Notes under the pieces: model-generated | Databases searched by the model: none | What the model saw: the letters and a program-made list of their open reading frames with translations, nothing else | What the model was told of the DNA's origin: nothing | Part shown: positions 1-7,097 of the stretch, piece after piece | Layout: every line of letters starts with the position of its first letter | How positions within the stretch are numbered: the stretch's first letter is position 1 | Program-made: the position numbers and the translations under genes | Source of the DNA: a virus | Taxonomy: Duplodnaviria > Heunggongvirae > Uroviricota > Caudoviricetes | Direction: 5' to 3' (one strand) | Virus record (IMG/VR): IMGVR_UViG_2671180846_000033 | Length of the DNA: 7,097 nt

Positions 1-495
1 TGGGGCTTTTCTCTATCTGCCGTTGGTGTTCATGCCCGAGGCAGATAGCCTCAAGCACCCGCAGCTATTCTACTTAACTTCCCATTACCTCGCCAATATG
101 AAATCGGTCAGAAAGACAGACGTCCCATAAGGACAACAACGGAAAAAGAGATTTTGCTTGATGCTATTTACCTCTGCACCATGAAGTTGCGCCAAAATCC
201 CAGTGGTGATAACAGGAATTTGGTTGTTGGTGATTGGGGAAAGAAGTACGTTAGACTGTGGGTTAGTTCATTGACATGATAGTTACCTGCCTTCAATTTC
301 CTAAGCAAGCGATGTAAACGATAATCAATATCAAATGTATTGACAGGTAAAATAATAACGATGTACCTTTGCTGATAACATATATCAGTCTTAAATCATA
401 ATGGAGGTAGATAAAATAACTAAACACACACAACAAATTTTTTATCAGTGACATAGCATATCTTAAGCATCCTTTAATGCTCATGGGGAGAACGC

Positions 496-1269
496 ATGAC
501 TAAACATATGGACATTCATTGTCAAACACGCATATTTAACTCAATTAACCATGACACCAAATATAAAATATGTATTTTTACTCCAAAAAACATTAAAAAA
601 AATAATGCAACTCTTTATATACTTGATGGGAATAGTGCCAACAATTACATTTCTGATATTCTGCCTGTTATTGATGCACTACCCAATCCACCAGTGTTAG
701 TTACACTTGGTTATGAATCTTGGAATAACCTTAGCATTCATCGCCGTGCTTACGATTATACTCCTGATGGTGAAAATGCTATTGTTGATAACTCTAAACC
801 AGCATGGATCTACTTTACTGGTGGAGGAAGCCAGTCTTTCCGAGAATTATTACTAACTCAGATCATGCCATGGGTTAGTACTATTGCTCCGAACAGTTCC
901 AGAATCGGTATATGGGGGCACTCGCTAGGTGCTATTTTTGTGCTTGATTGCTTAAAAAATAATTCATGCTTTAACTATTATTATATATCTGCACCATCAC
1001 TTCTATGGCAGAATGAAAGAATCATCAAGATAATTAAAGATGATATATCAGAATCAAAGCACACTAAAAGTATATGCTTGCTTAACGGAAATCTTAGCCT
1101 TGATTACTCCGCATCTTTATATCCTGAAGCCATCAAAGCGGAATCTGTTTTGAGAAATATTTTGACAGAAAAATACAGTAATTTTTCTATTGTACAATTT
1201 CCAGAGCTCAATCATCAGGAGACTTTCTCTGCTGCACTCTGGAATAGCATTATTCATTTCAGCATATAA
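496..1269 (+). CDS. Alpha/beta-hydrolase, putative esterase of the IroE/Fes (siderophore esterase / esterase D) type; no recognisable N-terminal signal peptide
   Basis: 257-aa ORF with ATG at 496 preceded by GGGGAG (485-490). Contains a G-H-S-L-G nucleophile elbow (Ser codon 922-924), an LDG motif near the N-terminus, AYDYTP, and a C-terminal ELNHQ histidine. The N-terminus is hydrophilic. The gene sits in visibly AT-rich DNA. Family call is from motif pattern only. Confidence 0.75.
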   Translation: MTKHMDIHCQTRIFNSINHDTKYKICIFTPKNIKKNNATLYILDGNSANNYISDILPVIDALPNPPVLVTLGYESWNNLSIHRRAYDYTPDGENAIVDNSKPAWIYFTGGGSQSFRELLLTQIMPWVSTIAPNSSRIGIWGHSLGAIFVLDCLKNNSCFNYYYISAPSLLWQNERIIKIIKDDISESKHTKSICLLNGNLSLDYSASLYPEAIKAESVLRNILTEKYSNFSIVQFPELNHQETFSAALWNSIIHFSI

Positions 1270-1620
1270 CAGAAAATATGTAATCACTTTATCAATCTAG
1301 CTAACATAACTGATATCAATCCTAATGGGTCTTTGAACATATTAAAAGATAACTTCTCATTTGTACATTGTTGTGTTCTTAGACCCATTTCAAAAATACT
1401 ATTTTTTAGATACTAATAATTACATCCATTTAGCTATCTTCTAAATACTCCTCTCAGTTTCTTCATTGGAGCTGATTCAACTCCGGCAATGCATACTAGG
1501 ATCATTTTATAAGCATACAAACAACATCCAGACTGTGAATTATTGCTATTCATTTTCTATGTATCTGCTCTTTTCCCATCCACTGAAACACCAGAATCCA
1601 AAGGTTTCATGTTATTTTCA

Positions 1621-2034
1621 CTATTCCATCATTACTCCTGTGTAAAATATCAAAACTCGCTGCATCACTTCACTGTTACGGCACTCACTACAAATTATGT
1701 TCAATTGCCTGTCATAGCGGCGTATTTCTCCGTCTGGTAATGACCAGATAAGGTCAGGATCAACCACAACCGGTTTCTTCAGTTTTGCCCTCGATAGTTT
1801 TTTGCGGGCGTTTTGCCAGTCCTTACGAGCCTGTTCAGATGGGAATAACCCGTAACCAGAGTTGTATACATCGCCACTGGCAACCAGCTCTCTGGCAAGA
1901 ACGCTCATCAGATATCTTGTCGCACCTGTCTTGGCTTCCAGTTGCCGTAACGTCTCGCGCCCACTCCGGCGTACTAGCTCAACAACCTGCCCTTTAATTT
2001 TTTCCCGCTCTTCCTGTGTAAATACTTTTGCCAT
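1621..2034 (-). CDS. Hypothetical phage protein (138 aa) downstream of the P-like gene
   Basis: The ORF track starts at a TTG (2049); an in-frame ATG at 2034 is preceded by GGAGG with 5-nt spacing. The 3' end runs into the AT-rich island. Function not recognised. Confidence 0.55.
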   Translation of the reverse strand: MAKVFTQEEREKIKGQVVELVRRSGRETLRQLEAKTGATRYLMSVLARELVASGDVYNSGYGLFPSEQARKDWQNARKKLSRAKLKKPVVVDPDLIWSLPDGEIRRYDRQLNIICSECRNSEVMQRVLIFYTGVMME

Positions 2035-2049
2035 AAGCGCCTCCGGCAA

Positions 2050-2805
2050 TCACTTTTCCGATACAACACGGCGGGAAGAATCAGTAATCTGTCGAACAAT
2101 ATCCCGGTGCTTGTTCAGCTCCCGCAGCGCGGCGCAGACTCGCTCCCACTTCTGAACATCACTTTTCGCCCTGCGCAGCGCCAGGTTTGCCCTGCGAAGG
2201 GACGGAAAAATCAGCTCATCTGCTTGCGTTTCGGTAAACGATGGCAACGGCTGCACAATGTCCGCCACAGTTTCTGTTTTAATTTCTTCCTGTGTTGCGG
2301 CTTCCCGGACTGGTAACGCAGCACCTGCTGGCTGAGGAAAGGCNNNNNNNNNNNNNNNNNNNNNNNNNNNNNNNNNNNNNNNNNNNNNNNNNNCGGATGC
2401 AGCTTCCGGCTCTGCCGGTAAATCAGCGCCCGGTATGCAGTAACGAAATTTACCGCCCTGATTCACGCGAATCAGACGCCCTTTGCTGATTACCATGGCC
2501 AGCGATGAATTCGCCCGGCGGGAGGTAATCCCGAACATCAGTGCCAGCTCATCCGCCGTTTGTGGGCCATGTTGTTCAATCGCCTCAGTCAGCATTTGCG
2601 CTGTCACTTTCGGTACCGGTGACACCGGTTCACTTTCACCAGCCTGAATCAGCCACCACATCGACCCCTTGTTATCCGCTTCACCGCGGCGCTTCAGTTT
2701 CCACAGTTCGTTGACCGCATCTTCACGGCTGATTCCAAGGCGGGCCGCCACTACCTGTGAAGAGGCTCTTTTCAGTGCTTTCAGTGCGTCAAATACGGTT
2801 TCCAT
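2050..2805 (-). CDS. Hypothetical phage protein with two winged-helix-like segments; interrupted by a 50-N run
   Basis: Track ORF 2050-2823 starts at TTG; in-frame ATG at 2805 is preceded by GGAGG. The protein reads plausibly on both sides of the N-run 2344-2393. No Walker motif seen; function unknown. Confidence 0.6.
2344..2393. other. Run of 50 N (masked or gap sequence) inside a CDS
   Basis: Directly visible in the sequence. Confidence 1.
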
Positions 2806-2838
2806 TAAAATTTCCTCCGACAAAATCGTTTCTCAGAT

Positions 2839-3399
2839 TCAAATAAAACCAGCTGCCTTCCGGCGTTCGTATTCCTGTTTCAGCCGCTCAATTGGCGTTG
2901 GCCCTTGCGGGTGTTTCGCCCCTTCCAGTTGTCGTCGCACTGGCGGAACACTCATCCCGTTACCAACATGCTTTGCCCATTTCGTCAGTTGCCGTTCTGC
3001 AAGTAGTTTTAACTCACCCTGCGTCATCTGGCGCTCAATCCCTCTGGTACGCATTTCGAGGCAGATGTGGTACAGCACAGGCTGTGGCCACGGGTATTTA
3101 TCACTCCCGTCGTATCGCCAGGATTCATTGCGCCAGCGCCGGTACTCTTCCATCACGGCATCCACCGTAAGACCAAATGGATTTGCCCCACTCTCCGAAA
3201 TCAGCGCAACAAACTCAGCCAGGTCCGGGGGCCACGTTTCACCCGCCCGGCAGCGGTCCATGCACTGACGGCAGACCAGACGGATTTGCTGTTCAGTCAT
3301 CGCACCAATCTGGGCAATCCAGAGCTTCGAAGGTGCGGCCCCGTTCTTCTGAGTCCAGCGGTTCGAATACACCTCCCCCATAAGCTCCCACAGCTTCCA
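2839..3399 (-). CDS. Replication protein P-like (lambda P family helicase-loader homologue); 5' end undetermined because of the N-run
   Basis: The translation matches my recollection of the lambda P central and C-terminal regions (MTEQQI, a PPDLAEFVAL segment, DKYPW, a TQGELKLLAERQL segment). The ORF-track start (TTG at 3495) lies in sequence that reads better in the O-like frame. The true start is either ATG at 3381 (GGGAG upstream) or inside the N-run. Confidence 0.65.
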   Translation of the reverse strand, partial: WKLWELMGEVYSNRWTQKNGAAPSKLWIAQIGAMTEQQIRLVCRQCMDRCRAGETWPPDLAEFVALISESGANPFGLTVDAVMEEYRRWRNESWRYDGSDKYPWPQPVLYHICLEMRTRGIERQMTQGELKLLAERQLTKWAKHVGNGMSVPPVRRQLEGAKHPQGPTPIERLKQEYERRKAAGFI

Positions 3400-3449
3400 N
3401 NNNNNNNNNNNNNNNNNNNNNNNNNNNNNNNNNNNNNNNNNNNNNNNNN
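3400..3449. other. Run of 50 N at the O-like/P-like gene junction
   Basis: Directly visible in the sequence. Confidence 1.
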
Positions 3450-4168
3450 GTGAAAACCTTCCCCTCCGCCATCCAGTAATCCCGGAATGCGGCAAGCTCA
3501 GCAGGTGTAAATTCCGGCTCAGGCAGAGCCATACCCCACACTGCTGCCCGTTGTCGAAAATCCGGCGACGGCTGCCAGACAGTAGTCATCGAAAATTTCC
3601 CGATCGGTTCGCTCAGGCCGTCCAGGTATTCAGGTTCGGCTGTCTGCAACGGCGCACCATGCGACTCACTGGTCGGAATACTCTCGCGTTCACGCACGTT
3701 ATGTGTGGGGTTTAATTCTTTTAGATCTGTATCTTTATTAGTTGCTTTTGTGTTTGCGTCATGTTCAAACACAACACCAACATTTGTTTGAACACCTGTT
3801 AAATCTCTCTCTTGTTTTGTTTGAACATATGCTTCCTTTCTGCTTCTTCTGGCCTGAACAGATGCTTTTCCGGCGGCTGATTTTTTGGTCAATTTTTCCC
3901 TGACTGATGCCAGATCTTCCTCAATCCGAAGATGCACCCATTCATCGCTGTTATCGCAAAAAAACTCCCGCAAGGATGGTTCCACATCAGCCCATCGCTC
4001 GTTAGTCAGACGGGAAATTTTTGCCAGCCTGTTTTTAGGTATTGGTTTCCCTGTTTGCCAGTAATTGAACATCAGCAACAAATACGCACCGTGCTCCTCT
4101 GCGGACAAATGCATGGTGTCAGCCAGGTAATCAGCTATGTACAGTTGCATGTATGGTAATGCGGCCAT
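3450..4168 (-). CDS. Replication initiator, DUF1376/YdaU-like (functional analogue of lambda O); 3' end undetermined (in or beyond the N-run)
   Basis: N-terminal segment [32 protein letters not shown] resembles DUF1376 proteins, followed by a low-complexity linker and a C-terminal domain. ATG at 4168 has GAGG 5 nt upstream; the track start at 4222 is a TTG. The frame stays open across the N-run to 3293, but that stretch overlaps convincing P-like coding. Confidence 0.65.
3762..3828. repeat. Iteron-like repeats inside the O-like gene (candidate replication origin)
   Basis: TGTTCAAACA (3762-3771) is the exact reverse complement of TGTTTGAACA, which occurs at 3785-3794 and again at 3818-3827 as part of TTTGTTTGAACA. 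The repeats lie in the AT-rich linker-coding part of the initiator gene. Confidence 0.45.
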
Positions 4169-4254
4169 AATTGCCTCATCTTGTGACGAACCATCCTCTG
4201 GTGATATTCTGTGATTCCCCAATCAACAGAATCAGCAGGGGTCTGGCATAAATA

Positions 4255-4692
4255 TCAATGCACCACAACAGACTCGCCGGATGACCCGCCGTCGCTGAAA
4301 TACGCTTTCCGGTAAACTGCCTGGACTGCATCATCATGCGCATCAATTGCCGTGCTCAACGCTTCCTGGGCCGCCAGTAATGCACGGCGCTCAACAGTGT
4401 CAAAAATACTGAGGTGATAACGCAGTTCACGCGGAAGAACAGTCAGGATAGCTGGAATTAGTGCCTGAATTTTTTCAACAGCATCAGGCGTATCCTTTTC
4501 AAGCCAGCGAAAAATATTTTGTATGTTCAATCCAATACCCTCTGTCGTAGAGGTGTCATGCATTGGTGGATAAGTCATTTCAAGCTCAAAATATGCTGTC
4601 GCTATATCATCAGCGATTTTTTTGCGCCCTACCCTCGGATAAAGCAGCCACGCATTCATCGCCATGCGGATGTGCTCATGCTTGATTTTCAT
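4255..4692 (-). CDS. ydaT: YdaT-like protein (CII functional analogue of YdaS/YdaT-type prophages)
   Basis: 145-aa ORF starting MKIKHEHI with a C-terminal segment LIPAILTVLPRELRYHLSIFDTVERRALLAAQEALSTAIDAHDDAVQAVYRKAYF that I recognise as YdaT-family. Its ATG (4692-4690) overlaps the upstream gene's TGA in an ATGA junction. Confidence 0.75.
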   Translation of the reverse strand: MKIKHEHIRMAMNAWLLYPRVGRKKIADDIATAYFELEMTYPPMHDTSTTEGIGLNIQNIFRWLEKDTPDAVEKIQALIPAILTVLPRELRYHLSIFDTVERRALLAAQEALSTAIDAHDDAVQAVYRKAYFSDGGSSGESVVVH

Positions 4693-4949
4693 GAATCAAC
4701 TCCCGCCGCTGCTTGTGCGTTAGCCTGATACTCAACAGGTAAACCATCGGTTGGATTAGGGTATTTATCAGGGCGCAATTCATGCGGAGTTACTCCCCAG
4801 TCAAGCGCCTCACATGCTGGTATAACCTCCTCCGCTGGCACTCGTTTTTTAAACCACCCACTTATGGTTTGCGGTGTTTTACCAAGACGACGCCCTAATT
4901 CTGATTGGCTCATTATTGACAGGATTTTCACTTGAGTACTTTTTTGCAT
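4689..4949 (-). CDS. ydaS: Cro-like HTH regulator, YdaS-like
   Basis: 86-aa ORF with ATG at 4949 preceded by GGAGGG. HTH segment SQSELGRRLGKTPQTISGW; divergent from the repressor gene. Confidence 0.7.
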   Translation of the reverse strand: MQKSTQVKILSIMSQSELGRRLGKTPQTISGWFKKRVPAEEVIPACEALDWGVTPHELRPDKYPNPTDGLPVEYQANAQAAAGVDS

Positions 4950-5075
4950 GTTTCCCTCCGAACTTTACGATGACACCGATAATTACAAATTTAAATTTAA
5001 ATTTCAACTTCTATTTGTAATGCCACTTATCAATTTTTTCTGTAGGATCGCGGAACTAGTTTACGAGGGGTGGTG
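4950..5075. promoter_or_regulatory. Divergent control region between the Cro-like and CI-like genes (OR-like)
   Basis: ATTACAAAT (4982-4990) and its reverse complement ATTTGTAAT (5013-5021) flank a palindromic (AAATTT)x3 tract (4987-5004). The 14-bp motif AATTACAAATTTAA (4981-4994) recurs at 6223-6236. Ribosome-binding sites for both flanking genes are present. Confidence 0.6.
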
Positions 5076-5468
5076 ATGATCTTTGTAAAACGCCTTCAGC
5101 AGGTGTTGCAGGAATTGAATATAAACCAGTCAGAGCTGGGAAGACGTCTTGGTGTAAAACCCCAATCCGTGCAAGGTTGGTTGAAAGGCGTGATGCCAAG
5201 AATGGATAAACTGGAAAAATTAGCAGAGCTCTCACAACATCCCGTCCATTGGTTCTTTATGGAAGAAGAAACTCTCGGCGATAAAATGGCTGTATCCAGT
5301 AATGACAACCAACCGCAACTTACAGAACAACAACGAAAAATCATATCGCTTTTAGATGAGTTACCTCAAAGCGACGCAGAGCAGATCATTCGTGATATGG
5401 AGCAAAAACGCGATTTCTATAAACGGAAACTTGAAGAGTTACTGCGGCAGAAAAACAAAACTGCCTGA
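5076..5468 (+). CDS. CI-like phage repressor, XRE-family HTH with coiled-coil-like C-terminus and no S24 peptidase domain
   Basis: The track ORF starts at GTG 5070; ATG at 5076 is preceded by GAGGGG (5065-5070). HTH segment NQSELGRRLGVKPQSVQGW; C-terminal 50 aa are charged and heptad-like. About 130 aa, too short for a LexA-type cleavage domain. Confidence 0.8.
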   Translation: MIFVKRLQQVLQELNINQSELGRRLGVKPQSVQGWLKGVMPRMDKLEKLAELSQHPVHWFFMEEETLGDKMAVSSNDNQPQLTEQQRKIISLLDELPQSDAEQIIRDMEQKRDFYKRKLEELLRQKNKTA

Positions 5469-5499
5469 TGCATTCCTTTTCTGGAACGAGCATCAGGCA
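5462..5499. terminator. Hairpin between the convergent repressor and higA genes (candidate bidirectional terminator)
   Basis: TGCCTGATGC (5462-5471) pairs with GCATCAGGCA (5490-5499), with inner TTCC/GGAA pairing. A T-rich tract follows on the minus strand (reverse complement of 5441-5461). Confidence 0.5.
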
Positions 5500-5514
5500 A
5501 ATGACTAGCAGATT

Positions 5515-5874
5515 TTATAATCCAACCAGGCTTTCCAGGGGGATACCAAATTGATTATGAAGACGGCGAATCATTGGTAACGTAAGGCTTCTGGTACCAT
5601 TCAACACCTCATAAACCCGATTTTTTTTCCCAATTGCGGGTTCCAAATCTTTCACAGTCAGCCCCTGCTGTTCCATGCGAAATCTTATAGCTTCAATTGG
5701 GGATGGTGGCTCAATGGGATAATGTTTTTTTTCATATTCCTCTATTAGCAAACACATCACCTCAAAAAAATCCCCCTCAGGCGTGTCAATTTCGGGCTCA
5801 TTGTCGAACATGGGTTCAACAGCACGCAACGCGGCTTCATAATCTTGCTCTGTACGAATAGGTTTGATGTTCAT
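5515..5874 (-). CDS. higA: HigA-type antitoxin (XRE HTH, type II TA)
   Basis: 119-aa ORF with C-terminal HTH LTVKDLEPAIGKKNRVYEVLNGTRSLTLPMIRRL. Starts 2 nt after the toxin stop, with GGAG upstream. Confidence 0.8.
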   Translation of the reverse strand: MNIKPIRTEQDYEAALRAVEPMFDNEPEIDTPEGDFFEVMCLLIEEYEKKHYPIEPPSPIEAIRFRMEQQGLTVKDLEPAIGKKNRVYEVLNGTRSLTLPMIRRLHNQFGIPLESLVGL

Positions 5875-5876
5875 GC

Positions 5877-6179
5877 TTACTCCAGTTCGATGGTATCAGC
5901 ATCAATAGCATCGTATTCCTTGTGGTTTCCGATGAATTTAACAAATACCCATCCTCGCTGATACGCAATTGCAACAATTAAACGGTAATGATTACCTTTT
6001 ATGTTGAATACCACGCGCCGGTTTTTCAATATACTGGCCGTTCGGTATTGTGCCTTAATGTCTGCTGGGCTTTTCCAGTCAGCTTTTGCCGCCTCATCCA
6101 CCCATGCCCTTAGCGGTTGTTCTGCATCAGGATTCTCCGCCCAAAAATCCCTGAGTGTTTTAACTGAGATAATCTTCAT
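5877..6179 (-). CDS. higB: HigB-type toxin (RelE/ParE superfamily)
   Basis: HigB-like pattern in the translation, including GNHYRLIV and KFIGNHKEYDAID. The track start (6224) is a TTG; the ATG at 6179 gives about 100 aa. Toxin precedes antitoxin, as in HigBA modules. Confidence 0.8.
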   Translation of the reverse strand: MKIISVKTLRDFWAENPDAEQPLRAWVDEAAKADWKSPADIKAQYRTASILKNRRVVFNIKGNHYRLIVAIAYQRGWVFVKFIGNHKEYDAIDADTIELE

Positions 6180-6190
6180 AACTGTATAGT

Positions 6191-6207
6191 AGTCCCATTT
6201 TGGGACT
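6191..6207. promoter_or_regulatory. Perfect 17-bp palindrome AGTCCCATTTTGGGACT just upstream of higB (candidate HigA/HigBA operator)
   Basis: Read directly from the sequence; lies 12-28 nt upstream of the higB ATG on the minus strand. Confidence 0.5.
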
Positions 6208-6222
6208 GATGCAACAGCCCGC

Positions 6223-6276
6223 AATTACAAATTTAATAATAAACATGTTGACCAGTTAAATTTTAATTTGTAAATT
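6223..6276 (+). promoter_or_regulatory. pL-like promoter/operator region for the rightward early operon (OL-like)
   Basis: Second copy of AATTACAAATTTAA (6223-6236); TTGACC (6248-6253), 17-bp spacer, TAAATT (6271-6276); inverted ATTTGTAA (6266-6273) overlaps the -10. Confidence 0.5.
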
Positions 6277-6457
6277 GTATCCATAAACCCACCCCGCCCC
6301 ACAGAACGCAGGGCAATACTTCGAGTTACCCGGCAGTGGTCAGGGGTTAAGTAGCCAGCCTGAGGCGTATGAACATGACGGCGGGGATTACGTTTAACTA
6401 TGCAGCAGGTTTTTTGTTCCGCTACCCCGGCGTTAAGGGGAAACAGAGGATTTCTCA

Positions 6458-6814
6458 GTGGGCGAAGTCAAACATCAGAATGGAAGGCATCCAGGGATCA
6501 GCAAAGAAACAGCGATGGCGCTTTATATTGATATCAGCGCCATTGCCGGACAGGTAAGAATTATCAGAGCGGTAACTAAGCGGTATGCGCCTTTACTTCA
6601 GAAAGTCTCTGGTGAGTGCACCGAAGATATTGTCAACGATTTCGTCATCAAACTGCGAGGACTCATCTTCAGTTACAAGGTGACCACAATTTTTGCAGAT
6701 GGCTCCCGCGAAACTGTCAGAGCCCTGCGGCTTAAAGGATGTGTCAAAGACTTAGCCACCACATTCTGGGCAAGAAAACTTGATTGTATTCATAACCAAT
6801 TTCCTCTCGAGTAA
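6458..6814 (+). CDS. Hypothetical early-left operon protein
   Basis: 118-aa ORF from GTG 6458 (AGAGGA 7 nt upstream) or about 100 aa from ATG 6515. No family recognised. Confidence 0.5.
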   Translation: MGEVKHQNGRHPGISKETAMALYIDISAIAGQVRIIRAVTKRYAPLLQKVSGECTEDIVNDFVIKLRGLIFSYKVTTIFADGSRETVRALRLKGCVKDLATTFWARKLDCIHNQFPLE

Positions 6815-6885
6815 CAGACCCCTCAGAGGATACCACCTCGCCTGACGTGGTTAAAAGCAGGCAGCGCTAACCACAAGGAGCCGAC

Positions 6886-7097
6886 ATGCAGAAACGAGAA
6901 CCCGTCATCATCGCGCCAGACTATACCGATGATGAACTTTATGAGTGGATGCACCAGAAAATTAAGGCAGCGCAGGACCTGAAATGGGCCAATGAAGCCA
7001 GGGCTAAGCAGGCTGAAAATCTGTCCGCTCTGGAGCAGGATATCACCAATCTGGAAAAAGCAGCGGCATTAAGCATTGCCAGAATGATTACATACCC
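6886..7097 (+). CDS. Hypothetical early-left operon protein, 5' part (runs off the window end)
   Basis: ATG at 6886 preceded by AAGGAG (6876-6881). Open frame to the window end; translation begins MQKREPVIIAPDYTDDELYEW and continues with a coiled-coil-like segment. Not in the ORF track because no stop is reached. Confidence 0.55.
   Translation, partial: MQKREPVIIAPDYTDDELYEWMHQKIKAAQDLKWANEARAKQAENLSALEQDITNLEKAAALSIARMITY

Follow-up and report, generated by a model that had tools for sequence, protein, structure and literature searches.

A predicted leaderless IroE-family esterase encoded by an AT-rich insert in lambdoid Escherichia coli prophages

A single gene in the viral record IMGVR_UViG_2671180846_000033 lies in AT-rich DNA and faces against the phage genes around it. 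What does such a gene encode, where would its product act, and does the lysogen gain from carrying it? Our analysis covers the window, that is, the whole 7,097-nucleotide stretch of this record, and its counterparts in other prophages. The reading we favour, with a probability of about 0.5, is that positions 243–1642 form an acquired moron whose product would be a cytoplasmic catecholate-siderophore esterase, probably iron-repressed and expressed in the lysogen.

An AT-rich insert in a variable prophage slot

The GC content of positions 140–1740 is 34.7%, compared with 48.4% in the rest of the window (1741–7097). This contrast has a binomial z of ~11 and confirms by calculation the AT-richness that a preliminary description of this DNA had judged by eye. 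Within the region, GC is 0.345 in the open reading frame at 496–1269 and 0.313 in its 3′ flank (1270–1620). The GC3 of the frame is 0.283, whereas five neighbouring phage genes range from 0.41 to 0.48. The island is thus real, but the ends first proposed for it, 140 and 1740, had to be moved. Comparison with other prophages delimits a cargo unit of 1.4 kb and ~33% GC, without a strand of its own, at ~243–1642, and the earlier right end reaches ~100 bp into the adjoining DUF977 gene (1621–2049).

The unit occupies the slot between this Ren-like DUF977 gene, which ends the replication block, and the hok/sok module of a lambdoid E. coli prophage. Copies belonging to allele groups 2 and 3 (L003 and L020–L023) begin to align with the window precisely at 243, over 243–1642 and onward, and their left junction differs. 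Strain N54 has only 1–115 and 1643–2044 in common with the window and carries QueH in between, and the corresponding slot in O103 strain RM8385 is occupied by unrelated nin-type genes. The same insert is found in prophage Sp4 of O157:H7 Sakai, and ~465 of 5426 complete E. coli genomes carry the island.

Both junctions bear traces of neighbouring genes. To the left of the unit lies an antirepressor remnant (Ant/ORF6N/P22AR C-terminal; 116–242, − strand) that we regard as junction debris. By blastn, positions ~150–244 share 76–83% identity with Ant/ORF6N genes from other prophages of E. coli and from plasmids, and RefSeq records an incomplete pseudogene at this place. Group C lacks the debris, which allele groups A and B both have. 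Further left, the window edge cuts through the sok antisense RNA of a hokD/sok module (1–60, − strand; Rfam RF01794, 52.9 bits, E = 6.5e-10), and hokD is annotated beside this position in every related prophage examined. On the right, the unit runs into the DUF977 gene (− strand; Pfam DUF977, 4.3e-27), which also matches phrog_142 (5e-45), labelled ‘Ren-like exclusion protein’. The last ~7 codons of this gene (1621–1642) originate on the island’s side of that junction, and similarity to DUF977 genes of prophages without the island starts at 1636–1658. A CRISPR-DR57 match inside DUF977 (1726–1764; 21 bits, E = 0.53) was taken as chance. The right-hand genes, all on the − strand, are cro/YdaS-like, YdaT, O-like (DUF1376/DnaT), lambda-P-like, DUF1627 and DUF977/Ren-like.

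As described previously, the island lies downstream of the replication module and contains one gene in the opposite orientation: the frame at 496–1269 on the + strand is its single convincing gene, directed against the neighbouring phage genes. In every copy examined it stands alone between DUF977 and hokD, and neither an iroBCDEN cluster nor a siderophore receptor or transporter gene was adjacent in any of them. A search of INPHARED did not recover the gene; it matched only iroE-like sequences of 29% identity, located in bacterial contigs or a small fragment. Among plasmids, the sole full match was a record labelled EDL933, and the other matches were to the Ant remnant.

The insert is a composition-deviant moron that shows presence/absence polymorphism in a variable slot of lambdoid prophages, and these properties are in keeping with the horizontal acquisition suggested earlier. 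The term moron follows the definition of Juhala and Hendrix, with lambda bor and lom as examples. Like these, the insert is an extra gene of deviant composition that is absent from related prophages, needs a promoter of its own and is plausibly expressed in the lysogen. Unlike them, its promoter is only predicted, no terminator was found and its junctions interrupt the adjacent genes instead of falling cleanly between them. No donor can be named because no species representative genome contains a relative of more than 36% identity.

Family, fold and candidate substrate of the product

The gene at 496–1269 (+ strand) would encode a leaderless serine esterase of the IroE family, 257 amino acids in length, as judged from phmmer, AF2, Foldseek and dN/dS. 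RefSeq lists the protein as WP_000160654.1, ‘alpha/beta hydrolase’. In Sakai Sp4 the gene is ECs1077 (ECs_1077), there ‘hypothetical’, and PHROGs lists its family with unknown function. Literature searches for ECs1077, WP_000160654 and NP_309104 found no paper on the gene, and a search for prophage-borne IroE-like or enterobactin esterases likewise found none.

Sequence comparison with the PDB by phmmer gave IroE (2gzr) at E = 5.1e-26 over residues 8–253, BES at 9e-13 and PfeE at 1.5e-11; all 11 sequence matches are siderophore esterases. The AF2 model (pLDDT 91.1, pTM 0.91) has a single alpha/beta-hydrolase domain with the IroE fold and is devoid of a Fes-type N-terminal lid domain. When this model was compared with the PDB by Foldseek, the best 30 matches were all siderophore esterases, with TM values of 0.72–0.80; IroE (2gzs) aligned over 256 columns at E = 3e-19 and TM 0.78/0.80. 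No comparable fold was found among catalogued viral protein structures, where the best TM was 0.56. A search at E ≤ 1e-3 yielded 998 members of the family. Profile searches were divided: PF00756 scored 17 bits, under its cut-off of 22 bits, and no NCBIfam model matched the product, whereas phmmer related it to IroE at E = 5e-26.

The preliminary description had likened the product to IroE, Fes and esterase D alike. Only the first comparison holds (E = 5e-26, TM 0.78–0.80). Fes had no PDB sequence match at E ≤ 1 and was recovered by fold alone, at E ~5e-10 and a TM of 0.45 on the Fes length, and its lid domain is absent from the product. The S-formylglutathione hydrolases of the FrmB/YeiG type, which represent esterase D, had no PDB sequence match and reached E ~1e-9 and TM 0.50–0.57 in Foldseek.

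The GHSLG serine elbow noticed before is located at residues 141–145 (nt 916–930, + strand), with the codon of Ser143 at 922–924. Further catalytic-site codons were placed by alignment on the same strand at 625–627 (Asp44), 745–747 (Arg84) and 1213–1215 (His240); the Asp is part of an LDGN motif and the Arg of an R-x-x-D-Y-T-P motif. Across a 67-sequence alignment, D44, R84, D87, G110 and G141 are invariant, and H142, S143 and H240 are conserved in at least 90%. D44, R84, Ser143 and His240 pair with chain positions 50, 90, 149 and 247 of 2gzr, which correspond to D90, R130, S189 and H287 of IroE (chain numbering +40). Asp90 and Arg130 are said to assist catalysis in IroE, in work attributed to Larsen et al. 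in 2006. The catalytic dyad of IroE is S189/H287 (PMC10515146). Alignment and predicted structure together support a full-length IroE-family esterase with intact catalytic residues, and the product would comprise a complete catalytic domain of the IroE/PfeE/BesA type in which the Ser-His dyad and the conserved Asp and Arg are kept.

IroE (PDB 2gzr/2gzs), which hydrolyses the salmochelin/enterobactin trilactone and belongs to the iroBCDEN cluster, is the best match in both sequence and fold; it is also a single domain without a lid, and equivalents of its Ser/His and Asp90/Arg130 are conserved in the product. It differs from the product at the level of identity (26–28%) and genetic context, the prophage gene not being linked to iroB, iroC, iroD or iroN and having a GC content of 34.5%. 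Moreover, the product has no N-terminal anchor or signal and hence would not be periplasmic. BesA/BES (PDB 2qm0) is of similar length and also leaderless, and resembles the product in fold (TM 0.80/0.77, E = 7e-18) and sequence (E = 9e-13), but it shares 19–22% identity with it, and its gene lies on Firmicutes chromosomes and is linked to siderophore uptake. BesA is cytoplasmic and frees iron from Fe-bacillibactin. PfeE of P. aeruginosa (PDB 6gi0–6gi5) has the same fold and catalytic Ser (E = 2.7e-18, TM 0.75–0.77; sequence E = 1.5e-11), but is periplasmic, is encoded beside the receptor gene pfeA and is 20–22% identical. PfeE hydrolyses Fe-enterobactin (PMC8001512). Fes and IroD resemble the proposed enzyme in compartment and type of reaction and, distantly, in the hydrolase core (Foldseek E ~5e-10). 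However, Fes has an N-terminal lid domain of ~150 residues that has no counterpart in the product. This extra domain is accompanied by a Ser-His-Glu triad (PMC10515146). All three enterobacterial enzymes act on enterobactin or salmochelin, IroE in the periplasm and Fes and IroD in the cytoplasm (PMC7403778).

How far does this kinship determine the substrate? It is possible, if on balance doubtful, that the product works in the cytoplasm as an active IroE-fold serine esterase but on something other than a siderophore: a different ester or lactone that E. coli encounters in the gut, or a molecule derived from the phage or the host. Searches covering 1.84 billion representatives and 185,579 species genomes put its identity to other proteins at only 26–36%, and its closest relatives outside E. 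coli, from Pantoea, Mixta and Acinetobacter, are 30–36% identical. Of the non-E. coli relatives whose gene neighbourhoods were examined, the two nearest, Pantoea P0023 and P0026, lie beside genes for AzlCD, DJ-1 and AcrB or for a fructose PTS. Siderophore genes were not found in either neighbourhood, which weakens any inference of the substrate from homology. The PF00756 score under its cut-off and the failure to match NCBIfam are also in keeping with another substrate, as is the presence of Fes, a cytoplasmic esterase that the E. coli host already possesses and that counts against a siderophore role. However, siderophore esterases account for 30/30 of the best structural and 11/11 of the PDB sequence matches, and feruloyl esterases follow as far behind as the S-formylglutathione hydrolases (E ~1e-9, TM 0.50–0.57). 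The Arg and Asp that IroE uses besides its dyad are invariant, and the constrained 5′ flank contains candidate Fur-like sites, described below. These points favour a catecholate siderophore, a substrate that rests on 26–33% identity to characterised enzymes. If the substrate is not a siderophore, the gene would encode an ordinary accessory esterase.

The missing leader and allelic constraint

The hydrophilic N-terminus and lack of an export signal reported previously were reproduced in a hydropathy scan. No hydrophobic stretch occurs in the first 40 residues, where the best 12-residue Kyte-Doolittle mean is 0.0, and the product contains neither a Tat motif nor a lipobox; the best 19-residue mean of the whole protein is 1.2. 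The frame begins at the first ATG past an in-frame stop, which precedes that ATG by 6 codons and so leaves no room for a longer N-terminus. A good Shine-Dalgarno sequence, GGGGAG (485–490, + strand), lies 5 nt 5′ of the ATG in a stretch that is invariant in all alleles except for one base at 495. A lost leader upstream of the ATG was sought in all three frames and rejected, as only stops and no ‘PLGxNIADxGS’ motif were found.

Most relatives are built differently: 87 of 127 have a hydrophobic N-terminal segment, and relatives carry ~36–46 extra N-terminal residues, with a median N-terminal extension of 36 residues among the 124 relatives outside the product’s own cluster. The leaderless BES protein illustrates that the IroE fold also occurs without a leader. 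Because it has no N-terminal signal or anchor, the protein most likely stays in the cytoplasm. Export by a route other than Sec or Tat is compatible with the absence of Sec and Tat signals.

The gene exists in three allele groups that are ~13% apart in DNA, and all three retain the 257-codon frame. Across the alleles, dN/dS is 0.13–0.25 with dS up to 0.32, and the differences are distributed 18/10/45 over the three codon positions. The 774 bp of coding sequence contain no indels, whereas both flanks do. Thus, the allelic comparison supports purifying selection on the esterase gene, which appears to be selectively maintained. The 3′ flank of the cargo (1270–1642, no strand assigned, 31% GC) is non-coding and has no conserved ORF. 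Six-frame translation of it in search of a gene met stops throughout, Rfam gave no match within it, and a search for a + strand terminator past the stop codon found none. It is 80% identical to the allele C copy L003, with 16 gapped columns, and in four copies representing the three allele groups 70–78% of its columns are invariant, about what is expected from a dS of 0.24–0.32. Its divergence is therefore close to neutral.

These patterns make it improbable that the gene is a non-functional remnant, namely a 5′-truncated iroE-like gene that lost its leader in an illegitimate recombination and has been carried along since. Such an origin would agree with the absence, relative to its kin, of the leader and ~15 conserved mature N-terminal residues, and with the untidy junctions, where Ant debris remains on the left and the C-terminus of DUF977 has been replaced on the right. 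It would also agree with rare frameshifted or internally deleted variants (P0007, P0017). It is difficult to reconcile with the low dN/dS at the dS observed and with a frame that, unlike both flanks, is free of indels. All catalytic residues and the Shine-Dalgarno sequence are kept, and the AF2 fold is complete and confident. We also count against it that IroE lacking its N-terminal ~40 residues was reportedly crystallised and active, in work attributed to Lin et al. in 2005 and Larsen et al. in 2006.

Even less probable is that the protein leaves the bacterial cytoplasm without a Sec signal and acts outside it, for instance as an effector that LEE-positive E. coli would deliver by type III secretion. 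The low GC and lambdoid location would suit an effector, as would the polar, leaderless N-terminus and the occurrence of a 100% identical gene across O157:H7, O145, O26 and O103 strains; Sakai Sp4 also carries the LEE regulator gene pchA. However, the gene occupies a nin-region slot, whereas effectors of prophages are usually encoded beyond the tail genes. It is also found in swine and other isolates, and the product has no similarity to any effector family and no sequence feature that specifically points to secretion.

Candidate regulation and proposed role

Because its orientation is opposite to that of the phage early-right operon, the gene requires a separate promoter. In the 5′ flank (251–500), 82–94% of columns are invariant, compared with the 70–78% of the 3′ flank. 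A hydrophobic antisense ORF of 63 aa (293–484, − strand) was rejected as the cause of this conservation, as it is frameshifted in group C. The flank contains a candidate Fur box, GTAAACGATAATCAATATC (314–332, + strand), which agrees with GATAATGATAATCATTATC at 15/19 positions and is the best match on either strand of the whole window, the next best reaching 13/19. A match of 15/19 is attained by 0.4% of shuffles of the 5′ flank. AT-rich control DNA, which may itself hold real Fur sites, has 0.24 such matches per kb, and ~0.06 would be expected in the flank. By hand count, allele group C retains 14/19 of the site.

A candidate promoter core (373–402, + strand; 9/12 in a promoter scan) consists of the −35-like ATAACA at 375–380 and the −10 element CATAAT at 397–402, although the number of sites scoring 9/12 in positions 1–2100 is not above that in shuffles. 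In the same region lies an inverted repeat, CTGATA-N5-TATCAG (372–388), and within its span TGATAACATATATCA (373–387), a second candidate, matches the Fur 7-1-7 motif at 11/14 positions. Positions 357–388 are identical in all three allele groups. As the conserved 5′ flank contains these Fur-box-like sequences, expression of the gene is probably repressed by iron, and the gene may be under Fur control.

A role in the service of the phage, such as superinfection exclusion or counter-defence through changes in the siderophore-receptor traffic that other phages or siderophore-microcins use, seems very improbable: the gene does adjoin a Ren-like exclusion gene and hok/sok in an accessory-gene slot, but it is oriented against the lytic transcript, has no partner gene and belongs to a PHROG family without assigned function, and we rejected a defence role when no PADLOC family matched the product at E ≤ 0.01.

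On the reading that we favour, a cytoplasmic siderophore esterase, the moron would have entered the slot between the DUF977 gene and hok/sok by horizontal transfer and would rely for its transcription in the lysogen on a promoter of its own within the conserved 5′ flank, probably under iron repression. In the cytoplasm, like Fes, IroD and BesA, the product would hydrolyse the backbone esters of a trilactone siderophore of the catecholate kind, enterobactin or a related compound. That the protein is cytoplasmic, acts on a siderophore, is controlled by Fur and benefits the host is what we infer for this gene. The enzyme could linearise apo-enterobactin ahead of its export, or it could free iron from a siderophore that is poorly handled by Fes. 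Linear trimers protect Salmonella from peroxide (PMC7403778).

Extended to Shiga-toxigenic strains, the suggestion becomes more tentative, and we would call it unlikely though worth stating: lambdoid prophages of STEC may supply a Fur-controlled cytoplasmic IroE-type esterase that alters how the lysogen handles its catecholate siderophores. If the enzyme acts on enterobactin-type siderophores in the cytoplasm, Sp4-like prophages would add to iron acquisition or to protection from oxidative stress in O157:H7 and other STEC. A metabolic trait would then join the toxins, effectors and regulators that phages carry, and the gene would represent an EHEC fitness factor for iron or oxidative stress, phage-borne and so far unrecognised, as well as a rare case of a phage-carried siderophore-processing enzyme.

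Z1341 is a possible EDL933 counterpart of the esterase gene, and if the two correspond, co-induction of the gene with iron-uptake genes is already on record. Contact with HEp-2 cells raised this ‘unknown protein of CP-933M’ 2.5-fold, and exbB, chuU and fepC went up with it (PMC2654852).

An AT-rich cargo unit in a variable prophage slot

Directly downstream of the replication block lies an AT-rich island with one convincing ORF on the opposite strand (496–1269, +), whose 257-aa product carries a GHSLG motif at residues 141–145. The preliminary description had proposed a single opposite-strand gene in AT-rich DNA at this position, and windowed GC values bear this out. The GC content is 34.7% for 140–1740, 34.5% for the ORF within it and 31.3% for 1270–1620, versus 48.4% for the remainder (1741–7097), a contrast of z ~11. 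The GC3 of the ORF is 0.283, compared with 0.41–0.48 in five neighbouring phage genes.

The AT-rich insert stands, but not its exact ends, which had been drawn at 140 and 1740: breakpoints from four comparisons place the cargo unit at approximately 243–1642 (1.4 kb). Firstly, a related prophage of strain N54 carries QueH in the slot between DUF977 and hokD and has only 1–115 and 1643–2044 in common with the window. Secondly, a diverged second island copy (86% DNA identity), present in the swine strain CFSAN018748 and in IMG/VR contigs L020–L023, aligns from 243 to past 1642, and its left-hand sequence differs. Thirdly, an antirepressor remnant (Ant/ORF6N/P22AR C-terminal; 76–83% identity to intact genes elsewhere) occupies 116–242 on the minus strand; window positions 150–244 are 76–83% identical to the ends of Ant/ORF6N genes, and RefSeq annotates an incomplete pseudogene here. 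The esterase gene exists as three groups of alleles: the window belongs to A, L018/L019 (92% at the amino acid level) to B, and L020–L023 with L003 (90%) to C. The remnant accompanies groups A and B and is missing in C, so the left junction has been remodelled at least once. Finally, homology to the DUF977 of island-free prophages begins at 1636–1658, within the DUF977 frame. The last ~7 codons of DUF977 (1621–1642, –) are thus insert-derived, and the insertion replaced the native C-terminus of the protein. Untidy junctions of this kind are typical of illegitimate recombination.

The slot itself is variable, since O103 strain RM8385, with a prophage 98.6% identical to window positions 1923–7097, carries a different set of small genes after DUF977. 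Beside the island, DUF977 is broken by differing insertion sequences, ISEc8 in O157:H7 PV15-279 and IS2 in CFSAN018748, and PE164 has an annotated IS3-family transposase somewhere within its match (loci L001 13482–16345 and L003 7393–9146, and hit H28). The pattern suggests that IS elements insert preferentially at this place.

Fold, active site and N-terminus of the esterase

By profile searches alone, the refuting condition set in the preliminary description, lack of any hydrolase-family hit, would come out borderline: Pfam PF00756 (‘Putative esterase’) scored 17 bits, under its 22-bit cut-off, and NCBIfam returned no match. Direct comparisons, in contrast, were unambiguous. Searching the PDB with phmmer retrieved IroE (2gzr, E=5.1e-26, residues 8–253), BES (2qm0, E=9e-13) and PfeE (E=1.5e-11), with fungal siderophore esterases matching more weakly. 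Superimposing an AlphaFold2 model (67-sequence alignment, pLDDT 91.1, pTM 0.91) on PDB structures with Foldseek gave siderophore esterases as all of the best 30 matches, led by IroE (E=3e-19, TM 0.78/0.80); Fes reached E ~5e-10 (TM 0.45 on Fes length) and S-formylglutathione hydrolases TM 0.50–0.57.

D44, R84, D87, G110 and G141 do not vary across the family alignment, whose H142, S143 and H240 columns hardly do. Alignment with 2gzr (chain number + 40) equates D44, R84, S143 and H240 with IroE Asp90, Arg130, Ser189 and His287. The roles of Asp90 and Arg130 were reportedly described by Larsen et al. in 2006. Ser189 and His287 form the catalytic dyad of IroE (PMC10515146). On sequence, fold and catalytic residues the enzyme is therefore IroE-like, and its membership in the IroE family at the level of fold and catalysis is very probable. 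The IroE part of the earlier assignment (IroE/Fes-like, with the motif pattern of siderophore-esterase/esterase D hydrolases) is thereby retained and the other two parts are dropped: Fes has a lid domain that the island esterase lacks, so the latter is not Fes-like, and it is not esterase-D-like either. With the enzyme specified as IroE-type and the island as 243–1642, the first reading was otherwise largely right.

The proposed lack of an export signal also holds, as residues 1–40 contain no hydrophobic stretch and the protein has neither a Tat motif nor a lipobox nor a membrane segment. An in-frame stop stands six codons before the start codon, with no earlier ATG in between, and GGGGAG precedes the start; the upstream frames encode no leader remnant. 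A strongly hydrophobic N-terminal segment is present in 87 of 127 relatives, and the N-terminal extension has a median of 36 residues in the 124 relatives outside the esterase's own cluster. In the closest relatives a conserved ‘PLGxNIADxGS’ stretch comes after a signal peptide; the island esterase has neither. Leaderless family members do exist, among them the related protein P0100 and the BES protein; the leaderless state is thus unusual for the branch, not for the fold. The enzyme belongs to a known family as a new member that is divergent, leaderless and carried by a phage.

Regulation and proposed function

As the esterase gene opposes the early-right operon, it needs a promoter of its own. 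In four copies from the three allele groups, 82–94% of the columns of the 5′ flank (251–500) are invariant, at least as many as in the coding region, compared with only 70–78%, about the neutral expectation, in the 3′ flank. An antisense ORF (293–484) was considered as the cause of this conservation and rejected, as it is frameshifted in group C. Within the flank, GTAAACGATAATCAATATC (314–332) shares 15 of 19 positions with the 19-bp Fur consensus, the top match in the window (next 13); such a match was equalled in 0.4% of shuffles, with ~0.06 sites expected from AT-rich control DNA. The invariant TGATAACATATATCA (373–387) has 11 of the 14 positions of the Fur 7-1-7 motif and sits between a –35-like ATAACA and a –10 CATAAT (397–402). 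These candidate Fur sites would be compatible with iron repression, although the argument is only one of consensus matches in AT-rich sequence. The search for a terminator of the gene was negative. Overlapping Fur-consensus matches (14–16/19; best GATAATTATTATCATTTTG, 16/19) also lie in the lysis region of the Sakai prophage Sp4, between ECs_1100 and ECs_1101 (L005 36876–36900).

We propose that the gene would be transcribed in the lysogen from its own, probably Fur-controlled promoter, and that its product, a cytoplasmic IroE-fold serine esterase, would cut a catecholate trilactone siderophore at its ester backbone. We put the probability of this full mechanism at about one half. BesA is cytoplasmic. 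IroE is periplasmic and linearises apo-siderophores, and Fes and IroD are cytoplasmic with iron-loaded forms as substrates (PMC7403778); PfeE is periplasmic (PMC8001512).

Action on a non-siderophore substrate is a less likely alternative. The best 30 structural matches are all siderophore esterases; the neighbourhoods of the two nearest relatives read hold no siderophore genes, the chief weak point in assigning a siderophore substrate. In a set of 1.84 billion representative proteins, the closest ones outside the esterase's own cluster share 31–33% identity; in a set with a single genome per species (185,579 species), the top matches come from Pantoea and Mixta (33–36%) and Acinetobacter (30–32%). 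Neither collection yielded a nameable donor, source names where present read only ‘alpha/beta hydrolase’, and the lineage is known only from E. coli-type prophages.

That the gene is a non-functional remnant is improbable, being contradicted by the selection signal. All three allele groups keep exactly 257 codons, pairwise dN/dS is 0.13–0.25 (dS up to 0.32), differences fall 18/10/45 by codon position, and the coding region is free of the indels seen in both flanks. The kept frame, dN/dS and indel-free coding region argue strongly against decay. Rare database variants (P0007, P0017) open with an ATG at 551 in the overlapping +1 frame and return to the esterase frame close to two A-runs (583–602, AAAAAA-CATT-AAAAAAAA), suggesting that a few genomes have undergone slippage or a deletion between these runs or contain sequencing errors. 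We consider it very unlikely that the leaderless product is a T3SS effector or leaves the cell by another non-classical route, and a phage-directed function, for which PADLOC gave no match, is equally hard to credit.

Distribution and prophage context

The island occurs at ≥99% identity in ~458 of 5426 complete E. coli genomes, the carriers among the matches listed being mostly O157:H7, together with O145, O26 and O103 strains and a small number of isolates from swine or clinical sources, and it occupies the same slot in 19 of 19 IMG/VR loci. The gene was not found in deposited phage genomes. In O157:H7 Sakai it is ECs_1077 (‘hypothetical protein’) of Sp4, which also encodes pchA; RefSeq names the product ‘alpha/beta hydrolase’ (WP_000160654.1) and PHROGs lists it as phrog_8493, function unknown. 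The esterase is thus generically annotated already, yet unstudied: literature searches returned nothing on ECs1077, WP_000160654 or NP_309104 and turned up no publication about an IroE-like esterase carried by a prophage. By a count of numbering offsets, the gene could be EDL933 Z1341, an ‘unknown protein of CP-933M’ induced 2.5-fold, alongside the iron-uptake genes exbB, chuU and fepC, on HEp-2 contact (PMC2654852).

The window covers the early-right part of a lambdoid prophage of E. coli, written opposite to phage transcription. On the minus strand it encodes HigB (5877–6224), HigA (5515–5874), a Cro/YdaS-like gene (4689–4949), YdaT (4255–4692), an O-like DUF1376/DnaT protein (3293–4222), a lambda-P-like protein (2839–3495), DUF1627 (2050–2823) and DUF977, a Ren-like exclusion protein in PHROGs (1621–2049); a cI-like repressor (5070–5468) lies on the plus strand. 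Masked runs of 50 N each (2344–2393 and 3400–3449), inside the DUF1627 and O/P-like genes, cause X stretches in the translations and an artificial overlap of ORFs 2839–3495 and 3293–4222. At the left end, a type I toxin-antitoxin module, hokD/sok, contributes its sok antisense RNA (1–60, –; Rfam RF01794, 52.9 bits), which runs past the window edge, and hokD is annotated adjoining this position in all related prophages read.

The whole window occurs in no complete E. coli genome of the searched collection. Positions 1–2100 are identical to Sp4-type prophages, and 1923–7097 match a prophage found in O103/O26/O111 strains, O103 RM8385 among them, at 98.6%. The window thus appears to be a mosaic produced by recombination, Sp4-like on the left and of O103/O26/O111 type on the right, the crossover falling within DUF977/DUF1627 at ~1923. 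A 617-aa SASA-family carbohydrate esterase, which we take to be of the NanS-p type, is also found in these prophages, downstream of the Q antiterminator and tRNA genes (L001 4433–6283; L004 1573–3423; Sakai ECs_1088), and is a second esterase cargo unrelated to the IroE-type gene. The HigB/HigA toxin-antitoxin pair (5515–6224, –) adjoins the cI-like repressor gene; in Sakai Sp4 and strain N54, RelB/RelE takes the equivalent place. The immunity region appears to exchange toxin-antitoxin modules.

Follow-up and report, generated by a model that had tools for sequence, protein, structure and literature searches.

Known in-gene origins and the Rac prophage

An origin of replication lying inside the gene of its own initiator is a well-known arrangement. 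In the replisome-organizer systems of phages of Gram-positive bacteria, among them SPP1 (G38P/oriL), TP901-1 and Tuc2009, an origin made of short repeats and an AT-rich stretch is carried within the gene of the binding protein; the plan is like that of the locus described here, while the protein families and the repeat sequences are unrelated to it. Phage lambda, whose iterons are about 19 bp long, provides another case. The lambda iterons and an AT-rich tract are located in the middle of gene O and are bound by the O protein, which forms the O-some, and four to six iterons are found in lambda and the Stx phages (PMC7466680). The Rac prophage of E. coli K-12 has been stated to possess an active origin, oriJ (PMC3945230), and is called replication-defective in recent work (PMC11014345). 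In the literature searched, we found statements that oriJ exists and no definition of it at the nucleotide level, and the RefSeq record of MG1655 contains no oriJ feature.

The stretch of DNA analyzed here (hereafter the window, 7097 bp) comprises the region for immunity and replication of a Rac-type lambdoid prophage from E. coli. Several E. coli chromosomes contain it with 100% identity, and phage Rac-SA53 matches it at 92%. We propose, with a probability of roughly 0.75, that positions 3710–3827 of the window are the replication origin of this prophage, embedded in the linker codons of its own initiator. The candidate origin shares several features with the lambda origin in O and with its Stx-phage and P22-type variants: it is placed between the codons of a DNA-binding N-domain and those of a loader-binding C-domain, the repeats are followed by the AT-rich tract in the direction of transcription, the site stands downstream of cro and cII analogues in the rightward operon, and a lambda-P-like partner is encoded. 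In contrast to lambda, the initiator combines DUF1376/YdaU with a DnaT-like domain and has no Phage_rep_O match. Instead of at least four iterons of ~19 bp with dyad symmetry, the locus has three exact 10-bp near-palindromes and two to three degenerate units, so that near-palindromes of 9–10 bp phased at 11–12 bp take the place of the lambda iterons. The AT-rich tract resembles a (GATACA)n microsatellite, and the repeat word is conserved across phyla rather than being phage-specific.

Iteron origins of theta plasmids (pPS10, RK2, F, R6K) also have a winged-helix initiator, multiple phased repeats and an adjacent AT-rich unwinding element. Plasmid iterons, however, are direct repeats of 17–22 bp that lie beyond the coding sequence of rep, as a rule together with DnaA boxes, whereas the units of the window are ~11 bp long, of mixed orientation and in-gene. 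Neither tandem direct iterons of 17–22 bp nor DnaA boxes beside the repeats were found. No DnaA box lies within 700 bp of the element, the nearest TTATNCACA match (one mismatch) being at 4565, and the total of such matches is no higher than in shuffles.

Gene organization of the early region

Synteny and 92–100% DNA identity to Rac-type prophages place the element in the early-right operon (ydaS-ydaT-ydaU...) of such a prophage. The genes of the region are the following:

5070–5468, divergent: HTH repressor gene
4689–4949, minus strand: ydaS-like gene, cro analogue (Pfam YdaS_toxin)
4255–4692, minus strand: ydaT-like gene, cII analogue (Pfam YdaT_toxin)
3293–4168, minus strand: initiator gene, YdaU-like, carrying the repeats (Pfam DUF1376 and DnaT)
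2839–3300, minus strand: lambda-P-like helicase-loader gene (Pfam Phage_lambda_P, E = 3.8e-15, scored on 2839–3399)
after the lambda-P-like gene in the gene order, minus strand: DUF1627 and DUF977 genes

The ydaS-like and ydaT-like genes are located upstream of the initiator gene in the same rightward operon, and this synteny matches that of K-12 Rac. The start of the loader gene, set by analogy with a 153-aa homologue annotated in L005, overlaps the stop codon of the initiator gene by 8 nt; bases 3400–3449, inside the initiator gene, are masked as N. The Phage_lambda_P match lies directly downstream of the initiator.

The initiator protein

A Pfam scan of the initiator (E ≤ 0.01) returned DUF1376/YdaU at aa 5–87 (E = 1e-25) and the DnaT DNA-binding domain at aa 192–237 (window 3458–3595), and nothing else; Phage_rep_O was not matched at this threshold. 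The N-domain scored 90.3 bits against PF07120 (YdaU/DUF1376), for which the curated cut-off is 30.1, and 545 homologues were collected at E ≤ 1e-5. The initial description of the gene as O-like therefore has to be amended: it is a minus-strand gene outside the lambda O family, with the DUF1376 and DnaT families in Pfam, and its product is, to judge from its domains, an analogue of lambda O that is unrelated in family. Database names for DUF1376/YdaU are inconsistent: in RefSeq it is a 'domain of unknown function', elsewhere 'primosomal protein I', 'replication protein O' or a hypothetical protein.

In the AlphaFold model (32 homologues, pLDDT 70), the N-domain is a winged helix. A long helix of the model runs to about residue 123 and ends in a conserved basic AGKASxxAR motif; it is followed by a polar linker, aa 124–156 (window 3701–3799), which is predicted to be disordered. 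Homology between the N-domains of DUF1376 and Lin1244_N was considered and dropped, hhalign giving a probability of only 30% over the wing and the AGKASA helix. A search for small plasmids replicating solely by a DUF1376 gene yielded no convincing example: pSWBY1 has its own RepM, and the other candidates were megaplasmids or phage-like elements.

Repeat array and AT-rich tract

The sequence-only reading had drawn attention to three 10-mers within AT-rich, linker-coding DNA in the middle of the gene. The repeats TGTTCAAACA at 3762–3771 and TGTTTGAACA at 3785–3794 and 3818–3827 read exactly so, GC content drops to 0.28–0.38 over 3690–3870 against about 0.5–0.6 in the flanks, and the repeat region coincides with the predicted disordered linker. 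While these three copies stand, they do not delimit the repeat system, which is larger: they are the clearest units of a phased array of ~90 bp. The following features were distinguished:

3740–3827 (~90 bp): repeat array, candidate initiator-binding sites, units phased at 11–12 bp (comparison anchored on 38 related loci)
3818–3827: 10-mer TGTTTGAACA (coding strand TGTTCAAACA), the promoter-proximal and least conserved copy
3785–3794: 10-mer TGTTTGAACA (coding strand TGTTCAAACA), invariant across all E. coli-clade haplotypes examined
3762–3771: 10-mer TGTTCAAACA, inverted relative to the other two copies, codon phase also different (V-F-E-H)
3750–3757: degenerate unit GTGTTTGC (coding strand GCAAACAC), at the phase position of the CAACG unit of other genera
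3737–3745: last unit ATTAGTTGC (coding strand GCAACTAAT), which links array and AT tract
3710–3739 (30 bp): AT-rich tract abutting the array, GC 0.28, candidate DNA-unwinding element

In coding orientation, the array reads GTTCAAACA ... TAACAGGTGTT / CAAACAAATGTT / GGTGTTGTGTT / TGAACATGACG / CAAACACAAAAG / CAACT. The words TGTTCAAACA and TGTTTGAACA are reverse complements of each other and share the near-palindrome TGTTyrAACA. No further exact copy of either is present in the 7097-bp window, and one copy with a single mismatch occurs elsewhere in it. The three-copy repeats are non-random: when sequences were shuffled with dinucleotides preserved, three copies of any 10-mer (reverse complement included) appeared 18 times in 5000 shuffles for the AT-rich segment 3690–3870 and 3 times in 2000 for the gene segment 3450–4222. 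The copy at 3818–3827 is mutated to TTTTTGAATA in phage Rac-SA53 and some viral contigs, and this promoter-proximal copy is dispensable in some relatives, Rac-SA53 included. The copy at 3762–3771 reads TTCGAACA in one haplotype group. At the end of the array, CAAC(T/G)AATAAAGA is kept across the Enterobacteriaceae, with column identities of 0.8–0.9.

The AT-rich tract, AATAAAGATACAGATCTAAAAGAATTAAAC on the coding strand with a GATC site at 3724, comes immediately after the repeats as the gene is read. The 40-mer of lowest stability in the operon (1621–4949) starts at 3710, with a dG of −42.8 compared with a mean of −55.9 (sd 4.0). Array and tract together occupy codons about 114–153, between DUF1376 and the DnaT-like domain. 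On the antisense strand, ~5 bp away from the tract, there are two overlapping weak terminator-like hairpins; the element matched no Rfam family. For the window on its own, the self-match shows weak periodicity (lag 11, 0.32; lag 12, 0.36; lag 33, 0.42), and the 11-bp phase is a result obtained at the level of the family.

Conservation of the element among relatives

A genome scan with the N-domain identified 53 loci with identities from 96% down to 42%; these sequences are phylogenetically related, and locus counts are to be read as non-independent events. The hosts comprise Enterobacteriaceae, Pseudomonas, Propionivibrio, Methylococcaceae, Azotobacter, Frateuria, Bosea and assorted metagenome genomes, with alphaproteobacteria represented. 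A protein-guided scan of viral contigs returned only relatives with 96–100% identity, which are useless for the analysis of constraint.

Nearly all loci carry three to eight CAACGnnCGTT-type units about 330–450 nt into the gene, and the junctions of these units create the words CGTTCAACG/CGTTGAACG. The layout of array and tract is common to every informative relative. Directly after the array, the relatives have an AT-rich tract, e.g., AATAAAGATACAGATCTAAAAGA or (GATACA)n, and the (GATACA)n tracts at related loci are homologues of the one in the window. Across 41 non-redundant loci, GTTSAAC-type words reach 7.8 per kb at gene offset 300–480 compared with 0.41 per kb elsewhere; they occur at gene offsets of 342–398, and the spacings between them are multiples of 11. 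The family-wide self-match of the array is 0.49 at lag 11 over a baseline of ~0.25. Relative to GTTCAAC, the GTTCAAAC word of E. coli has one additional A and is a variant of that lineage, with C. braakii in between; TGTTCAAACA is likewise a lineage variant of the far more widespread CGTTCAACG unit. Searched with a DNA profile from which Escherichia and C. braakii had been excluded (nhmmer), the window gave a single significant match, 3800–3724 on the minus strand (E = 3.6e-4).

Variable positions within the E. coli clade are fewer in the repeat cores (5 of 41) than in the spacers (16 of 46; p = 0.02). The bases flanking GTTSAAC (C..G versus T..A) form complementary pairs in 41 cases against 33.8 expected, an excess too small for a choice between recognition of a dimer palindrome and of a direct repeat.

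A period of 11 is not a multiple of 3, so that neighbouring units are read in different frames: successive units translate as RST / TVE / PLNE / NSTN, and units fall in all three frames. The repetition therefore resides in the DNA and not in the peptide. The choice among synonymous codons is fixed as well. In the AT tract, Asp is encoded by GAT in 96% of cases (40% elsewhere in the gene) and Thr by ACA in 74% (17%); in the array, Thr is encoded by ACG in 69% (24%), Ser by TCA in 44% (16%) and Arg by CGT in 42% (17%). Tract GC is 0.30 versus 0.53 for the loci, and the AT tract is kept in hosts with 58–67% GC. Conservation by codon position is flat over the element (0.57/0.57/0.55, at 36% amino acid identity), whereas the N-domain displays the classical coding signature (0.85/0.89/0.53, at 82% amino acid identity). 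The element is conserved as DNA rather than as protein.

Exchange of modules around the tract

K-12 Rac ydaU and phage 683R6 match the window at ~95% identity over the N-domain, the AT tract and each of the three 10-mers; right after the tract they carry a different C-terminal domain, and their partner is the DnaC-like YdaV. Phage pPE4 represents the converse case, having the C-domain and the P-like partner of the window together with an unrelated N-domain, and at the equivalent spot it contains three copies of a different 18-nt unit without TGTTyrAACA. In viral contigs and E. coli relatives, at least three types of C-domain are joined directly after the tract. The swaps of C-domains at this point and the converse case of pPE4 indicate that the repeats stay with the N-domain and that the tract is the module boundary.

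Such exchange raises the possibility that array and tract are kept as short homology for swaps of N- and C-domains and have no role in initiation. The joining of at least three different C-terminal domains at one point in E. coli relatives speaks for this explanation, and an indel of one ATCTGT unit and the variable length of (GATACA)n indicate slippage and recombination activity at the tract. A recombination linker nevertheless needs a junction only, and the 11-bp-phased array of three to eight units upstream of it, the conservation of that array across phyla, the stronger conservation of cores than of spacers and the pairing of the array with a constant tract of low stability are left unexplained. 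Lambda-type in-gene origins likewise show module exchange, so the exchange is more likely a consequence of an origin than the function of the element. We consider a purely recombinational role improbable.

A candidate replication origin

The assignment of 3710–3827 as an origin draws on the conserved layout at the same position of the gene, the units in three frames, the fixed codons, the flat conservation over codon positions and the scan by motif only (described below); position, order, modularity and physical properties all match the lambda paradigm. The proposal of the sequence-only reading, namely that repeats and an adjoining AT-rich tract, placed midway in the initiator gene, form an origin as in lambda, is in this way supported by comparative evidence, and the replication function is predicted.

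We hypothesize that the winged-helix N-domain, possibly with the basic AGKASxxAR helix, binds the phased GTTCAAAC/GTTTGAAC units at 3740–3827. Phasing at 11–12 bp, about one helical turn, would place the units on one face of the DNA, and an oligomer of N-domains could then destabilise the adjoining AT tract at 3710–3739. Once the tract has melted, the lambda-P-like loader and host DnaB would be brought to it by the DnaT-like C-domain. Transcription running rightward from the ydaS/ydaT promoter would cross the site and, by analogy with lambda, could activate the origin.

The 11-bp unit is unusually short and unusually conserved across very divergent initiators, which counts against an origin. 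Classical iterons normally diverge along with their initiator. Further points against an origin are the weak 11-bp periodicity of the window itself, the dispensable promoter-proximal copy, the lack of a DnaA box nearby, the position of published oriJ primers in ydaV and the description of K-12 Rac as replication-defective.

Phased short repeats and a winged-helix protein fit any DNA-binding function, and the units could also be protein-binding sites unconnected with an origin: sites for autoregulation or a roadblock by the initiator, operators of another phage regulator, or a centromere-like site. Arrays of 11-bp repeats are typical of some partition sites, and parC of plasmid R1 is built of 11-bp repeats. 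The module, however, contains no partition genes, and no sigma-70-like or promoter-like site was found in 3450–4300. None of these models gives a role to the constant adjoining AT tract of lowest stability, and we regard binding without initiation as an unlikely explanation. The published operator of the module is ATGATT-N6-AATCAA, which is bound by YdaT (PMC11879457, PMC9986795). In the window, this box is located at 4682–4699, over the ydaT start codon, and is absent from the repeat element; the YdaT box being different from the repeats, and the repeat word being missing from the repressor/cro intergenic region, a reading of the repeats as operators was rejected.

Very improbable is an origin of the similar DNA words by chance, as a by-product of a repeated or low-complexity linker peptide or of AT-biased codon drift: the region does encode a disordered, polar linker, and where copies are separated by 33 bp they share a frame, which yields short repeats in the peptide (VQT...VQT here, NDRST...NDRST in relatives from Serratia and Moraxella), but this explanation is already largely refuted by the 11-bp phase with neighbouring units in different frames, by the fixed synonymous codons and by third codon positions conserved like first and second ones despite the low amino acid identity, and it is further at odds with the inverted third copy in another phase, with the AT tract persisting in GC-rich hosts and with shuffles that rarely reproduce the repeats.

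Relation to oriJ of K-12 Rac

The N-domain, array and AT tract of the window are 95% identical to ydaU of K-12 Rac. All three 10-mers are present in K-12 at NC_000913.3 1421511–1421576, and the homologous segment, 1421511–1421632, lies inside ydaU. The two loci differ in the partner of the initiator, which is the DnaC-like YdaV in K-12 and a P-like protein in the window. The qPCR primers described as 'framing oriJ' (De Paepe 2014) map to NC_000913.3 1422240–1422394, in the Walker-A region of ydaV and 0.6 kb downstream of the K-12 array. In the literature searched, they gave the only pointer to oriJ at the level of sequence. Their amplicon contains neither repeats nor an AT dip; it was taken as a nearby qPCR amplicon and set aside as a definition of oriJ.

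Since the element is the only origin-like feature of ydaU-ydaV, its identity with oriJ is plausible, and segment 1421511–1421632 is a plausible sequence-level core of that origin. These would be proposed nucleotide coordinates for the long-known, unannotated oriJ of Rac, and they bear on the dispute over Rac replication after excision. For DUF1376/YdaU, the proposal offers a concrete function, that of an origin-binding initiator with an in-gene origin.

Distribution of the motif in viral contigs

An independent test started from the DNA: 2.9 million viral contigs were scanned for CGTTCAACGNNCGTTSAACG without any protein information, and at least 120 loci matched. Among the 120 matches listed, 75 have a DUF1376-type N-domain starting 313–422 nt upstream of the motif. 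In ~20 more of these listed matches, the array lies at residues ~120–230 of ORFs with a Lin1244_N, a weak DUF1376 or an undetectable N-domain, with an AT microsatellite, e.g., (AAAGTA)n, directly after the array. The DNA motif alone thereby recovered the expected gene context in 95 of the 120 viral contigs among the matches listed. A further 18 of the 120 listed come from a single unrelated family of 146-aa proteins, which has two copies but no AT tract, a coding coincidence amplified by relatedness, and the other seven are miscellaneous.

It is quite possible, if somewhat short of probable, that CGTTSAACG-type 11-bp arrays with an AT microsatellite in linker codons constitute a widespread and apparently undescribed class of phage origins. 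This class would comprise the microsatellites (GATACA)n, (GAAGA)n or (AAAGTA)n and winged-helix initiators of the DUF1376/YdaU and Lin1244_N types. The repeat word is conserved from Enterobacteriaceae to Pseudomonas, alphaproteobacteria and Moraxella, and probably in Bacteroidota-type phages. What appears to be new is the link of an in-gene origin to DUF1376/YdaU, and apparently to Lin1244_N too, the 11-bp CGTTSAACG design with its microsatellite tract, and the conservation across phyla.

If such a class exists, DUF1376 would have a function, Rac oriJ would be narrowed to about 120 bp, and a mode of origin recognition would be conserved far beyond classical iterons. The element itself illustrates a dual-coding constraint: across phyla, DNA can dictate the sequence of a protein linker, whose codons are fixed and whose (TD)n peptides are encoded by the microsatellite. 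The motif offers an inexpensive marker with which origins and replication modules can be located, both in prophages and in viral metagenome contigs. Fragments of such origins, once cloned, could serve to titrate the initiator, a principle known from the phage-encoded-resistance strategy for dairy phages.

Similar behaviour is seen in distant DUF1376 phages (about 30% identity). Moraxella Mcat28 carries three CCGTTCAAC words, at offsets 383, 394 and 416, at the extreme end of a gene that encodes the N-domain only. Ralstonia UAM5 has one CCGTTCAAC with CGTT units on its flanks and then a (GAACCAA)n tract, and in Komagataeibacter phiKX1 one CCGTTCAAC is followed by an AT-rich tract. A Vibrio phage displays a different word, GACGCAATGC, again in 11-bp phase.

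Conserved helix motif of the initiator and DUF1376 relatives with other arrangements

Two runs of 50 N bases each interrupt the window, one in the DUF1627 gene (2344–2393) and one in the initiator gene (3400–3449); because the latter run masks this segment, the C-terminal half of the initiator is only partly analysable from the window itself. The motif AGKASxxAR(K) (initiator residues ~98–108, window ~3845–3877) ends a long helix and is located just ahead of the repeat-encoded linker. Its amino acids are conserved and its codons vary; it is common to DUF1376 and Lin1244_N proteins, the latter encoded in loci L153, L189 and others. When the two families were compared by hhalign, this motif was the sole segment aligned.

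A sub-family of DUF1376 proteins (loci L112, L114, L116, L117, L119 and L140) carries a T5orf172/MUG113 (GIY-YIG-like) domain behind the N-domain. The CGTTSAACG array is absent from these six loci and is replaced by a dense cluster of CTACG/CCGTAG words, e.g., GAACTACGTAGGAACTACGGTAGTG..TCCGTAGTAGCTACGATAAAGACCGTAGAAAAG, at gene offset ~390–470, corresponding to ~1890–1970 in each locus. This cluster may represent a different in-gene origin.

Another arrangement was found in the Moraxella phage Mcat28 (L144):

1201–1724: DUF1376 gene encoding the N-domain only

Three CCGTTCAAC units directly precede the end of this gene, and the following gene begins ~90 nt on; the element therefore lies at the gene end and in the gap between the genes, which resembles an initiator divided at the candidate origin.

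Occurrence of the motif outside initiator genes

Among the matches listed, CGTTCAACGAGCGTTCAACG was located inside a conserved small protein (…KATGAFNERSTCPPCVKKDINTFLESMKD…) in L160, L171, L175, L178 and 14 other viral contigs, with the motif at residue ~116 of a 146-aa ORF. Neither an AT tract nor a DUF1376 gene was detected near the motif in these contigs. For motif-only origin searches, i.e., scans of viral contigs by the DNA motif of the array without protein information, the 146-aa family forms a class of false positives.

Contig L156 has the same double motif at ~1790–1815, a short distance upstream from a CRESS-type Rep-like ORF (…WVWTLNNP…). In L194 and L205, the double motif lies beside a TTGTATTGTATTGTAT tract, apparently intergenic and in AT-rich surroundings. 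The candidate origin element may also be present outside initiator genes.

Rac-type loci: oriJ primers, decayed remnants and phage pPE4

The primer pair that PMC3945230 (supplementary file 4) describes as 'framing oriJ' amplifies the Walker-A region of ydaV, spanning 3241–3395 of the K-12 Rac segment (L142), which equals NC_000913.3 1422240–1422394. No repeat-bearing or AT-rich DNA was found in this amplicon.

In E. coli ECMA0423 (L089) and Shigella flexneri (L093), the ydaU-like gene is interrupted directly behind the third repeat, at gene offset ~400, and unrelated sequence occupies the place of the AT tract and the C-domain in both chromosomes. These loci are decayed Rac remnants from which the candidate unwinding element has been lost.

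The recorded host of phage vB_Apl-pPE4 (L004) is Actinobacillus pleuropneumoniae. Its replication module shares 85% DNA identity with E. coli Rac-type prophages and is neighbored by ydaT/dicA-like genes. Such sequence likeness, surprising for the recorded host, suggests either a recent transfer or a host mis-assignment.

Neighboring features of the window

4682–4699: YdaT box TTGATTTTCATGAATCAA, a perfect TTGATT-N6-AATCAA overlapping the start codon of the ydaT-like gene
5515–5874, minus strand: HTH antitoxin-like gene, paired with the HigB toxin gene
5877–6224, minus strand: HigB toxin gene (Pfam HigB_toxin, E=7e-33)
496–1269, plus strand: 257-aa ORF with a sub-threshold esterase match only (E=0.005)

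Published footprints in K-12 Rac have the same arrangement as the YdaT box, with the box ATGATT-N6-AATCAA (PMC11879457). The HigB and HTH antitoxin-like pair (5515–6224) is located directly past the repressor gene, as toxin–antitoxin cargo of the immunity region. A very AT-rich block at 293–1400 contains the least stable DNA in the entire window and, with the 257-aa ORF within it, resembles a foreign 'moron' gene.

Follow-up and report, generated by a model that had tools for sequence, protein, structure and literature searches.

Organization of the immunity region

The DNA analysed here, referred to below as the window (7,097 nt), is the immunity region of a lambdoid prophage of Shiga toxin-producing E. 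coli (STEC) O26/O103. Positions 4200–5900 are 100% identical to prophages of STEC O26/O103, in which the region is flanked on one side by the gene for replication protein P and on the other by ydfC, dicB, exo, and int. The module is carried by at least 136 of the 5426 complete E. coli genomes searched. A search of the phage database gave no near relative of the repressor/cro part, and the matches were restricted to ydaT and small fragments. The RefSeq product names at the module are "toxin YdaT family protein" and "helix-turn-helix domain-containing protein."

Two genes are transcribed divergently from a control region of 126 bp (Table 1) and occupy the cI and cro positions of a lambdoid immunity region. 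The cro-like gene, preceded by a GGAGG Shine-Dalgarno sequence 5 nt 5′ of its start, is the first early rightward gene and lies 5′ of the cII analogue, a ydaT-like gene, which is followed on its 3′ side by replication genes of the DUF1376/DnaT type and the P type. The Pfam and PHROG assignments (YdaS, HTH_3, YdaT/CII-like, and DUF1376 with DnaT) match the roles expected from this order, and the divergent arrangement of Cro and repressor recurs at 78 of the 79 related loci in which a divergent partner ORF could be located. A higBA toxin-antitoxin pair (5515–6224) separates the repressor gene from the candidate OL/PL; it is an accessory insertion and has no part in the resemblance of the helix-turn-helix (HTH) segments discussed below.

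Table 1. Positions of genes, HTH segments, and candidate regulatory sites in the window
Feature	Position (nt)	Strand	Evidence or sequence
ydaT-like gene (CII analogue), second in the rightward operon	4255–4692	−	PF06254; phrog_163 CII-like activator, E 5e-37
cro-like gene, YdaS family, 86 aa; first in the rightward early operon	4689–4949	−	ORF, Pfam, phrog_35
HTH of the Cro-like protein	4848–4907	−	DSSP on AF2 model; coordinates from ORF start 4949
QSELGRRLG codons in cro, residues 15–23	4881–4907	−	CAA TCA GAA TTA GGG CGT CGT CTT GGT
Candidate PR for cro-ydaT	4979–5007	−	TTGAAA, 17 nt, TG-AATTAT; 9/12 match, extended −10 TG
Candidate operator OR-a	4984–5000	.	TACAAATTTAAATTTAA; left half perfect TACAAAT; overlaps candidate PR −10
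Candidate operator OR-b	5003–5019	.	TTCAACTTCTATTTGTA; right half perfect ATTTGTA; overlaps candidate PR −35
Candidate PRM −35 (weak)	5020–5025		ATGCCA
Weak third operator-like site, nearest the repressor gene	5029–5045	.	TATCAATTTTTTCTGTA; each half 5/7 match to TACAAAT
Immunity repressor gene, 130 aa from ATG 5076	5076–5468	+	ORF, HTH_3, RefSeq annotation
HTH of the repressor	5127–5183	+	DSSP on AF2 model
QSELGRRLG codons in the repressor, residues 18–26	5127–5153	+	CAG TCA GAG CTG GGA AGA CGT CTT GGT
higA of the higBA toxin-antitoxin pair	5515–5874	−	HTH_3
higB of the higBA toxin-antitoxin pair	5877–6224	−	HigB_toxin, E 6.6e-33
Candidate OL/PL	6225–6276	+	half-sites TTACAAAT (6225–6232) and ATTTGTAA (6266–6273)
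Candidate OL 17-mers	6226–6242; 6256–6272
Candidate PL, reading towards ydfC/dicB/exo/int	6248–6253; 6271–6276	+	TTGACC, 17 nt, TAAATT

The repressor and the Cro-like protein

The repressor ORF opens at GTG 5070; homologues and the RefSeq annotation begin at ATG 5076, which is the likely start. The protein consists of an N-terminal XRE HTH domain, a disordered linker, and a C-terminal helical domain. In its AF2 model helices span residues 2–14, 18–25, 29–36, 43–53, 57–61, 84–94, and 101–129, the last two constituting the modelled C-terminus. The N-terminal part is a five-helix DNA-binding domain of the XRE/cI type; its model superposes on operator-bound P22 c2 with an rmsd of 1.2 Å over 61 columns, and also on 434 Cro (31% identity) and on 434 repressor. 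Pfam finds only HTH_3 (E 6.6e-9) and HTH_26 in the 130 residues and no S24 (LexA-like) peptidase domain, the RecA-responsive autocleavage domain of repressors of the lambda CI/LexA type. The term "CI-like" used for it in an earlier note on this DNA holds for its position but not for its domain content.

The repressor is of a DicA/PaaR-like kind. The NCBIfam DicA model NF007257 aligns with the repressor almost end to end (E 2.7e-13; protein 3–129, model 6–132 of 135), although the score of 49.9 bits misses the curated cut-off of 101 bits. The alignment with DicA of the K-12 prophage Qin covers residues 6–129, including the C-terminal LP(E/Q)S...EELL helix, and ydfC and dicB lie downstream as in Qin; however, the identity to K-12 DicA is only 22%. 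The protein shares the DicA architecture, yet it is not a curated DicA member. Its whole length can also be aligned (local score 173) with the PaaR-like protein of a related locus, L084. A PaaR-type repressor of the three-component paaR-paaA-parE loci is co-transcribed with the genes for the antitoxin (paaA) and the toxin (parE), whereas here higA and higB lie downstream on the opposite strand.

The Cro-like protein belongs to the YdaS-type, or all-alpha, Cro family (Pfam PF15943, COG4197). It scores 34.6 bits against YdaS_toxin PF15943 (gathering cut-off 30; E 1.7e-8), matches HTH_3 and phrog_35 as well, and keeps the YdaS motif VTPHELRPD..PNPTDGLP. A profile search of the PDB retrieved Xfaso1 Cro (3bd1) with E 1e-12 over 62 residues. 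The AF2 model (pLDDT 88.5) has helices at residues 3–12, 15–22, 26–34, and 39–48, and Foldseek places it on 3bd1 with TMt 0.80 and an rmsd of 2.2 Å. The model has the all-helical Cro fold, in which helices 2 and 3 form the HTH.

The shared helix-turn-helix segment

The earlier note had drawn attention to a stretch, QSELGRRLG, identical in the two proteins and followed by a similar helix, and both observations were confirmed. BLASTP aligns the proteins over 26 residues, of which 15 are identical (58%; E 2e-9), and hhalign of the two family profiles extends over 28 columns with a probability of 97.3%. Homology outside the HTH was detected neither by hhalign, whose alignment is limited to these columns, nor by eye in helix 1 or helix 4. 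Structure prediction places the shared segment inside the HTH of both models, and the refuting outcome named in the earlier note, a segment outside the DNA-binding helices, was thus not observed. In the repressor, helix 2 comprises residues 18–25 (QSELGRRL), the turn 26–28 (GVK), and helix 3 29–36 (PQSVQGWL); in the Cro-like protein the corresponding elements are residues 15–22 (QSELGRRL), 23–25 (GKT), and 26–34 (PQTISGWFK). The identical 9-mer thus corresponds to helix 2 with the glycine of the turn, and the recognition helix, PQTISGW in the Cro-like protein and PQSVQGW in the repressor, follows directly. As the 9-mer is a near-consensus positioning helix and not the recognition helix, it is weaker evidence for shared specificity than identity of the recognition helices would be.

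The general XRE consensus reads Q-x-E-L-A-x-x-L-G, and QSELGRRLG is close to it. For this reason, YdaS-type Cro proteins and the repressors encoded next to them were taken from 80 genomic loci as an empirical background. Among the 1440 non-cognate Cro × repressor combinations of 19-mers outside the window clade, identity peaks at 5/19 and reaches at most 10/19, and the longest identical run is 6 (three cases). The window pair has 13/19 identical residues and a run of 9, so that its resemblance lies well beyond the family background. Among 32 dereplicated types, the repressor ranked best for the window Cro is its own cognate. Random re-pairing of cognates gave p = 5e-5 overall; however, in only 7 of the 32 types is the cognate repressor the best match, most other pairs being no closer than non-cognate ones, and the similarity is near nil for DicC/DicA of Qin. 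That a YdaS and its cognate repressor have, as a rule, a common HTH holds only in part. The local HTH scores are 38 for DicC/DicA, which are barely alike, 54 for Rac YdaS/RacR of K-12, which share part of the recognition helix (V-x-PPS-x-x-x-WIK), and 84 for the window pair. Since many YdaS/repressor pairs lack a special cognate similarity, the sharing of operators does not require the sharing of HTH sequence, and something further is needed for the near-identical HTHs found here, either history or constraints specific to the clade.

Both families keep QSEL[GA]RRLG, each together with its own recognition helix, in homologues that are 50–60% identical overall and come from Salmonella, Sodalis, Arsenophonus, and Serratia. 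Across five immunity types, the window type and its sisters, the recognition helices of Cro and repressor change together; the segments, given as Cro/repressor, are KTPQTISGW/VKPQSVQGW, RRAQTVNGW/AKAQSVNGW, KNSQTVSVW/VNSQTVSNW, VSQQTVFKW/VTQQTIQKW, and GVTQQTVWQW/GVTQQTVQQW.

Candidate operators and promoters

The informative operator signal is an exact 8-mer half-site. TTACAAAT occurs four times in the window against 0.46 expected, a number reached in none of 200 shuffles, and all four copies are confined to 4983–5020 and 6225–6273, where they form convergent pairs over promoter-like sites. A single family of repeated half-sites was found in OR and OL. Looser definitions are less telling, as the 17-bp palindrome TRCAAATNNNATTTGYA with three mismatches gives three hits against 2.0 expected, which is not significant by count, and the 7-mer half-site with one mismatch is uninformative (27 against 29 expected). 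The half-site is also kept in other genera, whose intergenic DNA has otherwise diverged; there it is 21-fold enriched, a figure that comes from a partly circular test, the motif having been derived from the same AT-rich sequences.

Within the control region, the end of OR-b adjoins the weak candidate PRM −35; the hexamers of this promoter, read by eye, match at 8 of 12 positions. At the position equivalent to OR-b, the related loci L004, L007, L017, and L020 have TGCAAATATAATTTG[CA]A. Nearer the repressor gene, the third site listed in Table 1 has a counterpart in Arsenophonus loci, TACAAAATTTTTTTGTT, and its role as a third operator is a speculation from the sequence. The centre-to-centre distance of 19 bp between OR-a and OR-b is unusual for cooperative binding of adjacent sites on one face of the DNA. 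A direct repeat present in both 5′ UTRs, GAACT(AG)TTTACGA, was considered as the site of a second regulator and dismissed, since the two copies have no more than a 7-mer in common, as could arise by chance. The layout of lambdoid OR and OL, one sequence repeated in both regions and overlapping promoter-like sites, was found here, and the sites are described as putative operators; those at OR are where a YdaS-type Cro would act to repress PRM and then PR.

Comparison with known systems

That Cro and the repressor of one phage act on the same operators by way of similar HTHs, and are probable ancient paralogues, has been textbook knowledge since 434, P22, and lambda. The corresponding segments of 434 repressor and 434 Cro read QAELAQKVGTTQQSIEQL and QTELATKAGVKQQSIQLI, and the two are about 48% identical over the domain. 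The half-site of the window, TACAAAT, includes ACAA, the core of the 434 operator. As in 434, and also in P22 c2/Cro, the repressor and Cro have closely similar HTHs; in those phages they bind the same operators, and here they would do so. Unlike in 434, where the likeness spans the whole domain, it is limited here to about 28 residues set in a YdaS/all-alpha Cro scaffold, and the repressors of 434 and P22 carry an S24 autocleavage domain that the window repressor lacks. From the all-alpha Cro proteins studied by the Cordes laboratory (Xfaso1 3bd1, P22, N15) there is no difference in kind; the window pair is one more allele, with a Cro/repressor HTH similarity at the top end of the range. In the literature, cro and cI are regarded as ancient paralogues that co-evolve with their operators, and through this co-evolution of Cro, CI, and operator the specificity of a Cro can be nearer to that of its own CI than to that of orthologous Cros; for 434, the proposal is that cro originated as a displaced copy of the DNA-binding domain of cI (PMC6649833).

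A close experimental parallel is the cryptic prophage CP-933P of E. coli O157:H7, in which PaaR2 and YdaS footprint on the same OR and OL operators, compete, and give bistability (Jurenas et al., 2021; PMC8630535). Like the PaaR2/YdaS/YdaT region, the window has a repressor that lacks a protease domain in the cI position, and ydaS (Cro analogue) and ydaT (CII analogue) form a divergent operon upstream of replication genes. OR and a distal OL/PL contain operators in CP-933P and candidate operators in the window, and a toxin-antitoxin module adjoins the repressor gene in both. The window differs in immunity specificity, that is, in recognition helices and operator sequences; the YdaS with a solved structure (8co2) and the window Cro share only about 20% identity, and the toxin-antitoxin module is higBA, whose transcription converges with that of the repressor gene and is separate from it. 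The sister locus L084 bears paaA2-parE; its YdaS and the window Cro are 56% identical, and its own pair shares 13/19 residues in the HTH. The identification of P0024/L084 with the CP-933P YdaS of PDB 8co2 was ruled out, as P0024 has no PDB hit at E ≤ 0.001.

The proposed switch and the origin of the resemblance

It is proposed that the locus is a bistable immunity switch of a lambdoid E. coli prophage of the Rac/Qin/CP-933P kind. The repressor (DicA/PaaR-like, 130 aa) and the Cro (YdaS-type, 86 aa), transcribed divergently from the 126-bp control region, would recognize the same pseudo-palindromic 17-bp operators with a half-site close to T[AG]CAAAT, and these operators would overlap PR and PRM between the genes and PL beyond higBA. 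The HTHs would be alike since both must fit the same DNA, and the shared pattern of the recognition helices, P-Q-[T/S]-[I/V]-x-G-W, would contain the residues that normally face the bases. The resemblance would be old, both lineages having an XRE-type HTH, and purifying selection together with co-evolution of Cro, repressor, and operator would have kept it, without recent exchange of DNA. We assign to this reading a probability of about 0.75. That the two regulators compete for the same operators, as the earlier note had suggested, is well supported by the cI and cro positions of the genes, the location of the shared segment in the HTH, the half-sites, the co-variation, and the example of CP-933P. 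We infer that both proteins bind the candidate sites and compete for them; any assignment of affinities to the individual sites and the activation by the repressor of its own promoter are likewise presumptive.

The DNA of the two genes bears on the age of the resemblance. The HTH-coding segments of cro and the repressor are 64% identical over 78 nt, and the same codon is used in only 8 of 15 shared residues; within the codons of QSELGRRLG, 7 of 27 nt differ, all seven synonymously. At 21 loci, nucleotide identity between Cro and repressor is 0.52 within a genome and 0.51 between genomes. A recent duplication, or an ongoing gene conversion of the HTH-coding segments with concerted evolution, could be imagined, as these segments are inverted and only about 220 bp apart and have in common a 10-nt identical run, ACGTCTTGGT; however, the divergence just described and the equal identities within and between genomes led to its rejection, and it is hardly credible. 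The identity of 64% and the lack of any sign of gene conversion indicate that the resemblance is old and held by selection, and the equal identities imply that any duplication was ancient. Duplication of one HTH module, the origin offered in the earlier note, thus remains plausible and agrees with the view of Cro and repressor as ancient paralogues, although the similarity extends over only 26–28 residues, with a DNA identity of just 64%. Ancient duplication and co-evolution on a common operator account for the data equally well.

Partial gene displacement would give the resemblance another history. An HTH segment of about 28 codons from the repressor would have replaced that of a YdaS-type cro in the ancestor of the clade, or the reverse, so that the resemblance would be a historical chimera and neither retained ancestry nor a product of co-evolution, comparable on a smaller scale to what has been proposed for phage 434 (PMC6649833). 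The edges of the similarity are sharp, with 58% identity in residues 13–38 and almost none on either side, and the C-terminal half of the Cro-like protein is typical YdaS (TPHELRPD...PNPTDGLP). Near the HTH edge cro is mosaic: compared with P0024, 19/45 residues are identical in the N-terminal half and 29/41 in the C-terminal half. The HTHs of the clade Cros are also slightly nearer to unrelated repressors than to unrelated Cros, with mean identities of 6.8 and 6.0 for the window type and 7.2 and 5.2 for type B. However, this lean is small, and the best match to a non-clade Cro (11/19) exceeds that to a non-clade repressor (9/19). Lineage-specific positions persist, moreover, in all sister types, the residue after the turn glycine being K/R in Cro and V/A in the repressor, and Q-T in Cro standing, for the most part, against Q-S in the repressor. 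As nucleotide identity is only 46–64%, without an excess within genomes, any swap must be ancient and is now indistinguishable from co-evolution. It is unlikely, though conceivable, that one enterobacterial clade of YdaS-type Cros took its HTH from the neighbouring repressor and that HTHs and operators then diversified in lock-step. The clade concerned comprises the window prophage and its sister immunity types as well as loci of the paaR-paaA-parE kind, L084 among them. If this history is true, the clade would be a natural series of matched triplets of Cro, repressor, and operator from which a residue-to-base recognition code could be read.

It may also be asked whether the two proteins share more than family membership. 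If near-consensus XRE helices had coincided in proteins that bind different sites, the identity would say nothing about shared operators; Q-S-E-L-x-R-R-L-G is near the Pfam HTH_3 consensus, with 4/9 residues (Q, L, L, G) found family-wide, the identical run is the positioning helix, and many cognate pairs of the family are no more alike than random ones. Such a coincidence is very unlikely given that the empirical background never exceeded a run of 6 or an identity of 10/19, that recognition-helix residues co-vary between partners in five immunity types, that one family of half-sites is repeated in OR and OL, and that footprinting in CP-933P shows shared sites (PMC8630535). The names YdaS_toxin and YdaT_toxin in Pfam, together with the RefSeq name of YdaT, suggest instead a toxin or type II toxin-antitoxin module in which the neighbouring HTH protein is only a repressor of the module and no Cro/CI-type switch exists, and Rac YdaS/YdaT are reported to be toxic on derepression (PMC5700373). 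That is highly improbable here, where the genes are arranged as in a lambdoid immunity and replication region, PHROG lists YdaT as a CII-like activator, and YdaS has a Cro fold; the literature also argues for Cro and CII analogues and against toxins (PMC5917428; PMC8630535; PMC9986795).

Significance

The proposed immunity switch follows a known principle and changes no concept, being an ordinary case of Cro and repressor that most likely share operators through similar HTHs. An immunity module that is common in prophages of Shiga toxin-producing E. coli but poorly annotated is now correctly labelled, and concrete candidate operators and promoters are supplied for it. The co-varying recognition helices of Cro and repressor constitute a small, usable data set on the evolution of heteroimmunity.

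The immunity region and its two regulators

The Cro-like and repressor genes are divergent and separated by 126 bp, as read from the ORF listing and the sequence. The 86-aa Cro-like protein passes the Pfam YdaS model and also HTH_3 (HTH, helix-turn-helix), and HTH_3 and HTH_26 are the only Pfam matches of the 130-aa repressor. Since the S24 protease domain is absent from the repressor according to Pfam, the description "CI-like" given in the earlier note holds by position and function only. The repressor shares its length and layout with DicA, and the NCBIfam DicA model aligned with it end to end (E 2.7e-13), but it scores under the cut-off of that model and is 22% identical to K-12 DicA. On the 3' side of the cro-like gene, Pfam and PHROG revealed YdaT, a replication protein with DUF1376 and DnaT domains, a P-like protein, and DUF977. 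The YdaT product is a CII-like activator according to PHROG; its RefSeq name, "toxin YdaT family protein", is an annotation issue. Prophages of STEC O26, O103, and other E. coli match the stretch 4200-5900 with 100% identity, and at least 80% of the stretch is present in 136 of 5426 complete genomes. In strain E2865 the region runs on to ydfC, dicB, exonuclease, and integrase genes in one direction and to RusA and further late-region genes in the other. Gene content and flanks therefore identify the window as the immunity region of a lambdoid, Rac/Qin-like prophage.

Positions of the features in the window
Feature	Position	Strand	Remarks
Esterase-like ORF	496-1269	+	257 aa, alpha/beta-hydrolase or esterase-like; GC 0.345
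50-base N runs (masked)	2344-2393, 3400-3449		inside DUF1627-like and P-like/DUF1376 ORFs
ydaT-like gene	4255-4692	-	CII analogue
Cro-like ORF	4689-4949	-	86 aa, begins MQKSTQVKILSIMSQSELGRRLGKTPQTISGWFKKRVPAEE
Repeat GAACTTTACGA / GAACTAGTTTACGA	4960-4973, 5054-5068		5' untranslated regions of cro and repressor gene
Candidate PR (promoter-like, cro)	5007-4979	-	TTGAAA, 17 nt, TG-AATTAT; overlapped by OR pair
8-mer TTACAAAT	4983(+), 5013(-), 6225(+), 6266(-)		four copies
Candidate OR 17-mers	4984-5000, 5003-5019		set by 8-mer pair
Candidate PRM hexamers	ATGCCA at 5020-5025	+	ATGCCA, 17 nt, TAGGAT; read by eye, weak
Repressor ORF	opens GTG 5070; start ATG 5076	+	130 aa, begins MIFVKRLQQVLQELNINQSELGRRLGVKPQSVQGWLKGVMPRMDKLEKLAEL; ATG start in homologues and RefSeq annotation
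higA/higB pair	5515-6224	-	between repressor gene and candidate OL/PL; convergent with repressor gene
Candidate OL 17-mers	6226-6242, 6256-6272		set by 8-mer pair
Candidate PL (promoter-like)	6248-6276	+	TTGACC, 17 nt, TAAATT; towards ydfC/dicB; overlapped by OL pair
118-aa ORF	6458-6814	+	longest ORF at this place; no Pfam match
RefSeq 66-aa protein	about 6593-6793	-	"ECs_2282 family putative zinc-binding protein", right of OL

In a related locus, L084, paaA2-parE (1982-2461 of that locus) occupies the slot that higA/higB holds here and is co-directional with the repressor gene, so different toxin-antitoxin modules appear to have landed repeatedly in this slot, which recalls rexAB in λ. The esterase-like ORF of the AT-rich left arm, probably a prophage cargo gene, was found in about 470 E. 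coli genomes, with an IS3-family element inside the matching stretch in several. The stretches of X in the ORF translations result from the N runs.

Extent and structure of the shared segment

The presence of QSELGRRLG in both proteins, pointed out in the earlier note, was confirmed (codons 4881-4907(-) in cro and 5127-5153(+) in the repressor gene). In BLASTP, 15 of 26 residues are identical (E 2e-9), and comparison of the two family profiles aligned 28 columns with a probability of 97.3% and nothing outside them. The AlphaFold2 model of the Cro-like protein (16-sequence alignment, pLDDT 88.5) has helices at 3-12, 15-22, 26-34, and 39-48; that of the repressor (pLDDT 76.6 overall, 87-90 in blocks covering the N-domain) has helices at 2-14, 18-25, 29-36, 43-53, and 57-61, a disordered linker, and helices at 84-94 and 101-129. 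The 9-mer falls inside the predicted HTH of both proteins: QSELGRRL forms helix 2, the positioning helix and the first of the motif, and the next G begins the turn. The identical run is outside the recognition helix, modeled as PQTISGWFK in the Cro-like protein and PQSVQGWL in the repressor. The Cro-like protein matches Xfaso1 Cro by sequence profile (E 1e-12) and by Foldseek on the model (TMt 0.80); the repressor N-domain model superposes on operator-bound P22 c2 at 1.2 Å, and also on 434 Cro.

Because QSEL-RRLG is near the XRE consensus, a family-specific background was built by a YdaS-alignment scan with one genome per species, which gave 80 loci, 79 of them with the Cro-like ORF paired with a divergent upstream ORF. 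Among 1440 non-cognate Cro × repressor 19-mer combinations outside the clade, identity was centred on 5/19 (maximum 10/19) and the longest identical run was 6, compared with 13/19 and a run of 9 in the window pair. For 32 dereplicated HTH types, the mean local-alignment score was 41.1 for cognate pairs vs 33.1 after random re-pairing (permutation p = 5e-5); the window pair has the top score (84), with the cognate in first place. Not every type shows this effect: the true partner ranked highest for only 7 of the 32, and many pairs resemble random ones. Among the K-12 prophages, YdaS/RacR of Rac have part of the recognition helix in common (score 54), and DicC/DicA of Qin are scarcely alike (score 38).

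Origin and co-variation of the two segments

The earlier note also proposed that the pair arose by duplication of one HTH module. This is plausible as an ancient event, in line with the view of cro and cI as ancient paralogues co-evolving with operators (PMC6649833), but DNA divergence excludes a recent one. In the nine shared codons 7 of 27 nt differ, every change being synonymous; the 26 aligned codons have 64% nucleotide identity, with the same codon at only 8 of 15 identical residues; and across 21 loci Cro/repressor nucleotide identity is 0.52 within a genome and 0.51 between genomes. Recent duplication and concerted evolution are ruled out on these grounds, and the identity of the HTH segments is kept by selection on the protein. 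Displacement of the HTH alone, comparable to 434 cro, which is a displaced cI domain (PMC6649833), is a weaker explanation of the resemblance. It would agree with the sharp bounds of the similarity, with a mosaic joint within cro, and with Cro HTHs leaning slightly towards repressors. Compared with P0024, the YdaS protein of L084 (3001-3261), the N-terminal HTH half of the Cro-like protein is identical at 19/45 positions and the C-terminal half at 29/41; it seems that the HTH half of cro moves together with the repressor and operators, and that the C-terminal half goes with the ydaT side.

QSEL[GA]RRLG and the own recognition helix of each protein are kept in homologues down to 50-60% overall identity (Salmonella, Sodalis, Serratia, Arsenophonus), and the HTHs differ in more distant YdaS proteins. 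Across sister immunity types the recognition helices of the partners vary jointly: KTPQTISGW/VKPQSVQGW (Cro/repressor) in the window type, and RRAQTVNGW/AKAQSVNGW, KNSQTVSVW/VNSQTVSNW, VSQQTVFKW/VTQQTIQKW, and HEPQAISSW/ISPQAIQQW in the others. In L084, where paaA2-parE adjoins the repressor gene, TQAEIGRYMGVTQQTVWQW is paired with SQAELARRVGVTQQTVQQW (13/19). Lineage marks are kept throughout, namely K/R (Cro) vs V/A (repressor) after the turn Gly and mostly Q-T vs Q-S. Judged from the sequences, the two HTHs are lineages tracking each other and not products of back-and-forth copying of one sequence. A Serratia marcescens locus (L004, 2415-2600) combines a type-A Cro helix, KRPQTISVW, with TAQSVQAW in place of KPQSVQGW in the repressor and may be an intermediate immunity type; its operators, TGCAAATATAATTTGCA and TACAAATATTATTGGTA at a spacing of 19 bp, are the best palindromes in the set.

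Candidate operators and the proposed switch

Four exact copies of the 8-mer TTACAAAT are present in the 7.1-kb window, where 0.46 would be expected, and 0 of 200 shuffles reached four; the 17-mer count by itself is not significant in the window. The copies form two convergent pairs, in the repressor/cro intergenic DNA and just past higB, and the candidate OR sites lie 19 bp apart, centre to centre. In loci of Serratia, Phlomobacter, and Arsenophonus with similar recognition helices, the intergenic DNA has diverged except for TGCAAATATAATTTG[CA]A and similar palindromes of 7-3-7 form, which are kept; intergenic variants of sister types B and C are TACAGAT-N3-ATCTGTA and TACAAAG-TTT-CTTTGTA. In the intergenic DNA of five loci the density of the half-site is raised 21-fold, the motif having been derived from the same AT-rich sequences. 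The GAACTTTACGA / GAACTAGTTTACGA direct repeat, which points opposite ways with respect to the two genes, may be chance because it is exact over a 7-mer only.

In the proposed mechanism, a repressor dimer, oligomerising via its C-terminal helices, would occupy the OR and OL sites and shut off PR (cro-ydaT-replication) and PL (ydfC-dicB-exo-int), and, when bound directly beside the weak PRM -35, it might stimulate its own transcription. After loss of the repressor, Cro would be made from PR, bind the same sites in another order of preference, and shut off PRM, and these opposing actions would give two stable states. For PaaR2/YdaS/YdaT of CP-933P, footprinting and reporter work established the same logic (PMC8630535), and Rac is generally understood in this way too (PMC5917428). 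The suggestion that the two regulators compete for the same operators is supported by inference, and the near-identity of the HTHs most likely reflects the fit of both proteins to a single operator family. The switch is a new allele of a familiar type, with Cro/repressor HTH similarity at the upper end of the range.

Follow-up and report, generated by a model that had tools for sequence, protein, structure and literature searches.

The closest described systems are the YdaS/YdaT pairs of CP-933P in E. coli O157:H7 (PMC8630535, PMC9986795) and of Rac in E. coli K-12 (PMC11879457; PMC5917428, a letter by Jobling on the Rac system). In CP-933P, YdaT is not toxic and activates the promoter PRE933P, which is active if YdaT is present and otherwise silent (PMC8630535). 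CP-933P YdaT is a tetramer that binds its box with a sub-micromolar Kd; the operator has been defined experimentally, and R60, the sole fully conserved residue of the recognition helix, is suggested by a model as indispensable for binding the operator (PMC9986795). In Rac, YdaT acting on its box raises a reverse promoter by up to 29-fold and increases racR expression; R57, mutated jointly with H56 (H56A R57A), is required for DNA binding, and the mutated version of the box used in that study was CCCGGGTTCATGGCGCGC (PMC11879457). Box binding has been demonstrated for both homologs (PMC9986795, PMC11879457), and the Rac and CP-933P proteins cross-activate (PMC11879457). The placement of the activated promoter differs between the two prophages: the start lies within or beside the box in CP-933P, while the Rac promoter is about 190 bp away, inside ydaS.

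We analysed a viral DNA stretch of 7,097 nucleotides (the window). A sequence-only reading had described a YdaS-like/YdaT-like gene pair in the cro/cII position, overlapping in an ATGA junction. Both minus-strand open reading frames and their overlap were found at 4255-4949, and the pair indeed lies between a divergent cI-like repressor gene (5076-5468) and O/P-like replication genes. The genes concerned are as follows.

4689..4949, minus strand: gene for a Cro-like (YdaS-family) HTH regulator, 86 aa (open reading frame).
4255..4692, minus strand: gene for a YdaT-like (CII-analogue) transcription factor, 145 aa (open reading frame).
4689..4692, minus strand: ATGA stop/start overlap of the cro-like and ydaT-like genes (direct sequence reading).
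4700..4704, minus strand: Shine-Dalgarno sequence GGGAG of ydaT, within the 3' end of the cro-like gene, 7 nt before the ATG (sequence).
3293..4222, minus strand: replication-initiation (O-like/YdaU-like) gene, directly 3' of ydaT (Pfam DUF1376 and DnaT; PHROG primosomal protein).
2839-3495: lambda-P-like gene, after the O-like gene (Pfam Phage_lambda_P; PHROG P-like helicase loader).
5076..5468, plus strand: gene for a cI-like HTH repressor, 130 aa, or 132 aa from a GTG at 5070 (Pfam HTH_3).

The plus-strand letters at 4689-4692 are TCAT and the coding strand thus has ATGA, the ydaT-like ATG and the cro-like TGA together making up the 4-nt overlap. The rightward-type early operon begins with the cro-like gene, and the gene order (cI-like repressor, divergent cro-like, ydaT-like, O-like, P-like, DUF1627, DUF977) is the same in CP-933P and Rac. 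In identical DNA, RefSeq lists the coding sequences as WP_001172789.1, named 'transcriptional regulator', and as WP_000693932.1, named 'toxin YdaT family protein'.

The family assignment of both proteins held up in profile searches, with Pfam YdaT_toxin and YdaS_toxin each matched above the cutoff and homology to solved structures in agreement. The YdaT-like protein scored 42.1 bits against YdaT_toxin (PF06254; cutoff 21) and, over residues 1-130, matched phrog_163, 'CII-like transcriptional activator', with an E value of 5.3e-37. Its homology to solved structures spans the full length, with E values of 2e-30 for 3c4r (query residues 1-145) and 5e-29 for 8bt1 (residues 2-145), the latter being 47% identical overall. 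The full-length homology takes in the traits of the solved YdaT fold, namely an N-terminal POU-like HTH with a long α2-α3 loop and a long C-terminal helix. In the YdaT alignment, an α2-α3 loop region of comparable length was kept, and the recognition-helix residues R62 and W63, which correspond to R60 in CP-933P and to R57/W58 in Rac, were invariant columns. A single-sequence AlphaFold model of the protein (pLDDT 45) was too poor to inform.

The two halves of the YdaT-like protein resemble different systems. With the CP-933P type (a related O157 paralogue), identity is 63% in the N-terminal part and about 33% in the C-terminal part; with Rac it is 41% and 83%, respectively. Judged by these identities, the protein is a natural chimera of a CP-933P-type DNA-binding domain and a Rac-type tetramerization helix. 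Concerning lambda CII, the YdaT-like protein gave no match to Pfam Phage_CII at E <= 0.01, and a tblastn search of 80 DUF1627-containing IMG/VR loci with an approximate lambda CII sequence gave none either. The relationship of YdaT to lambda CII is one of functional analogy only. No NCBIfam model matched the YdaT-like or the Cro-like protein.

The Cro-like protein exceeded the cutoff of Pfam YdaS_toxin (PF15943) by a modest margin (34.6 bits, cutoff 30), compared with 46.5 bits for the true CP-933P YdaS and 107.7 bits for Rac YdaS. It also matched Pfam HTH_3 (24.9 bits, cutoff 23) and phrog_35 (E 5.5e-25). It is 51% identical to the cro-like gene product of a paralogous O157:H7 prophage that is not CP-933P, 42% identical to Rac YdaS over 50 aa, and only 23% identical to the true CP-933P YdaS. 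The nearest solved structure was Xfaso1 Cro, 3bd1, with an E value of 0.0046 for the single sequence; a profile built from six YdaS-type proteins recovered 3bd1 (E 1.2e-13), Pfl6 Cro (E 2e-5) and P22 Cro (E 0.003). A Foldseek search of the PDB with the single-sequence AlphaFold model of the Cro-like protein (pLDDT 69.5) returned no significant match, CP-933P YdaS 8c7k being at the top with an E value of 0.86.

The structure of the junction was then considered. The ATGA overlap lies within a perfect inverted repeat.

4682..4699: predicted YdaT box, TTGATT-N6-AATCAA, reading TTGATTCATGAAAATCAA on the coding strand (sequence match).

The box is centred on the ATGA, its spacer CATGAA contains both the ydaT ATG and the cro TGA, and it covers positions -7 to +11 of ydaT. 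The window has no other exact 18-bp match, and chance would give 0.01 matches to the core. The CP-933P junction carries an identical box, and the box of the window agrees at 17 of 18 positions with the footprinted Rac YdaT-box ATGATTCATGAAAATCAA (PMC11879457). Loci for comparison were drawn from E. coli complete genomes, a phage collection and IMG/VR; a scan of genome contigs with the YdaT alignment gave only 9 loci, the back-translated patterns being too specific. Of 25 loci, 22 kept the core of the box at this position, and the box was present in 31 of the 33 distinct IMG/VR junctions. Its position was constant whichever cro family preceded it, YdaS-type, P22_Cro-type or AlpA/HTH_17-type, and DNA homology among E. 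coli genomes ended just beyond it, marking a module boundary. The YdaT box at the junction is clearly a non-random feature.

These comparisons bear on the overlap of the two genes, which the sequence-only reading had called translationally coupled. Locus L111, the true CP-933P, has the same ATGA overlap, as do about half of the related junctions, the upstream gene ending at either +4 (ATGA) or +17 relative to ydaT; a 4-nt overlap by itself is not rare among related loci. (Another locus, L003, was rejected as CP-933P: the YdaT encoded there is not the same as the 8bt1 construct, and PDB searches with its cro-like protein gave no match.) Since the spacer CATGAA holds the ydaT start and the cro stop, the overlap is family-typical, a by-product of the conserved box, and its value as specific evidence for coupling falls away, while the overlap as such stands. 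Coupling of the pair is not itself an observation. The overlap may contribute some, though ydaT owns a Shine-Dalgarno sequence; RNA folding of the junction revealed no unusual structure (z = -0.28) of the kind, sequestration of that Shine-Dalgarno sequence, that would favour obligatory coupling. Comparison of the loci supports a reading in which the conserved spacer gives rise to the overlap, as it would provide the ydaT ATG together with an in-frame TGA for whichever cro module recombines upstream. The box and ydaT move as one module, with the box as the recombination boundary to interchangeable cro modules, and the supply of cro stop codons by the box explains the recurrent 4-nt and 17-nt overlaps.

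We also examined the repressor and the control regions on both of its sides.

4950..5075: divergent control region, OR-like, 126 bp (promoter scan, inverted repeat).
5007-5002 and 4984-4979, minus strand: PR-like promoter, with -35 TTGAAA and -10 AATTAT, the latter preceded by TG (promoter scan).
4970-4997, plus strand: PRM-like candidate promoter (promoter scan).
4983-4990 and 5013-5020: predicted operator-like half-sites TTACAAAT and ATTTGTAA, respectively, in the OR-like region (inverted repeat).
4954-4959: Shine-Dalgarno sequence GGAGGG of the cro-like gene.
6223..6276: predicted OL-like operator cluster, with TTACAAAT at 6225-6232 and ATTTGTAA at 6266-6273.
6248-6276, plus strand: PL-like promoter TTGACC-17-TAAATT, overlapping the OL-like cluster (promoter scan).

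For the OR-like inverted repeat, 0 matches were expected by chance, and an exact 14-mer is common to the OL-like cluster and the OR-like region. The OL-like cluster with its PL-like promoter parallels PL933P of CP-933P (PMC8630535). The repressor gene is divergent from the cro-like gene, which may share with it the putative operators, and these may overlap both promoter-like elements. HTH_3 was the only Pfam family matched by the repressor, which is without a LexA/S24 cleavage domain; its score against the DicA subfamily (49.9 bits) was under the cutoff. It is 31% identical over 123 aa to the repressor of a paralogous O157 locus, again not CP-933P, and its likeness to the true PaaR2 is limited to the C-terminal 56 aa. 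The distance of the repressor from PaaR2, along with the 23% identity of the Cro-like protein to the tested CP-933P YdaS, is a counterpoint to reading the locus as a switch.

A DNA target of the YdaT-like protein had been assumed upstream of the repressor gene, but published work places the primary YdaT site at the cro/ydaT junction. Strict and lenient scans for a YdaT-activated promoter returned weak candidates only. One has -35 TCGCCA and -10 GATTTT ending at 4689, its conservation in the O157 paralogue being explained by coding sequence; another has a perfect TTGACA at 4916-4921 with a poor -10 at 15-nt spacing. Neither was assigned as the activated promoter.

The Pfam names YdaS_toxin and YdaT_toxin and the RefSeq name 'toxin YdaT family protein' raise the question of whether the two genes form a type II toxin-antitoxin pair, in which one protein poisons the cell and the other neutralizes it by binding and autoregulates the two-gene operon. 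Two small genes with a 4-nt overlap are usual for such operons, and Rac YdaS and YdaT are toxic once derepressed or overexpressed (PMC5700377, PMC5700373). However, the toxicity of Rac YdaT acts via transcriptional activation of the host gene rcsA, an activation that the CP-933P homolog does not perform (PMC11879457); CP-933P YdaT is non-toxic, and the CP-933P pair has been shown to be no toxin-antitoxin system (PMC8630535). YdaT homologs are tetrameric HTH proteins with binding to a defined operator (PMC9986795), and the YdaT-like protein of the window carries the CP-933P-type DNA-binding domain. Moreover, both proteins encoded here are HTH DNA-binding proteins by profile and by structure homology, with no toxin fold among them, and PADLOC returned no matches. 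The genes head an operon that continues without a terminator into the O-like and P-like genes rather than forming a stand-alone bicistron. Finally, ydaT and the box stay constant while the gene upstream of them can come from any of at least three unrelated HTH families, an arrangement ill-suited to a cognate antitoxin. Taking these points together, a toxin-antitoxin role is hardly credible. Between the two roles that the sequence-only reading had left side by side, the Cro/CII type is the one that stood, and the question has been settled experimentally in the paralogous systems of CP-933P (PMC8630535, PMC9986795) and Rac (PMC11879457, PMC5917428).

We conclude that, in a lambdoid prophage found in STEC (E. 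coli of the O26/O103/O111 type), the pair very probably represents the Cro and CII analogues of the lysis/lysogeny switch, and not a toxin-antitoxin system. In the mechanism that we propose, the PR-like promoter in the 126-bp divergent region would transcribe the cro-like, ydaT-like, O-like and P-like genes, and the cI-like repressor and the Cro-like protein would compete for the TTACAAAT/ATTTGTAA operators in the OR-like and OL-like clusters, both steps being read from the sequence. By homology, a YdaT-like tetramer, with its HTH and long C-terminal helix, would bind the perfect box on its own start codon. Once bound, it would turn on leftward transcription (plus strand of the window), which would cross cro in antisense and read the repressor gene in sense. 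This transcription would help repression to be established or maintained, in the manner of lambda CII at PRE. That the protein forms a tetramer, binds the box and activates the leftward promoter are predictions, for which the support here is the 83% C-terminal identity to Rac. The IS disruption of the integrase in at least one host genome means that the switch may serve only as a maintenance circuit.

As the box overlaps the spacer after the ydaT Shine-Dalgarno sequence and the start codon, it could also be autoregulatory. Taken further, the YdaT-like protein might be mainly a negative autoregulator or roadblock, limiting itself and the downstream replication genes rather than activating repressor synthesis. 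The span of the box from -7 to +11 of ydaT would suit such a role, as would the CP-933P box, whose position at the proposed PRE start or downstream of it is odd for an activator site (PMC9986795); published papers also call CII/YdaT a 'repressor'. On the contrary, the Rac ydaT reporter was little changed by box mutation and racR rose steeply only with the wild-type box (PMC11879457), and PRE933P needs YdaT for activity (PMC8630535). A mainly negative role is thus very unlikely, and a roadblock would in any case be compatible with a Cro/CII-type switch.

A further match to the core of the box is present downstream.

2459..2474: candidate second core YdaT box, TGATT-N6-AATCA, in the DUF1627 gene; CTGATTCGCGTGAATCAG on the minus strand, coding for L-I-R-V-N-Q.

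The window has just two core matches (0.01 expected), of which this is one. It lies in the same operon 2.2 kb downstream of the junction box (2.4 kb in Rac), and the site is also present in Rac ydaW. Among 79 close relatives it was invariant save for one spacer position. We rejected it as a proven site: it is absent from CP-933P and PPompW, and the synonymous-site test was weak, the three core third positions being invariant with P of about 0.13. The local 30-nt stretch gave P of about 0.013, in a window chosen post hoc. The DUF1627 genes of cII-type phages encode the peptide LVRVSI or LARVNQ at the site and so offered no clean synonymous control, and no promoter-like element was found near 2459-2474. 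The YdaT tetramer has two DNA-binding faces (PMC9986795), and in CP-933P only one strong site is known. A second face of the YdaT-like tetramer might use the second box, and the junction box and the second box could then form a repression loop across the replication genes, or the second box could drive a second CII-style event akin to lambda PaQ or PI. Taking into account the Rac-type tetramerization helix and the shared box, cross-activation by, or mixed tetramers with, other YdaT paralogues can also be imagined; if true, this would link several prophage switches in one STEC cell. We consider these additional roles rather unlikely.

Concerning its distribution, more than 130 complete STEC genomes carry the region at 100% identity, and RefSeq already has an annotation of it. 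One may ask whether the genes are an inert relic, intact merely by recent descent in a defective prophage and regulating nothing. In strain E2865 an IS3 element interrupts the prophage integrase, the window is mosaic relative to every complete genome searched, and complete identity among STEC genomes could mean recent clonal spread, not selection. Nevertheless, both open reading frames, the Shine-Dalgarno sequences, the perfect box, the divergent promoters and the two operator clusters are all intact, and the box has been retained over many diverged junctions. CP-933P and Rac, both cryptic prophages, have homologous circuits that work and show bistability (PMC8630535, PMC11879457). We therefore regard an inert locus as extremely improbable and retain the Cro/CII-type switch.

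The locus adds a new mosaic copy to a family, YdaS/YdaT, that has been studied before, and these findings will not surprise a phage specialist. The 'toxin' names in Pfam (YdaS_toxin, YdaT_toxin) and RefSeq invite a toxin-antitoxin reading; the locus has all the hallmarks of a Cro/CII-type switch instead and should be annotated as one. As a natural domain swap between two studied YdaT proteins, the YdaT-like allele could be used to locate the domain responsible for the rcsA activation and the toxicity that are specific to Rac. Up to 7 copies of the YdaT family occur in STEC genomes; with one box common to all YdaT prophages examined, cross-talk among co-resident prophages is plausible, including in strains bearing Stx phages. 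The points on the box as a module, the domain swap and prophage cross-talk go somewhat beyond the published YdaS/YdaT papers, as far as the available parts of those papers extend.

Among known systems, CP-933P YdaS/YdaT (YdaT, 8bt1; YdaS, 8c7k; PMC8630535, PMC9986795) shares with the window the order of repressor, divergent cro-like gene, ydaT and replication genes, the ATGA overlap with a cro tail ending in ..GVDS*, and the identical 18-bp box TTGATTCATGAAAATCAA on the ydaT start. In both, a toxin-antitoxin module adjoins the repressor, but that of CP-933P is paaA2-parE2, co-transcribed with the repressor, whereas that of the window is higBA on the opposite strand. The CP-933P paaR2 is leaderless, while the window repressor has a 5' leader with a Shine-Dalgarno sequence, and the operator half-site is GTTTAGTAA in CP-933P and TTACAAAT in the window.

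Rac RacR/YdaS/YdaT (PMC11879457, PMC5917428) is alike in its box over the ydaT ATG with the spacer CATGAA and in the YdaU-like DUF1376 and DUF1627 (ydaW) genes downstream, and its YdaS belongs to the same Pfam family as the Cro-like protein. In contrast, ydaS and ydaT of Rac are 22 bp apart without overlap, RacR is a different repressor from that of the window, and Rac YdaT activates host rcsA and is toxic, an rcsA activity that the window protein is predicted from its CP-933P-type DNA-binding domain to lack.

The Xfaso 1 Cro/P22-Cro-like all-alpha Cro family (3bd1, 2pij, 1rzs) resembles the Cro-like protein in size and in an HTH followed by an ELRPD motif. Identity to this family is low, and the Cro-like protein adds a 25-residue proline/alanine-rich tail that runs into the YdaT box.

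Lambda Cro/CII occupies the same immunity-region position as the pair and follows the same logic, in which an early-operon activator drives leftward transcription through cro into the repressor gene. Like YdaT, lambda CII has an HTH and forms a tetramer, and its overproduction is likewise toxic (PMC5917428). The CII site is a direct repeat, TTGC-N6-TTGC, in the PRE -35 region, whereas the YdaT site is an inverted repeat; unlike lambda CII, the YdaT tetramer is 222-symmetric with its two DNA-binding faces (PMC9986795), and lambda cro and cII do not overlap as the genes of the window do.

The two genes of the pair, found by ORF calling, lie exactly where the sequence-only reading had put them:

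4689-4949, minus strand, cro-like (YdaS-type) ORF, 86 aa
4255-4692, minus strand, ydaT-like ORF, 145 aa

The plus strand at 4689-4692 is TCAT, that is, ATGA on the coding strand, where the TGA of the upstream gene is overlapped by the ATG of the downstream gene. Many complete genomes of STEC, O26 and O103 among them, carry DNA 100% identical to 4100-5500, and 135 complete genomes hold at least 80% of this stretch. The locus is widespread in STEC and already annotated in RefSeq, which names the two CDS in this DNA 'transcriptional regulator' and 'toxin YdaT family protein'.

Profile searches with YdaS and YdaT models upheld the proposed assignment of both proteins. The upstream protein scored 34.6 bits against Pfam YdaS_toxin (cutoff 30), with HTH_3 also above threshold, and matched phrog_35 in PHROG (5.5e-25). 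Its nearest solved structure is Xfaso1 Cro (3bd1), and a profile of six YdaS-type proteins ties the group to the Xfaso1, Pfl6 and P22 Cro proteins. The downstream protein scored 42.1 bits against Pfam YdaT_toxin (cutoff 21), matched phrog_163, 'CII-like transcriptional activator' (5.3e-37), and aligned end to end with both solved YdaT structures (3c4r, 2e-30; 8bt1, 5e-29). The Arg-Trp pair of the YdaT recognition helix is kept as R62/W63. With both Pfam and PHROG profiles matched, the similarity whose absence would have told against the assignment is therefore present.

The cro/cII position claimed for the pair is borne out by its neighbours, a divergent HTH repressor gene on one side and O-like and P-like genes on the other:

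5076-5468, plus strand, HTH repressor gene, 130 aa, without a cleavage domain, divergent from the pair
3293-4222, DUF1376/DnaT gene (O-like/YdaU-like), downstream of ydaT
2839-3495, lambda-P-like gene, downstream of ydaT
2050-2823, minus strand, DUF1627 gene, downstream of ydaT
1621-2049, DUF977 gene, downstream of ydaT

CP-933P has the same gene order, as does Rac of E. coli K-12 (racR, ydaS, ydaT, ydaU, ydaV, ydaW). Runs of 50 N at 2344-2393 (DUF1627 gene) and 3400-3449 (O-like/P-like overlap) give X runs in the translations. The divergent region holds two elements from a promoter scan and a pair of half-sites:

126-bp divergent region, minus strand, PR-like promoter TTGAAA-17-AATTAT with an upstream TG
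126-bp divergent region, plus strand, PRM-like candidate promoter
126-bp divergent region, inverted pair of TTACAAAT half-sites, operator-like

The half-sites (TTACAAAT/ATTTGTAA) between the repressor and cro genes recur as a second cluster at 6223-6276, which shares an exact 14-mer, AATTACAAATTTAA, with the repressor/cro region and overlaps a plus-strand promoter-like TTGACC-17-TAAATT. The layout of this cluster resembles an OL/PL region, from which the ydfC/dicB side of the prophage would be driven. Another gene pair separates the repressor gene from the OL-like region, at roughly the place of paaA2-parE2 in CP-933P:

5515-6224, minus strand, higB-higA pair

The region upstream of this pair overlaps the OL-like cluster. 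In PADLOC, HigB/HigA matched two models, PD-Lambda-2_A (E 1e-40) and PD-Lambda-2_B (E 2e-42, confined to the first 119 of 402 model positions), so that the pair resembles a shortened version of this defence system's first two components.

The junction itself carries a match to the published YdaT operator. The CP-933P operator, defined by footprinting, ITC and native MS, is an inverted repeat, TTGATT-N6-AATCAA, where ydaS borders on ydaT (PMC9986795), and the Rac operator is ATGATTCATGAAAATCAA, overlapping the ydaT start codon (PMC11879457). The window has this box at 4682-4699, -7 to +11 relative to the ydaT ATG, as TTGATTTTCATGAATCAA (coding strand, TTGATTCATGAAAATCAA). No other exact match occurs in the window, where 0.01 matches to the 10-base core are expected by chance. 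The box is identical to that of the true CP-933P locus, whereas that of Rac differs in one outer base.

We compared the junction across 25 loci (E. coli, other Escherichia/Shigella genomes and phages) and 33 distinct IMG/VR junctions. Core-box position was conserved in 22 of the 25 loci and in 31 of the 33 junctions. The upstream cro-type genes belonged to at least three HTH families (YdaS-type, P22_Cro-type and HTH_17/AlpA-type), and BLAST homology among diverged E. coli loci ended just beyond the box. On these grounds, box and ydaT behave as one module, just upstream of which cro modules are exchanged by recombination. Irrespective of its HTH family, the upstream ORF terminates either as ..(G/N)(V/D)DS* at the TGA in the box spacer, giving the 4-nt ATGA overlap, or as ..IHENQA* at the next in-frame TGA within ydaT, giving a 17-nt overlap. 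Rac is an exception to both, with a 22-bp gap. The stop codons of incoming cro genes thus come from the conserved box/ydaT 5' sequence. The pair had been called translationally coupled. The overlap is real; however, it is also found in the true CP-933P locus and is therefore family-typical and does not in itself speak for coupling. An SD of its own (GGGAG, 4700-4704) precedes ydaT, and folding of the RNA across the junction gave nothing unusual (z = -0.28).

As for mechanism, published work describes YdaT as a tetramer that has two DNA-binding faces (PMC9986795) and activates PRE933P, an otherwise silent leftward promoter (PMC8630535). On box binding in Rac, a reverse promoter within ydaS rises up to 29-fold and racR is expressed more strongly; cross-activation between the Rac and CP-933P proteins was also seen (PMC11879457). 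By analogy, the PR-like promoter would transcribe cro-ydaT-O-P, YdaT would bind 4682-4699, and bound YdaT would activate plus-strand transcription toward the repressor gene. The position of the activated promoter differs between the CP-933P and Rac systems (PMC9986795, PMC8630535, PMC11879457), and our scan for it gave weak candidates only. On the plus strand at 4916-4921, within the 5' part of the cro-like gene and ~225 bp from the box, a perfect -35 hexamer, TTGACA, points to the repressor gene. The sole candidate for its -10, TACTTT at 15-nt spacing, is poor. Its counterpart in Rac could be the reverse promoter PracR4, which is ~190 bp from the box there. A terminator-like hairpin with a T-run, antisense within ydaT (4598-4627, plus strand), is reminiscent of lambda OOP; it is probably due to chance, since it lies in an allele-specific loop region, and one such hairpin was found against 1.4 expected.

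The family names suggest instead a toxin-antitoxin system, a role also raised in the sequence-only reading. This is not supported: both proteins are HTH DNA binders, they form no self-contained operon, the upstream partner of ydaT is exchangeable among related loci, and a PADLOC search gave no hits for the pair. Experimental literature on homologues (PMC8630535, PMC5917428) also rejects it.

One further core box was found:

2459-2474, inside the minus-strand DUF1627 gene, perfect TGATT-N6-AATCA, encoding L-I-R-V-N-Q

The junction box is 2.2 kb upstream of it. In favour of a functional site, Rac has the same core box in ydaW (5620-5635 of its locus), 2.4 kb from its junction box, and 79 of 80 close IMG/VR relatives keep it, varying at one spacer base only, while 49% of third codon positions vary in its flanks. 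Against it, CP-933P and its O157 paralogue lack the box, with L-A-R-V-N-Q instead, in phage PPompW it is broken by a synonymous AAC codon, and no promoter-like element was found near 2459-2474. The term 'ydaW' is absent from PMC11879457. The second box may be a coding by-product; that the free face of the YdaT tetramer uses it as a partner site seems unlikely.

PPompW also carries a very divergent YdaT-like protein of 183 aa (MKITTEQV...KIFERWK...ALIPAIMEAI; 2450-3001 of its locus), encoded after dicC with a 17-nt overlap. Because no TGATT-N6-AATCA was found at the start of this gene, its sequence suggests a sub-family with a different operator. Two MAG contigs, assigned to Candidatus Nanosynbacter and Collinsella, hold a Rac-type and a CP-933P-type YdaT locus, respectively, of E. 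coli-type prophages, and are most likely mis-binned.

No complete E. coli genome covered 80% of the window. One prophage matches positions 1923-7097 at 98.6% identity, and the 100% match to 1-1950 lies at another site, which in strain E2865 is ~43 kb distant. The source of the window is therefore a recombinant, mosaic prophage that the collection does not include. After DUF977, an AT-rich ORF (496-1269, plus strand) lies inside a 36% GC stretch (1-1600). Matching genomes label it 'alpha/beta hydrolase', and its Pfam match, to Esterase, is only weak; it is likely a moron. In an O157:H7 prophage locus paralogous to CP-933P, DUF977 is followed by the same gene.

YdaT is itself mosaic. When it is split at the invariant KIQ..IPAI motif, the N-terminal part shares 63% identity with the CP-933P type and 41% with Rac, and the C-terminal part shares 33% with the CP-933P type and 83% with Rac; megablast matched only the 3' half of the gene to Rac ydaT. 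Rac YdaT owes its toxicity to activation of host rcsA, which the CP-933P protein does not activate (PMC11879457). Because its DNA-binding domain is CP-933P-type, the window YdaT should, by analogy, act like the non-toxic CP-933P protein. These results support the pair as a mosaic YdaS/YdaT Cro/CII-analogue switch of Rac- and CP-933P-type lambdoid prophages, a kind of switch already well characterised, of which this mosaic form is new.

Follow-up and report, generated by a model that had tools for sequence, protein, structure and literature searches.

The 126-bp gap between a repressor gene and a cro-like gene in this phage DNA (positions 4950–5075 of the window, by which we mean the whole 7,097-nucleotide stretch analysed) probably represents the OR of a lambdoid prophage, with three candidate dyad operators interleaved with two divergent promoters, an OL at a PL-like promoter, and a switch formed by a repressor and a Cro-like protein. 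We put the probability of this reading at about 75%, on grounds of sequence, position, conservation, dyad symmetry, promoter-like hexamers and the identity of two HTH domains.

EHEC O26/O103 genomes carry the lambdoid prophage whose immunity region forms the window, and positions 4600–6400 of the window are identical to a prophage of E. coli O26:H11 11368 (NC_013361). Open reading frames and Pfam matches bound the gap with a minus-strand YdaS-family HTH gene (4689–4949) and a plus-strand HTH_3 gene (5076–5468). On one side ydaS (Cro-like) and ydaT (CII-like) run away from the gap; on the other the repressor gene is followed by higA/higB in the opposite orientation and then by a leftward PL-like early promoter. 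The annotated context in NC_013361 places replication genes on the ydaS side, and ydfC, dicB, an exonuclease and an integrase beyond the second site discussed below. The gap therefore lies between a divergent repressor gene and a cro-like gene heading a replication-gene operon. This immunity type is essentially intact (at least 80% of 4600–6400) in 148 of 5,426 complete E. coli genomes, the best matches being O26, O103 and O45 EHEC strains, and relatives are known from Salmonella, Sodalis, Serratia and Arsenophonus. A genome-contig search for relatives returned Arsenophonus and Phlomobacter only, and no isolated phage in the searched collection carried a repressor more than 40% identical to that of the prophage. 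The cargo slot after the repressor gene holds higBA here, and a PLD-family protein or PaaA/ParE-like genes in relatives. An Rfam search of the entire window gave no match inside or near 4950–5075.

The features that the first-pass annotation reported in the gap were read directly from the sequence, and all lie at the positions it gave: both arms of a 9-bp inverted repeat (ATTACAAAT at 4982–4990 and ATTTGTAAT at 5013–5021), an (AAATTT)x3 run at 4987–5004, and a 14-mer, AATTACAAATTTAA, at 4981–4994 with an exact recurrence at 6223–6236. The second 14-mer site also has its own inverted partner, TTTAATTTGTAA at 6262–6273, which that annotation did not contain. Relatives do not conserve the perfect (AAATTT)x3 run, which is specific to this allele: substitutions occur at 4992, 4995, 4996 and 5001 in alleles whose repressors are 93–100% identical.

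Judged on the window alone, these repeats are unlikely to have arisen by chance, but only moderately so. About 3% of shuffled versions of the 126-bp region contain a perfect, non-overlapping inverted repeat of 9 bp or more, and about 1% of local-block shuffles give an exact 14-mer that recurs elsewhere in the window; if up to 2 mismatches are allowed, the 14-mer finds 3 matches where 0.15 are expected. The degenerate pattern ATTRCANAT, with 1 mismatch allowed, occurs window-wide at chance level (21 matches, 18.7 expected). The strong evidence is comparative, and comes from relatives with repressors 50–100% identical. Relatives from Salmonella, Sodalis, Serratia and Arsenophonus keep the arms and the second site at constant positions. 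The original proposal of an OR-like divergent control region for a CI-like/Cro-like gene pair is supported. Where the repressors are 50–89% identical, the gap measures 115–137 bp (126–127 bp in 6 of 9 loci) and its conserved blocks are the same.

The gap appears to hold three 17-bp dyad operators with the consensus T-R-C-A-R-N7-Y-T-G-Y-A. Dyads with a 7-bp gap are the mode across relatives (41 observed, 7.5 expected); of the seven dyads with a perfect 10/10 score, six have this gap, each of them at the position of OR2 or OR3. The half-sites are retained across clades whose N7 centres differ. The degenerate 17-bp dyad is not enriched within the window (30 sites scoring at least 8/10, 26 expected), and therefore the operator model rests on comparative placement. 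Operator centres are 19 and 25 bp apart, a spacing fixed among relatives; those of lambda are 23–24 bp apart. A prophage of O157:H7 (L014), whose repressor is 31% identical, has three ACAR-N7-YTGT dyads at spacings of 24 and 25 bp, the third of which overlaps a TAAAAT −10-like hexamer, as OR3 overlaps the PRM-like −10 here.

OR2 (5003–5019, TTCAA-CTTCTAT-TTGTA), whose right half is the core of the right arm, reaches 9/10 here, and three relatives (L004, L009 and L012) have a 10/10 dyad at that position. The unbiased dyad profile peaks at 5011.0 for OR2, and 13 close alleles agree at all 17 of its positions. OR3 (5028–5044, TATCA-ATTTTTT-CTGTA), which was missed at first, is a weak site in its own clade (8/10 here) and perfect in L009, L012 and L013; it gives an isolated profile peak at 5036.0 and has 1 of 17 positions variable among the same alleles, compared with 5 of the 8 bp that separate it from OR2. 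OR1 (4984–5000, TACAA-ATTTAAA-TTTAA) scores 8/10, and its homologue in L013 is a 9/10 dyad. Its strong left half-site is the core of the left arm and its weak right half is conserved; the (AAATTT)x3 run would be its A/T-rich centre and weak half as they stand in the present allele. The register of OR1 is ambiguous, and the least certain of the three, because the A/T tract yields several pseudo-dyads that smear the dyad profile, which peaks nearby at 4995.5 and 4998.5, not at 4992.

These sites overlap promoter-like elements of both orientations. The promoter scan matched PR as TTGAAA-17-AATTAT with a TG upstream of the −10, which places an extended −10 (TGT-AATTAT) at 4979–4987 and a −35 (TTGAAA, plus-strand TTTCAA) at 5002–5007, both on the minus strand, with a predicted start near 4972. 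This TG pairs with the CA of the left arm; TG(T/C)AAT is retained in all relatives, and the CAA of the −35 is invariant in the family (C66, A67 and A68 of alignment A1). The scan of the region did not call PRM. A PRM-like promoter is suggested by conservation of its −10, TAGGAT at 5043–5048 on the plus strand (TAGnAT in the family, with T104, A105, G106, A108 and T109 conserved in A1); its −35, ATGCCA at 5020–5025 with a 17-bp spacer, is poor, and 5023–5027 are variable among close alleles. Transcription from PRM would start near 5055. OR1 overlaps the PR spacer and −10, OR2 overlaps the PR −35 and is centred at about −44 from the predicted PRM start, and OR3 overlaps the PRM-like −10. As far as sequence can tell, the gap has the arrangement of several (typically three) dyads of 14–20 bp interleaved with two divergent promoters, and its three 17-bp dyads keep their places in all relatives.

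The repeated 14-mer had been taken to mark a shared operator, and a second operator cluster is indeed supported at the distant copy, in the form of an OL/PL analogue 1.25 kb away, past the repressor gene and the higBA cargo. The PL-like promoter (6248–6276, plus strand, called by the scan as TTGACC-17-TAAATT and conserved family-wide as TTGACn-17-TAGATT) points away from the immunity region, towards ydfC, dicB, the exonuclease and the integrase, and transcription from it would start near 6283. OL2 (6226–6242, TACAA-ATTTAAT-AATAA) is the core of the second 14-mer copy, lies 5 bp upstream of the PL −35 and has a single good half-site only; its TACAAAT(T)TAAT is conserved in all relatives, including loci without higBA. 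OL1 (6256–6272, TTAAA-TTTTAAT-TTGTA) fills the PL spacer and overlaps the −10, and it matches OR1 at 17 of 18 positions (94% complementary). The OL1/PL spacer sequence is nearly invariant in all relatives from E. coli to Arsenophonus, and the module of OL2, −35, OL1 and −10 is conserved in all clades. Positions 6226–6276 thus carry the same kind of sites again, clustered at an early promoter that faces outward beyond the repressor gene, and because the motif is repeated there, one regulator or regulator pair is expected at both clusters. OL1–OL2 spacing ranges from 30 to 32 bp among relatives, which weakens any helical-phasing argument; with OR spacing fixed and OL spacing variable, such an argument holds only partly. 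The predicted RNA fold of the PL leader (6283–6400) is no better than that of shuffles (z = −0.23). Rha/Ash-family genes are found in the PL operon of two relatives (L003 and L004), a possible lead for an antirepressor.

The two arms of the inverted repeat had been read as halves of one site. The dyad profile and the relatives favour treating them as the outer half-sites of adjacent dyads, OR1 and OR2, over a single 40-bp palindrome. We consider it unlikely that they form one large site, at which a repressor oligomer (tetramer or larger) contacts the outer arms only and clamps the −35 region, the A/T tract serving as a deformable bridge, a geometry close to that implied by the first-pass annotation. 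The arms are the best-conserved half-sites. Their centres lie at 4986 and 5017 in OR, about 3 helical turns apart, and at 6228 and 6270 at the second site, about 4 turns apart, so that arm-to-arm distances of 31 and 42 bp differ by 11 bp, or roughly one turn; the OL arm spacing, however, varies by 2 bp among relatives. PaaR2 of prophage CP-933P is reportedly octameric, with about 78 bp of continuous protection (PMC8630535), but that repressor is of another type and its operators are unlike those here. Both OR2 and OR3 are complete dyads in themselves, with inner half-sites that are conserved, and perfect in several relatives, and OR3 has no distant partner to pair with.

Part of the conservation could reflect promoter constraint, because several conserved bases also belong to promoter elements: they include the TG in the extended −10 of PR and the TA in the −10 hexamers of PRM and PL. 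Taken to its end, this would make the conserved blocks nothing other than −35 hexamers, extended −10 elements and UP-like A/T tracts, with PR and PL sharing a 14–18-mer as paralogous promoters. A YTGTA half-site is fused to the −10 element at each of PR, PRM and PL, so that every conserved YTGTA overlaps a −10, and TTGnAA and TTGACn are −35 hexamers; also counted in its favour is that promoter-like matches in the region are not above chance (5 against 3.6 expected). We nevertheless regard this as very unlikely. Promoter spacers are normally free of sequence constraint, yet that of PL is nearly invariant; the right half of OR2 and OL2 both lie upstream of −35 hexamers; a dyad symmetry whose gap is fixed at 7 bp is no property of promoters; and the region is bordered by genes for two HTH proteins that share a recognition helix.

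The A/T tract had also been called intrinsically bent. This is unsupported, because a repeat every 6 bp does not keep step with the helix (about 10–11 bp) and a wedge model, a rough test, gives a small angle: about 1.5 degrees at the tract and 0.6 degrees for (AAATTT)25, against about 29 degrees for phased A6 tracts. The chance seems slimmer still that the A/T-rich repeats serve host nucleoid proteins (H-NS, IHF, Fis) in silencing a horizontally acquired region, and are not phage-specific operators. The core has a G+C content of 24%, and TATCAATTTTTTC (5028–5040) nearly matches the IHF consensus, WATCAANNNNTTR, but predicted curvature is nil, and the conserved positions are C/G-containing cores (CA/TG) amid A/T runs that vary. 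Least probable of all is that the second 14-mer copy (6223–6236) belongs to the higBA toxin–antitoxin promoter/operator: the copy sits on the side of higB that must carry the higBA promoter, 44 bp upstream of the start, but we reject this reading because the OL2–PL–OL1 module persists without higBA in L009, L011, L012, L013 and the Arsenophonus loci, and a separate higBA palindrome, AGTCCCA-TTT-TGGGACT, is found at 6191–6207.

The two flanking genes encode plausible ligands for the candidate operators. The repressor (WP_000578360.1; 5076–5468, plus strand, 130 aa) matches Pfam HTH_3/HTH_26 only and has no S24 peptidase domain. Its AF2 model comprises an HTH domain (residues 1–61), a disordered linker (62–83) and a C-terminal hairpin of helices 84–94 and 100–127. 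Fold matches are to 434, P22 c2 and SinR, and the N-terminal domain is of 434/P22 type, with a TM of 0.75–0.85 to the 434 and P22 c2 domains. Its recognition helix, VKPQSVQGWL, is invariant across the repressor family. The Cro-like YdaS protein (WP_001172789.1; 4689–4949, minus strand, 86 aa; Pfam YdaS_toxin/HTH_3) is encoded by the first gene of a rightward-type early operon (ydaS–ydaT–replication genes) and has a Cro protein, 3bd1, as its best PDB sequence match. The two proteins have 15 of 26 residues in common within the HTH and nowhere else, and the HTH of each is invariant or nearly so within its own family. Such near-identity argues for shared operators, strengthening the earlier idea of sites for the repressor and/or the Cro-like protein; most likely the candidate operators serve both.

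We infer binding, order of occupancy, PRM activation and any cooperativity or looping from this arrangement. Dimers of the 130-aa HTH repressor would bind OR1–OR3, OL1 and OL2; occupancy of OR1 and OR2 would shut PR, and that of OL1 and OL2 would shut PL. From OR2, which adjoins the weak PRM −35, the repressor could activate its own gene, and at high occupancy OR3 would shut PRM. YdaS, with almost the same recognition helix, would bind the same sites in a different order of preference. Two further observations may point to a higher-order clamp: the promoter-proximal operators are asymmetric in a strictly conserved way (every relative has TTAAA-N7-TTGTA at PR as well as at PL), and paired sites are 19 bp apart at OR and 30–32 bp apart at OL, a difference of about one helical turn. 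That the repressor bridges OR and OL across 1.25 kb, in a loop enclosing its own gene and the swappable cargo slot, is an unlikely extension of the operator model; if true, cargo expression would be tied to the lysogenic state.

The closest described layout is that of CP-933P (PaaR2/YdaS/YdaT, E. coli O157:H7; PMC8630535, PMC9986795), in which a short non-cleavable repressor is divergent from ydaS–ydaT and replication genes, OR separates the two genes, and past the toxin–antitoxin cargo that follows the repressor gene there is a further operator/promoter set (OL/PL). There, CI-like and Cro-like proteins footprint overlapping OR sites and repress a PL (PMC8630535). Both prophages also have a TTGATTN6AATCAA YdaT operator at the ydaS/ydaT junction. 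The putative site here, TTGATTTTCATGAATCAA at 4682–4699, is an exact match at the same position as the footprinted OM site of CP-933P (PMC9986795), and would be a part of the same switch outside the region first noted. YdaT here has a Pfam match and hits PDB 8bt1/3c4r (E=5e-29 and 2e-30, respectively); the YdaT of L014, a close relative of those chains, shares 47% identity with it. L014 itself was rejected as CP-933P because it has a repressor beginning MMSALE..., a 108-bp gap and a YdaT that resembles the CP-933P-type chains closely without being identical to them.

Immunity specificity differs between the two systems. CP-933P operators are of the GTTTAGTAA type, and no GTTTAGTAA-like site occurs in OR or OL here. 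PaaR2 starts MQKKEIRRL... (its first ~20 residues only, deduced from published primers) and is leaderless, whereas the present repressor starts MIFVKRLQQ... and has a leader of about 20 nt with a Shine–Dalgarno sequence. Thus, given the absence of such sites and the differing N-termini, the prophage should be heteroimmune to CP-933P. Additionally, the intergenic gap is 97 bp in CP-933P and 126 bp here, and the cargo there, paaA2–parE2, is co-transcribed with the repressor gene, whereas higBA here lies on the opposite strand.

Phages 434 and P22 likewise have three dyad operators over divergent PR and PRM and a second set at PL, and their repressor and Cro share recognition helix and operators; their repressors have the N-terminal fold of the one described here, which differs from cI/c2 in lacking the S24 autocleavage domain. 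The 434 operator is ACAA-N6-TTGT. The half-site core here (ACAA/TTGT) resembles it, with a dyad 1 bp longer (N7) and, unlike 434, a loosely specified first half-site base (A, G or T). In the alignment a Pro stands opposite Gln28 of 434, which may be linked to this looseness.

In overall build, the repressor is of the Gifsy/DicA type, at about 130 aa with an N-terminal HTH_3, a linker, a helical C-terminal part carrying the L..LP.S(E/D) motif and no S24 peptidase, as in GfoR/GtgR of Gifsy-1/-2, DicA of Qin and RacR of Rac. Homology is detectable: identity is 32% to the Gifsy-1/-2 repressor (tblastn, E=8e-10), 22% over the full length to DicA (E=2e-7) and 23% to RacR. Those short repressors are inactivated by antirepressors, not by RecA-mediated cleavage (PMC3121763, PMC10448788). 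Recognition helices and operators differ from those here: inspection of the Gifsy-2 OR found no TRCAR-N7-YTGYA dyad, and the DicA operator is TTGTTAG-N6-CTAACAA.

The control region is real and conserved, but of a textbook kind, and it adds no new principle because its logic is that of lambda, 434 and CP-933P. What it provides for this immunity type is an operator consensus open to testing, T-R-C-A-R-N7-Y-T-G-Y-A, together with a map of the promoters. The map places the higBA cargo relative to the switch, and predicts that the prophage would be heteroimmune to CP-933P, Qin, Rac and Gifsy.

The 126-bp gap between a divergent ydaS-like gene (4689-4949, minus strand, 86 aa, Pfam YdaS_toxin/HTH_3) and a repressor gene (5076-5468, plus strand, 130 aa, HTH_3) has the character of an OR-like control region with a second operator set elsewhere, as the first-pass annotation proposed. 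The details differ from that proposal: we find three 17-bp dyads (OR1, OR2 and OR3), a pair of sites at the second cluster (OL1 and OL2) and no bent-DNA element. The underlying repeats were borne out by reading the sequence, namely the left arm ATTACAAAT (4982-4990), its reverse complement ATTTGTAAT (5013-5021), the A/T tract AAATTTAAATTTAAATTT (4987-5004) and the 14-mer AATTACAAATTTAA (4981-4994), with an exact second copy at 6223-6236. An inverted partner of this second site, TTTAATTTGTAA at 6262-6273, had been overlooked. Judged by themselves within the window, these repeats are improbable only to a moderate degree: ~3% of shuffles of the gap region contain a perfect inverted repeat of 9 bp or longer, and ~1% of local-block shuffles of the rest of the window contain an exact recurrence of the 14-mer.

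The segment 4600-6400 occurs at 100% identity in a prophage of E. coli O26:H11 str. 11368 and in many O26, O103 and O45 EHEC strains; at least 80% of it is present in 148 of 5426 complete genomes. In the annotated O26 record, a leftward block (RusA ... replication protein P, a DUF1376/DnaT-type initiator, YdaT and the YdaS-like regulator) is followed by the gap, the rightward HTH repressor, leftward HigA and HigB, and the second site, beyond which ydfC, dicB, an exonuclease, a DUF4224 protein and an integrase all run rightward. This is the gene order of a lambdoid immunity region, and in lambda OL/PL occupies the place corresponding to the second site. Being a draft scaffold, the window contains two 50-nt runs of N (2344-2393 and 3400-3449), scaffold gaps inside the DUF1627 and replication genes that break local ORF calls; the second replaces 185 nt of O26 11368 sequence. 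The first 1.9 kb (1-1922), a low-GC block with a 257-aa ORF at 496-1269, is not colinear with the O26:H11 11368 prophage, which suggests a mosaic junction or insertion adjoining the replication module. A partial match to sok antitoxin RNA (RF01794, 1-60, minus strand; 52.9 bits, under the gathering score of 59) is truncated by the window end, and a hok/sok-type module probably begins just beyond it.

A protein search recovered repressor homologues in E. coli (89% identity), Salmonella (71-74%), Sodalis (71%), Serratia (58%), metagenomic contigs (64% and 58%), and Arsenophonus and Phlomobacter (50-54%); among INPHARED isolated phages, none was >40% identical. Every relative locus reaching upstream of the repressor carries a divergent ydaS-family gene; the gap between the two genes measures 115-137 bp, and 126-127 bp in six of nine aligned loci. 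Alignments of these nine gaps, and of 25 distinct alleles, show a conserved core between variable flanks, with the blocks ATT-R-CA-n-AT, TTAAATT-n-CAA, A-n-TTG-Y-A-R-TG, TA-n-CA and T-n-TGTAG-n-AT.

We scored pairs of the half-sites T-R-C-A-R and Y-T-G-Y-A at all spacings in the OR and OL regions of relatives. The commonest spacing was 7 bp (41 matches versus 7.5 expected); the 6-bp class (38 matches) mostly reflected slippage of these sites within A/T runs. Of the seven perfect (10/10) dyads, six have the 7-bp gap, and all six fall at two fixed positions, the first represented by TGCAATTCATAATTGCA in Salmonella, TGCAAATATTAATTGCA in Sodalis and TACAAGGTATATTTGCA in Serratia, and the second by TACAAAAATATTCTGTA, TACAAAGAAACTTTGTA and TACAGAAAATTTCTGTA. 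The window has OR2 (5003-5019, TTCAA-CTTCTAT-TTGTA, 9/10) at the first and OR3 (5028-5044, TATCA-ATTTTTT-CTGTA, 8/10) at the second, and OR1 (4984-5000, TACAA-ATTTAAA-TTTAA, 8/10) has a 9/10 counterpart, TACATATTTAATTTGTA, in one relative (L013). Centre spacings of 19 bp (OR1-OR2) and 25 bp (OR2-OR3) hold in every locus. In an unbiased profile of dyad symmetry across nine clades, the peaks lie at 5011.0 and 5036.0, precisely the predicted centres of OR2 and OR3; symmetry leaves the register of OR1 unfixed because the A/T tract smears pseudo-dyads over 4988-5008. Among 13 close alleles, variable positions number 0/17 in OR2, 1/17 in OR3 and 4/17 in OR1, against 5/8 between OR2 and OR3 and 10/27 in the repressor leader. 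The N7 centres vary from clade to clade while the half-sites are retained, as would be expected of sites read by an HTH dimer. Degenerate dyads are not enriched within the window alone (30 sites scoring at least 8/10 versus 26 expected), and the case for operators is comparative rather than one of statistics inside the window.

The inverted repeat of the first-pass annotation is present, but its arms belong to two sites, one being the outer half-site of OR1 and the other that of OR2; with each site itself a dyad, the pair mimics one 40-bp palindrome centred on 5001.5. (AAATTT)x3 is present, but as a perfect repeat it is specific to the window allele: other alleles, whose repressor is identical or almost so, have AAATTTAATTTTAAATTT, AAATTTAAACTTAAATTT, AAATTTAACTTTAAATTT and others, and one of these changes, T4996C, stays within the Y of the half-site consensus. 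The suggested intrinsic bend finds no support, since a repeat every 6 bp does not keep phase with the helix, and a rough wedge-model calculation gives ~1.5 degrees at the tract and 0.6 degrees for (AAATTT)25, compared with ~29 degrees for phased A6 tracts. The tract is better described as OR1's A/T-rich centre and weak half, together with the spacer of PR.

A promoter scan called a PR-like promoter towards ydaS (minus strand; TTGAAA 5007-5002, 17-bp spacer, AATTAT 4984-4979, upstream TG), whose TG(T/C)AAT and -35 TTG are kept in all relatives, and a PL-like promoter at the second site (plus strand; TTGACC 6248-6253, 17-bp spacer, TAAATT 6271-6276). It made no call for the repressor gene, for which the most evident PRM candidate is a conserved TAGnAT (5043-5048) preceded by a poor -35, ATGCCA (5020-5025). 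A YTGTA half-site is fused to each -10 (TTTGTAATTAT in PR, TCTGTAGGAT in PRM, TTTGTAAATT in PL), and OR2 overlaps the PR -35. The predicted transcription starts are ~4972 on the minus strand and ~5055 and ~6283 on the plus strand. Relative to the putative PRM start, OR2 and OR3 are centred at ~-44 and ~-19, near the positions of lambda OR2 and OR3 relative to PRM.

The second site is a putative OL/PL. Its module (TACAAAT(T)TAAT...TAA, TTGACn, the 17-bp spacer TTAAATTTTAATTTG, TAGATT) is nearly invariant 3' of the repressor in E. coli, Salmonella, Sodalis, Serratia, a metagenomic relative and Arsenophonus, and a promoter spacer would hardly be so conserved unless it were a binding site. OL1 (6256-6272) and OR1 agree at 17/18 positions, OL2 (6226-6242) has a single strong half-site only, and their centres lie 30 bp apart here and 30-32 bp in relatives. 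A higBA operator is rejected as the reading of this site, as the module also occurs at loci without higBA. Separately, a perfect 7-bp inverted repeat, AGTCCCA-TTT-TGGGACT (6191-6207), lies just upstream of higB (start 6179) and is kept in two higBA-carrying relatives (L002, L004); it probably serves as the operator for HigA/HigBA autoregulation, and a TTGCAT-17-TACTAT promoter may surround it.

The slot between repressor and OL/PL (5469-6225) carries different cargo among the relatives. The window and L002-L005 have higBA there, L006 and L007 encode a PLDc_2 protein and others, and L008 encodes a PaaA2-like antitoxin together with a TM2 protein; L012 has small ORFs, and L009, L011 and L013 have next to nothing. 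The slot resembles an exchangeable site for morons or defence genes such as rexAB in lambda. Between the convergent repressor and higA genes, a perfect 10-bp hairpin (TGCCTGATGC / GCATCAGGCA, 18-nt loop, 5462-5499) overlaps the stop codon of the repressor gene and may act as a bidirectional terminator; the terminator scan did not call it because it has no T run. The PL-like leader (6287-6389) shares 92-97% identity with unannotated stretches in ~10 isolated E. coli siphophages that otherwise have little in common with the region; no Rfam family matches it, and the RNA fold predicted for it does not improve on that of shuffled sequences (z = -0.23).

Both gene products are candidate binders. 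Between E. coli and Arsenophonus the repressor HTH segment NQSELGRRLGVKPQSVQGWL does not vary at all, which would match the conserved half-site, while the repressor linker and parts of its C-terminus diverge. The YdaS-like protein, with the motif QSELGRRLGK(T/R/K)PQT(I/V).(G/A/S/V)WF, is 58% identical to the repressor over 26 HTH residues and unrelated elsewhere; a common recognition helix with common operators is the pattern of 434 and P22. In an AF2 model of the repressor, a five-helix HTH domain (1-61, pLDDT ~90) is joined by a disordered linker (62-83) to a helical hairpin (84-127), with fold matches to 434 repressor and Cro, P22 c2 and SinR; Pfam found no S24 peptidase domain. Aligned to 434 repressor, Gln29 and Ser30 are kept and Gln28 is Pro, and the half-site would resemble the 434 ACAA site but with its first base free (A, G or T).

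The switch of prophage CP-933P is among the closest known systems: PaaR2 and YdaS footprints overlap in its 97-bp OR, both proteins repress PL beyond the paaA2-parE2 cargo (PMC8630535), and YdaT is CII-like in action (PMC9986795). The window shares YdaT, which matches solved structures 8bt1 and 3c4r, and an exact match to the YdaT operator TTGATTN6AATCAA, TTGATTTTCATGAATCAA, spans the ydaS stop/ydaT start (4682-4699). This is the place of the footprinted CP-933P OM site (PMC9986795), which makes a PRE-like, YdaT-activated repressor promoter likely. However, CP-933P-type operators (GTTTAGTAA type) are absent from the window OR and OL, and both immunity specificity and the PaaR2 N-terminus differ. 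A prophage of O157:H7 strain ECP19-198 (L014) encodes a repressor 31% identical, followed by relB-like and ParE genes. Its 108-bp OR has three ACAR-N7-YTGT dyads (2792-2857) whose centres are separated by 24 and 25 bp; a TAAAAT -10-like hexamer is overlapped by the third, and the Cro-like protein and repressor of L014 have a common QQTV.QW recognition helix. Thus, the three-dyad architecture is found again in a distant relative, which represents another uncharacterised type of immunity. Gifsy-1/-2 repressors (32% identity), DicA (22%) and RacR (23%) are likewise short and non-cleavable. Antirepressors relieve repression by the Gifsy proteins and DicA (PMC3121763, PMC10448788), whose operators differ from those described here. 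By analogy with such systems, we infer protein binding, occupancy order, PRM activation and any OR-OL looping. The immunity specificity is previously uncharacterised, within a well-known class of switch.

Follow-up and report, generated by a model that had tools for sequence, protein, structure and literature searches.

The open reading frame at positions 5076 to 5468 of a 7,097-nucleotide stretch of viral DNA, referred to here as the window, is probably the gene for the maintenance repressor, equivalent to CI, of a lambdoid Escherichia coli prophage, and its product belongs to the short, non-cleavable class of repressors that contains DicA, RacR, the Gifsy repressors, and PaaR2. We put the probability of this reading at roughly 78%. 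The protein consists of an XRE-type helix-turn-helix (HTH) domain, a disordered linker, and a two-helix module of about 50 residues. This last part, a homolog of the C-terminal module found in PaaR2 and DicA, stands in for the S24 peptidase/oligomerization domain of lambda CI. Since the protein has neither a peptidase domain nor an Ala-Gly site, RecA should be unable to trigger its self-cleavage, and we consider it very likely that it is not inactivated in that way. It is likely to act as a prophage immunity repressor at the proposed OR and OL operators.

The repressor gene and its distribution

The gene consists of 130 codons plus a stop, and its product is identical to RefSeq WP_000578360.1. 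The existing annotation is "helix-turn-helix domain-containing protein." RefSeq places the start at the ATG at 5076, which is kept in the Salmonella and Sodalis homologs, with GAGG before each; starting instead from an in-frame GTG at 5070 would lengthen the protein by two residues. The gene is genuine and conserved. An identical protein is present in at least 1,000 public contigs, and the gene together with its upstream region was found in 148 of 5,426 complete E. coli genomes. Many of these 148 genomes come from Shiga-toxin-producing strains of O26, O103, and O45. The features of the window that are discussed below are collected in Table 1.

Table 1. Repressor domains, neighboring genes, and candidate regulatory sites in the window
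Feature	Position	Strand	Basis
Repressor coding sequence, 130 aa plus stop	5076..5468	+	Open reading frame list; RefSeq annotation in two prophage loci; ATG and GAGG kept in homologs
XRE/Cro-CI type HTH DNA-binding domain, aa 7-51 (folded domain, aa 2-61)	5094..5228	+	HTH_3; pLDDT >90; Foldseek
Variable acidic disordered linker, aa 62-83	5259..5324	+	pLDDT <50 at aa 66-81; poorly conserved alignment columns
C-terminal helical module, aa 76-129	5301..5462	+	hhalign versus PaaR2; DicA model; BLASTP; AlphaFold2
ydaS, Cro analog, 86 aa, immunity-specific repressor partner	4689..4949	-	Pfam YdaS_toxin, E 1.7e-8; PHROG 35
ydaT, CII analog, 145 aa	4255..4692	-	Pfam YdaT_toxin; PHROG 163 "CII-like activator," E 5e-37
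higA	5515-5874	-	HTH_3; RefSeq annotation
higB	5877-6179	-	Pfam HigB_toxin, E 6.6e-33; RefSeq annotation
Immunity-specific mosaic block (ydaS, OR, repressor, higA, higB, OL/PL)	4712..6285		Sp12 alignments; composition
Perfect YdaT operator (OM type), ydaS/ydaT junction	4682..4699		TTGATTTTCATGAATCAA; consensus from PMC9986795
PR-like promoter of ydaS	4979..5007	-	TTGAAA, 17-nt spacer, TGT-AATTAT; promoter scan; overlapped by OR-a and OR-b
Candidate OR-a	4983-5002	+	TTACAAATTTAAATTTAAAT
Candidate OR-b	5001-5020	-	TTACAAATAGAAGTTGAAAT
Putative PRM -10 CTGTAGGAT (hexamer 5043-5048) and Shine-Dalgarno GAGGGG (5063-5068)	5040..5068	+	Conservation in three diverged loci
Candidate OL-a	6225-6244	+	TTACAAATTTAATAATAAAC
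Candidate OL-b	6254-6273	-	TTACAAATTAAAATTTAACT
PL-like promoter	6248..6276 (OL/PL region, 6225..6276)	+	TTGACC 6248-6253, 17-nt spacer, TAAATT 6271-6276; flanked/overlapped by OL-a and OL-b

Domain architecture of the repressor

The original prediction had described a protein of about 130 amino acids with an HTH, a charged tail, and no S24 peptidase domain, and the domain searches bore this out. The sole Pfam match was HTH_3 (residues 7 to 51; E value, 6.3e-9), and neither Peptidase_S24 (PF00717) nor any other C-terminal domain was detected by Pfam search to an E value of 0.1. An AG or CG dipeptide, the Ala-Gly or Cys-Gly scissile bond, is absent from the whole protein, as is the Ser/Lys dyad of S24 repressors. 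The AlphaFold2 model, with a mean pLDDT of 78, contains five helices in residues 2 to 61 and no beta structure. The linker is predicted to be disordered at its center, and the tail is modeled as helices at residues 84 to 94 and 100 to 129, so that the part of the protein beyond the linker has just about 47 ordered residues, all of them helical. Charged side chains make up 45% of residues 84 to 130 (11 Lys plus Arg and 10 Asp plus Glu). The term coiled-coil-like, which had also been applied to the tail, is reasonable for a segment that the AlphaFold2 monomer presents as a helical hairpin.

In Foldseek comparisons with the PDB and BFVD, only the N-terminal domain yielded an informative fold; it superimposes on the N-domains of P22 c2, 434 repressor/Cro, and SinR with root mean square deviations (RMSDs) of 1 to 2 Å. 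Full-length matches had RMSDs of about 10 Å because the linker is flexible. A sequence search of the PDB matched HTH domains only, with no solved relative that covers the tail. The recognition-helix region, KPQSVQGWL, is invariant across 18 homologs; the repressors of the Salmonella and Sodalis modules, which are 71 to 72% identical to the protein studied here, likewise keep the recognition helix unchanged. The C-terminal module has the motif L-T-x2-Q-x6-L-x3-L-P-x-S-D and matches no Pfam model. An exhaustive phmmer search with the C-terminal 51 amino acids alone returned just four matches at an E value of ≤0.001, the query being too short to map the distribution of the module. We infer that the module serves in oligomerization and possibly in antirepressor docking.

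Relationship to other repressors

Homology to PaaR2, a 123-amino-acid protein of the cryptic prophage CP-933P (Sp12) in E. coli O157:H7, is confined to the tail. Residues 76 to 129 aligned by hhalign with residues 68 to 121 of the PaaR2 family at 98% probability (E value, 1.5e-13), whereas the N-terminal halves gave no alignment by BLASTP or hhalign, and the DNA-binding heads are unrelated in sequence. PaaR2 itself has no Pfam match and lacks a peptidase motif (PMC8630535), and it is an octamer according to work cited in that paper. The N-domain of PaaR2 is joined to S24 in some proteins and to the helical module in others, which shows the two to be alternative C-terminal modules. Because the same head is found with either one, the tail of about 50 residues might be a portable S24 substitute that, set on different heads, supplies higher-order oligomerization and antirepressor docking and so converts a switch cleavable under SOS into a bistable one independent of SOS; we advance this tentatively and think it rather unlikely.

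The likeness to CP-933P extends to the locus. In both, the junction of the divergent ydaS-ydaT genes holds the same YdaT operator, TTGATT-N6-AATCAA, and operators, candidate ones in the locus here, are found at PR/PRM as well as past a toxin-antitoxin pair, at a PL-like promoter. The operator consensus differs, being of the GTTTAGTAA type in CP-933P and TTACAAAT in the repressor locus here. Moreover, paaR2 is leaderless and cotranscribed with paaA2-parE2, whereas the repressor gene has a Shine-Dalgarno sequence before its ATG and higBA on the opposite strand. PaaR2, YdaS, and YdaT act as CI, Cro, and CII, with OR and OL operators (PMC8630535).

DicA of the cryptic Qin prophage, with 135 amino acids, aligns with the repressor along its whole length. 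The NCBIfam DicA model (NF007257) aligned residues 3 to 129 with model positions 6 to 132 of 135 (E value, 2.7e-13), at a score of 49.9 bits that does not reach the curated cutoff of 101. Identity to K-12 DicA was 22% over 125 amino acids by BLASTP (E value, 2e-7), and identity to the "dicA" of PPompW was 26% over the full length by tblastn. Both proteins have about 130 to 135 residues and join HTH_3 to a helical tail with an L-x3-LP-E/Q-S-D/E motif. Both genes have a divergent cro-like neighbor, and both share their strand with, and precede, a PL-like promoter that drives ydfA/ydfC-dicB. The loci differ in that the partner of DicA is DicC/YdfX and here is YdaS/YdaT, that higBA is inserted here between the repressor gene and PL, and that the operator sequences are not the same. 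DicA also lacks an Ala-Gly bond; its repression is lifted by the antirepressor Rem, and DicA/DicC form a bistable switch that operates spontaneously and independently of RecA (PMC10448788).

The repressors of Gifsy-1, -2, and -3 of Salmonella (GfoR, GtgR/GftR, and GfhR) are likewise short, at 136 amino acids, and without a cleavage motif. By tblastn the repressor showed 32% identity to the Gifsy-1/2 repressor over residues 2 to 105 (E value, 8e-10); the match ends at residue 105 and so leaves the long C-terminal helix uncovered. The Gifsy repressors define the class that is induced through bound antirepressors. DicA and RacR have been named as members of the Gifsy-type group, and the Gifsy repressors were not cleaved when followed by Western blotting, antirepressors being what inactivates them (PMC3121763). 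Sakai prophages whose repressors lack the peptidase showed no induction by mitomycin C (PMC2669165). Lambda CI, P22 C2, and LexA resemble the repressor in a different respect. Role, map position, and OR/OL logic are the same, and the HTH fold is close to that of P22 c2 and the 434 repressor, but the S24 domain, Ala-Gly site, and Ser/Lys dyad of those proteins are all absent here. A more distant likeness was found to RstR of CTXphi, whose NCBIfam model matched residues 1 to 92 below its cutoff (E value, 5.7e-7), and to the SinR-SinI and Phi106 repressor-AimX complexes, which aligned with the repressor in the full-length Foldseek search. RstR, SinR, and the arbitrium-phage repressors pair an HTH with a helical C-terminal hook and lose activity on binding small protein antagonists, and they share with the repressor the logic in which a small binding protein counteracts a short repressor. 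The likeness is at the level of fold and architecture only, given the full-length RMSD noted above, and does not support homology of the C termini.

The immunity region and its candidate operators

The repressor gene takes the place of cI in a lambdoid immunity region. The ydaS (cro-like) and ydaT (cII-like) genes run divergently from it, followed by O (DUF1376 plus DnaT) and then P, and downstream on the repressor strand are dicB, an exonuclease gene, and an integrase gene. Qin dicA and Sp12 paaR2 have the same layout. The higBA toxin-antitoxin pair (5515 to 6179) is convergent with the repressor gene and occupies the position of rexAB or paaA2-parE2. YdaT matched the CP-933P YdaT structure, PDB 8bt1, with an E value of 5e-29. 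YdaS is 69% identical to YdaS of the Salmonella module and 23% identical to that of CP-933P, and it covaries with the repressor. GC content is 42% in the mosaic block and about 50% in the sequence on either side. On the right of the block, window positions 6285 to 7097 are nearly identical to Sakai prophage Sp12, and the OL/PL site pair lies just inside this junction; on its left, about 70 bp around the YdaT operator are nearly identical to CP-933P/Sp12. The genes ydfC and dicB are downstream in one prophage locus, and ydfA, ydfB, and dicB in a second. In the E2865 prophage, the integrase gene is disrupted by an insertion sequence and the portal gene is frameshifted, and some copies of the repressor may for this reason regulate residual prophage genes only.

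Four related 20-bp candidate sites with the core TTACAAAT overlap the PR-like promoter (4983 to 5020) and the PL-like promoter (6225 to 6273). We infer that the HTH domain binds these four sites. OR-a and OR-b are inverted and together make up a 40-bp palindrome whose arms are 80% complementary, and both this arrangement and the PR-like hexamers are kept in the Salmonella and Sodalis loci. The PL-like promoter is the equivalent of dicBp or PL933P; the leader past it is shared with the K-12 sequence upstream of ydfA, and the OL/PL layout recurs in the locus of the Sodalis homolog, likewise upstream of this conserved leader. There are exactly three occurrences of ATTACAAAT, where 0.10 would be expected, and three of TTACAAATTWAA, where 0.01 would be expected; in 41 kb of prophage, TTACAAATTWAA is found at the candidate operators only. 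These counts belong to pattern-based assignments of operators and promoters in AT-rich DNA, with a 12-mer motif defined post hoc on data already seen. For PRM, a candidate at 4970 to 4997 from the first promoter scan was dropped in favor of the conserved CTGTAGGAT element, both being predictions. The element CTGTAG(G/T/A)AT followed by GAGG is conserved in three diverged loci, and the end of OR-b coincides with the expected -35 position of this putative PRM. An Rfam search of the window gave no match.

Taken as the prophage repressor, the protein would bind through its HTH domain to the two abutting inverted sites over the PR-like promoter of ydaS, and also to the two sites at the PL-like promoter of the early-left genes ydfA/ydfC-dicB, about 1.25 kb away. 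The helical module would form dimers and higher oligomers, giving cooperative binding and possibly looping between OR and OL, an analogy drawn only from the PaaR2 octamer. OR-b, beside the weak -35 of the putative PRM, could allow autoregulation. OL-a is 45 to 64 bp upstream of higB, and through it the lysogenic repressor might possibly coregulate higBA, in which case loss of the immunity block would be penalized; such an "addictive" immunity region has already been proposed for CP-933P.

Routes to induction

Two routes to derepression, both without proteolysis, can be proposed. In one, the bistable repressor/YdaS switch would flip stochastically or under a bias from stress, and YdaT, acting at its perfect site (4682 to 4699), would counter the flip by favoring repressor synthesis. 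In the other, an antirepressor from the same or a co-resident prophage would bind the repressor. That switching is mainly spontaneous or bistable and that an antirepressor is the main physiological inducer are both plausible, each at somewhat under even odds. The original prediction had offered the YdaS/YdaT circuit as a possible inducer. The circuit is not in itself a trigger: YdaS is the Cro analog that makes the switch bistable, and YdaT is a CII analog that activates repressor transcription and favors lysogeny (PMC8630535, PMC9986795).

A search for antirepressors in the prophages examined, by tblastn with Rem and by PHROG, found no rem homolog. A 90-amino-acid open reading frame before the DUF968 gene, near the position of rem in Qin, was considered and set aside, as it shows no likeness to Rem and the two fall into different PHROGs. 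The E2865 prophage has an arc/mnt-like/ant module, in which Ant (WP_001432327.1) has P22_AR_N and P22_AR_C domains, and a second P22_AR_N protein (WP_001056882.1). In the apparently intact LZSFT34 prophage, which encodes an identical repressor, no antirepressor is annotated, and this absence weakens the case for the Ant module as a cognate inducer in cis.

The absence of S24 does not imply independence from SOS, by analogy with other short repressors, because Gifsy prophages answer SOS through LexA-controlled antirepressors (PMC3121763) and because phiES15, a phage recovered by UV induction, carries a 134-amino-acid DicA-like repressor. Indirect control of the Gifsy type, in which the non-cleavable repressor is stripped off DNA by a small antirepressor, the product of an operon that lies elsewhere in the prophage and is repressed by LexA, is favored by phiES15 and by the 32% identity to a family regulated in this way. 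We nonetheless consider it unlikely. The LexA-controlled dinI-antirepressor operon that defines Gifsy was not found in the prophage loci searched, and no convincing LexA box was seen in the window or those loci by exact core, consensus, or position weight matrix (PWM). The PWM, built from published E. coli LexA boxes and liable to miss a divergent one, found nothing of 11 bits or more in the window, and in the two prophage loci its hits were weak, inside coding regions, or outside the prophage; a consensus search allowing up to three mismatches found none. The sole intergenic CTGT-N8-ACAG has a GC-rich center about 50 bp upstream of parD and is likelier a ParD operator. No Rem homolog was found by tblastn or PHROG, and the Ant gene of E2865 is flanked by Arc/Mnt-type regulators, not by a LexA box.

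A role chiefly as third-component regulator of a toxin-antitoxin module, as first described for PaaR2, is a little less probable again. The homology of the C-terminal module to PaaR2 would fit such a role, as would the higBA pair adjoining the repressor gene and the PaaA2-family gene that follows the 72%-identical Salmonella homolog on the same strand. But higBA runs toward the repressor gene from the other strand and is therefore not cotranscribed; the repeated sites are at the ydaS promoter and at the PL-like promoter on the edge of the module; and PaaR2 has since been reinterpreted as a CI analog (PMC8630535). The roles of toxin-antitoxin regulator and prophage repressor are not mutually exclusive.

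Regulated degradation of the repressor by ClpXP, ClpAP, or Lon, ATP-dependent proteases of the host that would act on the linker or the basic C-terminal tail, is a quite improbable route to induction. It could draw on the predicted disorder of the linker, about 22 residues long, and on a basic C terminus that ends in Ala in nearly all homologs (-KNKTA, -NKPA) and in many PaaR2 relatives (-KKA, -RRA), and that we take to resemble C-terminal ClpX recognition motifs. Against this, the cited papers on DicA, the Gifsy repressors, and PaaR2 report no such precedent, and the Clp-labile component of CP-933P is the antitoxin PaaA2, not PaaR2. RecA-dependent cleavage by an unrecognized catalytic or coprotease arrangement is the least credible explanation and very improbable, in keeping with the original prediction that induction probably does not proceed by RecA-stimulated self-cleavage, given the negative domain search, the lack of a cleavage site or beta-rich domain, the short and all-helical predicted C terminus, and homology to three characterized short repressors, of which those of Gifsy stay uncleaved.

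Implications for prophage biology

Short non-cleavable repressors are already well documented in Gifsy, DicA/RacR, and PaaR2, and nothing here is conceptually new. What is gained is an improved annotation, a candidate operator map, and a C-terminal module common to repressors with unrelated DNA-binding heads. The repressor marks the immunity type in the 148 E. coli genomes. Its assignment to the non-cleavable DicA/PaaR2 type predicts that the prophages, their dicB-type cell-division inhibitors, and the higBA toxin should give no direct response to antibiotics that induce SOS. It also predicts that these prophages may be cross-induced by antirepressors of co-resident prophages and that their expression may be bistable and heterogeneous.

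Domain architecture and relatives of the repressor

The immunity repressor was predicted to be a protein of about 130 aa with an HTH, a charged helical tail, and no S24 (LexA/lambda CI-type autocleavage peptidase, PF00717) domain. The coordinates, length, and HTH in that prediction are accurate. The ATG at 5076 is the RefSeq start (WP_000578360.1, "helix-turn-helix domain-containing protein"), and this ATG, with a GAGG 7 to 8 nt upstream, is kept in diverged Salmonella and Sodalis homologues; an in-frame GTG lies upstream at 5070. Pfam searches, carried down to an E value of 0.1, detected neither Peptidase_S24 nor any other domain in the C terminus, in agreement with the prediction. In an AlphaFold2 single-chain model (alignment of 18 homologues; mean pLDDT, 78), aa 2 to 61 form a five-helix bundle (pLDDT >90), aa 66 to 81 are disordered, and two helices follow (aa 84 to 94 and 100 to 129), with no beta strand. 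Charged residues make up 45% of aa 84 to 130, so the charged helical tail was also correctly foreseen. Neither an Ala-Gly nor a Cys-Gly dipeptide occurs in the whole repressor sequence.

Salmonella, Sodalis, Arsenophonus, and Serratia carry close relatives (50 to 74% identity), each about 130 aa long and with an invariant KPQSVQGWL in the recognition-helix region. The NCBIfam DicA model aligned to aa 3 to 129 (model 6 to 132 of 135; E value, 2.7e-13), but the score of 49.9 bits is below its cutoff of 101. By BLASTP, K-12 DicA is 22% identical over 125 residues (E value, 2e-7). A tblastn search of phage genomes identified the Gifsy-1/Gifsy-2 repressor (32% identity over aa 2 to 105; E value, 8e-10), the SPN3UB and FSL SP-016 repressors (39.6%), the PPompW "dicA" (26%, full length), and the phiES15 "DicA" (28%).

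Gene context and the immunity cassette

The window is part of a lambdoid E. coli prophage. Prophages of Shiga-toxin-producing strains (O26, O103, and related ones) match its positions 4600 to 5600 at 100% identity, and the repressor gene with its upstream region is present, in one copy each, in 148 of 5,426 complete E. coli genomes. The repressor gene maps where cI lies in lambda, higBA maps where rexAB would be, and the gene layout is the same as those at Qin dicA and at paaR2 of Sakai Sp12 (CP-933P). Beyond higBA, the repressor strand in complete genomes carries ydfC or ydfA/ydfB, dicB, an exonuclease gene, xis, and int.

Coordinates of the repressor, neighboring features, and antirepressor-like genes (L001 and L009 are loci of the E. 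coli E2865 prophage, which encodes an identical repressor)
Feature	Position	Strand	Remarks
Repressor CDS	5076-5468	+	ORF, 130 codons plus stop
HTH_3 domain of repressor	aa 7-51		Pfam, E 6.3e-9; weaker overlapping HTH models also match
ydaS	4689-4949	opposite to repressor	YdaS-family cro-like gene; first gene reading away
ydaT	4255-4692	opposite to repressor	YdaT family; PHROG "CII-like activator," E 5e-37; PDB 8bt1 (CP-933P YdaT), E 5e-29
O-like replication gene, then P	beyond ydaT	opposite to repressor	O-like: DUF1376 and DnaT domain
Candidate OR-a	4983-5002	+	20 bp
Candidate OR-b	5001-5020	-	20 bp
higB-higA	5515-6179	-	Toxin-antitoxin pair; downstream of repressor, convergent
Candidate OL-a	6225-6244	+	20 bp
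PL-like promoter	6248-6253 (TTGACC)	+	17-nt spacer, TAAATT; flanked by 9-mers at 6224-6232 and 6266-6274
Candidate OL-b	6254-6273	-	20 bp
P22 immI-like module	L009:13133-14728		Between tail genes L and K, E2865 prophage
Second P22_AR_N protein	L001:3566-4135		Lysis cassette, E2865 prophage

Near-identity to Sp12 starts abruptly at about 6285, directly after the second site cluster, and runs to the window end. Across the ydaS/ydaT junction, some 70 bp (about 4655 to 4712) are nearly identical to the heteroimmune CP-933P/Sp12 and include a perfect YdaT operator, TTGATTTTCATGAATCAA, at 4682 to 4699; the YdaS proteins themselves are only 23% identical. These boundaries and the divergent YdaS mark about 4712 to 6285 as a probable immunity-specific cassette of ydaS, OR, the repressor gene, higA, higB, and OL/PL. 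This block has 42% GC, against about 50% in its flanks, and YdaS covaries with the repressor: against the Salmonella module, YdaS is 69% and the repressor 72% identical. When positions 4600 to 5600 were compared with sequenced phages by megablast, the only matches (Tritos, Evi, vB_EcoS-666R9, and others) were to short stretches within about 4648 to 4704, which overlap the junction segment. This segment has the appearance of a PRE region and a conserved recombination joint.

The higBA pair lies inside the cassette, at the place taken by rexAB in lambda and by paaA2-parE2 in CP-933P. In Salmonella Javiana, a PaaA2-family antitoxin-like gene (L003:4454-4645), with no adjoining ParE gene called, follows the 72%-identical repressor on the same strand, a locus which suggests that toxin-antitoxin cargo is repeatedly exchanged at this position. 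Because candidate OL-a lies 45 to 64 bp ahead of the start of higB, transcription of higBA might be affected by the prophage repressor as well.

The window and the O26/O103 prophage are different mosaics. Positions 1 to 1922 are AT-rich (37% GC), with an alpha/beta-hydrolase-like ORF (496 to 1269) beside a DUF977 gene; they match other prophages, there with an IS3-family element inserted, and in no complete E. coli genome searched did they adjoin the remainder of the window sequence. Two masked runs of 50 N (2344 to 2393, in a DUF1627-like gene, and 3400 to 3449, at the O/P-like gene overlap) account for the X runs in ORF translations.

Candidate operators and promoters

A 40-bp palindrome whose arms are 80% complementary lies in the 126-bp spacer between the repressor gene and ydaS; it ends in perfect inverted ATTACAAAT 9-mers (4982 to 4990 and 5013 to 5021) and overlaps a PR-like ydaS promoter (TTGAAA, 17-nt spacer, TGT-AATTAT). 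The 9-mer occurs again at 6224 to 6232 and, inverted with one mismatch, at 6266 to 6274. Exact ATTACAAAT was observed three times versus 0.10 expected; TTACAAATTWAA, a 12-mer defined after the data had been seen, was observed three times versus 0.01 expected and, in 41 kb of the E2865 prophage, lies at the candidate operator places only. In the unbiased form of this comparison, the exact OR 12-mer TTACAAATTTAA recurs at 6225. Taken as 20-mers, the four candidate operators are identical at 13 to 18 of 20 positions in pairwise comparison. The Sodalis homologue has the same candidate OR and a PL-like promoter with the same flanking sites, before the same conserved leader.

The sequence CTGTAG(G/T/A)AT, conserved about 30 nt upstream of the repressor ATG, contains a candidate PRM -10 element (5043 to 5048), and candidate OR-b is placed where one would expect an activating site of the OR2 type. 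The reported CP-933P architecture is the same as this arrangement of candidate OR/PR and OL/PL; there, PaaR2 and YdaS protect the intergenic region in footprints, and the two proteins additionally repress a PL-like promoter on the far side of the toxin-antitoxin pair. In the window, the PL-like promoter is followed by a conserved leader (6285 to 6440) that is shared with Sp12, the LZSFT34 prophage, and Sodalis; the K-12 dicA-ydfA spacer has part of it (GTTCCGCTACCCC.GCGTTAAGGGGAAA). It matched no Rfam family; a nutL-like site and a translation signal are possibilities.

A helical module shared with PaaR2

The alignment of PaaR2 (ECs_2279; L008:3659-4030, Sakai Sp12) with the repressor is confined to the C-terminal half, where profile-profile comparison of the two families matched repressor aa 76 to 129 to PaaR2 aa 68 to 121 with 98% probability (E value, 1.5e-13). 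The tail, with its motif L-T-x2-Q-x6-L-x3-L-P-x-S-D and subsequent long amphipathic helix, is therefore a module common to repressors whose DNA-binding heads are unrelated. Among the results of the PaaR2 search were also many proteins of about 212 aa (among P0141 to P0200) that carry PF00717 and have an N-terminal half 70 to 80% identical to PaaR2, indicating that the same head exists in cleavable and noncleavable versions. That this head occurs with either S24 or the helical module supports the view that the short module takes the place of S24.

Repression and derepression

The analysis establishes the domain architecture, homologies, gene context, and repeated sites at the two promoters bounding the cassette. 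By the example of characterized relatives, the repressor would keep PR (ydaS-ydaT-O-P) and PL (ydfA/C-dicB and others) off. Its tail may mediate oligomerization, since PaaR2 octamerizes (PMC8630535); such oligomers could bind cooperatively and possibly loop across the approximately 1.25 kb between OR and OL.

We consider it very likely (probability of about 0.93) that RecA-stimulated self-cleavage does not inactivate the repressor. The original prediction is thus supported, with refinements, by the missing S24 match, the absence of Ala-Gly and Cys-Gly, and the noncleaved relatives. Derepression in the short-repressor class is nonproteolytic. During induction, Gifsy repressors remain intact, and small antirepressors bind them (PMC3121763). 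Rem relieves repression by DicA, and DicA/DicC switches spontaneously and independently of recA, under the influence of urea and heat (PMC10448788). PaaR2 and YdaS together make up a bistable switch, in which YdaT activates the repressor operon in the manner of CII (PMC8630535, PMC9986795). Mitomycin C did not induce Sakai prophages with repressors devoid of the peptidase motif (PMC2669165). The phage phiES15, with its DicA-like repressor of 134 aa, was recovered by UV induction, so an absent S24 domain does not by itself mean SOS independence.

For the window repressor, we commit only to a noncleavable protein and nonproteolytic derepression. Two routes are about evenly balanced: bistable switching, either spontaneous or biased by stress, and an antirepressor, acting in cis or supplied by coresident prophages. 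The E2865 prophage has a P22 immI-like module encoding an Arc-family protein, a second Arc/Mnt-like protein, and a 307-aa Ant (P22_AR_N plus P22_AR_C), together with the second P22_AR_N protein. Both items are absent from the apparently intact LZSFT34 prophage, which has identical repressor, YdaS, YdaT, and HigA and no annotated antirepressor. No Rem homologue was found in the prophages examined, and no LexA box was found in the window. The sole intergenic CTGT-N8-ACAG of the E2865 prophage is the palindrome CTGTTGTCGTCAACAG (L001:12726-12741), about 50 bp upstream of parD-parE in the nin region; because its center is GC-rich, it is probably a ParD operator and not a LexA box.

Class membership

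In function the repressor resembles DicA, PaaR2, and the Gifsy repressors, and its strict membership is mixed. It matches the DicA model end to end yet fails the HMM cutoff; it has the tail alone in common with PaaR2; no counterpart was found, in the window or the E2865 prophage, to the operon by which the Gifsy system is defined, with its antirepressor under LexA control; and, of the defining features of S24 repressors, it has only the HTH. It fits best among the short noncleavable lambdoid repressors, as an uncharacterized member with its own immunity type. That class is already known, and the window protein adds a member to it; useful by-products are a map of the candidate operators and immunity cassette and a helical tail, common to repressors with different heads, that alternates with S24.

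Follow-up and report, generated by a model that had tools for sequence, protein, structure and literature searches.

A predicted HigBA-family toxin-antitoxin operon in the immunity cassette of a Qin/Rac-like lambdoid prophage of Escherichia coli

What is a pair of small genes doing between the repressor and the early-left promoter of a lambdoid prophage, and how might it be controlled there? The pair lies in a window of 7,097 nucleotides, the whole stretch of DNA analysed here (IMG/VR record IMGVR_UViG_2671180846_000033). The immunity cassette in this window has the order OL, higB, higA, repressor, OR, cro (Table 1) and belongs to a Qin/Rac-like lambdoid prophage of non-O157 EHEC-type E. coli. 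The locus reads as an intact, ordinary-looking type II toxin-antitoxin operon of the E. coli K-12 HigBA (PF09907) family, a functional assignment made from sequence. The pair was already partly annotated, as the toxin is named in RefSeq, and the find is well supported but unsurprising. No experiments on this higBA module were found in the literature searched. We regard it as probable that higBA is a HigBA operon fixed in the immunity cassette, with the regulation and role proposed below.

Table 1. Features of the immunity cassette (positions in the window)
Feature	Position	Strand	Details
Cro analogue, YdaS family	4689..4949	-	PF15943 E=1.7e-8; phrog_35; marks the left part of the cassette
OR-like region	4979..5020		operators 4983-4994 and 5009-5020; back-to-back PRM-like (+) and PR-like (-) promoters
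Prophage repressor, DicA-like	5076..5468	+	N-terminal HTH, without S24 peptidase domain; PGAP start 5076
Hairpin, candidate intrinsic terminator of higBA	5449..5499	-	arms 5462-5471 and 5490-5499; inner TTCC/GGAA stem
higA	5515..5874	-	N-terminal helical toxin-binding region and C-terminal Xre-type HTH
higB	5877..6179	-	PF09907 (K-12 YgjN-type) toxin, predicted ribosome-dependent mRNA endonuclease
higA Shine-Dalgarno GGAG	5880..5883	-	5 nt upstream of the higA ATG, within the higB 3' end; read from the sequence
Predicted PhigB	6186..6214	-	-35 TTGCAT 6214..6209; 17-nt spacer with palindrome; -10 TACTAT 6191..6186
Putative HigA operator	6191..6207		palindrome AGTCCC-ATTTT-GGGACT; conserved core GTCCC-N5-GGGAC 6192-6206
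OL-like operators and pL/PdicB-like promoter	6225..6276	+	divergent from PhigB; operators 6225-6236 and 6262-6273; promoter 6248-6276, -35 6248-6253, -10 6271-6276

The two genes and their products

In the ORF list of the window, higB (100 amino acids, ATG start) and higA (119 amino acids) are small adjacent genes on the same strand, with the toxin gene first and a gap of 2 nt between the higB stop and the higA start, which is the layout of a toxin-first bicistronic operon. The mechanical higB ORF reaches back to a TTG at 6224, the end coordinate used in the first-pass annotation. In E. coli O26:H11 11368, RefSeq/PGAP annotates both coding sequences with the same limits (10278-10580 and 9916-10275 of our locus L001). 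PGAP labels the toxin 'type II TA system HigB family toxin' (WP_000692026.1), and one recent RefSeq record (H60) names a 'HigA family antitoxin'. A search against NCBIfam matched neither protein and is uninformative, as PGAP names the toxin by some other rule.

The first-pass annotation had called the locus a HigB/HigA pair with the toxin first, and had suggested a HigB/RelE profile search of 5877-6179 as a check. Both genes match their profiles far beyond chance. HigB spans the whole of PF09907 (profile positions 1-74 of 74; 113.7 bits, cutoff 27; E=4.8e-33), its sole match at E<=0.01, and also matches phrog_5734 (E=1.3e-46), the K-12 HigB structures 5IFG/5YCL (E=3e-7) and, over its full length, the PADLOC profile PD-Lambda-2_A (E=1.1e-40). 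Columns invariant in the family were taken as the putative catalytic residues. In an alignment with six homologues, whose identity to the window HigB ranges over 28-97%, F58, N59, G62, N63, R66, H86, E88, Y89 and D90 are invariant. By homology, HigB would be a RelE-superfamily, ribosome-dependent mRNA endonuclease. In K-12, HigB cuts only translated mRNA, HigA autorepresses, and induction is Lon-dependent (PMC2814082; PMC11980606). Assignment to the Rts1/Proteus type of HigB was rejected because HigB has no match to PF05015 (HigB-like_toxin) at E<=0.01, in contrast to D6 orf70, which matches it at E=4e-35.

HigA carries an HTH_3 match at residues 63-115 (27.1 bits, cutoff 23) and aligns with K-12 HigA (5IFG_B) over residues 6-112 (E=3e-9) and with phrog_1373 (E=1.7e-41). 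It also matches PD-Lambda-2_B (E=1.7e-42), but over profile positions 1-119 of 402 only. As in its homologues, HigA would contact HigB through the N-terminal region and carry its Xre-type HTH at the C-terminus. The identity and molecular mechanism of the pair are thus very likely those of a HigBA system.

Both genes are intact in 148 E. coli genomes and are under strong purifying selection, with an overall dN/dS of 0.02-0.08 (0.02-0.08 for HigB, 0.02-0.04 for HigA). Compared with the copy on plasmid prophages, synonymous sites are saturated, yet 91-94% of the amino acids are identical.

Regulatory DNA of the operon

A consensus promoter scan missed PhigB and a terminator scan missed the hairpin at 5462-5499. 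Both were found by reading the sequence, followed by comparative alignment for the promoter and by folding for the hairpin. The match of PhigB to the consensus is weak, at about 7/12, and in 10 upstream variants the -35 keeps its TTG and the -10 its TAnnAT without exception. Another candidate promoter, TTAACT/TTAAAT, lies further upstream, overlaps OL1 and would start transcription at about 6224.

The palindrome AGTCCCATTTTGGGACT (6191-6207) is unique within the window. With up to 2 mismatches allowed, 0.18 such palindromes are expected by chance, which by itself is weak evidence; the palindrome becomes convincing because it is conserved across upstream variants. Across the 10 distinct, diverged variants, a single C-to-T change is the only difference in the arms; centre and flanks are variable. 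Upstream of the higB of a D6-like plasmid prophage (91% identical), these half-sites are present in two copies amid DNA that otherwise cannot be aligned. The palindromic operator of its own that had been claimed for the module therefore has a good candidate, placed in the spacer of the higB promoter and phylogenetically conserved, although as an operator it is putative.

The -10 lies 6 nt from the higB ATG in all 10 variants, and none has a Shine-Dalgarno sequence. A leaderless higB mRNA is therefore predicted, with the PhigB start falling approximately on the first base of the ATG, position 6179.

At the other end of the operon lies the hairpin, our inverted repeat I16. Read on the minus strand, it folds with an MFE of -26.1 kcal/mol (z=-3.9) and is followed directly by GUUUUGUUUUUCU (5461..5449). 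On the plus strand the MFE is -23.5 kcal/mol (z=-4.7) and no U-run follows. The hairpin is a candidate terminator of higBA, and a candidate insulator that separates the convergent units.

From this anatomy and the phylogenetic footprints, we propose that a weak private sigma-70 promoter drives higBA, and the operon would be expected to be on in the lysogen, independent of PRM. With GTCCC-N5-GGGAC in the 17-nt spacer as its operator, HigA, or the HigBA complex, would repress its own synthesis. Transcription would begin at or beside the higB ATG, making translation of the toxin inefficient, while the GGAG ribosome-binding site of higA would maintain a surplus of antitoxin over HigB. The hairpin and U-run would stop the transcript ahead of the convergent repressor gene. 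If synthesis of the labile HigA ceased, through shut-off by an infecting phage or through loss of the cassette, free HigB would shut down translation.

The immunity cassette and the role of the module

The repressor has an HTH_3 domain (E=6.6e-9), scores 50 bits against the NCBIfam DicA model, under its cutoff of 101, and is 22% identical to K-12 DicA over its full length. It is convergent with higBA, at a distance of 46 nt. On the far side of the module, the consensus scan found the early-left promoter TTGACC-17-TAAATT, flanked by TTACAAATTTAA-type operators; the only other copies in the window are the two at OR. This OL/early-left promoter region is invariant or nearly so in the 10 upstream variants. 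Homology to the heteroimmune phage Evi sets in at about 6285, which marks the end of the immunity-specific DNA. A Cro/CII role has been described for YdaS/YdaT (PMC8630535).

The first-pass annotation had placed the module between the repressor and a pL-like promoter and had called it convergent with the repressor. Place and orientation agree with the gene map. An early-left promoter with OR-type operators is present as well, but is better named PdicB-like, because the prophage is Qin/Rac-like, with a DicA-like repressor, YdaS/YdaT, and ydfC and DicF-dicB downstream. Rfam, searched at the gathering threshold and at E<=1, returned nothing within 5400-6900, and the conserved early-left leader (6283-6460) is no more stable when folded than shuffled sequence is (z=+0.92).

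The same annotation had described the slot as a hotspot for cargo, in line with published work. The interval between cI and N is a known mosaic and defence hotspot (Owen 2021, PMC8585504), and a lambdoid prophage carries at this very position a HigB-family TAC that protects against both lambda-vir and Bas25 (Mets 2024, bioRxiv 10.1101/2024.02.24.581848). The contents of the slot also vary among prophages: it is taken up in Stx phage BP-4795 by a HigB-HigA-SecB-like module, in CP-933P by paaA2-parE2 and in phage Evi by a small ORF, and is empty of cargo in K-12 Qin (166 bp).

Whether the module was inserted into this slot, as also claimed, is a different matter. Among 5426 E. coli genomes, 148 contain the repressor DNA and 148 the module DNA. 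The two are adjacent at every locus inspected, and higBA accompanies the repressor in 23 of 23 viral contigs in IMG/VR. The module is common in the non-O157 EHEC lineages O26, O103, O111 and O45. An empty site, with the same repressor and no higBA, was absent from the 5426 genomes and from IMG/VR. The GC content of the module (0.41-0.44) equals that of the repressor region, with no break in composition and no signal of foreign DNA. With no example of the repressor lacking the module, insertion can be inferred only from other prophages; comparison with the heteroimmune Evi and with K-12 Qin backs it. In O26:H11 11368 the integrase of the host prophage is frameshifted, and the prophage therefore persists as a cryptic element.

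As to what the module is selected for, we tentatively favor abortive-infection-type exclusion of other phages, with confidence a little short of even. Post-segregational stabilization of the prophage or of the immunity cassette would be an inseparable side effect. Relatives with proven defence carry sensor parts (chaperone and ChAD, or peptidase and C) that are missing from the window module, so no trigger can be proposed from the sequence.

Addiction alone would be the simplest competitor: post-segregational killing would selfishly stabilize the prophage, and specifically its immunity cassette, with no selected anti-phage role. The nearest non-identical relatives (about 90% amino acid identity) are carried by D6/P1-like plasmid prophages of 86-97 kb that are non-mobilizable, the obvious role there being plasmid maintenance, and paaR2-paaA2-parE2 from the CP-933P immunity region stabilizes mini-F. 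The linkage of module and repressor in every genome and contig examined, and the persistence of the cryptic O26:H11 11368 prophage, point the same way. However, OL, OR and whatever lies between them recombine together, which is a simple explanation of the linkage, and the slot is enriched in exclusion systems, including the HigB-family TAC with its demonstrated defence phenotype. Addiction and abortive infection are not mutually exclusive, and we consider addiction alone rather unlikely.

A second possibility concerns polarity or mechanism. The HigB-like protein could be the protective partner, or the target could be another one, such as RNase III. Not all PF09907 relatives are canonical, as PD-lambda-2 and SehA illustrate, and this counts against our best explanation. 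Salmonella SehA alone is reported to have no RNase activity and to act via RNase III (bioRxiv 10.1101/2024.07.09.602740). For both window proteins, the PADLOC PD-Lambda-2_A and PD-Lambda-2_B profiles outscore Pfam and K-12 HigBA, and the B protein of PD-lambda-2 is toxic alone and rescued by A. That toxicity is tied, though, to a 402-residue fusion of HTH and peptidase, whereas HigA ends at residue 119 with no peptidase domain and the third gene is absent. The motif conserved with K-12 HigB (N59, G62, N63, R66, H86, E88, Y89, D90) is intact, and a non-canonical pair seems very unlikely.

Third, higBA could be wired into the lysis-lysogeny circuit. Derepressed PhigB might run into the repressor gene, acting by antisense or transcriptional interference, or repressor on OL1, a site whose centre is about 51 bp ahead of the predicted start of higB, might modulate PhigB. 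By either route, stress-driven turnover of HigA would feed into the induction of a prophage whose repressor has no SOS-cleavable domain. The close convergence of the two units, the lack of a U-run on the plus strand of the hairpin, the 10 nt between OL1 (6225-6236) and the PhigB -35, the missing S24 domain, and the paaR2 locus as a precedent for a TA pair embedded in immunity regulation would all suit such a switch. Against it stand the strong hairpin and U-run on the higBA strand directly ahead of the repressor gene, and the putative operator of HigA, which makes input from the phage repressor unnecessary. The higBA coding block also works in a wholly different context on D6-like plasmids, and we judge a switch component highly improbable.

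Finally, a decaying, inactive pair that hitch-hikes with the immunity region is barely credible: the weak promoter consensus and the 1-nt deletion in the A8 run of higA in one IMG/VR contig (L020) would fit it, but both ORFs are full length against their profiles, their dN/dS is low, regulatory motifs are conserved amid variable flanks, and a lone frameshift in a homopolymer is most simply a sequencing error.

A further reading, to which we give little credence, makes the module more than cargo: a co-evolved part of this immunity type that never parts from its repressor. PhigB, predicted to be leaderless, abuts OL1 and fires toward the repressor gene, so TA expression and repressor level could influence each other. 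In that case the prophage, with its non-SOS-cleavable DicA-like repressor, would gain a stress-sensing route (Lon, HigA turnover) to induction or exclusion. The immunity cassette itself would then be addictive, resisting replacement by heteroimmune recombination.

Current understanding is unchanged by this locus, whose toxin annotation pre-exists in RefSeq. It adds a clean, well-delimited case to the growing view of the interval downstream of temperate-phage repressors as a store of TA-type systems for exclusion and addiction. The predicted combination of a leaderless toxin gene and a well-translated antitoxin gene is a simple, testable design for antitoxin excess. In the clinically important non-O157 EHEC lineages that carry it, the module could affect prophage stability and phage susceptibility, with a bearing on phage-based control and Stx-phage ecology.

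Comparison with known systems

Several systems share the location of higBA. Lambda rexAB and BTP1 bstA, which lysogens express, fill the same hotspot from repressor to early-left promoter (PMC8585504), but they are transcribed with cI and have no sequence or mechanistic kinship to higBA. The paaR2-paaA2-parE2 locus of CP-933P/Sp12 (E. coli O157:H7) is also a type II TA system in the immunity region of a YdaS/YdaT-type EHEC prophage, and its paaA2-parE2, like higBA, lies downstream of a non-cleavable repressor. There, the toxin is of the ParE family, the antitoxin has no DNA-binding domain, and the prophage repressor both shares a transcript with the pair and regulates it, unlike the situation of the autonomous, convergent higBA. 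A TA type wired to the repressor was rejected for the window pair, as higBA is on the strand opposite the repressor and HigA has its own HTH and a putative operator.

PD-lambda-2 (Vassallo et al. 2022) provides the best-scoring profiles for both window proteins. This E. coli mobile-element system defends against lambda-vir; its B protein is an HTH-ImmA/IrrE peptidase fusion of about 400 amino acids that is itself toxic and is rescued by A, and C, a third gene that is akin to a P4 antitoxin, is needed for defence (PMC9519451). HigA stops short of the ImmA/IrrE domain and has no peptidase Pfam match, and the next gene downstream of higA is the convergent repressor. Membership in PD-lambda-2 was rejected despite the strong PADLOC matches, since the peptidase domain and the third gene are missing.

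The closest copies are those of D6/P1-like plasmid prophages (e.g. p95_MLI121), with HigB 91% and HigA 94% identical and the same gene order. They share the operator half-sites and the TACTAT -10 with the window. Nucleotide homology is restricted to the two coding sequences (5522-6182, 81%), and in the plasmid copy, located among tail genes, there are two palindromes, and the leader is a normal one that includes a Shine-Dalgarno sequence. In phage D6 itself, higB has been swapped for a PF05015 HigB-like pair, and an orphan higA is kept.

K-12 HigBA (YgjN/YgjM; PDB 5IFG, 5YCL, 6KML) belongs to the same Pfam toxin family, also with the toxin first. In both systems HigA has a toxin-binding region at the N-terminus and an HTH at the C-terminus, a palindrome lies in the promoter (PMC2814082), which is a predicted one here, and HigB has the FN..GN..R...H.EYD motif. 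K-12 HigB is only about 28% identical to the window HigB, and K-12 HigA has 138 amino acids compared with 119 here. K-12 HigBA is found in the core chromosome, whereas the window pair lies in a prophage immunity cassette, with a leaderless higB predicted.

HigBAC of E. coli NT1F31, to which ORF22-21-20 of Stx phages BP-4795 and H-19B is equivalent, occupies exactly the same slot, from the repressor to the early-left operon, and has a published anti-phage function. Its PF09907 HigB is 42% identical to the window HigB, and the N-terminal region and HTH of its HigA are homologous, also at 42% identity. BP-4795, H-19B and many Stx1a phages carry this HigB, an extended HigA and a SecB-like gene between cI and N. 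HigA aligns only to the first ~120 residues of BP-4795 ORF21, without the ~100-amino-acid ChAD extension, and no gene here matches the profile of the SecB-like chaperone (PD-T4-9_C), which the chaperone of that module matches at E=3e-11. TAC/HigBAC membership was rejected on these two grounds despite the PADLOC matches. The PF09907 HigB family has come to lie in this slot at least twice, in different architectures: a two-gene, autonomous pair with a private promoter, convergent with the repressor, in the window, and a three-gene, chaperone-dependent module, co-directional and co-transcribed with cI, in HigBAC.

A HigB/HigA pair in the immunity region

ORF calling in the window finds two neighbouring ORFs on the minus strand at 5515-6224. 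RefSeq/PGAP annotates CDSs at identical positions in E. coli O26:H11 11368, naming higB a 'type II toxin-antitoxin system HigB family toxin', and one recent RefSeq record calls the higA product a HigA family antitoxin. The first-pass annotation had proposed a toxin-first HigB/RelE pair here, and the profile match on which that reading hinged is clear: HigB spans the complete Pfam profile PF09907 (HigB_toxin) at 113.7 bits (cutoff 27; E=4.8e-33). Started at the ATG (table), the protein aligns with K-12 HigB from residue 1, and it matches the solved K-12 chains 5IFG, 5YCL and 6KML at E=3e-7. The gene order is also as proposed. A Pfam profile search gave the 100-aa protein no match to PF05015, the Rts1/Proteus HigB family, and 'HigB' is therefore used here in the K-12/YgjN sense.

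Nine residues are invariant among the homologues (F58, N59, G62, N63, R66, H86, E88, Y89 and D90), and the window HigB has all nine. Besides K-12 HigB, these homologues (28-97% identical) are proteins of E. coli prophages, of a plasmid prophage, of Stx phage BP-4795 and of a Bacteroides phage. HigA carries an Xre-type HTH at residues 63-115 (Pfam search), and K-12 HigA matches it at E=3e-9 across residues 6-112. PF09907 toxins are ribosome-dependent mRNases encoded toxin-first, and K-12 HigA represses itself via promoter palindromes, with Lon needed for induction (PMC2814082; PMC11980606). Homology identifies HigB as a predicted mRNase and HigA as its predicted antitoxin-repressor. Both genes are under strong purifying selection (dN/dS = 0.02-0.08); between the window pair and the plasmid-prophage copy synonymous sites are saturated, and the proteins are still 91-94% identical.

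Two A8 homopolymers lie in higA, at 5621-5628 and 5725-5732 (T8 on the plus strand). In one IMG/VR contig (L020, 3300-3670) the second is shortened to A7; this puts the antitoxin out of frame and leaves higB intact. Sequencing error is the likeliest cause. A genuine slip would be toxic.

Features of the module and its control region
Feature	Position	Strand	Detail
Repressor	5076-5468	+	HTH, without S24 peptidase domain; 22% identity to DicA, full length
higA	5515-5874	-	119 aa; starts 2 nt past the higB stop
higA Shine-Dalgarno			GGAG, 5 nt upstream of the higA ATG
higB	5877-6179	-	100 aa; ATG at 6179; mechanical ORF 5877-6224 starts at TTG
Predicted higB operator	6191-6207		AGTCCC-ATTTT-GGGACT, directly upstream of higB; unique in the window
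Operator TTACAAATTTAA at OR	4983-4994 and 5009-5020
Operator TTACAAATTTAA at OL	6225-6236 and 6262-6273		Either side of the TTGACC-17-TAAATT promoter

The prophage and the linkage of module to repressor

The window comes from E. coli: prophages in O26, O103, O111 and O45 strains match it at 99.9% identity, and the host prophage is of lambdoid layout and Qin/Rac type. The early-left operon of the near-identical prophage in O26:H11 11368 runs on to ydfC, inside which the window stops, then to the DicF sRNA, dicB and an exonuclease. The 12-bp operator has four copies in the window. Because its OL copies flank the promoter, the toxin-antitoxin pair is placed between the repressor gene and the pL-like (PdicB-like) control region and converges on the repressor, in agreement with the first-pass annotation. 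Divergent from the repressor are genes for YdaS- and YdaT-family proteins (Pfam).

The Pfam names 'YdaT_toxin' (4255-4692, minus strand) and 'YdaS_toxin' (4689-4949, minus strand) could point to a second toxin-antitoxin pair, which we reject, as experiments make these proteins CII and Cro analogues, respectively, of the immunity switch and not toxins (PMC8630535). The O26:H11 11368 prophage does carry a second pair outside the window, of the ParD/ParE family, by the RusA/DUF968 genes toward the late region (L001 1792-2354). Its DicF sRNA scores 75 bits (L001 11848-11899), and its integrase is frameshifted.

Of 5426 complete E. coli genomes, 148 contain module DNA and exactly 148 contain repressor DNA, each at 149 places; the two are adjacent and convergent in all loci inspected. 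In 23 of 23 IMG/VR contigs whose HigB is at least 97% identical, higA is followed at an unchanged distance by the repressor, itself 92-100% identical; Cro falls to 82% and YdaT to 30%. Heteroimmune or mosaic relatives lose homology near 4450 and at 6286 or 6443. Because module and repressor co-occur and these breaks flank them, the unit of inheritance is the immunity cassette, OL-higB-higA-repressor-OR-cro. Synonymous divergence is 0.12-0.25 in higA and higB vs 0.05-0.08 in the adjacent repressor for the same prophage pairs (window 5076-6179 vs related prophages L003 and L004), which hints at recombination within the cassette or separate histories of its parts.

That the module was inserted, as had been claimed, draws support from other prophages. 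K-12 Qin has ydfA 166 bp after dicA, and phage Evi has a single small ORF in the slot. Conversely, a repressor without the module was found in none of the 5426 genomes or 23 contigs, and base composition gives no signal of insertion at the module. Support for insertion comes solely from this comparison with other prophages.

Heteroimmune prophages (Evi, A34, CFSAN029787) share the early-left leader (6286-6443) at about 90-97% conservation, in contrast to the immunity-specific operators just upstream; the leader has no Rfam match and folds no better than shuffled sequence (z=+0.92). Opposite-strand annotations conflict beyond it: 6458-6814 on the plus strand (phrog_21318, E=1.5e-66; annotated on that strand in Evi) and a PGAP 66-aa 'ECs_2282 family putative zinc-binding protein' at about 6593-6793 on the minus strand. 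At the far end, 464 E. coli genomes cover at least 80% of positions 1-2340, frequently interrupted by IS3/IS1203, and in O26:H11 11368 the counterpart lies in another prophage than that of higBA. Beside a DUF977 gene there, a 257-aa alpha/beta-hydrolase-like ORF (496-1269, plus strand; phrog_8493 E=7e-185, Pfam Esterase weakly matched) sits in an AT-rich stretch (about 300-1650; GC 0.29-0.39 vs about 0.5 in the flanks) and looks like a putative moron. Two masked stretches, each exactly 50 N long, split the DUF1627 gene (2344-2393) and the replication O/P-like genes (3400-3449), and ORF calls spanning them are artefactual.

Operator, promoter and terminator of the module

The first-pass annotation had also given the module its own palindromic operator, a prediction that comparison supports. 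A 7+7 palindrome by itself is only a mild surprise in a short region; comparison supplies the deciding evidence. Across ten distinct upstream variants, drawn from E. coli genomes and IMG/VR contigs, the interval from OL1 (6225-6236) to higB varies strongly; what stays is the TTG of a predicted -35, the GTCCC/GGGA(C) arms, a TAnnAT hexamer and the ATG. Six forms of the hexamer occur (TACTAT, TATCAT, TAATAT, TAACAT, TAGCAT and TACCAT), all with the key -10 positions A2 and T6, and the palindrome fills the 17-nt promoter spacer. This predicted promoter matches consensus at only about 7/12, and a consensus promoter scan did not report it.

Because the -10 lies 6 nt from the ATG in every variant and none has a usable Shine-Dalgarno, the higB mRNA is predicted to be leaderless, starting at the A of the ATG. 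Set against the GGAG of higA, this would favour antitoxin excess. The convergent genes stop at 5468 and 5515, with a hairpin between them at 5462-5499 (minus strand, -26.1 kcal/mol MFE, z=-3.9). On the higBA strand GUUUUGUUUUUCU comes next, whereas the plus strand folds equally well without a U-run, so a terminator for higBA that also insulates the repressor gene is plausible.

Role of the module and comparison with known systems

From this anatomy, the higBA operon would be autonomous and autorepressed, with weak toxin translation. In the lysogen its expression would not depend on PRM, and its transcript would end before the repressor gene. Should HigA synthesis stop, HigB would arrest translation. 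Phage exclusion via abortive infection is our leading candidate for the selected role, at somewhat under even odds. The main rival, addiction of the prophage or immunity cassette, fits the relatives of the module on plasmid prophages and the defective integrase of the O26 host prophage; as the selected role it is rather unlikely, and it is probably a concurrent effect too. Non-canonical behaviour like that of PD-lambda-2 or the Salmonella relative SehA is a minor alternative. Regulatory coupling of the module to the immunity switch is likewise minor.

The best-scoring profiles for the pair are PADLOC PD-Lambda-2_A (E=1.1e-40) and PD-Lambda-2_B (E=1.7e-42). PD-lambda-2 has three genes; its B protein, itself toxic, has a peptidase domain, and C is needed for defence (PMC9519451). 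We reject membership, as HigA matches only profile positions 1-119 of 402 and the third gene is absent.

The cI-N interval of lambdoid phages is a mosaic-diversity hotspot, with rexAB in lambda and bstA in BTP1 (PMC8585504), and the claim that the slot attracts cargo agrees with further cases. CP-933P has paaA2-parE2 there, under repressor control. BP-4795, H-19B, ST2-8624 and many Stx1a phages have, by tblastn of phage genomes, a 42%-identical PF09907 HigB in the cI-N interval. In these Stx phages the HigA homologue has a ~100-aa C-terminal extension after the toxin gene, and the next gene matches the SecB-like chaperone profile PD-T4-9_C (E=3e-11). The set (BP-4795 ORF22-ORF20, L006 3501-4842) looks like a HigBAC toxin-antitoxin-chaperone module. 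A HigB-family system of this kind, in the same slot of a lambdoid prophage, is reported to protect against lambda-vir and Bas25 (bioRxiv 10.1101/2024.02.24.581848). Many GenBank phage records leave the region unannotated or merely 'hypothetical protein'.

A D6-like plasmid prophage carries a 91%-identical higB, with nucleotide homology confined to the two coding sequences (window 5522-6182). In its unrelated upstream DNA the half-sites nevertheless recur, as two palindromes (TCCCA-gca-TGGGA and GTCCCA-tat-TGGAAC). This recurrence independently supports GTCCC/GGGAC as a putative HigA recognition element. TACTAT is present as in the window, but an ordinary leader with a Shine-Dalgarno follows. 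In phage D6 itself (orf70-72, L039 4218-5345, vs L007 4001-4666), the PF09907 higB and promoter are swapped for a PF05015 HigB-like toxin and another HTH antitoxin, and an orphan higA, its product 93% identical to the window HigA, is kept downstream. It looks as if one toxin-antitoxin pair displaced another and the old antitoxin was retained.

Our literature search found no paper on this specific module. Already described are its family, gene order, operator type and hotspot, as well as HigB-family toxins in the exact slot, and RefSeq names the gene. Four traits set it apart: an architecture of two genes, convergent with the repressor and with a predicted promoter of their own; linkage without exception to a single DicA-like immunity type; a toxin predicted to be leaderless; and a coding block common to the module and D6-like plasmid prophages. 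Judged by its genes, the module is kin to two defence-proven systems and a member of neither, in a plain two-gene form.

Follow-up and report, generated by a model that had tools for sequence, protein, structure and literature searches.

The window analysed here, a stretch of 7,097 nucleotides, matches at 100% identity a lambdoid Qin/DicB-like prophage carried by Escherichia coli E2865, and its higBA stretch is present in 148 complete E. coli genomes. The gene order runs from a ydaS/cro-like gene (minus strand) through a candidate OR, a DicA-like repressor gene (plus strand, 5070–5468), higA and higB (both minus strand) to a candidate OL with a pL-like promoter, a conserved early leader, ydfC, dicB and exonuclease genes; higBA is transcribed antisense to the repressor gene. 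The replication-gene region contains 100 masked bases (N; at about 2340–2400 and 3330–3460), and several ORF translations contain runs of X. The features on which this report dwells are the following:

5515–5874, minus strand: higA, antitoxin/repressor gene, 119 aa, C-terminal HTH (Pfam HTH_3; K-12 HigA)
5877–6179, minus strand: higB, toxin gene, 100 aa (Pfam HigB_toxin; K-12 HigB structures)
6186–6191, minus strand: putative higB −10, TACTAT (class A matrix)
6191–6207, no strand: inverted repeat AGTCCCA-TTT-TGGGACT, putative HigA operator (class A conservation, flank counts, symmetric double changes)
6209–6214, minus strand: putative higB −35, TTGCAT (class A matrix)
6225–6236, plus strand: copy of TTACAAATTTAA, candidate OL, 10 bp upstream of the higB −35
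6248–6276, plus strand: pL-like sigma-70 promoter TTGACC-17-TAAATT, directed away from higB (promoter scan)
6262–6273 (minus), 4983–4994 (plus) and 5009–5020 (minus): partner copies of TTACAAATTTAA (12-nt motif search)

HigB matches the Pfam family HigB_toxin (PF09907; E = 4.8e-33, 113.7 bits against a cut-off of 27) and the K-12 HigB structures 5IFG/5YCL (E = 3e-7), whereas HigA carries an HTH_3 domain over residues 63–115, with the recognition helix N85-R-V-Y88-E, and matches K-12 HigA in the same structures (E = 3e-9 over residues 6–112). No NCBIfam equivalog model was matched by either protein. The higA gene begins 2 nt past the higB stop, in toxin-first (reverse) order, and has a Shine–Dalgarno sequence (SD), GGAG, 5 nt ahead of its ATG. 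A K-12 HigBA-like type II system should pair a toxin of the RelE-like HigB_toxin domain with an Xre-type HTH antitoxin encoded directly downstream, and both are found here; a toxin of this type is expected to stop growth through ribosome-dependent mRNA cleavage and to be neutralized by its antitoxin. Between the stops of the repressor gene and higA lies a perfect 10-bp inverted repeat with an 18-nt loop (5462–5499; TGCCTGATGC / GCATCAGGCA), followed on the minus strand by GTTTTGTTTTTC; it is terminator-like for higBA and reaches into the 3′ end of the convergent repressor gene. With a loop longer than 8 nt, it escaped the terminator scan. On the plus strand the stem is followed by no T-run, and transcripts of the repressor gene might read antisense into higBA.

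The repeat that is the main subject of this report reads AGTCCCATTTTGGGACT at 6191–6207 and consists of two 7-bp arms, AGTCCCA (6191–6197) and TGGGACT (6201–6207), perfectly inverted about a centre at 6199. The 3-bp centre, TTT, is not self-complementary, and on the opposite strand the 17-mer reads AGTCCCAAAATGGGACT; the ‘perfect 17-bp palindrome’ described in the first-pass annotation is accordingly perfect in its arms but not symmetric at its centre. Its placement immediately upstream of higB is borne out, with the repeat ending 11 nt before the minus-strand ATG at 6179. The half-site cores GTCCC and GGGAC are 10 bp apart, centre to centre, that is, one helical turn; an antitoxin operator should be two-fold symmetric with half-sites about one turn apart, and 6191–6207 has this form. 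The repeat is single-copy in the window even with three mismatches allowed (0.26 expected). The window has 6 perfect inverted repeats of this class (arms of 7 bp or more, spacers of 0–6), versus 2.8 ± 1.6 in dinucleotide-preserving shuffles, and about 0.016 are expected in any given 40-nt stretch; a repeat finder with a minimum length of 10 did not pick up the 7-bp arms. Within the window alone the repeat is statistically unremarkable, and its significance comes from comparison with other higB loci rather than from window-only statistics.

Conservation of the repeat and of the higB promoter

One genome per species was scanned with an alignment of HigB relatives, and 80 higB loci (55–87% HigB identity) were kept out of 594 candidates. 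They include Enterobacteriaceae, Bartonella (chromosome and plasmid), Burkholderiales, Pseudomonas and Chromatiales, as well as Actinomycetota, Cyanobacteria, Chloroflexota, Ignavibacteria and others. The exact motif TCCC-N5-GGGA lies no more than 70 nt upstream of the higB start in 67 of the 80 (68 of 81 counting the window), and across the 80 loci it occurs 69 times in the −50 to −1 bin, versus twice in the other 236 kb of flanking sequence. Scored for the best 7-3-7 symmetry, 29/81 loci match at seven of seven pairs and 61/81 at six or more, the corresponding figures for shuffled upstream regions being 3/1620 and 105/1620. A recognizable site is absent from 11/81 loci, mostly cyanobacterial and other distant ones. 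The abundance of 7-bp-arm repeats in the window, given above, is what might be expected were the repeat a functionless product of chance; however, the same sequence at the same position in at least 55 loci of distant phyla, and its near-absence from the 236 kb of flanks, make such an origin vanishingly improbable. The site precedes higB in metagenome-assembled genomes as well as on chromosomes and plasmids of many phyla; it is inherited with the cassette whatever the genomic context.

Across 67 aligned sites there is essentially no variation in the inner four pairs, and the outer pairs show 28 cells of double-sided change versus 7.8 in shuffles, a symmetric covariation that by itself fits a DNA palindrome and an RNA hairpin alike. 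Closer to the window, 23 viral contigs with HigB at 97–100% identity all keep the core of the repeat, with centre variants AAAAT, AAAAC, AAATC and GAAAT. The hexamer that follows GGGAC in these near-identical contigs varies only at positions 3–4 (TACTAT, TAATAT, TATCAT, TAACAT, TAGCAT and TACCAT), and a TTG is retained 17 nt upstream of it. The two nearest non-phage relatives, Leclercia tamurae (L033) and an Enterobacteriaceae metagenome-assembled genome (L036), carry a second operator copy 28–30 bp farther upstream, at −48/−50 from the higB start; none is present in the window, and most other loci also have one copy only. At the place of the second copy in these two relatives, the window has a phage operator-like sequence.

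Alignment of the loci on the repeat centre separates a class A (n = 55, window included) from a class B of more distant loci (n = 11). In class A the conserved arms, (A)GTCCCA at −8 to −2 and TGGGACT at +2 to +8 from the centre, are preceded by a −35 element (positions −15 to −12: T 49/55, T 44/55, G 39/55, C 31/55) and followed by a −10 element (positions +8 to +13: T 51/55, A 53/55, three free positions, T 54/55), and no conservation is seen upstream of the −35 in the 55 loci. The repeat fills the 17-nt spacer between the TTGc −35 and the TAnnnT −10, and the first T of the −10 is the last base of its right arm. Judged by these conserved hexamers, the layout is that of a putative sigma-70 promoter with a 17-nt spacer. 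The distance from repeat centre to start codon is 20–21 nt in 52/55 class A loci. In class B the site lies 5 bp farther upstream relative to the promoter, with the TTG overlapping the left arm, and an extended TGnTAnnnT −10 is followed by the start codon at 6–7 nt. An antitoxin operator should overlap the core promoter of its operon, and the site does so by filling the spacer in 55 loci and by overlapping the −35 in 11, the promoter being defined by phylogenetic footprint. The consensus promoter scan called no minus-strand higB promoter, since TTGCAT-17-TACTAT agrees with the consensus at only 7/12 positions; it was recovered through the footprint instead. An alternative promoter on the minus strand, TTAACT-18-TAAATT (about 6259–6230; 8/12 by eye), was rejected as phage-specific and not conserved in other higBA loci. 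Likewise rejected was an in-frame TTG at 6224 as the start of higB, with which the repeat would be coding: HigB homology starts at the ATG at 6179, and the upstream conservation is palindromic, not triplet-periodic.

The promoter bears directly on whether the repeat acts in DNA or in RNA. As an RNA hairpin, it would lie in a higB 5′ UTR transcribed from a promoter farther upstream and would control mRNA stability or translation. The 7-bp stem with its 3-nt loop is present in the minimum-free-energy fold of the sequence if transcribed, the 28 cells changed on both sides are compatible with RNA pairing, and some variants retain G-U-type pairing only (for example, GGTCCCA...TGGGATT in L007). However, the fold is no better than those of shuffled sequences (z = −1.44; 15/200 shuffles at least as stable), the inner four pairs keep one and the same sequence from phylum to phylum, pointing to base-specific recognition, and the commonest mismatches on the coding strand are A:C and T:T rather than G:U. 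A terminator would have a stem followed by a U-run, and a structured RNA would keep its pairing by compensatory change while its sequence varied freely; the terminator scan gave no terminator-like sites, which together with the unvarying inner pairs and the z value fits neither, and no Rfam match was obtained at the gathering threshold or at E ≤ 1. Moreover, since the repeat is flanked and partly overlapped by the conserved promoter hexamers, with no conservation upstream of the −35, most higB transcripts would be expected to begin downstream of it. Taken with the covariation between the site and a protein helix of HigA described below, these observations render the hairpin reading very improbable and favour a DNA operator.

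The same layout has a consequence for translation of the toxin. The start codon follows the −10 by 6–7 nt in 52/55 class A loci (6 nt for the window ATG at 6179), which leaves no room for an SD before higB, and the window higB has none. An SD-like 4-mer precedes higB in 11/81 loci, several of these being, by eye, the TAGGAT −10 hexamers of Pseudomonas; ahead of higA, one is found in 64/77. A leaderless gene has its start codon at the expected transcription start and lacks an SD, as is seen at higB. Given the short distance from −10 to ATG and the absence of an SD, the higB mRNA is probably leaderless, and this is the likely state across the family. In two exceptional loci (L095 and L112), the promoter and operator are retained ahead of a leader of about 15–20 nt bearing GGGGGA or GGAGG, which lends support to a transcription start just past the −10. 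Leaderless translation is uncommon in E. coli. The lambda cI mRNA made from PRM begins at the AUG, and the −10-to-ATG spacing of the window higB would suit a leaderless gene. The searchable literature yielded neither transcription start data nor binding, footprint or reporter results for this subfamily.

Recognition helix of HigA and related systems

If HigA reads the site, the specificity of the operator should track the recognition helix of the antitoxin encoded beside it. The HigA proteins encoded downstream were aligned, and the residue at the position of Y88 in the window was compared with the seventh base from the repeat centre. All 53 proteins of Tyr88 type accompany sites with G (46) or A (7) in the left arm and C (51) or T (2) in the right arm at this position; all of these sites are either of GTCCC type or differ from it by a single base. 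By contrast, the sites of all 14 proteins of Ser/Ala type have C/G, T/A, A/T and other outer bases, never G/C; they include GCTCCCA..TGGGAGC, GTTCCCA..TGGGAAC, GATCCC..GGGATC, TCTCCCA..TGGGAGA and GTTACC..GGTAAC. Farther away, the K-12 HigA helix SMVSRV is paired with TTGCCA-N3-TGGCAA, and a 37%-identical viral homologue with the helix LSKVNQ is paired with ATTTCAT-TTT-ATGAAAT. Site specificity thus follows the helix in sequences that are not phylogenetically independent, and the strength of the association is inflated by shared ancestry, class A and class B being separate clades. The N3-spaced two-fold layout is kept while the half-site shifts with the recognition helix, as would be expected if a HigA dimer reads the site. 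This comparison yields a candidate recognition rule in which Tyr88 corresponds to a G:C pair at the seventh position from the centre.

The nearest solved relative of the window system is higBA (ygjN-ygjM) of E. coli K-12, which likewise combines a PF09907 HigB_toxin with an Xre-type HTH HigA and has the toxin gene first, although protein identity between the two is low (E about 1e-7 to 1e-9). The K-12 operon has a single promoter upstream of higB that is repressed by the chromosomal locus and by HigA in trans, and an SD for K-12 higB is drawn in a figure of the same paper (PMC2814082). E. coli hig O1–O2 operators are also mentioned elsewhere (PMC12266136). Upstream of K-12 higB lie the repeats ATCCGTTGCCA-ATC-TGGCAACGGAT and TTGCCA-ATT-TGTCAA, which share with the window repeat an N3 centre and an inner CCA-N3-TGG and which overlap candidate promoter elements (−35, spacer and −10) recognized in the K-12 sequence. 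The two systems differ in half-site (TTGCCA in K-12, GTCCCA in the window), in the recognition helix of HigA (SMVSRV and NRVYEV, respectively), in the number of sites (two, with 11-bp arms, against one) and in the distance from the candidate −10 to the ATG (about 27 nt against 6 nt).

HigB–HigA of Proteus vulgaris Rts1 shares the toxin-first order, but its toxin family and HigA architecture are unlike those of the window. In that system, which has two 21-bp operators bound non-cooperatively, a HigA dimer binds operator inverted repeats and HigA alone represses; the operators, hig O1/O2, are drawn with the −35 and −10 of Phig and are reported to be distinct from the E. coli hig operators (PMC12266136). 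Pseudomonas HigA and GraA and M. tuberculosis HigA3 are reported to be HTH antitoxins that bind palindromes in their own promoter regions (PMC6987408, PMC6393540, PMC7340258). The window element would act like the K-12 operators and, more loosely, like those of Rts1 and other HigA systems.

A HigA 93% identical to that of the window is also encoded, as an orphan, in phage D6 (a P1-like Escherichia phage, MF356679.1, locus L030; 1994–2353, minus strand). It has neither a HigB partner nor a TCCC-N5-GGGA site, and it follows the hairpin AAAGCCCACTTAGCAAGTGGGCTTT downstream of an unrelated RelE/HigA pair. This orphan could be an antitoxin decoy against the HigB of a resident prophage or a trans-repressor of its operator.

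Phage surroundings of higBA

The pL-like promoter of the window is homologous to TTGACC...TAAACT of phage vB_EcoS-640R1, which lacks higBA and in which the homologous promoter and leader lie about 80 bp past the cI stop, without the repeat. We infer from this relative that higBA is a cassette of about 750 bp lying between the repressor gene and the candidate OL. In lambda, rexAB occupies the slot between cI and OL/pL, and window higBA lies in the equivalent place, from the repressor gene to the candidate OL/pL; unlike rexAB, it runs antisense to the repressor gene from its own putative autoregulated promoter. The motif TTACAAATTTAA occurs in four copies with 0–2 mismatches, arranged as inverted pairs at the candidate OR and OL, where they flank the cro/repressor divergent region and the pL-like promoter; four or more copies of such a motif were found in 13/200 shuffles. 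These copies probably serve the DicA-like phage repressor as its operators.

The segment 6286–6500, which follows the pL-like promoter, is found at 85–95% identity in 3080/5426 complete E. coli genomes and in several phages, usually with no annotated feature, and Rfam returned nothing for it even at E ≤ 1; this segment may be an early leader or nut-like region of DicB/Qin-type prophages. Farther on, a RefSeq putative zinc-binding protein of the ECs_2282 family is annotated at 6593–6793 on the minus strand, a stretch spanned by a plus-strand ORF of 118 aa (6458–6814) that has no Pfam match.

The first-pass annotation had suggested that autoregulation of the toxin–antitoxin (TA) operon and early transcription from pL may be coupled through the short region that they share. 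In its direct form, the repeat would belong to phage OL/pL control, either as the site of a phage regulator or as a site from which HigA itself controls pL. It does lie within the 100 bp that separate higB from the divergent pL-like promoter, a candidate phage operator copy (6225–6236) is only 10 bp from the higB −35, and the arrangement is kept in 23/23 near-identical viral contigs. However, lambdoid OL and OR carry the same motif and overlap pL and pR, whereas the higB repeat has one copy in the window and none in the candidate OR, and the motif that the candidate OR and OL do share, TTACAAATTTAA, is unlike it. The two promoters are back to back and do not overlap: the repeat is about 41 bp from the pL-like −35, too far away to occlude it directly. 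With the pL start placed some 7 nt past the −10 (6271–6276), the repeat falls at roughly −76 to −92. Furthermore, unrelated bacteria whose chromosomes and plasmids lack this phage region have the repeat together with higBA, and the higBA-less relative has the homologous pL promoter without it. A role of the repeat in OL/pL control is therefore very unlikely, and the proposed coupling finds no support in a repeat that belongs to a mobile higBA cassette and occurs outside phages; the preferred reading remains that of an operator for higBA itself.

Indirect coupling is possible through the copy of TTACAAATTTAA at 6225–6236, which adjoins the higB −35 and lies at about −46 to −57 of the higB promoter, PhigB. 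In an extended version, the 100-bp divergent region would work as an integrated switch in which the phage repressor at 6225–6236 sets PhigB and HigA feeds back on pL, an arrangement that we regard as improbable. Were it to hold, loss of the repressor on induction would alter higBA expression, and both the leaderless, HigA-gated toxin transcript and HigA bound about 80 bp upstream of pL would feed back on early transcription.

Putative autoregulation of higBA and its wider occurrence

The repeat at 6191–6207 is very probably the operator at which HigA, or the HigBA complex, acts on the higBA toxin–antitoxin operon. That it stands where an autoregulatory TA operator is expected had been proposed in the first-pass annotation, and sequence comparison lends the proposal strong support: most of the 80 loci have this repeat at a like distance from higB, it is near-absent from the flanks, it lies inside the footprinted core promoter and its outer bases covary with the HigA helix. 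The K-12 operon provides a precedent, with N3-spaced repeats and a promoter repressed by HigA (PMC2814082).

In the mechanism that we propose, a HigA dimer, alone or within HigB–HigA, would set its two HTH recognition helices on GTCCC and GGGAC. HigA bound at 6191–6207 would occupy the spacer and the first base of the −10 and would exclude RNA polymerase from PhigB, since the site fills the space between −35 and −10 and shares a base with the latter; the outcome would be negative autoregulation of higBA. Whether HigB serves as co-repressor or derepressor differs among HigBA systems (PMC12266136). Transcription would start on the A of the higB ATG (6179) or no more than one or two bases away, and translation of the toxin from a leaderless mRNA, with the antitoxin translated from its own SD, would favour an excess of antitoxin. 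The comparison shows the sequence, its conservation, its position and its covariation with HigA; binding by HigA, the repression of PhigB, the point at which transcription begins and the consequence for translation are inferred from these. As for a leaderless toxin and an SD-driven antitoxin forming a family-wide device that sets the toxin:antitoxin ratio in a toxin-first operon, we consider the chances to be about even.

Antitoxin operators in TA promoters are textbook knowledge, and as an element the repeat is therefore ordinary; the searchable literature gave no description of this particular operator, layout or HigBA subfamily. More unusual among the by-products of the analysis are the probable leaderless design across the family and the orphan HigA of phage D6. 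For annotation of the prophage, higBA is best taken as a self-contained accessory cassette between the repressor gene and OL, and its control is better kept apart from the phage early switch. For the family, the comparison yields (A)GTCCCA-N3-TGGGAC(T) as a testable operator consensus, together with the promoter layout of a widespread HigBA subfamily: the −35, the putative operator, the −10 and a start codon placed where transcription is expected to begin all move with the genes across phyla.

What the first reader, a model, noticed from the sequence alone, without database searches (positions are those of the whole stretch)
6223..6276. Second copy of the 14-bp motif forms an OL/pL-like site next to the TA module
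AATTACAAATTTAA (6223-6236) is identical to the OR copy, and an inverted ATTTGTAA (6266-6273) overlaps a candidate -10 (TTGACC-17-TAAATT). In both copies the motif also lies 30-45 nt upstream of a leftward gene (ydaS-like and higB). So it could either be the OL operator for the rightward operon or a shared element driving the leftward genes; I cannot distinguish these from sequence.
Basis: partly seen in the sequence, partly recalled or inferred. Interest (0 to 1): 0.5.

Follow-up and report, generated by a model that had tools for sequence, protein, structure and literature searches.

The report
Prophage left operator and early-left promoter
The repeated 14-base motif is part of the left operator and early-left promoter of an E. 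coli lambda-like prophage, where the prophage repressor most likely sits to silence the cell-division-inhibitor operon: a textbook arrangement, not yet tested for this repressor type.

Summary
AATTACAAATTTAA occurs exactly at 4981-4994 and 6223-6236. The 8-mer core TTACAAAT occurs four times in the window, only in these two intergenic regions.

- 6223-6276 holds a conserved rightward promoter, TTGACC(6248-6253)-17-TAAATT(6271-6276).
- Two about 21-bp operators flank it: 6224-6244 upstream of the -35, and 6254-6274 inverted over the spacer and -10.
- OR mirrors this with operators at 4982-5002 and 5001-5021 on the leftward ydaS promoter.

The same unit follows every relative of the 130-aa repressor examined (E. 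coli, Salmonella, Sodalis, Serratia, Arsenophonus), including those without higBA. Plasmid higBA copies lack the motif and carry HigA palindromes instead. Heteroimmune sibling prophages carry their own OR motif at the same position. Homology to them starts at the predicted pL start (about 6286).

CP-933P (PL933P) and Qin (dicBp) are tested precedents. The reading that the motif drives the leftward genes is not supported for higB, which has its own promoter and HigA palindrome.

This is a new member of a known kind, of low interest. One open twist: the upstream operator sits where plasmid higBA promoters carry a second HigA site.

The parts
6224..6244 (+). Upstream left operator (here O_L2), ATTACAAATTTAATAATAAAC. 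It contains the finding's 14-mer and ends 3 nt before the pL -35. It lies 9 nt beyond the -35 of the divergent higB promoter.
   Evidence: Third-best of about 14000 positions with a 21-bp matrix trained only on non-E. coli relatives (21.9 bits; the best hit per simulated sequence had median 6.7 and 95th percentile 14.2). Core conserved in 9 of 10 aligned lineages.
6248..6253 (+). pL -35 hexamer, TTGACC.
   Evidence: Promoter scan. TTGA is invariant and TTGAC nearly invariant across 10 lineages.
6254..6274 (-). Promoter-proximal left operator (here O_L1). It reads TTTACAAATTAAAATTTAACT on the minus strand and covers the pL spacer and the first bases of the -10.
   Evidence: Second-best matrix hit in the window, 25.6 bits. 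ATTTGTA is invariant in 10 lineages.
6271..6276 (+). pL -10 hexamer, TAAATT (TAGATT in most relatives). Predicted start near 6283.
   Evidence: The start site is inferred from the usual spacing and was not measured.
6286..6400 (+). Conserved untranslated leader of the early-left operon, shared with heteroimmune prophages. It marks the right edge of the immunity-specific segment.
   Evidence: Matches in 3080 of 5426 E. coli genomes begin at window 6286-6292. Also found in Sodalis, Arsenophonus and Salmonella behind different operators.
4982..5002 (+). Right operator O_R1, ATTACAAATTTAAATTTAAAT. It overlaps the -10 and spacer of the leftward pR.
   Evidence: Best matrix hit in the window, 30.9 bits. 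ATT.CA.A is invariant in 12 lineages.
5001..5021 (-). Right operator O_R2, ATTACAAATAGAAGTTGAAAT on the minus strand. It covers the pR -35 and abuts the pRM -35. With O_R1 it forms a 40-bp imperfect palindrome.
   Evidence: Fourth-best matrix hit, 17.8 bits. Inverted repeat I7, arms 4982-5001 and 5002-5021, 80% complementary.
4979..5007 (-). pR, the promoter of the ydaS-like cro analogue: TTGAAA (5007..5002), 17-nt spacer, AATTAT (4984..4979) with an upstream TG.
   Evidence: Promoter scan. The -35 is conserved as TTGAAA, TTGCAA or TTGTAA across lineages.
5020..5048 (+). Candidate pRM for the repressor gene: weak -35 ATGCCA (5020-5025), 17-nt spacer, -10 TAGGAT (5043-5048).
   Evidence: Found by inspection. 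TGTA...T of the -10 region is invariant in 12 lineages. The consensus scan did not report it, so it is inferred.
5076..5468 (+). Prophage repressor gene, 130 aa: P22 c2-like HTH domain, disordered linker, two C-terminal helices, no peptidase domain.
   Evidence: Pfam HTH_3. Full-length but sub-threshold match to the DicA model. AlphaFold2 model and Foldseek matches to P22 c2 at 1.1-1.2 A. Annotated start at 5076.
4689..4949 (-). ydaS-like Cro analogue, first gene of the early-right operon.
   Evidence: Pfam YdaS_toxin and HTH_3.
6186..6214 (-). higB promoter: TTGCAT (6214..6209), 17-nt spacer, TACTAT (6191..6186). The palindrome AGTCCCATTTTGGGACT (6191-6207) fills the spacer and is the presumed HigA operator. 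The -10 ends 6 nt before the ATG at 6179, so the mRNA is probably leaderless.
   Evidence: Found by inspection. The same palindrome type occurs once or twice in front of plasmid higBA homologues. It is inferred, not reported by the scan.
5515..6179 (-). higB (5877-6179) and higA (5515-5874), a toxin-antitoxin cassette inserted between the repressor gene and OL.
   Evidence: Pfam HigB_toxin at 4.8e-33 and HTH_3. RefSeq annotation. In Arsenophonus the repressor stop and OL are only about 68 nt apart.

Best explanation
Window 6223-6276 is the left operator and early-left promoter (OL/pL) of a lambdoid, Qin/Rac-like E. coli prophage.

What the sequence shows:
- A sigma-70 promoter, TTGACC-17-TAAATT, points rightward. 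It leads into a conserved leader and the ydfC-dicF-dicB-exonuclease-integrase operon.
- Two operators of about 21 bp flank it. They are of the same kind as the two at OR, with consensus ATTACAAATTWAAWTTTAAAT. This is a pseudo-palindrome with a strong outer half, ATTACAAAT, and a degenerate inner half.
- One operator covers the spacer and -10. The other sits just upstream of the -35.

What is inferred:
- Dimers of the 130-aa repressor encoded at 5076-5468 bind these sites, probably cooperatively. The repressor has a P22 c2-like HTH and a helical C-terminal oligomerisation module.
- Binding excludes RNA polymerase from pL in the lysogen, exactly as at the mirrored pR.
- The site next to the weak pRM -35 may activate repressor synthesis.
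- The Cro-like YdaS protein probably uses the same sites.
- OL and OR lie about 1.27 kb apart and may be looped together through repressor oligomers.

The higBA cassette is cargo inserted between the repressor gene and OL. It has its own HigA-controlled promoter.
For: 1. Four sites only. TTACAAAT occurs exactly four times in the window, two at OR and two at OL. A 21-bp matrix trained only on Salmonella, Sodalis, Serratia and Arsenophonus sites ranks exactly these four first. Their scores are 30.9, 25.6, 21.9 and 17.8, the next independent hit is 10.8, and the 95th percentile of the simulated best hit is 14.2. The same four sites are the top hits in 19.6 kb of the matching E2865 prophage.

2. 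Mirror architecture. pR and pL face outward, and each has one operator on the spacer and -10 and one upstream of or on the -35.

3. Conservation with the repressor, independent of higBA. The unit TTGACn-17-TAGATT with both operators is present next to repressor homologues that lack higBA: Arsenophonus L021, L026, L027 and L028, Sodalis L016 and Serratia L019. It is also present in Salmonella L030 and L031, where rearrangement has moved it about 7 kb away, still in front of the early-left leader.

4. Absence from higBA without the repressor. Plasmid higBA homologues (73-81% nucleotide identity) lose homology at window 6182 or 6207 and carry GTCCCA-N3-TGGGAC palindromes instead.

5. Immunity specificity. 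Heteroimmune siblings with the same gene order carry their own OR motif at the same pL position: GTTTAGT in the CP-933P type L022 and ATCAAAAC in L024. Similarity to the window starts at 6286-6292, right after the predicted start site.

6. A matching protein. The recognition-helix region K28-W35 is invariant across homologues that are only 47-89% identical overall, which fits the conserved operator. The N-terminal domain superimposes on the operator-bound P22 c2 domain at 1.1-1.2 A. The C-terminus resembles that of PaaR2.

7. Experimental precedent. In CP-933P, PaaR2 and YdaS repress PL933P about 100-fold through OL sites similar to OR (PMC8630535). In Qin, DicA represses dicBp 22-fold, with operator sets between dicA and dicC and between dicA and dicBp (PMC10448788).
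Against: - No binding or transcription data exist for this repressor type. Every functional step is inferred from sequence and analogy.
- Only two operators per side are detectable, not three as in lambda or CP-933P. No third site is found over pRM (best score -7.3).
- The operators are AT-rich, and parts of them coincide with promoter elements (the -10 edge and the pR -35). Some of the conservation could therefore reflect promoter constraints rather than repressor contacts.
- The sites used to train the matrix are orthologous to the window's sites, so the matrix test is not fully independent.
- Spacing between the two sites differs between OR and OL. Core start-to-start distance is 32 bp at OR and 43-45 bp at OL, so the binding geometry is unresolved.
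- The repressor misses the curated DicA cut-off (49.9 against 101 bits).
Confidence: 0.87

Rival explanations
1. The motif is a shared cis element that serves the leftward genes. It would act as a promoter, UP-like or activator site for ydaS and higB rather than as an operator for the rightward operon.
For: Both exact copies lie 32 and 44 nt from a leftward start codon. The OL copy lies about -45 to -58 relative to the predicted higB start. Plasmid higBA promoters carry a second HigA palindrome at that position.
Against: - At OR the copy overlaps the -10 of pR, which is a repressing position.
- higB has a complete promoter and a HigA palindrome of its own, and plasmid higBA homologues lack the motif.
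- Relatives keep the OL copy with no leftward gene next to it: Arsenophonus, Sodalis, Serratia and Salmonella L030 and L031.
Confidence: 0.06
2. The motif is bound by HigA or the HigBA complex, so the toxin-antitoxin module cross-regulates the prophage switch at OR and at its own upstream region.
For: HigA is an HTH protein encoded next to the OL copy. In 148 E. coli complete genomes the repressor and higBA always occur together.
Against: - The conserved element at higBA promoters is GTCCCA-N3-TGGGAC, which is unrelated to the motif and absent from OR.
- The motif persists in six or more lineages with no higBA and is absent where higBA occurs alone.
Confidence: 0.02
3. The repeat is a chance match between two AT-rich intergenic regions and has no function.
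For: Some exact 14-mer repeat occurs in about 20% of simulated 7-kb sequences. Both regions have only 34% G+C.
Against: - Four exact cores occurred in 0 of 1000 simulations, and a shared 14-mer between the two segments in 8 of 20000.
- The sites are conserved in position from E. coli to Arsenophonus, although the repressors are only about 50% identical.
Confidence: 0.01

Closest known systems
PL933P with OL1-OL3 of cryptic prophage CP-933P (PaaR2 / YdaS / YdaT switch, E. coli O157:H7; PMC8630535)
   Same: - Same gene order: ydaT and ydaS leftward, then OR, the repressor, a toxin-antitoxin module, pL, and the same conserved leader.
- The operator motif is repeated at OR and pL.
- The pL position is identical relative to the leader.
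- An exact YdaT site, TTGATT-N6-AATCAA, lies at the ydaS/ydaT junction here too.
- Repression of PL933P by the repressor and by YdaS was shown experimentally.
   Different: - Different repressor: only the C-terminal 56 residues align with PaaR2, at 25% identity.
- Different operator: GTTTAGTAA-type against ATTACAAAT-type.
- Two detectable sites per side here, against three or four there.
- The toxin-antitoxin module here is higBA, in the opposite orientation with its own promoter. It is not co-transcribed with the repressor.
Qin prophage dicA-dicC immunity locus and dicBp (E. coli K-12; PMC10448788, PMC3441716)
   Same: - The downstream operon carries ydfC, dicB and DUF1482 in the matching genome.
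- The repressor aligns end to end with the DicA model (residues 3-129 against positions 6-132 of 135).
- The operator overlaps the -10 of the cro-side promoter, and the repressor promoter is weak and probably activated.
- There is no peptidase domain, so induction by an antirepressor is likely. This is known for DicA, where Rem is the antirepressor.
   Different: - The score is below the curated DicA cut-off (49.9 against 101 bits).
- The DicA operator Oc is TTGTTAGTCATAACTAACAA, which is unrelated in sequence.
- The cro analogue here is YdaS-type, and a YdaT gene is present.
Bacteriophage lambda OL/pL and OR/pR/pRM
   Same: - Outward-facing early promoters on both sides of the repressor gene, each overlapped by copies of one operator.
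- A cargo slot between the repressor gene and OL (rexAB in lambda, higBA here).
- The immunity-specific segment ends just inside the pL transcript.
   Different: - The repressor is not LexA-like or self-cleaving.
- Two rather than three sites per side.
- Operators of about 21 bp with one degenerate half.
- No N gene and no boxA/boxB next to pL in this window.

Membership tests
Lambdoid left operator / early-left promoter (OL/pL) | It lies on the side of the repressor gene opposite OR, at the edge of the immunity-specific segment. | tested here: met
   The order is OR (4982-5021), repressor (5076-5468), higBA cargo, OL (6224-6274). Homology to heteroimmune prophages starts at 6286-6292.
Lambdoid left operator / early-left promoter (OL/pL) | It contains a sigma-70 promoter pointing away from the repressor gene into the early-left operon. 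| tested here: met
   TTGACC-17-TAAATT lies on the + strand and is conserved in 10 lineages. Downstream lie ydfC, dicB, the exonuclease and the integrase. Promoter activity itself was not measured.
Lambdoid left operator / early-left promoter (OL/pL) | It carries multiple copies of the same operator sequence as OR, overlapping the promoter. | tested here: met
   The two OL and two OR sites are the top four matrix hits in the window. The exact 14-mer is shared.
Lambdoid left operator / early-left promoter (OL/pL) | The operator sequence is immunity-specific: heteroimmune relatives carry a different motif at the same place, matching their own OR. | tested here: met
   L022 has GTTTAGT and L024 has ATCAAAAC, each at both OR and pL. 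The window's matrix finds no site in them.
Lambdoid left operator / early-left promoter (OL/pL) | Three tandem operators per side, as in lambda, P22 and CP-933P. | tested here: not met
   Only two sites per side score above background in the window and in every relative. The best candidate over pRM scores -7.3.
Lambdoid left operator / early-left promoter (OL/pL) | The repressor binds the sites and represses pL in vivo. | not testable with these tools
   This needs EMSA or footprinting and reporter fusions. It has been shown only for sibling systems (PMC8630535, PMC10448788).
DicA-type repressor locus (Qin) | The repressor scores above the curated NCBIfam DicA cut-off (NF007257). | tested here: not met
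   49.9 bits against a cut-off of 101, although the alignment is full-length.
DicA-type repressor locus (Qin) | The operator is related to Oc, TTGTTAGTCATAACTAACAA. | tested here: not met
   The consensus here is ATTACAAATTWAAWTTTAAAT. The Oc sequence comes from PMC3441716.
CP-933P-type YdaS/YdaT switch | YdaS-like and YdaT-like genes lie divergent from the repressor, with a YdaT site TTGATT-N6-AATCAA. | tested here: met
   Pfam YdaS_toxin and YdaT_toxin. Exact site at 4682-4699.
CP-933P-type YdaS/YdaT switch | The repressor is PaaR2 and the operators are of GTTTAGTAA type. | tested here: not met
   Only C-terminal similarity at 25% identity. The motif is different.
HigA autoregulatory operator | The site is a palindrome of the type found at higBA promoters, and it travels with higBA. 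| tested here: not met
   higBA promoters carry GTCCCA-N3-TGGGAC. The 14-mer is absent from plasmid higBA loci and present in lineages without higBA.

The most novel reading that the evidence does not exclude
The upstream left operator (6224-6244) does double duty.

- It sits between two back-to-back promoters, pL and the higB promoter, whose -35 hexamers are 33 bp apart.
- It occupies the position where plasmid higBA promoters carry their second HigA palindrome.
- Occupancy by the prophage repressor could therefore tune higBA transcription.
- Toxin-antitoxin expression would then report whether the prophage is lysogenic or induced.
- This would be a wiring different from CP-933P, where the toxin-antitoxin genes are simply co-transcribed with the repressor.
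Probability: 0.2. Interest if true: 0.45.

Novelty: new member of a known kind. Interest (0 to 1): 0.2.

Why it matters
- It assigns function to two intergenic regions of a prophage carried by about 150 complete E. coli genomes, many of them O26, O103 or O111 Shiga-toxin strains.
- It defines the operator, ATTACAAATTWAAWTTTAAAT, of an uncharacterised DicA/PaaR2-like immunity type that reaches from E. coli to insect symbionts.
- It predicts which promoter must be derepressed for dicF and dicB expression in these strains.
- It shows that the slot between the repressor gene and OL repeatedly takes up toxin-antitoxin or defence cargo: higBA here, paaA2-parE2, PaaA2 plus TM2, and a PLD nuclease in relatives.
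- None of this changes the textbook picture.

Tried and rejected
- **Rfam.** A scan of the whole window at E up to 1 found nothing at 6223-6500.
- **Leader structure.** RNAalifold on 11 diverse copies of the conserved leader gave only a 3-pair stem with no covariation. An RNA-structure reading of the leader is therefore unsupported.
- **Short matrix.** A 14-bp matrix built from OR sites alone was too unspecific. Its top window hit was inside ydaT, although 4980 and 6222 ranked second and third. I replaced it with the 21-bp matrix.
- **One dimer across two cores.** I considered a single dimer spanning two distant cores placed 3 and 4 helical turns apart. The OL spacing varies between 43 and 45 bp among lineages and OR is 32 bp. 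Each core also extends into its own 21-bp pseudo-palindrome. Four separate operators fit better.
- **Third operator.** A search over pRM found none.
- **More relatives.** The genome-contig scan returned only 5 extra loci, all Arsenophonus or Phlomobacter.
- **E. coli natural experiment.** Within E. coli complete genomes there is none, because the repressor and higBA always co-occur.
- **Literature.** Searches for the motif strings and for higBA in lambdoid immunity regions found nothing on this repressor type.
- **Other promoter hit.** The scan hit ATGACA-16-TAAATT at 4970-4997 (+) is not conserved in relatives, so I did not adopt it as pRM.

Full report
**1. Observation.**

The sequence statements are correct.
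- AATTACAAATTTAA is exact at 4981-4994 and 6223-6236.
- The 8-mer core TTACAAAT occurs exactly four times in the window: 4983-4990 (+), 5013-5020 (-), 6225-6232 (+) and 6266-6273 (-).
- The promoter scan reports TTGACC (6248-6253), a 17-nt spacer and TAAATT (6271-6276) on the + strand.

On its own a 14-mer repeat is weak evidence, because 201 of 1000 Markov simulations of the window contain some exact 14-mer repeat. The context makes it significant. A shared 14-mer between these two intergenic segments arose in 8 of 20000 simulations at local composition. Four copies of the core arose in 0 of 1000 (mean 0.43).

**2. Context.**

Window 4900-6500 is 100% identical to a prophage of E. coli E2865 and related strains. 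The window layout, from Pfam and the RefSeq annotation:

| Coordinates | Strand | Feature |
|---|---|---|
| 1621-2049 | - | DUF977 |
| about 3293-4222 | - | DUF1376-type replication protein (DUF1627 and a P-like gene lie between it and DUF977) |
| 4255-4692 | - | ydaT |
| 4689-4949 | - | ydaS-like cro analogue |
| 4950-5075 | | 126-bp OR region |
| 5076-5468 | + | 130-aa HTH repressor |
| 5515-5874 | - | higA |
| 5877-6179 | - | higB |
| 6223-6276 | | the finding |
| 6286 to about 6400 | + | unannotated conserved leader |

In E2865, ydfC, dicB, DUF1482, the exonuclease and the integrase follow on the + strand. This is the mirror image of lambda's map. The cro side runs leftward and the early-left (dicB) side runs rightward.

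**3. Anatomy.**

Aligning 34 sites from 9 OR and 8 OL lineages shows that each core extends into a site of about 21 bp, ATTACAAATTWAAWTTTAAAT. Positions T1, C3, A4, T7 and A17 are invariant. The site is a pseudo-palindrome, ATTACAAAT-N3-ATTTAAAAT, with a strong outer half and a degenerate inner half.

A matrix trained only on the non-E. coli sites picks exactly four sites in the window:

| Site | Coordinates | Strand | Score (bits) |
|---|---|---|---|
| O_R1 | 4982-5002 | + | 30.9 |
| O_L1 | 6254-6274 | - | 25.6 |
| O_L2 | 6224-6244 | + | 21.9 |
| O_R2 | 5001-5021 | - | 17.8 |

The next independent hit scores 10.8. The best hit per simulated sequence has a median of 6.7 and a 95th percentile of 14.2. 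The same four sites are the top hits in 19.6 kb of the E2865 prophage.

At OR:
- The leftward promoter is TTGAAA (5007..5002), a 17-nt spacer and AATTAT (4984..4979), with an upstream TG.
- O_R1 covers its -10 and spacer, and O_R2 covers its -35.
- O_R2 abuts the weak -35 (ATGCCA, 5020-5025) of a candidate repressor promoter whose -10 (TAGGAT, 5043-5048) is conserved.

At OL:
- O_L1 covers the spacer and -10 edge of pL.
- O_L2 ends 3 nt upstream of the -35.

pR and pL are recognisably the same promoter-operator unit in opposite orientations.

**4. Comparative tests.**

*(a) Relatives of the repressor.* Homologues at 47-89% identity were located in E. coli, Salmonella, Sodalis, Serratia, Arsenophonus and Phlomobacter. 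OR aligns across all of them, with the operator and promoter columns invariant.

*(b) The OL/pL unit travels with the repressor.*
- With higBA: E. coli L002 and L015, and Salmonella L005.
- Without higBA: Arsenophonus L021, L026, L027 and L028, Sodalis L016, and Serratia L019.
- Also without higBA: Salmonella L030 and L031. There a rearrangement has moved the early-left operon about 7 kb away, and pL with both operators moved with it.

*(c) higBA without this repressor.*
- It occurs on E. coli plasmids at 73-81% nucleotide identity.
- Homology stops at window 6182 or 6207.
- The upstream DNA carries one or two GTCCCA-N3-TGGGAC palindromes and no phage motif.

*(d) Heteroimmune siblings.*
- They have the same gene order but a different motif, present both at their OR and at the same pL position. 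L022, the CP-933P type, has GTTTAGT. L024 has ATCAAAAC.
- Similarity between these prophages and the window begins at 6286-6292, a few bases past the predicted pL start.

Together these results show three things. The element belongs to the immunity system. It is specific to the repressor type. It serves the rightward operon.

**5. The binding protein (inferred).**

- The repressor has a five-helix HTH domain (residues 1-61, pLDDT about 90). It superimposes on the operator-bound P22 c2 N-terminal domain at 1.1-1.2 A.
- A disordered linker follows (residues 66-80), then two C-terminal helices (84-94 and 100-127). There is no peptidase domain.
- The segment K28-W35, in the helix 29-36 of the model that I take to be the recognition helix, is invariant across the family, which matches the conserved operator.
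- The protein aligns end to end with the DicA model but falls below its cut-off.
- Its C-terminal part resembles that of PaaR2, which is reported to octamerise (PMC8630535).

I therefore infer several things. Dimers bind each 21-bp site. Neighbouring sites are bound cooperatively. OL and OR may be looped together. Induction probably works through an antirepressor rather than self-cleavage, by analogy with DicA and Rem (PMC10448788). None of this was tested. By analogy with CP-933P, the YdaS-like protein probably competes for the same sites.

**6. Relation to higBA.**

- higB has its own promoter on the minus strand: TTGCAT (6214..6209), a 17-nt spacer and TACTAT (6191..6186).
- The palindrome AGTCCCATTTTGGGACT (6191-6207) fills the spacer.
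- The -10 ends 6 nt before the ATG at 6179, so the mRNA is probably leaderless.
- Plasmid homologues have a second palindrome 6-7 nt upstream of the -35. In the prophage that position is occupied by O_L2.

This rules out the motif as the driver of higB. It leaves open that repressor bound at O_L2 modulates the higB promoter, which is the novel case.

**7. Known systems.**

- The closest tested system is CP-933P. There PaaR2 and YdaS footprint OR, and both repress PL933P about 100-fold through OL sites similar to OR (PMC8630535).
- In Qin, DicA represses dicBp 22-fold, and operator sets lie between dicA and dicC and between dicA and dicBp (PMC10448788). The DicA operator Oc, TTGTTAGTCATAACTAACAA, is unrelated in sequence (PMC3441716).
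- An exact YdaT site, TTGATT-N6-AATCAA (consensus from PMC9986795), lies at 4682-4699. This places the window in the same switch family as CP-933P.

The present locus is therefore a new immunity specificity of a known architecture. I found no paper on this repressor type or its operator in the searchable library.

**8. Verdict and caveats.**

- Confidence that this is the repressor-controlled early-left promoter and operator is about 0.87. Confidence in the detailed stoichiometry, cooperativity and looping is much lower.
- All functional statements rest on sequence, conservation and analogy.
- The operators are AT-rich and overlap promoter elements.
- The matrix was trained on orthologous sites, so the matrix test is not fully independent.
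- Only two sites per side are detectable.
- Novelty: a new member of a known kind. Interest is low (0.2).

Noticed in passing
window 6286-6400 (+): There is a strongly conserved, unannotated leader right after the predicted pL start (CAATACTTCGAGTTACC ... AAGTAGCCAGCCTGAGGCGTATGAACATGACGGC). It occurs in 3080 of 5426 complete E. coli genomes. It also occurs in Sodalis, Arsenophonus, Salmonella and several temperate E. coli phages, behind different immunity types. It has no Rfam match, no covariation-supported structure and no conserved ORF. In most Arsenophonus copies a boxA (CGCTCTTTAAC) follows, and several also carry a boxB-like hairpin (TCGCTGAAAAAGCGA). The window has neither. Its function is unknown.
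   Followed up: partly
window 4682-4699: TTGATTTTCATGAATCAA is an exact match to the published YdaT (CII-analogue) operator TTGATT-N6-AATCAA. It straddles the ydaS stop and the ydaT start. The position resembles lambda pRE, so it could drive + strand transcription antisense through ydaS into the repressor gene (consensus from PMC9986795).
   Followed up: partly
window 6179-6214 (-); L013 2150-2250; L014 2153-2220: higB appears leaderless in the prophage and in plasmid L014, because the -10 ends 6-7 nt before the ATG. Plasmid L013 has a 27-nt leader with a Shine-Dalgarno sequence. The prophage keeps one GTCCCA-N3-TGGGAC palindrome, whereas the plasmids have two.
   Followed up: partly
L030 100-3230 and 14600-20300; L031 1-2420 and 14600-20400: In two Salmonella prophages with this repressor family the early-left operon (DUF1391, KilR, YdaE) and its pL/OL lie beyond the replication genes. 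The nin-Q-lysis genes lie downstream of the repressor. This is a large rearrangement relative to the window.
   Followed up: partly
window 5469-6222; L008 4397-5780; L010 4394-5049; L022 1888-2379: The slot between the repressor gene and OL repeatedly holds different toxin-antitoxin or defence-like cargo. It holds higBA here, paaA2-parE2 in the CP-933P type, PaaA2 plus a TM2 protein in Salmonella Javiana, and a PLD-family protein in S. diarizonae.
   Followed up: no
window 1-60 (-): There is a partial match to the sok antitoxin RNA (RF01794, 52.9 bits, E 6.5e-10, just under the gathering score of 59). It is cut off by the window end, which suggests a hok/sok module at the left edge.
   Followed up: no
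window 6593-6793 (-) and 6458-6814 (+): The ECs_2282-family zinc-ribbon gene annotated in E2865 carries an in-frame stop in the window. A 118-aa ORF with no Pfam match overlaps it on the opposite strand.
   Followed up: no
window 2344-2393 and 3400-3449: Two runs of 50 N interrupt the DUF1627 gene and the replication genes. They are masked or unresolved stretches.
   Followed up: no
window 496-1269 (+): An AT-rich 257-aa ORF has only a weak esterase match (PF00756, E 0.005). It lies on the strand opposite to the phage genes on its right and is probably cargo.
   Followed up: no

Follow-up and report, generated by a model that had tools for sequence, protein, structure and literature searches.

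Introduction

In phage HK022, the put RNA located just downstream of pL acts alone on RNA polymerase, suppressing pausing and termination without protein factors (PMC9378689). The Qin prophage of Escherichia coli K-12, which carries a related arrangement of repressor, promoter, leader and small ORFs, expresses dicF and dicB (bioRxiv 10.1101/2023.04.14.536235). Here we analyse the start of an early-left operon of this general kind, located at the end of a 7,097-nt stretch of DNA (IMG/VR record IMGVR_UViG_2671180846_000033; the whole stretch is referred to as the window). An original prediction, made from the letters of the window, treated the untranslated leader of this operon as a spacer containing a small hairpin, followed by two unrecognised genes. 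The hairpin is present, but the leader is not a mere spacer, since comparative evidence indicates that it opens with a widely conserved, modular structured RNA. This leader RNA is the most interesting feature of the region; the genes are ordinary, and a 62-aa ORF that overlaps the leader is noise.

An early-left operon of a Qin/Rac-type prophage

The window corresponds to the immunity region of an E. coli lambdoid prophage. Over the region under study (positions 6277–7097), BLAST found O26:H11 strain 11368 and many other STEC genomes to be 99.7% identical to it, and among the 937 matching complete E. coli genomes identity to the window was never above 99.2%. An annotated, near-identical O26 locus (L001; window coordinates equal L001 coordinates minus 801) served as the reference for annotation and differs from the window at three positions (6725, 6731 and 6754). 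As originally predicted, an early-left (pL-type) operon begins beside a toxin–antitoxin module, here HigBA, downstream of the repressor gene, and a consensus scan recovered the proposed pL-like promoter on the + strand with sigma-70-type elements (Table 1). The window ends inside ydfC, and the continuation of the operon was read from the 99.7%-identical L001, whose + strand carries ydfC, the DicF RNA (Rfam RF00039, 75 bits), dicB, a DUF1482 gene, a RecE-like exonuclease gene, xis and int, with the DicF terminator ahead of dicB. The early-left operon of the carrier prophages has no annotated N gene. Judged by gene content (a repressor-controlled promoter, small ORFs and ydfC in the window; DicF and dicB in L001), what begins here is the early-left operon, repressor-controlled and of Qin/dicBF type, of an N-less lambdoid prophage of Qin/Rac type.

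From the spacing of the promoter, transcription would start at about A6283, ~7 nt past the −10 element, and in more than 150 related contigs the boundary between the conserved leader and promoter/operator sequences that are unrelated to one another falls at this position. Measured from there, the leader spans ~175 nt to a GTG at 6458, in line with the predicted length of about 180 nt, and ~232 nt to the better-supported ATG at 6515, for which the earlier figure falls short.

Table 1 Features of the window discussed in the text (window coordinates)
Feature	Position	Strand	Details	Basis
CII/YdaT-like gene	4255–4692	−		Pfam/PHROG
Cro/YdaS-like gene	4689–4949	−		Pfam/PHROG
HTH repressor	5070–5468	+		Pfam/PHROG
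HigA	5515–5874	−		Pfam/PHROG
HigB	5877–6224	−		Pfam/PHROG
pL-type sigma-70 promoter	6248–6276	+	−35 TTGACC 6248–6253; 17-nt spacer; −10 TAAATT 6271–6276	consensus scan
Conserved structured RNA domain, 5′ end of leader	6288–6385	+		covariance model R1, covariation
P1	6291–6347	+	long three-segment hairpin	single-sequence folds, covariation
P1 base helix	6291–6295 / 6343–6347	+	ACCCC / GGGGU	
P1 middle helix	6299–6302 / 6336–6339	+	CCAC / GUGG	
P1 apical helix	6308–6313 / 6329–6334	+	all 6 pairs with compensatory changes	
P1 tip	6314–6328	+	near-invariant 15 nt, CAAUAC-NNN-GAGUUA; here CAAUACUUCGAGUUA	alignment A2
P2	6351–6382	+	hairpin or H-type pseudoknot	
P2 parts	6351–6382	+	GUAGCC 6351–6356; A; X GCCUGA 6358–6363; GGCGUAU 6364–6370; GAACAU 6371–6376; Y GACGGC 6377–6382	
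62-aa ORF	6369–6557	+	chance ORF; GAGG 6362–6365 and ATG 6369–6371 inside P2 motif	
Variable middle of leader	6386–6424	+	holds semi-conserved GCAGCAGG-U-run-GUUCCGC; length and sequence differ among leader subfamilies	
3′ hairpin	6425–6440	+	CCCC 6425–6428 / loop GGCGTTAA 6429–6436 / GGGG 6437–6440	read from sequence
Gene 1, phrog_21318	6515–6814	+	99 aa	PHROG profile, homologs
Antisense ECs_2282-family zinc-ribbon ORF	6593–6793	−	CPEC...CKNCGH	RefSeq annotation of O26 locus
ydfC (gene 2)	6886–7097	+	70/72 codons inside window	

Comparative evidence for a structured RNA at the 5′ end of the leader

The minimum free energy (MFE) of the whole leader was no better than that of shuffled sequences (z = +1.3); single-sequence energy is therefore uninformative here and comparative evidence is needed. 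Two elements, P1 and P2, make up the 5′ domain. P1 is preceded by ~8 unpaired nt, and its architecture was the same in 14 independent single-sequence folds (the window and 13 other lineages), with an apical helix of 6–7 bp and a 5′-side internal loop that comprises 5 nt in the window (AGAAC) and 6 nt in Berlinvirus-like phages. In the tip of P1, lambdoid and T7-like members differ at the three central bases only (alignment A2). After a short linker, P2 follows the general pattern AAGUAGCY-A-X-GGCRUAY-GAAMRU-Y, in which X and Y form a helix. These two segments covary perfectly in T7-like members (GUCAAC/GUUGAC, GGUUGA/UCAACC, ACCUGA/UCAGGU, CCUAGA/UCUAGG, CCUGU/ACAGG and GUGA/UCAC); in the window and similar lambdoid copies, canonical pairing is limited to GCC/GGC. 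A further helix, S1 (GUAGCY with GGC.UAY), could turn P2 into an H-type pseudoknot whose loop 1 would have 1 nt and whose A-rich loop 3 would have 6 nt, and the near-invariant S1 positions, which alternate only between G-C and G-U and between C-G and U-G, are compatible with such pairing. In some subfamilies, the 5′ end clearly pairs with the segment that follows Y to form a closing helix, P0; this helix was dropped as a general feature of the RNA because it is missing in recombinant leaders.

The proposed pairs were evaluated by covariation in two collections. In an alignment of 32 sequences, the covariation score was 0.337 compared to 0.153 for shuffled alignments, a value reached by none of 500 shuffles; compensatory changes were present in 12 of 18 pairs, paired cells amounted to 80.7% compared to 69.3% in shuffles, and sliding the pairing partners dropped the score to 0.04–0.12. 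A second, independently seeded collection of 100 further matches (50 distinct sequences) scored 0.394 compared to 0.143 when shuffled, with compensatory changes in all modelled pairs (12/12) and slid controls at or below 0.13. Furthermore, a covariance model built on the first alignment (R1) assigned the 5′ domain of the window 102.9 bits (E = 1.7e-29). True members scored 37–103 bits under R1, whereas negative controls, taken from loci with chance matches to the 14-nt loop pattern, reached at most 22 bits even though they contain the exact motif. The G-U pairs render the structure strand-specific, which points to an RNA of the transcribed strand.

Conservation of this kind might in principle reflect a DNA-level site or a hitch-hiking recombination module instead of RNA function, and lambdoid copies within E. 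coli are indeed 90–100% identical, so that these alone would give little covariation. The compensatory changes, however, extend across lambdoid and T7-like lineages, include G-U wobbles and depend on pairing register, and the mosaic joints of the leader coincide exactly with the start site and the ribosome-binding site; we consider a DNA-level explanation highly improbable.

A second alternative is suggested by the fold itself. As is typical of aptamers, the RNA combines covarying stems with invariant nucleotides at junctions and loops, a potential pseudoknot and, in some subfamilies, the closing helix P0, and the MFE fold of the window contains a weak alternative hairpin with a U-run that overlaps the 3′ strand of P2, as might be expected if the P1 and P2 RNA were a riboswitch-like metabolite or ion sensor gating early-left read-through or translation. 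Neither the U-run nor the alternative hairpin is conserved among subfamilies, however, and the U-run is missing from ydaG-type and pPE4-type leaders. A scan of the leader called no canonical intrinsic terminator on the + strand, and thus no conserved terminator hairpin and U-run competing with an aptamer; in T7-like copies there is no expression platform at all, the next element being a promoter. Such a sensor is accordingly very unlikely. An intrinsic terminator or attenuator in the leader, hinted at by one MFE fold, was likewise rejected as neither conserved nor called by the scan.

Searches against Rfam 15 returned no relevant match at E ≤ 10 for window positions 4900–7097, nor at E ≤ 1 for six T7-like loci, while the same search detected DicF downstream in L001. 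No description of a dicB or Rac leader RNA was found in the literature searched. Based on covariation and these searches, we conclude that the 5′ ~100 nt of the leader is a modular, robust and conserved structured RNA, new to Rfam and to the searched literature. Previously reported small RNAs were also considered as candidates for the leader: neither the EHEC prophage sRNAs AgvB/AsxR (PMC4104026) nor the Pas sRNAs (bioRxiv 10.64898/2026.05.13.724894) show a link to it, and the supplement lists nothing near ECs2282, ydfC or dicF.

A modular element of temperate and lytic phages

By BLAST, the segment at window positions ~6286–6441 recurs in Rac-like phages ahead of different genes, and a pattern scan of IMG/VR recovered the same leader in more than 150 contigs. 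Across these contigs, at least seven promoter/operator types with no relation to one another precede the leader, whose 5′ end coincides with the predicted transcription start; its 3′ end meets the ribosome-binding site of one of at least four first genes, namely those of ydfA/ydaF type (MDTIDLGNNESL), of ydaG type (MVHYEVVQYL) and with MFTHDIYPSK, and gene 1 of the window. The 5′ ~100 nt occur at 6760 places in 3752 of 5426 complete E. coli genomes, with up to seven in a single genome, and no annotated feature lies under any of the matches listed. K-12 MG1655 has one copy, located in the racR–ydaG intergenic region of Rac (NC_000913 1419516–1419613, minus strand, 102.4 bits), which makes the RNA directly testable in K-12. 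In K-12 Qin, the leader is ~65 nt long and comprises the 3′ hairpin and ribosome-binding site part, the 5′ domain being absent.

The 3′ end of the leader behaves as a second unit. The short GC hairpin noted in the original prediction (CCCC-N8-GGGG) was confirmed, and it sits just upstream of the ribosome-binding site as CCCC-GGCGUUAA-GGGG. It is kept in all lambdoid leaders, including that of K-12 Qin without the 5′ domain, and Serratia phage Kaonashi carries a covarying version, CCGG-AGGCGUUAAC-CCGG, adjoining a boxA. Judged by this distribution, the 3′ hairpin is a conserved module separate from the 5′ domain and fused to the ribosome-binding site.

The 5′ domain is also found in the non-coding early regions of T7-like phages (Autographiviridae) of seven genera, whose hosts are Serratia, Klebsiella, Pectobacterium, Citrobacter, Salmonella, Providencia, Aeromonas and Enterobacter. 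In these phages it directly follows a strong sigma-70-type early promoter, upstream of ocr-like or SAM-methyltransferase-like first genes, though often hundreds of nucleotides from any gene and with a second promoter as the next element. T7 itself retains only a degenerate remnant, after promoter A1.

This distribution bears on whether the RNA works in trans. An RNA that occurs in unrelated phage types with nothing shared but the host, is the first and an abundant product of strong early promoters, is unlinked in T7-like phages to any specific downstream gene and is present in two copies in some contigs could act as a decoy or sponge for a host nuclease, RNA chaperone or defence sensor at the onset of early transcription. 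Against this, there is no evident terminator or processing site that would release a discrete small RNA, lambdoid copies are always fused to the same 3′ leader and ribosome-binding site, and no target is known, and we regard a trans-acting decoy as quite unlikely.

Candidate roles of the P1 and P2 RNA

Lambdoid and T7-like phages share the RNA and no partner protein, so its partner is expected to come from the host, where RNA polymerase, as the one factor common to the carrier transcripts, is a candidate. The combination of invariant loops and covarying stems is characteristic of a specific binding surface, and the position of T7-like copies ahead of a promoter, not a gene, argues against a purely translational role. 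In the window, the RNA follows the promoter directly, in an operon with no annotated N gene (Table 1), which is the placement of a put-like element. We therefore tentatively favour, with confidence somewhat short of even, a model in which the P1 and P2 RNA is a put-like cis-acting modifier of the host RNA polymerase elongation complex or of termination, through antitermination or anti-pausing.

Under the put-like model, the first ~100 nt would fold co-transcriptionally, P1 with its invariant tip forming first and the P2 hairpin or pseudoknot thereafter, and would act in cis on the host transcription machinery that made them. Elongation complexes from pL would thereby become resistant to pausing and to Rho-dependent or intrinsic termination, as with HK022 put, and the modified complexes would continue past the untranslated leader and past internal terminators, for example the terminator at the end of DicF. 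The 3′ hairpin and ribosome-binding site would constitute a separate portable module presenting the first gene for translation.

Support for the put-like model comes from the HK022 precedent, in which an RNA right after pL works alone on RNA polymerase, and from the combination of an early-left operon that has no N gene with a DicF terminator ahead of dicB. Several observations count against it: the RNA has no sequence or model similarity to HK022 put; each immunity region contains only a pL-side copy, compared to putL and putR in HK022; K-12 Qin expresses dicF and dicB from a leader that lacks the 5′ domain; and the boxA downstream in T7-like phages may leave a second antitermination device unneeded. 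Furthermore, kilR of K-12 Rac, which lies downstream of a copy of the RNA element, is reported to be silenced by Rho/NusG, a poor fit with strong anti-Rho activity. A broader and more doubtful reading is that the P1 and P2 RNA represents an undescribed class of host-hijacking RNA, acquired by temperate lambdoid and lytic T7-like phages, that reprograms host RNA polymerase or another host factor; it would then be a protein-independent counterpart of put, and a far more widespread one.

In every context the transcript begins with the 5′ domain, as a module of mRNA stability, processing or translation would require, whether as a shield from 5′-end-dependent RNase E or as an RNase III substrate, with the 3′ hairpin contributing to the tuning of first-gene translation. 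P1 is an irregular duplex of ~20 bp, and RNase III cuts comparable irregular duplexes in the lambda N leader and in T7 early RNAs. Pairings of the post-P2 segment with the Shine–Dalgarno/start region are predicted in several subfamilies, and transcripts of K-12 ydfA depend on RNase III (bioRxiv 10.1101/2023.04.14.536235), though the ydfA leader is without P1. Protection, however, would not call for an invariant 15-nt tip, nor for GGCAUACGAA and AAGUAGC blocks that stay invariant from temperate to lytic phages; the unpaired nucleotides ahead of P1 and the location of T7-like copies before a second promoter, far from start codons, also speak against such a module, which we judge unlikely.

If the RNA does modify transcription, as the put-like model proposes, it would explain distal early gene expression (kil, dicB, recET) in N-less Rac/Qin-type prophages, point to a way in which T7-like phages ensure that host polymerase transcribes their untranslated early leaders, and constitute a second natural RNA controlling RNA polymerase. 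Independently of what it does, the RNA is very common in E. coli genomes (~70%), is strongly structured, has no annotation and lies upstream of toxic prophage genes.

Genes downstream of the leader

The reading frame running off the window from 6886 is present as described in the original prediction, though it is not unrecognised: gene 2 is ydfC, identical to K-12 YdfC at 68 of 70 residues (97%; E = 1e-49), matching phrog_1744 (E = 1.8e-39) and named “protein YdfC” in RefSeq. Gene 1, also held to be unrecognised, belongs to phrog_21318, a small conserved prophage family, with a whole-profile match (E = 1.5e-66) that aligns profile positions 1–99 to residues 20–118 of the longest reading. The ORF proposed at 6458–6814 does exist, and its in-frame GTG at 6458, preceded by AGAGGA (6445–6450), would yield 118 aa with a better Shine–Dalgarno sequence than that of the ATG at 6515. 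Because the profile alignment begins at residue 20, and divergent homologs use the equivalent methionine as their first residue, the start of gene 1 is nonetheless most likely ATG 6515. By these matches, both downstream genes are members of known families without assigned function, one of them ydfC; candidacy for antitermination or anti-defence had been put forward for both on account of their early-left position, and nothing here ties either gene to such functions.

The gene 1 family is tiny (11 clusters among 1.84 billion representatives), and gene 1 has no relative in Pfam, in the named NCBIfam families or in the PDB. An AlphaFold model of the protein from a shallow alignment (pLDDT 69.9) has a plausible helix-helix-helix-hairpin-helix fold; a Foldseek search with it returned nothing significant, the best hits being weak winged-helix/PadR-like matches (E = 0.3), and the protein is possibly winged-helix-like.

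As to the 62-aa ORF, its coordinates and the upstream GAGG are as originally given, but its status as a gene does not hold. Both the GAGG and the ATG belong to the conserved RNA motif, and of 156 leader copies only 59 have the ATG, the other 97 having UAA, UAC or UUC, which marks the ORF as spurious; its downstream frame also runs through an indel-rich stretch. A choice between the 6369 and 6458/6515 frames is thus the wrong question, and the real conflict at this locus is with the zinc-ribbon ORF antisense to gene 1.

RefSeq leaves gene 1 unannotated and calls the opposite strand of the O26 locus an “ECs_2282 family putative zinc-binding protein”. In the O26 copy, this antisense ORF is intact; in the window it reads MNTIKFSCPECGG*, with a stop at codon 14 (6752–6754) in place of the intact ~66 aa, and by this stop we read the window copy as a pseudogene of the ECs_2282 family. 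The CxxC...CxxCGH pattern is retained in zinc-ribbon homologs, as far as the CQKC...CSNCGH of an antisense ORF still present in L420, a distant relative of gene 1. AlphaFold gave no confident fold for the zinc-ribbon protein (pLDDT 52.8; shallow alignment). RefSeq and phage pipelines each call a different strand at gene 1, an annotation conflict in its own right.

Both frames are open in homologs at 58–70% identity from Klebsiella, Citrobacter and Enterobacter prophages, and, as the two are codon-aligned antisense, substitutions could be assigned to codon positions. Within the overlap, differences numbered 305/148/421 on zinc-ribbon codon positions 1/2/3, and the codons that differed were 259 synonymous and 345 non-synonymous in the zinc-ribbon frame compared to 131 and 485 in the + frame; both counts favour the zinc-ribbon frame. 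Outside the overlap, over 25 codons of gene 1, differences on + frame positions 1/2/3 were 130/119/248, a third-position excess that is a coding signature for gene 1, and the per-site rate inside the overlap was lower than outside, as double constraint predicts. These substitution patterns suggest that gene 1 and the zinc-ribbon ORF are probably a genuine overlapping pair on the sense and antisense strands. Gene 1 is always oriented with the early operon and the zinc-ribbon gene against it, whether the pair lies after cro (L303, L305) or after cI (L304, L307); in the Enterobacter locus L307, the zinc-ribbon gene stands beside sieB in the same orientation. The overlapping pair is of separate, smaller interest for genome annotation.

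Comparison with known systems

Like putL and putR of HK022, the window RNA is a cis RNA right after pL in an N-less lambdoid phage, of similar size (~70–100 nt) and built of two structured parts with bulges, and put requires no phage protein (PMC9378689). The put RNAs suppress pausing and termination by way of the beta-prime zinc-binding domain of RNA polymerase. It differs in that its second domain is a hairpin or pseudoknot, not a second long stem, in being single and confined to the pL side, and in its occurrence in lytic T7-like phages. Homology to put was considered and rejected: a search of the HK022 immunity region (L005, L006) with R1 gave no match at E ≤ 1, and comparison with the putL sequence by eye revealed no shared motifs.

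The nutL and N leader of lambda, with boxA, boxB and an RNase III hairpin, resembles that of the window: both are long and structured, separate pL from the first early-left gene and have a small hairpin near that gene. The 8-nt loop of the window 3′ hairpin (GGCGUUAA), however, is not a GNRA-like pentaloop, and there is no N gene; positions 6283–6457 contain no CGCUCUUA-like boxA, and the Pfam and PHROG matches include no N-like family. The rrn-type boxA sites of T7-like early regions likewise lie in an untranslated early leader read by host RNA polymerase, and Kaonashi, Providencia phages and T7 carry boxA CGCUCUUUAA downstream. Such a boxA is a short linear motif, in contrast to the P1 and P2 element, which lies upstream of it.

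The antisense zinc-ribbon ORF is comparable to the sieB-type genes of lambda, P22 and Rac, which also run against the early operon; it differs from them in overlapping a sense gene over its whole length and in having no SieB similarity. Finally, the K-12 Qin dicBF region shares with this locus the series of repressor, promoter, leader, small ORFs, ydfC, DicF and dicB, together with the same 3′ hairpin and ribosome-binding site module. It carries ydfA and ydfB where the window has the phrog_21318/zinc-ribbon pair, and its ~65-nt leader is without the P1 and P2 RNA that opens the leader described here.

Copies and reduced forms of the structured RNA element

Within E. coli K-12 itself, the racR–ydaG intergenic region of the MG1655 Rac prophage carries a full copy of the conserved structured RNA element, which lies there without annotation. 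In the K-12 Qin prophage, the dicBp leader spans only ~65 nt, keeps the GTTCCGCTACCCCAGCGTTAAGGGGAAATGAGG hairpin/RBS module and is devoid of the P1 and P2 domain (the long hairpin with its near-invariant tip and the ensuing hairpin/pseudoknot).

Coordinates of features in the window and in K-12 prophage comparison loci.
Feature	Location	Strand	Remarks
257-aa ORF, AT-rich	window 496-1269	+	GHSLG motif (esterase/hydrolase-like); left end
HigB/HigA toxin-antitoxin pair	window 5515-6224	-	between repressor gene and pL-type promoter
Full element copy, K-12 MG1655 Rac, racR-ydaG intergenic	L310 2517-2614 (NC_000913.3 1419516-1419613)	-	no annotation
dicA-ydfA intergenic region, K-12 Qin	L302 1604-1709		holds the dicBp leader of only ~65 nt

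A miniature version of the element was found upstream of a distant gene-1 homolog (comparison locus L420, ~1370-1470). AGCGAA/UUCGCU form its closing helix, a stem of 3 bp takes the place of P1, and P2 has CCCG/CGGG; this reduced architecture points to P2 as the element's core. Furthermore, some viral contigs (L321, L326, L332 and L375) contain two same-strand copies separated by ~2 kb. One of the L375 copies occupies the pL position, behind a cI-like gene; its counterpart lies ahead of a 103-aa ORF convergent with the cro-like gene.

Relatives in other hosts and variation among E. coli genomes

In Klebsiella and Citrobacter prophages (L303 and L305), the module formed by gene 1 and its antisense zinc-ribbon ORF is located directly 3′ of cro, in the early-right operon and not after pL, with its orientation relative to transcription unchanged. 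Phage vB_Apl-pPE4 (L003), whose recorded host is Actinobacillus, combines a Rac-like immunity region with a leader of enterobacterial type (about 83% identity) and is, unexpectedly, a closer relative than this recorded host would imply. Among 937 matching complete E. coli genomes, the best identity is at most 99.2%. Three substitutions (6725, 6731 and 6754) separate the window from the near-identical O26:H11 locus; in gene 1, each of them alters the encoded residue (M/F/F to L), and the one at 6754 gives rise to the stop in the zinc-ribbon ORF.

Control region and left end of the window

AT-rich operator-like words (ATTACAAATTTAA.. and TAATTTGTAA) are common to both divergent promoter regions (~4975-5030 and ~6222-6270), a pattern that fits the expectation for oR and oL within a single immunity type. 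Transcription of the HigB/HigA pair, inserted between them, runs against the pL-type promoter and the repressor gene alike. In the early-right operon, two 50-base N runs (2344-2393 and 3400-3449) interrupt ORFs, so the genes at these positions are not completely readable. The 257-aa ORF has the appearance of a moron or of a gene flanking the prophage.

Comparison with T7-like phages

The T7 A1 transcript (L301 149-235) contains a degenerate remnant of the element, CGACACCGGGG..UAAGUAGACAGCCUGAUAAGUCGCACGAAAAACAGG, which is without the conserved P1 tip and was not picked up by the covariance model. In T7-like carriers, a canonical boxA, CGCUCUUUAA, occurs further downstream (L004 ~2683-2725; L293-L295, 3′ of the element; T7 itself, L301 463-475). 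In Kaonashi, boxA is preceded by a hairpin whose loop, GGCGUUAA, is the same as that of the 3′ hairpin of the window.
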